From NCBI RefSeq assembly GCF_963853765.1, contig NC_088862.1, positions 16,430,001 to 16,494,000 on the forward strand: a stretch of 64,000 bases of DNA, read 5' to 3'. This DNA is from Magallana gigas. Taxonomy: Eukaryota. A program made the translations under genes and the position numbers. The notes beneath the pieces are model-generated. The model saw nothing but the letters and a program-made list of their open reading frames with translations. It did not search any database and had not been told where the DNA came from. The number at the start of each line of letters is the position of its first letter. Within the stretch, counting starts at the first letter, position 1. Below are positions 1 to 64,000 of this stretch, piece after piece.

Positions 1-1607
1 ATTCTTAACCCCTATCGGTAGAGATTTTGAATGTGTGGAGTATATGGGAAAAAAATCCAATTAACTTGAAAAAGAATAACGTCATATAAGTGATGTTTAC
101 CTTAAACTCTTATTTGCCTTATGCTGTTGAAGTTTCAGCAGACCCAAAATAAATTTTAGCTGATCTAAAACTTTATAGTGTAGAAAAGAAGTAAAGAATG
201 TTAAAAACTTAGGAAAAAGGTTCACCAGGCTCACAGGCTTAAAGGAATAACTAAGAGAAACAACAGACAACGATGATAATCAAGATAGTTATATTGTACA
301 GCTTATTTAACTGATCATTTTTAAAAGGCTGTATATGTAAGCAAATACTATAGATATTCAGGGAAATTCGAAATAACACAGCCCTTTATAAAAGTAGGCT
401 ACGGTCAAAAGAACTGTAACCTTTATTTCATAAGGAATGGTTTTAGAAAATAGTTCGAAAAAAAGATGGAAGACAGTTTTATTTCTATTAAAACTAAGGT
501 AGGGTGACTTGCTGCGTTACTCAAATTAAATCAAACGCTGATGTTAATCGGGGTAAGATTTTCAATTCGATGTTATTCAAAGATCGACGTCAGAAATAAA
601 ACCAAGCAGTTTTTTGTTTGTAATATATATTTATATTTAAGTAATTATATGAAAAAAACGTGAAGAGAAACCAAACAGAAATGGTCAAAAATGCAAACAC
701 AGTTCATGCATAGAGAGTTTAAATCAATAATTGAAACACAAAGCCGTCAAAGATCAGTGTGACGTAATTTTGCTATTTCGAAATTGATGTTAAGTGTCAC
801 TGTTCTGCTTGATAACACAACCTTAACAATATTAACATACATAGTATAAATAACGCAGTCCGTGATTTTTCTTAGGTTGTTGAAAGTTTCTACCGATTAA
901 TAACCTGGTTAGAATTGGATGGTGGAAATTTTAGTCCTTTGGTTTAAAAGTTAATTTCCCTAAGAAATAGAGAGAATTATTTTTAGTGGAAGTAGATATA
1001 TTTGAAACATTTTTGTGGCGCCTTTTTTTGTTAAACCGAGTCCAGTATATTTCTAGTTGTCCTGAACCCCCACCCCCAATACCTGTAGCTTTCCAATAAA
1101 CTTTTAAAATGCTTCATCGTCTTGACAAGTGTTCCTTTATTCATTCAATATTTAGTTTTTTACGTACCCAAACGCAAATTTGTTCTGTTTTTGGCCTAAT
1201 GATTATCGTGATGGTGACTTGTTGTTAACTTTTTTTGAAAATGCTAAGGAAATGAAATGAAGCAGAACGATTGTTAAAAGTGTTCAAAAGCAATGAACAG
1301 ACAAAATGTTATAATCCTCTATCTACCCAGTTTGTCAAATATTGTACTGTTCTCGGCGCTAATGTGCCTCGGACTGTACAATATCTTATACAATACACAA
1401 ATATTCACAAATATCGGTTCATTTGGGCATTCAAAACAGTATAAGAATCAATGGATCACTCATTCTTCTTCATTGATTCCTTTGGATTAACCTTGATGAC
1501 TGCTTCTTTGTTAATCACTTTTGTCATTTTCGATAATCCTTTTGACATTCAAAAAAATGTTTCTTGATGTGTGCCTTTTTAAAAGAAATTTTCTATTTAT
1601 TTTGTTA

Positions 1608-2780
1608 TTAAATTGTTATTACTTGCCGAACTGCTACCCGGCATTTTTTCTTCTGAAAGAATCTCTTTGTCGTCACAATGTTAACATCGCAAAAGCAAAT
1701 AGTGCGTTCAATGTCCTGTGTAACAGGAATGGACGTCAAACCCACTAATTTTAGACGAAACTTGTCTTTGGAATACAGATCTCTGAGCATGGTATATTTT
1801 TTGTTGGCATCATGAAATTCGCGAACGTACTGATCATCTTTGGTCTCTTCTTTAAGATCGTTTAGCGATTTTCTGCATCTTTTCAGGTAAAAGATTTTGT
1901 CTTCAATAGATTCTGCATTTTCCTGCAGTTCTAATTTGCATACCTTGGTTTTCTCAGACAACTGATTTAGATATTCATTTCTTACTGTTTGAATGTGTTT
2001 CAAAACTTTCGTATACAACTCTTCCGCACTCGCAGATAAACTGTCAAACGTTTCATCAATATTTGAAACATTTTTCTCAAGTTCTTGTTTGATCGCTGTC
2101 AGTTCATTTTCTAAATCTACCATAGCCAAGGACAACTTATTGTGTTCCGTCTTACGAAATCGTTCAGCTGTTTCCCTGGCCGTTTCAATGTTGTCACATT
2201 TTCTATGCACAGTGCAAATACAAGATGTGCAACAAGGCAATGAATGGTCTCTGCAATAATACTTTATGATTTCATCTGCATGCTTATAACACGATTTTCT
2301 TGTTTCAATGACAATGGGAGACTTCTTTAATTCGTCCAATAACAAAACTTCATGATCTTTTGTGACAAGATTACGTTTGTGACATTTAGTACACACAATG
2401 CACAGTTTTTCTTTACATTTCAAACAAAACTGCGTTGCCTTTGCTTCTTCTCCATCTCTTTGACAGCTATCACAAAAACCTCCCTGCAAAGTTTCAGATA
2501 TCTTTCCGAGGGTGTCATTATTTGGAAAACCGTTCACCCAGTCGCTTATCTTTGCTGAAATGTTTTCAACCAGAATGAAATCCCGACACAGGGGACAAGA
2601 GAACCCAACAGGCGCTAGCTTTGATTGACATGAAAACTCGATGTGGTTCTTAAGACACTCGTGACTGAACGAATGGGAACACGGAAGCCATTTTGGCGAT
2701 TTAAAATCGTCGAAGCAAATGGTACATTTTGTGAAATCGTTACAATTTACATTTTCATTGTTTACCTTAGATGATGCCAT
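1608..2780 (-). CDS. Intronless TRIM-type protein (RING, B-box1, B-box2, coiled coil), 390 aa, with no recognisable C-terminal domain and one RING ligand Cys replaced by Ser
   Basis: RING CTIC...LPCSHSFSHEC...CPLC; B-box1 CDSC...FCLKCKEKLCIVC..CH..H; B-box2 CYKH...YCRDHSLPCCTSC..H..C; long helical/heptad-rich region follows. Same architecture as the ORF at 37245, but it ends where that one starts its propeller. Confidence 0.85.
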   Translation of the reverse strand: MASSKVNNENVNCNDFTKCTICFDDFKSPKWLPCSHSFSHECLKNHIEFSCQSKLAPVGFSCPLCRDFILVENISAKISDWVNGFPNNDTLGKISETLQGGFCDSCQRDGEEAKATQFCLKCKEKLCIVCTKCHKRNLVTKDHEVLLLDELKKSPIVIETRKSCYKHADEIIKYYCRDHSLPCCTSCICTVHRKCDNIETARETAERFRKTEHNKLSLAMVDLENELTAIKQELEKNVSNIDETFDSLSASAEELYTKVLKHIQTVRNEYLNQLSEKTKVCKLELQENAESIEDKIFYLKRCRKSLNDLKEETKDDQYVREFHDANKKYTMLRDLYSKDKFRLKLVGLTSIPVTQDIERTICFCDVNIVTTKRFFQKKKCRVAVRQVITI

Positions 2781-2829
2781 GGTGTCTGAATCAGGATTTA
2801 TATCCTTTTAACGTATAGTTTCAGAGAGC

Positions 2830-2839
2830 GGAAATTTCC
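2830..2839. promoter_or_regulatory. Palindromic Rel/NF-kB-like site GGAAATTTCC about 50 bp upstream of the TRIM start codon
   Basis: Exact 10-mer in the sequence; position is suggestive, but a 10-mer can occur by chance. Confidence 0.3.
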
Positions 2840-4610
2840 AATTCGAAATATCGAGCGAACGTCTGAATGCCAATAAATTCTACGAGTAAAGTTGGTGTTT
2901 TGCTAGTTAAACATAAAGCACGAGGTATCCGGGTGTTAAAATCAATAGACTTAAACACTACGTCTGCATCGATTATAAGGCAATCAATTTTTATCAGACC
3001 TTAAAAATTGAAAAGTGCAATATAATTTGAGATAGATAAACATATTCTACAACGCGTGATAATTGTTAAAGAAGTTAATAGACAGGGTGGGACTGAGAAA
3101 GCCAAAATTTAAATTCAAGCTATTTCCGCAAAGATGGGTCAACTTTGTTTTGCATTGCGCATGTCGTTGCCTATTCTTGTACTATAACATTGCAGAGTTT
3201 AAGAAAATGATAAAATAATGGGCGGTTAATACATTGCCGATAGAAAATTGTGGCTTTGAAAAGAAATAATTTGTTAATACTAGTAAACGACTTTCCTTGT
3301 TCAGCATTGAAGATAAATTTTCTACTTTAATTCAAGACACTAACTTTGGAGAAAAAAGAATATCCAATAAAATGAAAACCGCTATGGCTTCTAACATTTA
3401 TATTCGATATCATGCAATTGTTTAATATTTGAATACTGAGATGATCTGGTTAGAAATTAAAGCCCATAAAATGTTTATTTATCTTTCTTTTTGTTTTTCT
3501 GGAGTCCCTTGTGTTTTTTTTTAAATCATAGATTTAAGGACTTGCATGCTGATAAATCTTTGAAACGACTACATCTATTGGTTCTTACGGACAGTGGCCA
3601 AGTAATAACAAGAGACAAAAAATACATTGTCTTGTATATCGTTATATATTTACTGCTAAATTTGCTTCACCTGGCGTCATTGGTATGCATTTCCCTACAT
3701 ATTGTGAAAGAAAATCAAATGCTAGAATTTTCTCCAAGCGGTATGATGTTCTCCCAAAATATCCTTTCATCGAATTTTACTGCTCTTAAAGTATCATTTG
3801 TATTGTAAATAATTTAAAAAAAAAACCAAATCTTAGAAAATTATGAAACAGCAAAAAACATTGTAAAGTTGACCTTTTGCCATGAACTGTTTAAAAACAA
3901 AACTACATTGTATATGTATGTTGTAGCATGTTTATGATAGGTGATTTCAATAAAATAGGTCTTAAGGTCATTAAATTCCTAATGACATCAAAATACATAC
4001 ATTGATACAACTACACGTTTAAGTCAGTAAGTTCTTCAACTATTTTTTGTTGAATATGATTATCTAATGATAACACTCATAATTTATAGGATATTTTAGA
4101 TAGTGAAACATCATAATACCCAACTTCCAATTTTCCTAAAAAAAAATTGACAGAATAAAGTACTATGAGGTATACCATGAATAACTGAGGCATATTGAGC
4201 ATATTTTTTTATGCTACCTTAAATGCGTACTTTAAAATCAATATGAGGCTAAAATGAACCAAATGCAGGTGACTGTATCAAGTCAAATAAAAAAAAATCA
4301 CTTAAAGATTTTAAAAAGTTATCCGCTCTTGTTAAAAAAATGGAAAATTATTTGTCAACATACATACGGTAAGTTGCGAATTGTAAGACATTTTAAAAAG
4401 GGGGAAAGCTTATATAATTTTTTAGTAAAATATTTAAACAGATATATTAATATGTCTTAATATGTATTTAGTGAAACCTAAACAGATAATTTAGCCATTT
4501 TATATATAATAAAGTAGTGAGGGTGGTTAAAACAGCAGGGTTGCATAGATCAAGATAACACTAGCTAGCACAGATGGTTGGTGGTTTTTTTTTATACCCT
4601 ACACAGTTAA

Positions 4611-5843
4611 AGAGACAGTACAGTTGAAAATATATGTGTGAATAACTATTGTATTTTTAGGAAATGAGAAATAACGTTGATTGTAACAGTTAAAATATAT
4701 AAAAATCCCTTTCACATACATAATTAACGTAATTATGAGCTTCCGGAAATTTAAGGGTCGAACAAACCGAAATAATCTTATATCGTTTGTTTGTACCACG
4801 TGAACTTTGATTGACAGTAATTGACAGGTGCTGAAAACTACAAGATCTTCGTCCGACTACGGTCATCATGGTATACAAGGTTAAAGGGACTCTCTAAACG
4901 GAACACTTCCTCACTTACTCGATTGTTCATAAATGGTTTACCAATTTCGTTTCATTTTAAAATGAACAGACACAAATAACCCCTCAGGGGGGCTAATTAA
5001 CAAAAATGAATTTAAGTTTTAGCAACTCTATGATAAACTCGAAAAATACATGCTTACAAAATAATAATTGTGGATATTTTAAATACTTCGAACAATTATT
5101 ACCTTGGAGAAGTAGAAAAGAAATATTTTTATCAACAAACGTGTACAGGAGAATCTTCGCGAGCCATGCATGTGTTTTGTTTATAATAAATGCGCATGCG
5201 TAATAGTATAGAAGACTGACACCTTAACACGTTGCGATGTAAATATGTGATAGAATACTAAAGTATACGTAATTATTAATTTTAATGAAATAATTAGATT
5301 CATTTCATGGAGAACTTTGTAATTTTCTGAAAGTTTATACTTCATGAGTAGTACAGAAATACCTAACCCGATCGGAAAATTTTTTCAAGTCGGTTTTTGT
5401 GATCGGCTTCGGCCGATCACAGTTAGGTCCATATGAGGCATCCGGCAAATTTAACTATTTCCGCACGCATTTCGCCTTGCACTATTGTATTTACTATGCA
5501 ATGACAACCTTATTCAAATCTTTAATTAGACGTAGATTACTCAAACGGTAATCTTATCCGTTTACCATGAAAATAAAACATTTATAGAGTTACATAAATA
5601 GTGATTCAAATCACGTTTTTTTTCACATATGCGTAAGAATATTAGTCGGAAGTAGGCCTATAATTCGCCTACTAAAAGTAAAGCTTATTCATGCCTTGCT
5701 ATTTCGGAAATCAATAAAACGGTGCTATATATAGTTTACTGCATGTAGCGTATATTATATAAACATAGCTGACCAATGATATTTCATGCCGATCATTCCT
5801 TTAAAAGGAATACTTATTTGATTAGATGCGCCGTGCTGTCTCT
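4611..5843. mobile_element. Non-autonomous TTAA-targeting DNA transposon (Kolobok/T2-like), 1233 bp
   Basis: TIRs AGAGACAGTACAG and CCGTGCTGTCTCT; TTAA duplicated at 4607-4610 and 5844-5847; the paralogous unit has the empty site CAG-TTAA-ACCAACAAAG (TTAA at 14648-14651). Confidence 0.85.
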
Positions 5844-6251
5844 TTAAACCAACAAAGAGAGTCTATATGTCACACTGCTGTTACACTGTTGAAAGCAGTG
5901 TGATGAAATAGAAAAACCGTAGATTCTAACCCTGTTGAAAGTAAAGATTCTCAGGTCATTCATTTCTATTGACAGAAGGACGTAAAAATTATCTTAACTT
6001 TAAAAATCAATGGGGGAAGCTGTGCTGAGTAAGGCACCACAATTAATCAGCCATTGATTTGTTAAAATCAATGAATGATACAATCATCTCTTCCGTTTTT
6101 TTAAAGAGTGTATCTGTTGCTAGCAACAAGAAAATATCAAACAAAGATAATCTGCAACGGGACTTTCAATTATCCATTTAAAAAGCTAGGTGCAATTCTG
6201 GAAACTTTATTTATAGCTTCGTCTCTTACCTTGTCCTCCTGGGTTTAAAGC

Positions 6252-8054
6252 CAGGTAAGACGTTTTGTTTGAGTTCAGTTCAATTACATGCTTGTTTAAC
6301 ATATAATTACGATAATCGTCAAATAAAATTAGTTTTTTTAGTTAATGTCATACAGGTATATGTATCGGTTTGATTTTTATAATAATATTTACTCATGTAT
6401 TTACTCACGAAACTCAGGTATTCTAGACTACTTTATTACTCTAGTGCACGGCCCTTTTGAAATTCAAATAAAATATTTGTTTTGTTACGATGGCGCGTTT
6501 TAGCTAAAAACAAAGTGATATTCGTGGTAAGGTAGATCCAGCTATTAAGAAATTTGTGTCAAACAAAACTTTTAAAATAAAAATTGAACAGCAGAAAAAA
6601 TTATTAACTTACTTAAGAGGGCAAAATATTTACTTTTTTTACGAACTTCAGCTCACATGGTCCAATCATTCAACAGCCAAATTCTACCACAATGAAGCAT
6701 GGTCTCAAACATGTATTAAATCATGCACCAAAAACATCATGTTTGGTTATAATATAAGAAAATCCAATGATGGTCATAAAATGTAATATTCTTACTGATT
6801 TTCTAAAGAAAATATTGCAAGAGATATTGCATTTATTCTTCACACAAACTCCAGATGACACAAAATTTCAAAATTTTGAAAATTTTCCAAAGCTTGTAGA
6901 GTTTACAAATTATTTTTACTAACAATTATTTACAGCTATATATTTTCTTATCAAAAAGAGCTCCCATAGTTTATAAAATTTGACCAGCTACTGTTATGTG
7001 ATAGTGTCTTGCACATGTATACGCCCTATTGTTTGATTTAGTTTTACAAGTTTTTGTTTAAAAATATAAAACACAATTCTAATGTACCTAAAAAGACATA
7101 ATCTACTCTATATTCGCTAAAAAGCACAAACTCATTCAAACTGTATATTATGACTATGTAATATTTAAATTTTGATCTTAGCTGGTAAATCTGCAAAAAC
7201 AAGTGAAGTAGTACCCACTCAGCTTTTCCGGCAAGTAGTTTCGACACATCAATAGTTTTTCTCTCCTTCTGAAATAAATGAGTTATACATTTGTTCTGAA
7301 GCCACCGAACCATACATGTACAATATTTCAAATCAAATGCATGTCATTTAAAAATGATTAGTGATGTGCCCAAAACTATAACCGAAAAGTTAACATGCTG
7401 TAAAAAAAACCCACCGGATTCAAAAGCCACTGCAATAACCTTAAACACGTTTAAACCACGATGAAATAACCTTAAACACACTAAATAATGGCAAAATAAA
7501 ACAGGGTTTTGGTTTATGAAGGTTCATTGTACACGTACATGTAGCTAGTAAAGCAACTAATCAGATTTTACAGTAGAATAAACAATTTAAACAGTGTGAG
7601 AGAAAAATAAAGCCAGAAATAAGCTATGTATTTTTCACAAAAAAATGGGTTGTTAAAAAGGTATTTTTCTATATTTGTATGTATAAGGTTAATTTGCATA
7701 CATAACAACATGTAGAAAAGCCTATTTATTGCTTTTTCATCATTTGACATCAGTTTTGGCCAGTTTAGGACAAAACAAGCCAGTTCAAAAAATCTTAACA
7801 TTTTTATTGTCAAATGTACAAGATGGCCGAGCATCCCACTTAAATATTTCTGCTTTCTTCCAAGGATATTTTGGCGTTTCGCAGAGTACAGGAGTAAGCC
7901 TTACTTGAATTAAGTTTGCATGAAGTGTTTTCTATAGAAATACTTGTACATTAAGGTCAGTTTTTCAAATTTTTGCCAGATTAAACTTTCAAGAGAATAG
8001 TACCTTTTGTAAAGGAAATTCACAGATGGTTAATTCTATTTTTTCAGTACCAAT
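6252..8054 (+). other. Probable 5'-UTR intron of cGLR copy 1 (donor GT 6255, acceptor AG 8046-8047)
   Basis: CAG|GTAAGA donor, conserved in copy 2 at 15018/15019; TTTTTTCAG acceptor 7 nt before the ATG at 8055. Confidence 0.55.
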
Positions 8055-10417
8055 ATGGAAGGTAAATATCACAATTATTCAATTGATCGGTGTAATGCCA
8101 TGATGATGGAATTGATGAAAATTGAAAAACAGAGAATGGAAACTACGAACCAATATTTACCAATTACTATGTACAATGCCATTATGCTATTGATGCAAAA
8201 TGAAAAACAAATTCATTTGGAAACTTTATGTAACAAGTTTCCATTTTTTCTGTACAACGCAAAGATGCTATTATTGGAATATGAAAAACATTTTAAGATG
8301 GAAACTACTTGTAACAATTTTTCAATTACTTTGAACAATTCCATGACGATATTGATGGGAAAAGAAAAACACATGAAAATGAGACGAACTGAAATCGACA
8401 TCTATGACCAACTTTACAATGAGGCATGCAGGGGATATAAATGTCGTGTAAATACCGGGAGCAGAAAAGAAGGATTTATGAAATACTTTTTTAAGATTTA
8501 GATTTCTTCTTCTACCCGACAAGACACCGTGTTGTGTTGAGTTTAACAGAAATGCATAGTCATGACCCTCTCACTGAATCAGTCATTCTTGCGGAATTCC
8601 ATCCATCCATTCCTGGAACGTTTTATCTCTGTTTGAAGGAATCATTTTCAGAAAGTGGTGACATATATAACCAATTTAAGTTATTTCAAAAACATTTTCG
8701 CGGGAAAAAGTATATTCGGCACTATGGGATATTTCAAATTGACAAATCAAAGTTGTTCAACTGTGGTGCTGTTTTTGCAGATGGCTTTGCATGTGGGCAA
8801 TGGCCTCTGCAAACAGATGATTTCATGGCGAGATGTAGGAAATTTGAATGGCCTGCGAAAAATACTCTTGAAAACATGGTGTCCTCTGGCTGCTTCTTTG
8901 CACCGATTGGCAGCAGACAGTCACGCCATGACAATGACCCTAACAGTGATATAGAATGTTGTTTGTCGTTTGTACAAGCTGAACAGATATTAGTACGTGC
9001 AATGAATTACTGTCAGTTTCTTTGTTACGCGTTATTAAAAATGTTTCTTACCGATATTCTCAACAAAAACGTAAAAGAAGAAGAGAAACTTCTTTGTTCG
9101 TATTACATGACGACAGCAATGTTTTGGTGCATTCAAACAGATCCTGGGTATAAATGGTCAAAAGAAAACTTCTTTGAATGTTTCTGGAAATGTTACAAGT
9201 TGCTACTGACCTGGGTGTACGCAGGATATTGTCCGAACTTTTTTATTCCACAGAACAATCTGTTTGTGTGCAGAATTGTAGGATCTAATCAAGATAAACT
9301 TTTCACTGAAATGTACAAGCTCTACAATTTCTATCGTTCCAGAGAAAAGGTCTTGTCTATGTTCCCAATTTTAGAGCAGACAGTGGTATATGGTTCTAAC
9401 TCCCAATTGACAAAACTAATATTTAAACAAGTGCACTTCACGGATCGTCTCATTGCAGAAGCAATTGATGATATCAACAGCCTCCAGGGCCAAGACATCA
9501 TGTATTCTTGGAAATCATTATACTTGTACAAAATTTCACCCATAGATACCTCCAATATTAGGCAAATTTTAATTACAATGCATGTCTTTAATATTTTTCA
9601 TGACATAGCATTGTCTAGGCAAAGCTCATGTAGCTGCAAAACAAAGTGCAAAAATAACAGACAGATTTATAAAAAGCATAAAAAAGTAGGAATGAGCCTA
9701 CTAAAACATACATCAAAATATGGTCCTGCATCGGACCCTTTATATTTAGCATTACTTTGGTATATTGATGGAAATTATTCGCATTCACTTTATATTTTGG
9801 AAAAAACTAGTCGTAGACTTCATCAAAATCATGTCTTCTTTGCCGATAAAGATTATGTCGAGCAGCCTTATACAAGACAAATGCAAGGCAAAAGTATGTC
9901 TGTAAGAATAAATGAAGGTATGGCTTTTTGGATCTATGTTTATTCAAATTCAGCATTTTCTGAATTGAATATTGAAATTAGTTTGCTTAGGAAACAGGAA
10001 TTTCCGGCATGTATAGTCATATCTCCGTTTGTTTTTACGGAGTTCTTAATATTTTTGTGTCACCATAGACTAAAAAGTTCGAGGGCTAATCGTTCCATCC
10101 AAATGCAAACATTACATTCTTTCCTCAAAAGAGACAGTGACCGATATGTTGGACCCGTCATGGGTATCGCCTGGGACATTCTGGGAATATGTCATCACCT
10201 GTCAGGGAATCTAGGACAGGCTTTAAGCGCATATGAAGAGTCAATAAAGAACAGTCACAATGACAATTTAACTAAAGCTGTAGAGAAAAGAATTGCACAG
10301 ACAGTAAATGATATGCTTCTGATGCATGCGCTGATCTGGAGTTCGGGGTCCCGTTCTTCCCTAGTATTGTGTAATTCAAAACTTTCAAACACAATTTCCT
10401 TTTTAAAAATACCTTGA
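8055..10417 (+). pseudogene. cGAS-like receptor (Mab-21/NTase plus C-terminal TPR-like helices), copy 1; frameshift/stop at the catalytic motif (8487-8494), otherwise open
   Basis: TGSRKEGF motif in the frame of ORF 8055-8501; DLD and the rest of the protein in the frame of ORF 8534-10417. Mab-21 signatures FACGQWP, GCFFAPIG, CLSFVQAEQIL, QFLCYALLK, LCSYYMTTAMFW, GYCPNFFIPQNNLF; TPR-like AWDILGICHHLSGNLGQALSAYEES. Confidence 0.85.
8089..8390 (+). repeat. Coding tandem repeat, 81 bp / 27 aa, three full units plus a partial fourth
   Basis: Units start at 8089, 8170, 8251 and 8332; consensus about YNAxMLLMxNEKxxxxETxCNNFPFFL. Confidence 0.9.
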
Positions 10418-10484
10418 ACAACCCCTCCTGCAAACACCATTTTCCTTCCCCTTCGCCTTGAAAAAAATTCCAGATCGGGGCATA
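10322..10484. mobile_element. About 160-bp MITE-like repeat overlapping the cGLR copy 1 C-terminus; an orthologous copy lies at about 20037-20203
   Basis: Imperfect terminal inverted repeats CATGCGCTGATCTGGA ... TCCAGATCGGGGCATA; same position in both duplicated units. Confidence 0.5.
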
Positions 10485-10624
10485 TTGTAATAAACGAAAA
10501 AGAGGGTTCAGAGTTTGGAGTTGGTTTTGAGTTAGTTGTAGAACAATTAAATCTAAAAACATGTTTCGAATGTGATAGTTTCTACTTCTGTCAATTTCGA
10601 TTATATTCCTGTTGTAATAAACGA

Positions 10625-10985
10625 TTTTATTATACTTTTATGTTAAATACTGAAATCTGATTGGTTTAGACGCAGTTGATAATCCGTTCTATTACCCTAA
10701 GCTTTAGCAACACACTTAGCAACGGGTAACACAACGAATTGTTACATGCGCGTAAACTATGCGCGTACGGTTCGCCAAAGAATTCACGTCATTCATATAC
10801 AAAAGGAGAAAAGTTTTCTTTAAAATTAAGAAATTCAGTATAATAAAAAAATAGTGTCTGTTTAGGAGGGTAAGAGTTGAAATTGACACCCCTCGAAAAC
10901 CATTGTAAACTTCCGCTTTGCGTCGGCTGACAATGGTTTCCTCGGGGTGTCAATTTTAACCTCCCAAACAGGCACTATTTATATA
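10625..10985. mobile_element. Non-autonomous element ending in a long hairpin (10849-10980), specific to unit 1
   Basis: Imperfect arms of about 60 bp, AAATAGTGTCTGTTTAGGAGGG...ACCATTGT and ACAATGGT...CCTCCCAAACAGGCACTATTT; this block is missing from the aligned position in unit 2 (about 20340-20360). Confidence 0.7.
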
Positions 10986-12973
10986 GTGTCACCTTATAAA
11001 TGATTGTACATGCATACTGTTATTTATCCCTTTCATTCGTATTATATATGAAATGGTTCCAAGAAAGGTTTTTAGTTGACCCAATTTAGCAAGAGTATTA
11101 ACACAGATAACATTACATAGTTAAGAAGTATTCCATTTTTAGAGCCTCTTTGAATAAGTTATTGGTATATTTTGGTATATATCTGCCTATCTCGTTGGAA
11201 GTAAATTACTCAAACAGAGTGAAATTATTCACAGTCTCTACTTATGATATGGAAAACCATCTATACAGAAACTAAATTTAATTCAGTTGAAAGTATAGTA
11301 ATGTTGATATTCACATAATACGCACCAATATCAACATGGTGCTTTCAGTCAATAAGAGTAAAAATTGTTTTGGAAGATGTACAGCTTCTCGATTTGCGTT
11401 GGTACTCAACACTGGAAACCAACGTGGACAAGTCAATTTAGTGTCACCTCCATATAGCAATACTAGTATGAAATCCATCCAATTCACAAAAGTAAGCTTT
11501 GTGATTCAGACAACCTTCAGTTACCTCTCGGTCAAATTGCAGTTGACTTTAAGGCAGAACCTCATCATGTTTTTGCTCAATTATACTTTTCCCATAGAGG
11601 CCAATTTACAAATTCTACCATGGTTTGTAAAAACGGGATATTTTAATTTTAAAGTGCATAGTAATGTTTTTTTGTTTTTCACCTCATAGAAGATGTGATT
11701 TCAAACGAATATTTGTTCTTAATTTCGAAGGTGGCAGTTATTTCAAAGTACGATTTTGTGATGGTTGAAAAAAATCTTTTGAAACCTTACCTTGCATGAA
11801 ATGGTTTTTGTATAATTGTTTTGTATAATCGTCGATCAATGTCAAATTGTACAGATTTGACAATCATGAGATTTTATTTGAAGATATAATTAATTTCATC
11901 TCTGAGCATAAATTATAATGTAATTTTTCTGTAAAAAGTTGTCAATTATACTGTACAAGGTAAAACACACAAAGTGAACTTCAGATACTTATCAGGTACT
12001 TTTAAGCAGTTACCACTAAGTCACCTGTCACTTACCTGTCAGCCACCTTCAAGCTGACTGAATGGCAGAGCTTTATCTTCGCGGAGGTGTTAAGGAAGCA
12101 TGTGGGCAATTTAGCGTCTTATTTTGACTGTTAAATTCACAATCATAAGATTGAATAACTGTTTTGAATCAGATCAAAAGCAAAGTATTATCCTTTTTAC
12201 GTACCGGTATGTTCCTTAACATAAAATGAGATAGAACAACACTACCCAGCAGTTTCCAAAATACAATAAACAAACGAAGTGAAGGCAATAAATCTCAGTT
12301 TGATCAAAACCACTGCTAGATACCTCTGTTCTTCTTTATTAAATATTCATTTTTCCGGTTCTCGAAAAACCTTCCCGAATTTTATACAGTTTGCACGTTA
12401 AACGGTATGTTGCATCAAAACAACACAAAACATAGCATTCCAGCAACACTTTTCAACTTAAACATTGATCAACCTATCGATAAGCGTAAAATTGGAAGTT
12501 CAATATATAAGGGGCAGTGTTGTTCTAGTCGGATTTTACATCGTAAACAACGACAAAGGAAAGCCTGGCCGAGAAATAAAAGCAAATTTACATACCTTTT
12601 AGCGAATGATTGATAAAATTAACATCTCTCCCAGCGTTCCTATGTTCAATGCTCAATATATCACACCAAAATACTTTAATAGAGGTCATAGATTACTTAT
12701 ATTTTGAATCTGTTTACAATGTTCTCCGATCAAGTTTAAGTTTCAGATATGATTTGTTCAGCTGAAAAACATTACTAAGGTAAATAAAAAAAACGCATAC
12801 ATTTTTTTTAGCTTTGAAATTTGAAAATGTTGATTTATCTTCATACAGAACTCTTCTTTTTATGAAGATTAATATAATTTAAAAAAAAAAGGCAACGACC
12901 ATCCAGCCCTCTTAAGCAATTACGTATACTTTAGTATGTATATGATATTTTATTTTTACTTATTGGAAAAGAC

Positions 12974-13655
12974 CAGGCTCCAGGATCATGAAACGGTCTT
13001 AAATTTAAGTTAGAACTTGTCTTAAATCTAAGATTTAGACTTAGTTAAGATTGCTTACTTAAGTGGATCACAAAACGATCTAAGAAAAAACTTAACTAAG
13101 ATTTGTCTTAGCTAAACGTCATAGTAACTCGCGCGATTTTACGACAGAATTTGTTAAAAGTGGAAATCTTCTTCGTTTGAAGATTCCTATCGGCTGCATC
13201 GTAAACTTTATCATATATCACAAAGTTTAAAAAATTATATTTAAAAGATGCTTCACACAAATATTAGCATAGTTTCTTACTGGATAACATGTCAGTTATT
13301 ATACAGACGTGTTTACACACTTTCACTTTAACAAAGGGAAATAACTTTAATAGCAAGTCCACAAAGGGGAAAACCTAGACTATAAATAGAAAACCCGAGG
13401 ACGAGGAAGCCGCCTTCTTTGCTGATCATTTCTTCTTAAAAATCCAACGAGTGTCGCCATTTTGAACTTACTTAGTAACAATCTATAAACTTAAGTCTGC
13501 CTAATAGCAGTCTTAAGATTTAAGACAGTATTTCAGACTTAACCCCAAGTCATTTTTTTGTGATCCACTTTAAGAACAATCTTAAAATTTAAGTGCAAAT
13601 TTATTGACTTAAGTCTGACTTAAGATTTAAAACAGTTTCATGATCCCGTAGCCTG
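12974..13655. mobile_element. MITE with about 30-bp TIRs (PIF/Harbinger-like) between the two duplicated units
   Basis: Left CAGGCTCCAGGATCATGAAACGGTCTTAAAT; right end reverse-complemented CAGGCTACGGGATCATGAAACTGTTTTAAAT; many internal CTTAAG motifs; TSD not clear. Confidence 0.7.
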
Positions 13656-16600
13656 ATCCCAGTCATATTGAAACTGTCTTAGAACTTGTAAACTGTATTA
13701 AAGCTTCATTGTTTCCTAAAGGTATACAAAATCAAAAATACAACATTTAATCGGTTTTGCTATAATGTTAATATCAACCTTTAATACATAATTATATGGT
13801 AAATAAAGAGCTTTCATGATCTTTGGAATAAAAATAGTGTTACGTGTCACGTAAATTCAATTACATTTGAAATTTTGTTTTATGTTAAAAAAAAATGAGT
13901 TCACTTTGCAAACATACTGTTATTTTTCCGAGGAAAATGTTTAAATTGCGCCATTTTACCAAGCATATCGCAACAAAATAAGACAGGTTTAACTTTTTTC
14001 AATTCTGAAATGATGAACTTAAATTAGTAACAAGCTTTTTATATTTTCTTGATGACGACGACATTCCACTAGTTCTTTTCAAAATATTCTTACTTTTAAT
14101 AACAGATGAACATCAAATTGAAACAAACACAAATTATATTTATGTATACAGAACATCTCTTTTTGATTGATATGTAATATACACTATAAGTAATATGTAG
14201 TAAAACATCATAACTCCCAATAACTTCAAATTTCGTGAAGTGATCCATGGAAAACTAAGGCATTCTGGACTTTTTTTTTTATATATCTAAACTACCTTAA
14301 ATGCGTCCTTTAAAATCATTTTGAGGCTAAAATTAACCAAGTTATTCCCTCTTGTTAAATGATATTGATATTGAAAATTATTTTCTCAACATGCGTATGG
14401 TAAGTTACGAATTGTATGATATTTTCAAATTGGGGAAAGCCTATGCAACTTTCTTAGATGAGATTTGTCGTAAAATAATTAAACAGATAAGTTTATCTAA
14501 GTATATATTTAGTGAAGTTTAAACAGATAATTTAACCATTTTGTATATATTAAAGAAGAAAGGCTGGTTTAAACAGCAGGATTGCATATATTAAAATAAC
14601 ACTAGCTAGCACAGATGGTTGGTGGTTTTTTTTAATAACTAAAACAGTTAAACCAACAAAGAGATATGTGCCACTCTGTTGTTACCCCGTTGAATGCAGT
14701 GTAATGAATATAAGAAACCCGTAAATTCTAACACTGTAAAGATTCTCAGGTCATTCATTTCCTTTGAAAGAAGGAAATAAAATCTTACATTTGAAAATCA
14801 ATGGGGGGAGGGTGTGCTGATTACAGCACCGCAATAGATCCGCCACTGTCTTGTTAAAAAAAATTAATCCAACTCCTCTGTTTGTTTGAAGAGTGTAGTT
14901 GTTGCTAGCGACAAGAAAATATAACACAAAGATAAACTGTAACAGGACTTTAAATATTCCATTTAAAAAACTTATTTTAGCTTCGTATCCTTCCTTGTCC
15001 ACCTGGGTTTCAAGACAGGTAAGACGTTTTTGTTTGTTGAGTTTAATTATATTTATACATATAAATGCTTGTACTATTATTGTATTTACAATAATCGTCA
15101 GTTATAACTATAGTTTAAGTTAATGTCAGATATGCGTTGGTTTTGTTTTGATAATGATCAATAAGTTTTACCTGTCAAGTCAATGTATTCTGATCTCTAA
15201 CTCTTGGGCACGGCCATTTTAAAATTCAAAGAGAATAATTTTTTTGTTATTAGGCTTGTTTTCCACAGAAACTTCCAAAGATTCACAGAATTTACTTTCG
15301 AAAGGAGGGGACATACGATTGTTTTACAAACATCTCTTGTTAATATGTATTACGGTGCGACCGTTGGGGCGAGCGCAGCATGTGATAAAATAATCAATTA
15401 TGATAAAACAATAAAAATAAAAGTAGCGACGTAAAGTAAATGAATTTGAATGCAGAATAAAATAAGCATGCCTATTTTTTCCAGTAAATTTTCATCATTC
15501 ATAATTCATAAGATTTTGTTATCCATTTATGTATAGAATTTATCATGGATAAATTTAAATGTTGTTGAATAATAAAGATGTTAACATAATGTACATTACA
15601 GTTTATTTCCTCTTTTCTTGCAGCAGACATTTTTCTTAAACTTACATGAAAAATTGACTTATCACAGAGCCCCCCCCCCCCTCCCCCGTTTAAAAAAAAA
15701 TCAAATTTACGTATAAAAAAACTTGCTGATTATATAATGAAAATGGATCCCCCGGGAGCATGTAATAAATGAAAGTGAAAATAAAGATACTATTGTCTGA
15801 GTATTGAGCAGCTAAAGAGCTAAAGGCATACTACGCACTCCCAATTCTTCACCCGGATTAGAATTTTCCTGATTTTGAGAATATTTTTTCTTTTTGCTTG
15901 CGAAGAATTTTTAAATGATGTTGCCACGCCCCCTTTTAGAAAAAATTCCTGGAAATAACCGTAAATATAGTGAATAAAATAAATGTGAGCATTCATCCAA
16001 ATGAGAGCAAGTTATAGTTGTTTCCTATATCTTTAAAGACATGTCCCTATTCGTTAGCTCTGCAAGATTTTGAGAAGATTTTGGTATTTATATTTTAGCA
16101 GTTTTACAATAACTACTTAGAGTAATTTCCCCTTATTGTGACGTCAAAGTTCACGTCGGTCAAGTGTCGTCTGTCTCTTTGAAAACATCCTAAAAGAAAT
16201 AACTCCGCGAAATATACTGTTTTGTTTACTTAAAAGCATTATGTTCTTGAAATTACATAATTTATCAGTTTCTCAAAAGTTTTACTTTGATTCTCGCGAG
16301 ATGGTATCCAGTCTAGTGAGATCGTCCGACATTGAGGAATTGCATTGTGGGTCGAAATTTACTGACTCCGAAAAATTCTGTCGGATCAATGTGTAAGAAA
16401 CCCATTGTGACGTCACTCGAAAGGACGATAACTCTGTTAGTCTTATGTAATGGAATTTGCGTTGTGTCGGCAGTATATTTACAATGCATGTACATAGTCT
16501 TTTATCTTGTTCTCGTGAGAGTGTGAAATGGGAAACCATAATTACAGGGAACTACTGGGACGATTAAAACAAGGCATTACTGGTCCGATTTACTGACACC

Positions 16601-17613
16601 AAAAAAATTCGTTGAATGAATGTGCAAATAGTCCGAATTTTCTATTCACATACGCCTTGCCGGTAGAGCTCGCTGCGCTCGCTATTATTGCTCTTTGTGT
16701 CATTGCACATCAAACATTATATATTTTATAACCCCTTGGATACACCCTGACTTTCTAGAACTGGACATAATAATGTATTTTATCTAATTCATATGTAGTG
16801 TTTGACTCATGCGGGTAATTTGATCCTAGCCTAATGATGAACCTGCTTTGTAAGGAGACTTAACAACTGTCGCGAATACATATAACTTTTTTGTTTATCT
16901 TAGAAATCTAAAAAACAGTTTCCAAAATCTTAATGTGCATCTAGAGAAAAAAATAATCAAGAAATAATTAATAGTTTTCAACTGTACACATGTAAGAATA
17001 AAAGGAGAATCTTGAGCACCAGGTTTGATTTGGGGAGGGGGGTTGAGTTGGATGTGGAGGATTAACACTTAAGCTTAATCATTTATAGTTATCATTTTAA
17101 CTTGAATATTAGTTATAGATCGCCAGGTAGAAAATAGGACTTCTGATCATATCTCAGTAGATCATTTGTCAATTATGCAAGGCGTAATGTGATTTTTTAA
17201 AACACTTTTTACAAGCTTATGAAACTTTTTTGACCCCAAATTATATTGATGTATTTCTTTAGAAAGTACGGGTATAACAAAGTAAAAACAAGCCAGTAAA
17301 ATGATAATTTCTTCCACGGGACCAATCCTGCTCGTTTTTACAGTAATTTGAATTTAACCATAACCAACTAAAAAACATCAACCTCTGAGCAATCAAGTAA
17401 TTTGTATTTATTTATTGTTATGGAAATATAATTTAATTTGCATCATGATATTTCCATATTAATAATTTACCTCACTTGTTTGTTCAGAGGTTGATATTTT
17501 ATGAATGAGTTTATTTATTGTTGAATTGAAATTATTGTAAAACCGGGCTTGGCAACATGATATGAGTAAAGAATTTGAGTTAGTGAAGCTAATTTATTTT
17601 TTCCAATGCCAGT

Positions 17614-20024
17614 ATGGAAGCTACATATCGCAATTGTTCAGTTGATTTGTGTAATGCCATTATGATGGAATTGATATATATATTATAATAATAATAATTA
17701 TAATATAACATATTATAAAGGCTACACTAGACATCTACCTATTTCTCAGCACAATGCTATTATGCTATTGATGGAAAATGAAAAACAGGTGAATTTGGAA
17801 ACCTTATGTAACAATTTTCCATATTATCTGTACAACGCCAACATGCTATTTATGGGAAATGAAGAACATTTTAATATGGAAACTACATGTAACAATTTTC
17901 CTTTTTTTCTCTACATTGCCATTATGCTAATGATGGAAAATGAAAAACAGGTGAATTTGGAAACTTTATGTAACAATTTTCCATTTTTTTCTGCACAAAG
18001 CCAGGATGCTATTGATTGGAAATGAAAAACATAATAATAAGGAAACTACATGTAACAATTTTTCCATTTCTCTGTACAATGCCATGATGCTATTGATGGG
18101 AAAAGAAAAGCACATTAAAATGAGACGAACTGAAATCGGATCTATGACCAACTTTACAATGAGGCATGCGGGGGACATAAATGCCGTATAAATACCGGGA
18201 GCAGAAAGGAAGGTTTTAGGAGATTCTTTTCAGATTTAGACTGTTTCGGCTACTTGACAAAGCATCGTGTTGTGTGGAGTTTAACAGATTTGCATAGTTA
18301 TGATCAAGTTACAGATTCCTTCATTCTTTTGGAACACCACTCAACCATTCCAGGAACGGTTTATCTCAGTTTGAAAGAATCTTTTTCGAAAAATGGTGTC
18401 AAAATCAACAGAATTAAATTGGTTGAAAACTGTATTCAAAGGAACATGTATATTCGGCACTATGGAATAATTCATGGATTATCATTGCGTTTTAAACGTG
18501 ATTTGGCAGTTGGATTTGCATGTGGCCAATGGCCTTTGCAAACAAATGACTTTATGGCAAGATGTAAGAAATTTGGATGGCCCGCGAAAAATACTCTTGA
18601 AAACATGGTGTCGTCTGGATGCTTCTTAGTACCGATTGGCAGCAGGCAGTCACGCCATGACAATGACCCTAACAGTGATATAGAATGGTGTTTGTCGTTT
18701 GTACAGGCGGAACAGATATTAGTACGTGCAATGAACAATTGTCAATTCCTTTGTTACGCATTATTAAAAGTGTTCATTAAGAAAGTTCTAAACAGAAAAG
18801 CAAAAGAAGAGGAGAAACTTCTTTGTTCTTATTACATAAAAACGGCAATGTTTTGGTGCATTCAAACAGATTCTGGGTATAAATGGTCAAAAGAAAACTT
18901 CTTTGAATGCTTCTGGAAATGTTACAAGTTGCTACTGTCTTGGGTGTATGCTGGATACTGTCCGAACATTTTTATTCCACAAAACAATCTGTTTGTGTGC
19001 AAGATTTTAGGAGCTGATCAAGAGAGACTTTTCACGGAAATGTACAATCTGTATTGTTCTGGAAACAGTGCTTGTCTACTATCACACGTTTACAGACGGC
19101 ATTGAAATATGGTGCTAGGCCCAAAATGACTGAATTAATTTTCAATCAAGTACACTTCACGGATCGTCTTATTGCAGAAGCAATTGATGATGTTAACAGC
19201 CTTCAGTGTCAAGACATCATGTATGCGTTGAAAGCATTACCCTTGTACAAAGTTTTGCCCATAGATACCTCCAATTTTGAACAAATTTTAACTACAATGC
19301 ATGTCTTTGATATTTTTCATGACATAGCTTTGTCTAAGCAAAGCAGGTGTCACTGCAAAACAAAATGCAAAAATAACAGACAGATTTTTAAAAAAACATA
19401 AAAAAGTAGGAATTAGACTCCTAAGGCTGACATCAAAGTATGGTCCTGCAACGCACCCTTTATATTTAGCACTATTTTGGTACATTGATGGAAATTACTC
19501 GCATTCACTTGATATTTTGAAAAAAAACTAGTCGTAGACTTTATCAAGATCATGTCTTCTTCTGGGATAATGATTATGTCGAGCAATCTTACACAAGAAA
19601 AATGCAAGGCAAACCTATGTCTGTAAGAATAAAACAAGGTATGGCTTTCTGGGTCTATATTTATTCAAATTCATCATTTTCTGAATTGGATATTGAAATT
19701 GGTTTGCTTAGGAAACAGGGGGTTCCGGCATGTTTAGTCATATCTCCGTTTGTTTTTACGGAGTTCTTAACATTTTTGTGTCACTACAAACTAGAAAGCC
19801 CTAATGCTTATCGTTCCATTCAGACGTTACATTCCTTCCTAAATACAGACATTGACCGATATGTCGGACACGCCAGAGACATCGCTTGGGACATTCTGGG
19901 AATATGTCATCAGCTGTCAGGGAATCTAGGACAGGCTTTAAGCGCATATGAGGAGTCACTAAAGCACAGCAACGATGACAATTTAGCTAAAGCTGTAAAG
20001 GAAAGAATTAAACACTGTAGATGA
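17614..20024 (+). pseudogene. cGAS-like receptor copy 2; catalytic motifs intact but an early stop and at least five frameshifts
   Basis: ATG 17614 is homologous to 8055; an AT-rich expansion gives a stop at about 17686. Frameshifts at T7 17984-17990, 18138-18139, about 19064-19072, A7 19390-19396 and A8 19520-19527. TGSRKEGFRRFFSDLD at 18194-18241; third Asp at 18500-18502 (RDLAVGFACGQWP). Confidence 0.85.
17648..18131 (+). repeat. Coding tandem repeat, 81 bp / 27 aa, five units plus a partial sixth
   Basis: Units start at 17648 (expanded to 100 bp), 17748, 17829, 17910, 17992 and 18073. Confidence 0.9.
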
Positions 20025-21399
20025 TATGCTTCTTATGCATGCGCTGATCTGGAGTTTGGGGTCCCGTTCTTCCCTATTAATGTTAAATATATAACTTTCA
20101 GATTAGCTTTACCTTTAAAAAAAAAAAAGGGCCTTGGATCCTCCTGCTTAAACCAGAATCTGTCAGTCCTCCTCTAGAAAAAAAATTCTAGATCCACGCA
20201 TATTGTTATAAATTAAAATGAGGGCTCAGAGTTTGGAGTTAGTTTGGAGTTAGTTGAGGAACAATTGAATCTGAAAACATGTTGCGAATGTGAAGCTTTT
20301 TACTACTGTAAATTCCTATTATATTCCTATGGTAATAAACGAATATTTAGCACTTTAGTTCGTATGATATACAGAATGGTTCCAGATCTTATAGATGGAC
20401 ACAATATGGTAAAAGTTACCTTCCGTCGGGTATTTAATTTTAATATAAAGGCTCATTGTTATTGTTTTATTGTTTTGATTTTTCCGTTAAATTTCTGCAA
20501 TACTCGTTTTATTGTAGTTTTCCAAATAAAGTGGACCATGCACAGTCTTTACTTATAAAAAACCACATTGAAAACCATTTATACATAAACCAAAGTTGAA
20601 TCAGTTAAAAAGATATGAATGTTGATGTTCATAGGATGCGCACCATGACTATATTGCTGGTTCCAGTCAATGCCAGTAAATATTGCAAGATGTACAGCTT
20701 CTCGGCATGCGTTGGTTTACATCCTCGTAAACCCAATTTACCATTTCTTCCATTTTGCAATATAAAATACATCCTGAACCTCGTCATGTTTTGAGGATTT
20801 ATACTTTGAGATTTACCAATACAACCATAATTTGTGAAATAAGAAGTTTTTTTTAGATGTATAGTAGATATTTTTTGTAAAACTTTATGGAAGAGCATAG
20901 AGACAAATACAAAATAAAAATTTGGCAAAATGTATTTTAATTGTTTGTTCTTAATTCGAAAGGCGGTTTTACCGAAGAATAATTTTGTGATTGTTAAAAA
21001 AATGATGTGAAATACACGTCGTATTATGTAAAGTACATGTATATCAGTGTTAAATATGAGCACAATGCCAAAATCGGATAATGAATAAAAAAATTACACA
21101 ATTCTAGTAGAGATTCCATGAAATTCTAAAATGATCACTTTGGAAATGAAAGGAAGCCTCAGGTAATTATTTTTTGTAAAAATTTCAATCTCGTTTCAAA
21201 ACGTTACCTGCATGAACTGATTTTATATAACTGTTCTTTATAATCGCCAATCTACATATTACATGTCAAATTTTACAAAATAAAAAATGAAATTACAAGG
21301 TCAAAACAGACAGAATGAACAACTGCCATTTAGTCAACTAAATGTTACGTGAAACTGGAAGATTTGACAAAATGACAGAGGTATGCCACTCAGTCAAAA

Positions 21400-21690
21400 T
21401 TACCTGTTAGTTACCTTTCAACTTTCAGTTACCAATCAATGATCTTTCAGTCACATGTTTGGTATCTGTCAATCAACTGTCAGTTACCTTTCAAACACCT
21501 TTCCGTCACATGCCAGTTACCTTTTAGTAACCTGTCAGTTACCTTTCAAACACCTTTCAGTCACATGTCAGTTACCTTTTAGTAACCTGTCTGTTACCTA
21601 TAAGTAACCTTTCAGTCACATGTCAGATACGTATCAGAAACCTTTCAGTCGTCTTTCGGTACCTGTCACTTTAAGTTACCTGTTTCAGTA
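21400..21690. repeat. Minisatellite built from CAGTTACCTTT-like subunits with a 55-bp higher-order unit
   Basis: Near-identical 55-mers start at 21481 and 21536; only a short version exists in unit 1 (about 12010-12050). Confidence 0.75.
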
Positions 21691-21805
21691 ACATCTTAAA
21701 AAATTCTTATTCCTTTTTTCAATTCATTTTATTGGTACAATATCATTAAAATGTGTAAACCTTGCTCCATTATCAATTGCCTTAACAAAGAGACAGTGTG
21801 TCTGT

Positions 21806-24800
21806 CTATATAAACTGTACTCCTCCACGCGTTTTACTGCTATTTTCAGCCTGCACTATTTCGCGGATTTTCACCTGAGAGCTCTGACAGGAAGAAATAA
21901 GCCAGTATGTCGTCATCTCACCCTTTCCCTGTTTCAAGAAAAAAATCAATTATATATTAAAGGGACCTAAACACGATTGCATATGAAAATTTTATTTTTG
22001 ATTTTTATGTATATAATAGGTCTTTTTTTTTGTATTTTGAATGATTCACAAAATTTTGAATGCTAGAAGTCTTGTTACAAGCGAGAACCAGGGGGAAGAA
22101 GTTGTTGGTATGTAAACAAAGCTCGAGTCTTATATTTGTTTACAAATTATGCTAAGTACAGAAATTACAATTTTTTTGACAAAATAATTTGCGAAATTAA
22201 GATAAACCAAATCAATATGTTCATTAATAATGTTATCAACAAAAAAAGCAACATTAAATTTAATTTCATACCAATACAACACATATGTAAACAATAAAAG
22301 AACTCGAGCTTTGTTTACAAAACATAGAATTTGATTCTCTGTAACTTGCTTGTAACTCGATATTTGACTTTCAAATTTTGTCAAAGCATTAAAACATCCA
22401 TATTGAAAATTCTAGACATAAAATTGAAAAAATAAAGTTTGAAAAATTTGAGCTCAAATCGTTTCCAAGTCCCTTTAAAAATACCCCTCATACTTTCTGA
22501 GTTTAAAAAAATTGGGTTTTTTTTCGCGAACATCTAACATTTAAAATGTGTGGGCTTATTGTATCGACAAGGAGAAAATAATACTTTGTTGAAAGCGGCG
22601 TGGAAAATTCTAGGTCGTATTTTTGGGGATAATTGCAGCTTTGCATGTAATTGGCTGAAAGACATAGATTACCTTGACCGTAACAACACCTCTAAGCACT
22701 GTCGTAAATATCCCTGTCTGTTTGATAAGCTTGTACGTGTCTGAGCTCAAATGAATACGTCCGCCTGTGAAAAGAGATCAAAGAAAGAGTTGATGAACCA
22801 AACTTCAGAGTATTGGTTCGATTGCCAGTTAGGACTTACGTTTACCCAACTTTGGATCGCTCGCGAGAATTTTGAAAAGGATCACGATAGCCTCGTTATC
22901 GCTAATGTTTTTCGCCGCGAGCCAGACATCAAAAGTCTCTGGTATTTCTATTCCAGACATTGTGGAATCATTAGAATTCTTAATGGCTAAATTTTCGTGG
23001 CATTCATGGATAGCCCTCTTCCGCGAATTCAAATCCTCCACAAAAGATTTTTGAAAGAAAACGTTTTCTTACTAAAACTGAAACCCGACGCATCCACAAA
23101 ATTACATTCCCACAATTAAGCAAAAAACCCACAATCCACGAAAGGTGACTCCCATGAATTTAAATGATTCCATAGTAATCTACAATTTTGTCGCGAATCA
23201 ATGTCGCCGCAAAATAAAGTTAATTTACAGGACCTTGATCTAACTGGTGAAGATTCTTCCAATATCCTTGATTTACTGAGGACATTCCTAAGAAATTGAG
23301 ATTAATTAATTAATATTGAATACAATAAACCACGGTTATATCGAAGTCCCTGGGATGGGCAATATTACTTCGTTATAAGCGTAATTTGTTATATCCGTCA
23401 AGTTTACAACTTGTTATTAAGTCACGCGGAAATGAAATTCACTTCGCTGTAAGCGTCAATTCATTATAAGCGTATTCGCTATAACCTTGTTTTACTGTAT
23501 ATCCACATTCAGTGTATATTTTTCGTTTCGCCAATAAAGTACTCGTAGCAACCTGGAAATGTTATTACATATAACACTTTTTTGGTCACACGACATGTCC
23601 GTCTTTATGATAAATTGTTTTCCGATAGGTTGTACTAAGATCCCTCTGTAATATGGTCACAGGTCCCGCACCGTGGGTTTCTAAACTTAGTAACCATGTG
23701 TTTGTTTTCAAAATGGGAGGTGCACAATATTCGTATAAATATTAGGCTGACGTCTGCTGTTAATGAGTTTCACATCTTTGTAAATTTTCTTTCGTGGATT
23801 GGCCGTTAATGAGGGTGTTATTTAGTTGATGAATTATTGTAGTTATGTTCTGATTTTTTGGATTAAAGGTATGCATATATGGAATAATATCACTGGTTTT
23901 TTTCCCGATGTTTACTGCCTAATAATTCCGATCTATCGTATTTCTTGGCTTTACGAATTCAATCGCTGATGAGACCTTCGGGATAACATTGTTGTATATT
24001 CAATTTTATCTCAATTTTTTTTTTGATGAATGACTTCCGTAAATCAAACATAATGAAAGAATCGCCACTAATAATGTCGACGTCCTATAAATAATCTTGT
24101 TTTGCGACAACATTGATACGCGACCAAAGTGTAAATTTATAAATTACACATTGTCTTGATGGGATCATTATCCACGGACTTAGGAATACGTGAACCTGTG
24201 ATGTTTATTTAACCCACGAAAAATGAATGCCCACGAATACTGAAACAACCGCAGTTAAGATTAACAATTATTCTCGCTTTCAAGTGATTAACTACATGTA
24301 GCGGTGAGATAAACTCACGCAATGACGTCGGCAGATAATAGAAAAATTAATTTGTTTTCGTAGGCATAATACTTTTTTGTTTAGTCTGTCCCTGGTGCTA
24401 ATTATATTTCTTTGGACTTAAAATAGAATAATACATAGCGTTAAACTAATAAATATGATTTTTAGTATCGTGATATGTTAATATGTTTTTATTACAATAT
24501 ATCACCGAGAACTTAATTTGTTTTCTAAAGCAAAATCGGGTCCTAATGTACCATACCTATTCTGACCAAAGAAATAAATCCCGATTAGAAATTAATAAAA
24601 CCTCATAAAAAGACAAAGAAATGAATTGGCTGAACCCTAAATGTGAATGGCATATATCGACCAGCTATCAAACCATGGACATTAACGCACTTTGATTTAA
24701 GGAGTTGTTTTCTTTAGGGTATATGCATTAGAAGTGGGTTTAAAAAGTAGCACGGGGCGAGAAAAAGAACTGTTTCCAGCGTTATTTTCGCTGAGTGTTC

Positions 24801-37244: not shown

Positions 37245-39131
37245 ATGGCTTCCTCGAATAGCCCGCCCCACAAAGGCGATGTTTCCACGTGCTCAGTTTG
37301 CTTTGAACGATACAAAAACCCTCGATACCTGCCGTGCCTTCATTCTTTTTGTCACTCCTGCTTGGAATCTTACATAGTGTCTACGTGCGTTGCTAAGGAA
37401 GCCCCTGTTGGATTCCGGTGCCCACTTTGTAGAGAGTTTGTAGCTGCCCCCGGCACGTTTAGCTCACCAGAAAAATGGGCCAAGCAACTGCCACTGAACG
37501 AGTCTTTGATCACGTATCTAAAAAGCGAAAAGCCTTCGGAGGACCATGAAACGTGCGAAGCGTGCAGAAGGACGCAAGAGGACCAACCGGCCTCGTTTTG
37601 GTGCAAATCGTGCATGGAATCTCTGTGCGATATGTGTACGAAATATCACCGGAAGAACATGATGACGCAAGATCACAAGCTCGTGCAACTCAGCGAAATA
37701 AAACTGTCTGGGTCGGCCATGATTGCCGAGAACGTGTGCACGAAACATAAAGGGGAGATAATGAAGATGTTTTGTGCCGACCACAAGGAGGCGTGCTGTA
37801 CAACGTGTGTGAGCTTTGAACACAGGAAATGCAACAATGTCGACAGCATCGATAAGTGCCTTACTGAGCTTCAAGAGGGGAAACAGATGGAGCGGTTATT
37901 GAGGGAGATCGACAAGCTATCGCTCAAACTGAACAACATAGCGAGAGAAGAAGACGAGAATGTTTCACAGATAGATCGGCAATCAAGCGAACTTATCCAG
38001 TCGGCTGAGAAACTGCTACAAGAAACGCAAGCTCATCTCGAGGAACTGAAACAAATTTATCTGCGGGAATTGTCGAAGATCATGAAAGACAGAAAAGGGA
38101 AAGTGAACTCTTCTCTGGAAGCCATTAGCGAAAAGAAACACTATGTTGAACATTGCAAACAGCTGCTTTCTCAGGTAAAAGACAGTGGCTCAGATATCGC
38201 CTACGTTTGTAAGTTTTACGAAGTGAAGCACAAAATTGACGAAATAAAGAAGACCTATGTCAATAAAGTGTCATTCGATATCCAAGGGAAATTATCATCC
38301 AAAATCAAAGAACTGAAAAGCATTTCCAAGCTTTCCGAGCTCTCTGTATTCCAGAAGTCTTGTTCCATGGAGTTTGGGTTTGACGTGAAATCGGCGCGCA
38401 TGACTTTGGAATCTGAATTCACCATCGAGAACAGTTGGATTTACGGGGGATGTTTTCTTCCGAGCGGGGGGATTCTGCTGGCGGATTATCCAAACTTCCG
38501 ATTTATTTACCTGGACTGCGTCGGAAAATCGATTCTTCAGGGAAAACTTGTCGGACCAAAACCAAGGGACATAATCGTATCAGGATCAGACATATTGATC
38601 GCGCTTGAGGGCCTAAACGCCTTACAAAAAGTCGCCATGGGAAAATTCAGCCTTGGATCCACCATACCAACCGGCGAGTCTTGCTTGGGGATAGCAAAAT
38701 TCCAAGAATACCTTTACGTTACACGGCCAACATCTATCATCAAACTAGACAAACAGGGTAATATTCTGAAAACCTATCCCACCCGGAAGTGGACCTACTC
38801 AGTGACCGTGACCGGAAGTGGAGACATCGTGCACTGCCATTACGGCGGAAATTCCGTCACTGCCATGCGCGATGACGGTCAGACACTCTGGGTATACAAA
38901 CACCCGCAACTGATTGGCCCAGTAAGCGTGACTGTGGATTTCTTGGATAACATATACGTGGCGGGAGAACAATCCAACAATATCCACATCCTGTCAGGCA
39001 AAGGGAAGCTACTCCGAATTCTTTCCGACGTCCCCAAGCCGTTCTGTATGAGATTTAAGGAGGGTAGTCTCTCATTTCTTGTGGTTACGAACGGCAATTG
39101 CGTAAAGGTGTACAATCTGAAAACTGACTAA
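37245..39131 (+). CDS. Intact intronless TRIM (RING, two B-boxes, coiled coil, NHL-like beta-propeller), 628 aa
   Basis: Complete C3HC4 RING CSVC...CLHSFCHSC...CPLC; two B-boxes; C-terminal repeats GGCFLPSGGILLAD, PRDI, SVTVTGSGDIV, PVSVTVDFLDNIYVAG..SNNIHIL. Confidence 0.92.
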   Translation: MASSNSPPHKGDVSTCSVCFERYKNPRYLPCLHSFCHSCLESYIVSTCVAKEAPVGFRCPLCREFVAAPGTFSSPEKWAKQLPLNESLITYLKSEKPSEDHETCEACRRTQEDQPASFWCKSCMESLCDMCTKYHRKNMMTQDHKLVQLSEIKLSGSAMIAENVCTKHKGEIMKMFCADHKEACCTTCVSFEHRKCNNVDSIDKCLTELQEGKQMERLLREIDKLSLKLNNIAREEDENVSQIDRQSSELIQSAEKLLQETQAHLEELKQIYLRELSKIMKDRKGKVNSSLEAISEKKHYVEHCKQLLSQVKDSGSDIAYVCKFYEVKHKIDEIKKTYVNKVSFDIQGKLSSKIKELKSISKLSELSVFQKSCSMEFGFDVKSARMTLESEFTIENSWIYGGCFLPSGGILLADYPNFRFIYLDCVGKSILQGKLVGPKPRDIIVSGSDILIALEGLNALQKVAMGKFSLGSTIPTGESCLGIAKFQEYLYVTRPTSIIKLDKQGNILKTYPTRKWTYSVTVTGSGDIVHCHYGGNSVTAMRDDGQTLWVYKHPQLIGPVSVTVDFLDNIYVAGEQSNNIHILSGKGKLLRILSDVPKPFCMRFKEGSLSFLVVTNGNCVKVYNLKTD

Positions 39132-42100
39132 AAAAAAAACATCGCTGAAAATTATACCGAAAATATAACCCCCTAACGGAAGCGTGGATTGTGAAAGTGC
39201 TATGCTTATAGATTTACCTGTAAAGTTCATTTGACAATTATCTAAGGATTGAAATTTGTATAAACGTGTTTATGTTAACTTTATTAAATCACTTTGAAAC
39301 TTTTTCTTTGCTATTATTTTTATTGCCAACACAATGAGGTATCTTAACTGACACGCTGCTTTGCGAATTTTTTCAATTTTCATTTGATCGAAGCAATATG
39401 TTGTCACAGTTGGGACGTAAATAGTTGTTTAAGAAGAAAATTTGCAATAATATTTAGACTGTAAATATTTTGAAGTACAATTAACTAATATTCTAAACGA
39501 AATAGAACTAAGTTCGATATTAAGCAAAACTCATTCACGTGAATTTAAAAAAAGATTTTCACGTGGGTATTTTAATAGTATACTTATTAGTGTATACCAT
39601 ACATAATTATGATTAAGTAGCAATAACATTAAGTTTATCAAAACGGGGGTACCAAGGTTATACATAAGTTCATGCGTGCACCCCAAAACTAAAATTTGTA
39701 TTGTATAATTATACCCCGCCTCAAACAAAATTATCACTGACCCCTATCCCCTTCAAATAATTTGGATGCGCTTACAGTCTTTTTGTTTAATATAATGATA
39801 ACTGGAAACTTAAATGACGAAATAGGAACAATATTGTAAAATAGAATGAGCTGTTTTGTATTAATATAAGAAAGATAACTCTAAAAGAGACGTGAGAAAA
39901 ACTATTCTATCCTTTTATCAAGCGTAGGGCAGGAGAGAGGACAATTATGGTTCTTTTGGATATGAAAATTTACAACAATCAAATCTCAACCAATGTGTTT
40001 TTAAACTGTATGATAACTTACATTGTAGTCTTTACTCATTTTCTTAGAGATATAAAAATCATAAAAACGAAAAAAAAATCACTTAAAATATTTCAAAACG
40101 TGTCAACTAGTTTGTAAAAAAATTCCACATACAGTCTATCAAATTATTCTATTGAATTGGGATAGAATAATTTTCTCTAAAATTTCAGTATTCTCATGTA
40201 ATTTAAATTTCCAATTCTTTTAAAATAGTTGTACATTGCAGTCATACGAAAATACAAAAGTTAGATCCCCTCCCAAAAGCTTTTGACCTCCCCCATCCGC
40301 GCGTGCCAGCTATTTACATTTGATTTAAATTTGCTGCGCAATAAATTCGTTCGGAGATGTAAATTAATGTTTCCTTTTCAATGGTGTAAGGACCTCTGAA
40401 TACGCGAGAATCAGCTTCTTTCTGTACATTCACGCATGGGTCAGTATTGGTGTTTTTTTATTATGATGATTTTCATAAAGGTATAACATTCCTATTTCCC
40501 ACTAAATCCATTTGTGAATTTACGTTGTATATATGTGATAGTACATACAAGAAGAATGTCGCACATATGAATGATCTAGAAAACTCTTTGAATTGACCAG
40601 TTTAAAAATATCGATTTTTAACGAACATTAAAATGCAATTTATAAATCCCTTCAATGTAATCATAAATAAAGAGAGATAACTCTATCGGAGATTAATGAC
40701 TACCGTTCCATTATTTAATAATTGTCCAATCAAAAAACAATTTCTGTCAGATACTGCTGAATTATTTTCAATTAAGTACATGAAAACAGTTTTAAAGCAA
40801 TTTTTAATTTACCAGTGAAACAAAATTTTATTATTTGATTGTGCAGGTGATAAAGTTGATCACATGCAAACATTCGAGCATCAATGCCTCATATCACGTG
40901 ATATTTGTTAAATACGTGAGAAATTATTCATTTCCATCTTACTTTTAAGTCTCAACATATGTACATGAAAACGTAATTGTAGATCGGATCCTTTAATGTT
41001 CCATATTACACATATCCATGTTGATATCTGTACATTTTATATCAGAAAATTTTTGGATCATTTTTTGACGAATTTTGGGTTAATTTTTGGATAAAACATC
41101 CTGATTTATAGTTTTCTTTTTTAAAACTTCATTGAATTTTTACGATAATGTGAAAGAGACTTTATCAAAACATTTAGTACTCTTTTTATTTTTTAATGCT
41201 ATAATATATTGGACTCATTAAAAATCTAATTCTTTTGAAAGAAATTTTAGAAATATTCGTGTAGTATTAAAATGTCATGTGATTACATTTTTATTCTATC
41301 ACGTGATTTTATGCATTTCGGATCTTGCCATTTTAAATTGATAAATGAGCAAAAGAAGGAATTATATAAAAATGTCTTATGTCACCGATTTTCTACATTT
41401 ATTACCGTTTGTAAAACTCATAAAACAGAGAGATTTGTCATATGCAGCGAGCCAATCGGCTGCGACCTTTCAATCAATTCGAAGACCATCCTCACATCGC
41501 TCATTTAACAAATCTCCATGATAACGATTTTTTTTCTGATGTATTCATTCACCGCCTAAAACATTATTTACCTCAGTAAAACTACTGAACATGTACACAT
41601 ATAATTTATTTTATTTCAACTTTATATTTCTCGCGGGTTTTATATTCATTTTGATTTTCTAAATGAAGATCTTCATTAAAATGTGCCAATAAAAAGGGGA
41701 CTGTTATATATGTATTGTATTCTCATTGCCTCAAATAAGACAAATATCAACTTTAATAAAAAATATTGATCACGATTTCCAGTAAATTTGATAGGGTTCA
41801 ATTAATATCACTATGAAATACTGTCTCTGGCCGTACATGCGGGTATGAGCGTAGGAAGCGGCCTCAGAATTGGCATTAAAAAAACCACAACCCGCTGAAG
41901 CGATTTATGATTATCGATAACCCGTATGAACCACTAAAGGAAAGCGTTTTGCTGTTGCAATTTACATCAATATAATGGATATATGCCGAAAACAGTTTCA
42001 TACGAAAAAAAAAGTTTCGAGGCCCGTTATCAATGGCCGAGAACTCTCCGATATTTTTTTTTTCATACAGAACTTTTTTGTTTGTTTGATTTACCCGACA

Positions 42101-45100
42101 CAGTCCGATTTTGAAGGATATCAGTACTGTAACCACTGGTAACGGTCTGATATTAAGAAGCTCACTAATATCTGACTGTCACAGGTACATGTAAAGTTTA
42201 AAGACTTCTGGAACAAAGGAATGACATCACAATAGTTTTTAACTCAAAATATCTGTTTAATCATCAATATAAAGTGAGTAATAAATAGGTAATTTGCATG
42301 GATGTATCGTTTTGGAATGATGCGTTTCTTAGAAGGAATAGCTAAATCTTCTATATATATATGGAAGTTTATTACTTAATCGTTTGAAAGTATGACGTCA
42401 GTCTGTTCTACCATGATGTTGTTAAAACAAGGACCAATGAATTACCTAATAAACCTGGGGCAGTATAGTTATGTTTTACAGTGTCAAAAAAGATTCATTC
42501 CCCATAAACCAAAACCATGCTTATTTACTTGTTATTCTTGGTATTTCAACTCGCATTTTTTTTTTCAAATATATGTGTTAAAATCTGCTCACATTCGATA
42601 TCATCAACCGAAGTCTCGACATATAATCTGTGTCAGTCTAACTGATATACAATGACAGAATGTGATTACTGTCTTCCTTGGAAGACGGTATAAAGAGTTG
42701 AAATAATTTACAGTCTCCGGATTGTGCACTTCCTTTCCTTTGTGATTGGTTGAAAATACATGATGTGAAAATTTACATTTATTTCATTGGTTGACATACT
42801 GTTCGGCGCAAGGGAGATAATTTTCGGATGATCTTTTTCACGTACGACTTAACAAATTTCGTAGATTTCAAATCTTAAAAAGTGAAAAAACGAAAAAGCA
42901 AAACAAATTGCTATAAATGAAATTCAGCCTTTGGTTTTCAGGTCCAACTAGTTGAAAGTAACATTCTATAATATCCATTGAAATTATTTGTTTTTCTTTT
43001 AGAATTGTTTATTCAAATATTTATACAAAAATGAAAAAAAAAATGATGCGGTATGCCTAATATCGGTAAAGATATTTGCACCCTAGATAGATAAATGCAG
43101 TGGTATTACTTTGATTTTATCAAAATAATACGAGTCTACGACCCTACCTAAGATCTCTTTCACCCTATAGTCGATCTCAACTTACAAGCTCGGGTACGCA
43201 GTTCTCAATTTTAGACACGCAGGCTTAAACGACACATGACACAAAAATGTTTGGATAAATCAACTCACCATGCTATGAAGAGGAAGGTGACATTTATATA
43301 AAAAAGAGTTAAACTGTCTTTGATAACTAAGTGCTATTTAGGGTTTGTTCTAAAGACGGTAAGCTTTTTAAAAAAAGCTAAACTTATGTTGTATAGCAGT
43401 TTTCACAACTGATCATAAAATTAGTTTTTGTATGTCGTCACTGAACTAACCGACCCCGAGGGAAAAAATTTAAATAAACATGTAATTCAACAGTTTGCGT
43501 ACAATTATGCCGTTTGCATACTAAAATATCATAAGAATCTTAAATTACTTGTTATTATATTTCCACAACAAAACGGAAGACTTTTTTAGGATAATCGTAA
43601 AGTACCGTATCTAAATCCTCCAGCTTGTACGTCATCAGTCTGTCACTCTTTTCTACAGGGATTAATCTAAAGGGTGTGTAATGTTCAGATAATTACAATC
43701 CGTTCAACACAAAATTAAAAAAAACAACTATAACACAGCAATTTTCTCCACAGTTGTGTTTTTAATTTGTTTTTTCTACAACTCAAAAAATATAAAGTAT
43801 TGAATATCATAATCAATAAATATGAATGACCAGAAAAATGCAATTTTGTTTTATGATCACGTATGACGTAGTAACTTCTGAGTCAGACAGGGATGCTCAA
43901 ATCTCCAATGGATTTACAACTGTTTTCGGAAAATACAGAGCACGAGAGCAAAGGTTGTGTTTCTTTAAAATTTTACAATTTCCTCTAATTTTATTGACAA
44001 AAATTGCGTGCCAGTTTCGTTGTCTCTTGGTTTTTTATGTTTTCAAATTAATAATGGTGTTTAAAACTCCAACAAAAAACACAACCAATAGAAGAACTCA
44101 ATCGAATGCACAATGAAAAGAGGTTCATTAATTGAATGAACAAAAAAACCCCGCTGAAAACAAATAATGTTCCAAATAAAAATTAATATCAAAATAGCAA
44201 TTAACATTTAAAAAAACATAGTAAAGGAAACAGTGATCAATTTATCAATGAACATAATCTTGAACGAATATTTCTATAGAAATATTATTTGAATGAGTGT
44301 TCAATTCAACCAAAAGCTTCCGAATCAATAACATCATCGAGAACCAATGAATTTTTATATCCCACAATCGGCTATCATGGCCAAAAAAATATACATTTAA
44401 TATAGCACAAAAAAAAATGAAATAAGTTCGTAGTCTACTTGACATTTCTCAAAGAAAAATAGATTCTGAAACAAACTGAAGATTTAAACAGTTAAAGCTA
44501 ATGCTTCTTAATATAGCCCAAAAATGAAACAAGCTCGTAGTCTTCTTGACATTTATCAAAGAAAAATAAAAGAAACAAACTGAAGAGACTAAAAGCTTGC
44601 TTCTTTGCTCTTTTATCCAGTTGAACTGTATATACTTAACTAACACAATGCAAAACACTGTATGAGATCATCGGGAGAATATTAAACCTTGTGACCATAT
44701 ATTAGACTTTCAAAATGAAAATGAAACAAGGGTTATCGAGATGAGGATGTTTGAAAGTGATTTCCTCGCATCACTTCTGCATCCGTCTTAACAGTACCCC
44801 CTTTGCATCCAAATCTTCAGAGGGTATTTGTTTTTGGTGTGGTGAAACTCCGCCATTTTGATTTTGTGTTCACGCGAGATCTCGGAATCCCTCTTTTACT
44901 TCCTTCTTTCCTCAAGAATTAACACCGGAAGTAGATATTCCCACACTACACGAATGTAGCCTCATACTTCTGAAAAAAAATAAGAGTTTATGAATAAATA
45001 TGTTGATTCAATGCAATTTTTTTTTTATAGACAATGCAAAAATCTCTGACAAAACCGTCATCTTAACAGAAAATATTAAGAGAAATTTGAAATATAAAAA

Positions 45101-47920
45101 ATAGTTTAAAAAACTAGAAACAAAAAACAAATAAAAAACAAATAAACCATCATAGCTCATCTCGAGTTACGTTAAAGCACAGCTGAATTTTGAAGTGGTT
45201 TCATTTTAAGCAGCGTCATTTATAAAACAATGGGTGTTGTTTTTCATTACTGGTTAATTGAGACATGAGCATTACACTAGCTTTTTCGTTTTTCCGATAC
45301 GGAATCTGTCAGGAACAACACGTTTTATTTTAATAATTGAGTAGTACTATCATTCAAATACAAAGAAACTACTCTTGAATTCATGTCCGGCCGAATAGAT
45401 TCTTTCAAATTTAGTGCCAACCTTTATAAAAAAAAAAACCCACAAAAAATCCCACCCATAATAAAATGGGCAAAAAAGGACCATCTTTTCAAAATAATGA
45501 TTACATGTAATATTTTATAAAAAGTGTCTCGTCACTACCAATGACACCCAAAAATGATCACCAACAAGAAAATGTAGTCTAGCACCGCTGGAGTAAATTA
45601 TGAATGATAGATGTACAATGTTCTCCAAGCTATATCAAGAACTCCTTCTCGCCTGACAGTTGCTGAACACCGCTGAGAAATGTCTCTTATGTTCACACTT
45701 TTCTCAATTACGTGATGTGCAATCACTAGAAACTGCCAAGAACGATTACACAAAGAAGCATCGAGAAACAAAGCTTAGATTTGTTGGCAATATGTCATCT
45801 TATTTCCTCGAACTGTTCTTTCTCTTCTGCCGCTGTCTACACGTAGTTGCTTCCACAGACAGTGTATAACTACATGTATCTAAACTCTCCGAGGACCTTT
45901 AAAAATCACGTGGTCCGTACTTTCTGTCACAAAACTATGACTTTTAACATTATAATTTATCGTACATAAATTCTCTAAATTTCTTTCTCACCTGGCGTTG
46001 TGTACATTTTCTCTGTTATATAACGCGTACAACTATCTGAACACTCTGATCGGTCTTTTAAAAACCAAATGATCTTTATAACCTGACTTTAACAAAGGCC
46101 CTTTAAGATCTCGTCGACTATTTTAAGACCTTTGTAAGATTCTTGCTCTGAACCCTACGACCAGTGTCGACCACTAAGATGAACTTTTCATATCACGAGC
46201 TCTTTACTCGCTGACCATTTTGAAGACTTTAAAATTAGTTTTATGTTCTCTTACCAAGCAACACTGATATCACGTGACATCTAAAACAATCACCGGTTTA
46301 CGTACTCTGCGAGAACCTTTGAATGTTTTTTTTTGGTCCGTACTCTAAAACCAGTCATGGAGTCTCTTATCTGACCACTATAAAGTCTTACATAAAGAGG
46401 TCACTGTGGTTCGTACTTCTTGGCGGTAAAAAAGTACAACGGACCGAGTTCGCCTATACCTAATGCATTATTTAGACCCATTGCAGTGAAAAGGACATCG
46501 TGAGCCGAACTAGTTTATCCAGCAGAAAAAAATTAAATATTTAATAAAGCTGTGAGATGTCTAGGGCCTGTCATTCATACACACCTTTTCGCGTGCCTCT
46601 TGCCATATATGCATGTTTGTTATGAAATGTTCATACCTACAAACCTGCACAGAACGAGACTCAATGAATGAAGAACCTGAGAGAGTTCGCGTTTGTAAAA
46701 AAATGAGAGAGAAGAAGAAAAAAAACAAAAAAACGGAGTCATTAAGAGGAATACCAAAGTCGGGTGATAATGAAATATTAATACGATCTCCGATTGATTA
46801 AGGTAACCAGGAAAGAAAGGCGGCGAAGAGGAAGAGATTGGACGAATTCGATTTATAAAGAAGTAGCAAATGGGTCAGTTTTCCCCGCAATGCTTTGCGA
46901 CCAATATATATGTACAAGACAAGCAGTGCAAGACACAAGTTTCCCGACATCCCTTGTCTTAACGTGTCAATGCATCGTCTTTATATAACATTACCCATTA
47001 CAGATACCCACATTTTCTGTAAGTGCAATGGGTCTCAGGCATGCACAATAGGCATCAGTGACCGAGCTCTGGCATGATAAATGACGGGGTCTTAACATTG
47101 CTGGCGTACAAGACAAGCTCTAATCAGCTTACCGTTCGAAATTAAAAGGAGGCCCAGGTATCGAGCCTGCTGATTTATGTAGCGCCATTGTCTCTCCATG
47201 GAATGTCTTCTTCGAATGCAAGCCAGCGTCTTATAAAAACGACCAATAAAGATTCCAGAACAAGTGAGGATGGAAAGAAATAGACGGAAGATCATGTATA
47301 TTGGGCCATTGGATCGATGATCGATGCTGTTTGAAACCACAGGAACACTAGGACTACATGGGTCATTCTTTTCAAAATTTGACGCCTGACCGAAATAGGA
47401 GACTTGGGGTTGATTGTTAATCTTAATTCACTATGGAGACCCGCTGTCTAAAAATGATTATAAATACTTTAGTCGCACAGTCCTCAATTGAATGAATTTC
47501 TGCCTAATTTTTAAGTATAAGGTATAGATACATATTTGATGAAAACGTCTCTCTCAAATATCGTTTTTCGTAAAAGAAGAAAGATAGCAAACAGACGCAA
47601 TTTAATTAATTAATTGGCCGAAACGTCAGGCGTCGACAGTTTTTTGGGAATCTTCGGAGAACGTGTTGAAAGGGGCTATCAATTTCTGCTTATAGTTCAA
47701 GCAATTGGTGAGAAAAGAACAGTGCTATTTGAATAGGGGGCAACATTGAAAGATTACCGAGATCAAAAGGGCCCAACACATCATTAAAGATAAAACGCTC
47801 GGTTGACTTAGATGGTCCGATAGTTCAAGCTCATCGCTGTCCTTAATTATATGAAACAAGATTTAGGGAACCCACTCTATTGATTTTGTTTCGACGCTTC
47901 AAGATTAACAAACATTTCAT

Positions 47921-47924
<4 letters not shown>

Positions 47925-47968
<44 letters not shown>
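47925..47968. repeat. (GA)n microsatellite
   Basis: Seen directly. Confidence 0.95.
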
Positions 47969-47976
<8 letters not shown>

Positions 47977-50629
47977 TACAAAGTATTTACTCGACCTATA
48001 TGTCGTAATGATTTACACAATCTCAATCCAAAATATTTGTGATTAGATGTACGTTCGGAATGGTTTATAAGCTTGGGGTTTTTGTTTTAAACTACACAGT
48101 GTTTTATAAAAATACGTAGAAGCCCTGGACTCACTCGCTCAAAGACAGTATTTTATCATATCTACATTATTCATTTTATTCAATAATATCAATTACACAA
48201 ACATAATCAATAATTTTAAGCATTTTTATTATGGTGTATTTTAAGAAAACGCGGGAATAAATAGTTTACTCTTGATAGTTTTTGACCATACACAGCGAGC
48301 AAGCCAAGAAATTATCAAACCGATGCATTTGATCCAAAAAATGAATGTTAGGTAAATATAGACTTCGTATCGAATAGCAATATTTCAAGAAAATAATAAT
48401 CGCATGCAGTGGAACAAAAGTAGCCCTGCGTCTTAAAATAATAACATGCTACAGAATTTTAACGACAACCCGTTCCTCTTTTTGGCTGATTTACGACATG
48501 CCGTTAAGAGATTAATAGCTCTCAAGTTTGGACATTCTCGGAGCACGGTCCATCATTTAAGGCTAATACGGATCAATTTCCGAACACTTATGTCTATCAT
48601 TTTCTCTTCTTTTCAGCGGCAAAAAACTTGGGAGGAAATGTGCGGGATATATATATCCAAAAATGAGATTGATGGCACAGGGGAAGAAAAGGGCGATTGA
48701 TGGTAACACTCGGTGTTCTGTCATTTTCCAGTCACCCTTTATGACAAATCAAGCCATTAACGACAAAACAGGCAGAACAGATAGATATCTCATATCAATA
48801 AAGAAGGAGTAAATTAATAATCCCTTTGTTGCGAAACCCAACATTAACGAAAGAGAGCGGGCAAATTTTCGTACGAATACATAGCTTGGAAAATTACCAC
48901 CCAGAGATTGCAGGGACGGCGTCTAGAGTAGCAAAGACGTTGCTTGAATTAACGTATAGCAAAATTAGGAAAACGCAGTTCAAAAGAATGGGAGTCATAT
49001 ACATGTAAAGTCTAAAACCACAAACTCCTCATCCCCACCGTACCCCTTCCAACAAAATCCATAACGGTCTAGTAGCCTAAAAGTCCTTCCGGATTTACAA
49101 ATACGTTTGAAAACAATATATTTGAGGGCTAACCAAACAGACAAGTCTAGACGTAATATTTGAGACATTCTTTGATTAAAATTTGATGTATTTTTAATGA
49201 CCACCATTACTTAAAGAGGCGATATCTGGGATCATATACAAATACGTAATATATCACATAGCGATTATTCTAACTTTTTTCACCAATATTGCTAGCCAAC
49301 ACGCTATCCAATGATCAGAGACATACATATACTAGTATAAATGTTCATGGATAGACCAAGCTATTAACAAATTTTAAGATCATTTATTACACTATCGATA
49401 AAAAAATCAGATTTTAAACAAAATTAACGCATTCTTTTTTAAAATCTCCTAATTATCGATTCCAAATGACGCTTGAAGGATAAAAGAGCTTTAAAATGTT
49501 TGTTGTCAAGTCGAGAAAACATTCAAGGTCTTGGAGACAGTATTTGAAAAATCGATCGCAATTTAACTTCCTATCGAGAACTTTTTTATATAAGGAAACG
49601 ATGCATACAGCAAAACATAGCCGATACATAATTTCATGTAGTTGTACTCTTGTAAAATGTTATTTAAAAAAATGATATTCAAAAAATTATTCAAGAAAGG
49701 TTACATAACAATTTAAAAGTGATTCATGAATTTAATATGTCGTTGTGGTAAAATTGGTTACCTCAACAAGTGTATGACACAATGCAAACAATTACAAGAG
49801 TATTGATGGAATAGGCGAAAACAAGTCAATTTATACCCTTTTTCAAAAGACATAAAATTTTAACATTAATTTGATACTCCTTTCTCCTCTTTTGTAATTT
49901 TGTCGTTGAAGAATCAATGCAGGCTTATCATTTATTGATGTTCACAGCGCGAGTCAGAGTTACATTTACTTTGAACATTTAGAAGCTTTCGTATAGCATC
50001 TTCAGTTTTAATTTATAGAGCAGCTCAATTCGAAAAAAAAAAACATACAAACTACAGATAATTGGATTGGTATAATTAAATCCAACACCTACCATTTTTA
50101 ACTGATAAAAAAGAAAAGAAAACTAATTTCCTATGGACCGAAACATAACACAGCAATCATGTACTATATGGAGATTATCCTAAAATATACGGCACCGGCC
50201 GCGGGTACATAAAACTTAGACCAGCTTACTATAAATTTCTGTCTCCCTGTCTCAAAATAATTATATATTTATATAAGGAAAAGGGAGACTGAGATCAAAT
50301 GAGCTTGTCTTAGTTTTTAAGGCACCGGGACTTGTTATGGAAATTCATAAGATTATATGTTCCGAGATTCATAAAAACACTGTACAAAAGAAAGTGTTCG
50401 TCCCTATTTTTTCGCCACATTTAACATCAAATTAATGTCTTTTTAGATATACTTATAAAATCCTGTATACTCATAATTATTTATAAAGCAAATGTATATA
50501 GAACAATGCGAATTGAACTATAATATGACATGATAGTAAAAAGCGAGCGAATTCACTAATAAGAGTCATTGGGCGAAAACATCCATGTGTACAGTATAAC
50601 TTATAAGAATAAAGTGAACTAACCTGGCG

Positions 50630-64000: not shown

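What the first reader, a model, noticed from the sequence alone, without database searches (positions are those of the whole stretch)
8055..8420. cGLR N-terminus built from a variable-copy 27-aa repeat that amplifies the receptor's own first helix
Seen: both paralogs start with exact 81-bp tandem units, about 3.5 in copy 1 and about 5.5 in copy 2. The last partial unit (NNFSISLYNAMMLLMGKEKHIKMRRTEI) runs straight into the NTase core. From family knowledge it resembles the usual first helix of mollusc cGLRs (xSxxLYxxLxxxxGxExxxxxRR). Inference: this helix was serially amplified into a Met/Cys/Asn-rich helical array. In cGAS and cGLRs the N-terminal/spine region shapes ligand binding, oligomerisation and auto-inhibition, so a copy-number-variable array could tune ligand length or activation threshold. 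I do not know of this architecture being described.
Basis: partly seen in the sequence, partly recalled or inferred. Interest (0 to 1): 0.75.

Follow-up and report, generated by a model that had tools for sequence, protein, structure and literature searches.

The report
Repeated first helix on bivalve cGLRs
Two neighbouring cGAS-like immune-receptor genes begin with 4 and 6 diverged copies of the 27-residue piece that normally opens the enzyme core. The architecture is real and occurs in an intact paralog and in a relative's spliced mRNA, but both genes in this window are broken and the extra copies evolve almost without constraint.

Summary
The 81-bp (27-codon) tandem array is real. It has 4 units in copy 1 (8076-8399) and 6 in copy 2 (17635-18140). 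The units are not exact: DNA identity is 57-73% in copy 1 and up to 86% in copy 2.

The last unit is the first structural element of the cGAS-like core. The model aligns to human cGAS from residue 161, starting exactly at the first residue of that unit (Z 24). All other family members examined carry one such unit: 85 of 88 database homologs, and the array-region search of this genome found no array outside this cluster (at least 127 paralogs). So the reading 'own first helix amplified' holds, and copy number does vary (1, 3, 4, 6).

Both window genes are pseudogenes. Copy 1 has a frameshift inside the GS...DLD catalytic motif and Asp-to-Val at the third catalytic acid. Copy 2 has an AT-rich insertion and several frameshifts.

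An intact 774-aa paralog with 4 units lies 27 kb upstream of the window. An 87%-identical spliced transcript from another sample starts at the same first ATG.

The extra units are uncharged and evolve at dN/dS of about 1.0-1.45, against 0.3 for the core. Many relatives are frameshifted within the array. A tuning function is unsupported, and a tolerated, labile N-terminal extension is more likely. This is a new variant of a known kind, of modest interest.

The parts
8055..8075 (+). Copy 1: start codon (A at -3, G at +4) and 7 N-terminal codons before the array
8076..8156 (+). Copy 1 unit 1 (YSIDRCNAMMMELMKIEKQRMETTNQY), the most diverged unit
   Evidence: nearest relatives are unit 1 of the other genes (77-79%; 100% to its twin L009)
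8157..8237 (+). Copy 1 unit 2
8238..8318 (+). Copy 1 unit 3
8319..8399 (+). Copy 1 unit 4, the core-proximal unit: the genuine first element of the cGAS-like core (short helix, Gly turn, start of the spine helix)
   Evidence: the equivalent residues 89-115 of the intact paralog align with human cGAS from residue 161; pLDDT 84-95
8454..8462 (+). Copy 1 T-G-S of the NTase h[QT]GS motif, still in the first frame
   Evidence: G135 and S136 invariant in 49 sequences
8487..8503 (+). Copy 1 frameshift. After the T6 run only 'aa' remains where relatives have a full codon, so the catalytic D-L-D (8495-8503) falls in frame +2 and frame 1 stops at 8499-8501
   Evidence: The same lesion is in the 99.5% twin L009. 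It is absent in relatives P0094 and P0104
8534..10417 (+). Copy 1 downstream open frame (627 aa): rest of the NTase core, Mab-21_C and a helical TPR-like C-terminal domain
8771..8773 (+). Copy 1 codon of the third catalytic acid, GTT (Val) here and GAT (Asp) in the twin L009 and in intact relatives
   Evidence: this column aligns with the catalytic Asp of cGAS in the V-D-I/L strand
17340..17396 (+). Copy 2 5'UTR exon, followed by an intron of about 210 nt (17397 to about 17606) that begins GT
   Evidence: transcript L011 nt 1-57 match here at 91% and then jump to just before the ATG
17614..17734 (+). Copy 2 start codon, 7 codons and unit 1. Unit 1 is broken by an AT-rich replacement at 17676-17709 (34 nt where the relative has 14), which gives stops and a frame change
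17735..17896 (+). Copy 2 units 2 and 3
17897..18059 (+). Copy 2 units 4 and 5: a later duplication of the unit 2-3 block (u4 is 86% to u2; u5 is 81% to u3). Unit 5 has 82 nt, with a T7 run at 17984-17990 where the others have T6, which shifts the frame
18060..18140 (+). A 1-nt loss at its end (18138-18139) shifts the frame again
18141..20030 (+). Copy 2 remainder: GS...DLD and Mab-21 domains are recognisable, but the frame is lost again near 19055-19105 and later

Best explanation
The feature is a lineage-restricted N-terminal extension of a bivalve-type cGAS-like receptor. The receptor has an NTase core, a Mab-21 helix bundle and a TPR-like helical C-terminal domain.

The extension arose by tandem duplication of the 81-bp segment that encodes the first structural element of the core: a short helix, a Gly turn and the start of the spine helix.

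A 4-unit array is ancestral to a small clade. Later unequal crossovers made a 6-unit array (window copy 2) and 3-unit arrays (relatives L012 and P0094).

In intact members the array is translated from the first, well-placed AUG. It is predicted helical but without a confident fold.

Only the core-proximal unit is conserved. The extra units are uncharged, Met/Leu/Asn-rich, and evolve at about the neutral rate. They are best read as a tolerated, unstable appendage. If it acts at all, it would act through protein contacts rather than nucleic-acid binding.

Both genes in this window are pseudogenes.

Shown: the repeat anatomy, unit-by-unit orthology, fold and motif membership, the disruptions, an intact paralog, and a spliced transcript in a relative. 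Inferred: the crossover mechanism, translation of the array, and the lack of a strong function.
For: - Period-81 arrays.
- Unit i of each gene is closest to unit i of the other genes, and units 4-5 of copy 2 derive from units 2-3.
- The unit HMM counts 4, 2 and 3 units in P0001 to P0003 (P0003 has 4 once its truncated 5' end is read) and one weak N-terminal match or none in the other 85 homologs.
- The array-region search of this genome matched only the four C10 cluster loci and one single-unit paralog on C3; the core search scored at least 127 paralogs, mostly with open frames of about 690 aa.
- G135, S136, D147 and D149 are invariant and D236 is nearly invariant.
- The PDB profile hits cGLR1 at 4e-23, cGAS at 1e-17 and MB21D2 at 4e-15.
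- The AF2 model has pLDDT 81. Foldseek ranks cGAS first, and VIA gives Z 24 with residues 89-430 aligned to human cGAS 161-521.
- An intact 774-aa ORF lies at L008 3323-5647.
- Transcript L011 lacks the 206-nt 5'UTR intron, has an in-frame TAA upstream of the ATG, has no upstream ATG, and has AATAAA near its end.
- dN/dS of units 1-3 is 1.04-1.45, against 0.30-0.35 for the core and 0.37-0.45 for the C-terminal domain. Fisher tests give p = 0.002-0.013.
- Units 1-3 have net charge 0 and pI 7.0, while the core has net charge +21 and pI 9.35.
- Many relatives are frameshifted inside the array.
- Window disruptions.
Against: - Some positions of the extra units are well kept across 19 units: N7, A8, M10, E22 and T23 at 80-100%. 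The frame stays open over 81 codons in three diverged intact genes. Both hint at some constraint.
- A dN/dS above 1 could reflect diversifying selection rather than neutrality. The counts are small (about 30-50 substitutions).
- Expression of the intact paralog in this species was not shown. Only short, paralog-like contig pieces lay on it.
- The intact paralog has GG instead of GT at the intron donor used in the relative.
- Whether L011 comes from RNA is inferred from the missing intron, not from a run record.
Confidence: 0.68

Rival explanations
1. One reading: the array is an adaptive, copy-number-tunable module that sets ligand length preference, oligomerisation or activation threshold of the receptor.
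For: - Copy number differs among genes: 1, 3, 4 and 6.
- The array sits directly before the spine helix, which in cGAS responds to ligand binding (established knowledge).
- dN/dS at or above 1 is also what a diversifying immune surface would show.
- A few motif positions are conserved.
Against: - The extra units carry no net positive charge.
- The fold is not confident, with pLDDT 38-69 in the full model and 45 when modelled alone.
- Three of four genes in this genome, and many relatives, are broken, several within the array.
- The clade is tiny compared with at least 127 single-unit paralogs.
Confidence: 0.15
2. The array is not part of any working protein: the whole array-bearing clade is decaying, and apparent intact ORFs are recent survivors or start downstream.
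For: - Pseudogenes dominate.
- P0002 has a stop in unit 1 and restarts at a later Met.
- The units are Met-rich, so downstream starts are always available.
- No full transcript of L008 was seen.
- L008 has a GG splice donor.
Against: - The core and C-terminal domain of the array-bearing genes L008, L011 and L013 show purifying selection, with dN/dS 0.3-0.45.
- L011 is a spliced, full-length transcript whose first AUG opens the array in good context.
- The frame is kept through the array in L008, L011 and L013.
Confidence: 0.12
3. Assembly artefact: the repeats or the frameshifts come from mis-assembly or homopolymer errors.
For: - The lesions lie at T-runs (copy 1 T6 at 8487-8492; copy 2 T7 at 17984-17990).
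- The locus lies in a 99% tandem duplication.
Against: - The same array occurs in independent short-read assemblies from other samples.
- Copy 2 has several independent lesions, including a 34-nt AT-rich replacement.
- Copy 1's frameshift is shared with its twin, which also differs from it at other sites.
Confidence: 0.05

Closest known systems
Bivalve cGAS-like receptor radiation, including cGLR-TPR fusions (Li et al. 2023, PMC9980059)
   Same: - The GS / DxD / D active-site motif, the Mab-21 helix bundle and the cGAS fold.
- A basic core (pI 9.35), as in nucleic-acid-sensing cGLRs.
- Over a hundred paralogs in one genome.
- A TPR-like C-terminal domain.
   Different: That paper describes no N-terminal tandem repeat: a search of its text for repeat, tandem, extension, coiled and spine gave nothing relevant. 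Here the first element of the core itself is multiplied 3-6 times.
N-terminal domain of vertebrate cGAS (about 160 residues before the catalytic domain)
   Same: It is also an extension placed directly before the spine helix of the catalytic core. The model aligns with human cGAS from residue 161.
   Different: From established knowledge, the cGAS N-terminus is disordered, strongly basic and binds DNA and membrane lipid. This array is predicted helical, net-neutral, repeated, and derived from the core.
OAS2/OAS3 and multi-cGLR fusions
   Same: They also grow the protein by internal duplication within the same NTase superfamily.
   Different: Those duplicate whole NTase domains. Here only a 27-residue sub-domain element is duplicated.
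Coding minisatellites and repeat-number variation in immune receptors (such as LRR number variation)
   Same: An in-frame tandem unit whose number changes by unequal crossover, and fast protein evolution.
   Different: The units here are old and diverged (57-73%), not a young homogeneous minisatellite. No binding role for the units is known.

Membership tests
cGAS-like receptors (criteria of Li et al. 2023, PMC9980059) | Active-site motif h[QT]GS [X8-20] [DE]h[DE]h [X50-90] h[DE]h | tested here: met
   Intact paralog L008: N-T-G-S, 10 residues, D-L-D-C, 84 residues, R-D-F. G, S, D and D are invariant and the third D nearly invariant in 49 sequences. The third D aligns with the catalytic Asp of cGAS. 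Two 'h' positions are N and R, so the match is not strict.
cGAS-like receptors (window copies themselves) | The same active-site motif, readable in one frame | tested here: not met
   Copy 1 has a frameshift between GS and DLD, and Val at the third acid. Copy 2 has the motif locally, but the frame is broken before and after it.
cGAS-like receptors | Sequence homology across the NTase core and the C-terminal helix bundle | tested here: met
   Pfam Mab-21_C scores 1.5e-14, above its cut-off. Mab-21 NTase scores 2.5e-4, just under its cut-off. The family profile hits cGLR1 8gjy at 4e-23, cGAS at 1e-17 and MB21D2 at 4e-15.
cGAS-like receptors | Predicted structural homology to cGAS / CD-NTases | tested here: met
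   Foldseek ranks cGAS first, with TM 0.65-0.67 by target. VIA gives Z 24.3, rmsd 3.4 A, about 290 aligned residues, model 89-430 against cGAS 161-521.
cGAS-like receptors | Ligand-activated synthesis of a nucleotide second messenger | not testable with these tools
   This needs recombinant protein and nucleotide assays.
TPR-fused cGLRs | Recognisable TPR repeats C-terminal to the cGLR core | tested here: inconclusive
   A single TPR_2 match at residues 698-728, E 0.0028, 18 bits against a cut-off of 27. The C-terminal 340 residues are all-helical in the model.

The most novel reading that the evidence does not exclude
The extra copies of the first core element are under diversifying selection and act as a length-variable helical stalk. 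This stalk would control self-assembly or auto-inhibition of a cGAS-like receptor, so that unequal crossover gives the population receptors with different activation thresholds.
Probability: 0.12. Interest if true: 0.7.

Novelty: new variant of a known kind. Interest (0 to 1): 0.36.

Why it matters
cGAS-like receptors have radiated enormously in bivalves, and how they diversify is largely unknown. Growth by multiplying a sub-domain element of the catalytic core, directly ahead of the spine helix, is a route not described for this family. It also offers natural 1-, 3-, 4- and 6-unit forms for testing what the region before the spine helix does. On present evidence the extra units are weakly constrained and most carriers are dead genes, so this is more a case study in the birth and decay of immune genes than a new mechanism.

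Tried and rejected
- **Self-association.** Complex prediction on two copies of residues 1-88 scored 0.00, with the verdict 'no answer'. It is no evidence either way.
- **AF2 of the N-terminal 141 residues alone.** With a 10-sequence alignment the model had pLDDT 45 and helices only, so no usable fold.
- **ESM Atlas search.** A feature search with residues 1-88 gave no usable hit.
- **Expression in this species.** No listed run holding copy 1 is on record as RNA. Eighteen guessed-RNA runs hold 17-23% of its sampled words. Laying four of them on the intact paralog gave only 55-283-nt pieces at 95-99% identity, mostly on conserved parts and hardly any on the array. These are probably paralogs. 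Expression of L008 and of the window copies stays open.
- **Exact-protein look-up of L008** found nothing on record.
- **AT-rich stretch in copy 2 unit 1 as an intron.** Rejected: there is no GT donor, and the relative's transcript is colinear there with 14 nt in its place.
- **Simple haplotig duplicate.** Considered for the two gene pairs. The 99% block ends at the second gene, which is only 88-90% identical. The 16 kb after it has no match of 500 nt or more to the window, so a plain false duplication does not fit. This was not settled.
- **P0103**, a 408-aa hit with 5 stretches, is an unrelated low-complexity repeat.

Full report
**Observation.**
Tandem Repeats Finder reports period-81 arrays at 8160-8371 (70% matches) and 17751-18109 (78% matches). 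The repeat finder puts the copies in the same register.

From the ATG at 8055, copy 1 reads 7 codons and then four 27-codon units: 8076-8156, 8157-8237, 8238-8318 and 8319-8399.

Copy 2 starts at 17614 and has six units, the last at 18060-18140.

The units are not exact. DNA identity between units is 60-73% in copy 1 and 62-86% in copy 2. The period, position and approximate counts are confirmed; 'exact' is not.

**State of the two window genes.**
Copy 1 is open for 148 codons. After a T6 run at 8487-8492 it keeps only two bases where relatives have a codon. The catalytic D-L-D (8495-8503) therefore falls into frame +2, and frame 1 stops at 8499-8501. A 627-codon frame follows at 8534-10417.

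The codon of the third catalytic acid (8771-8773) is Val. It is Asp in the twin copy upstream.

That twin (L009) is 99.5% identical over 7.7 kb. It shares the frameshift and has a further one. Relatives P0094 and P0104 read through this site.

Copy 2 carries several lesions:
- a 34-nt AT-rich replacement in unit 1 (17676-17709);
- an extra T in unit 5 (17984-17990);
- a 1-nt loss at 18138-18139;
- further breaks near 19055-19105.

Both are pseudogenes.

**What the genes are.**
The downstream frames match Pfam Mab-21_C above its cut-off.

A 49-sequence family alignment has G135, S136, D147 and D149 invariant and D236 nearly invariant. Its profile hits solved cGLR1 (4e-23), cGAS (1e-17) and MB21D2 (4e-15). 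The third Asp falls on the catalytic Asp strand of cGAS.

An AlphaFold2 model of the intact paralog (pLDDT 81) matches cGAS first in Foldseek. VIA-align gives Z 24.3 with about 290 aligned residues.

This meets the three in-silico criteria that Li et al. used for cGLRs (PMC9980059). The window copies themselves fail the motif criterion.

The closest named homologs, at about 30% identity, are uncharacterised proteins of oysters and pearl oysters. The host is therefore probably a bivalve.

The genome holds at least 127 scored paralogs out of 404 candidates. Nearly all have single open frames of about 690 aa.

**The unit is the core's own first element.**

A unit HMM finds one weak N-terminal match in the closer single-unit homologs and none in most of the distant ones. 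It finds 4, 2 and 3 units in the three closest Logan proteins. P0003 has 4 once its truncated 5' end is read.

In the model, the alignment with human cGAS begins at residue 89 against cGAS 161. Residue 89 is exactly the first residue of the last unit. That unit and the spine helix have pLDDT 84-95.

**History.**
Unit i of each gene is most similar to unit i of the other genes, so a 4-unit array predates the split of these genes. Units 4-5 of copy 2 are a later copy of its units 2-3 (86% and 81%). L012 and P0094 have a fused unit 2/3, leaving 3 units.

Within this genome, the array-region search matched only the four loci at C10:16.40-16.45 Mb and one single-unit paralog on C3.

**Is there a working version?**
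Twenty-seven kb upstream of the window, L008 holds an intact 774-codon ORF with 4 units and a complete motif.

Contig L011, from another sample, is about 87% identical in DNA. It has these features:
- it lacks the 206-nt 5'UTR intron;
- it has an in-frame TAA and no ATG upstream of the start;
- it has A at -3 and G at +4;
- it has AATAAA near its end.

It is therefore a spliced mRNA whose first AUG opens the array.

Expression of L008 itself could not be shown. Its intron donor reads GG.

**Constraint.**
Between the intact genes, dN/dS is as follows:

| Region | dN/dS |
|---|---|
| Units 1-3 | 1.04-1.45 |
| NTase plus Mab-21 core | 0.30-0.35 |
| C-terminal domain | 0.37-0.45 |

The difference in non-synonymous to synonymous counts is significant, with p = 0.002-0.013.

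Comparisons between units give 0.8-0.9.

Units 1-3 have net charge 0 and pI 7.0. The core has net charge +21 and pI 9.35.

The array is predicted helical but at low confidence.

Many array-bearing fragments in public assemblies are frameshifted, often at T-runs inside units.

A few positions are well kept across 19 extra units: N7, A8, M10, E22 and T23.

**Reading.**
The architecture is real and, as far as the papers searched show, undescribed. The evidence favours a tolerated, unstable N-terminal extension over a tuned functional module. A protein-contact role cannot be excluded. The self-association test gave no answer.

I rate this a new variant of a known kind, of modest interest.

Noticed in passing
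window 1-20342 and G000:C10:16392264-16413843: A tandem segmental duplication about 36.6-37.7 kb away. The first 16.7 kb is 98.6-99.4% identical, but identity drops sharply to 88-90% exactly over the second cGLR gene and its promoter. The next 16 kb has no match of 500 nt or more to the window. This could be conversion, replacement or a haplotype mosaic.
   Followed up: partly
L008 3107-3108 (G000:C10:16411106-16411107): The intact paralog has GG where copy 2 has the GT donor of the 5'UTR intron, at the junction that the relative's transcript L011 uses. A GT lies 4 nt downstream. The retained intron would add upstream ATGs.
   Followed up: no
window 17984-17990 and 8487-8492; proteins P0092, P0093, P0097, P0098, P0100, P0107: Frameshifts in array-bearing genes recur at short T-runs inside or just after the units, in this genome and in independent assemblies.
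   Followed up: partly
whole genome G000: At least 127 scored paralogs (404 candidates) of this Mab-21/cGLR plus helical C-terminal family. Most are uninterrupted frames of about 690 aa, in clusters on C2, C6, C7, C8, C9 and C10.
   Followed up: partly
I did not examine it.
   Followed up: no
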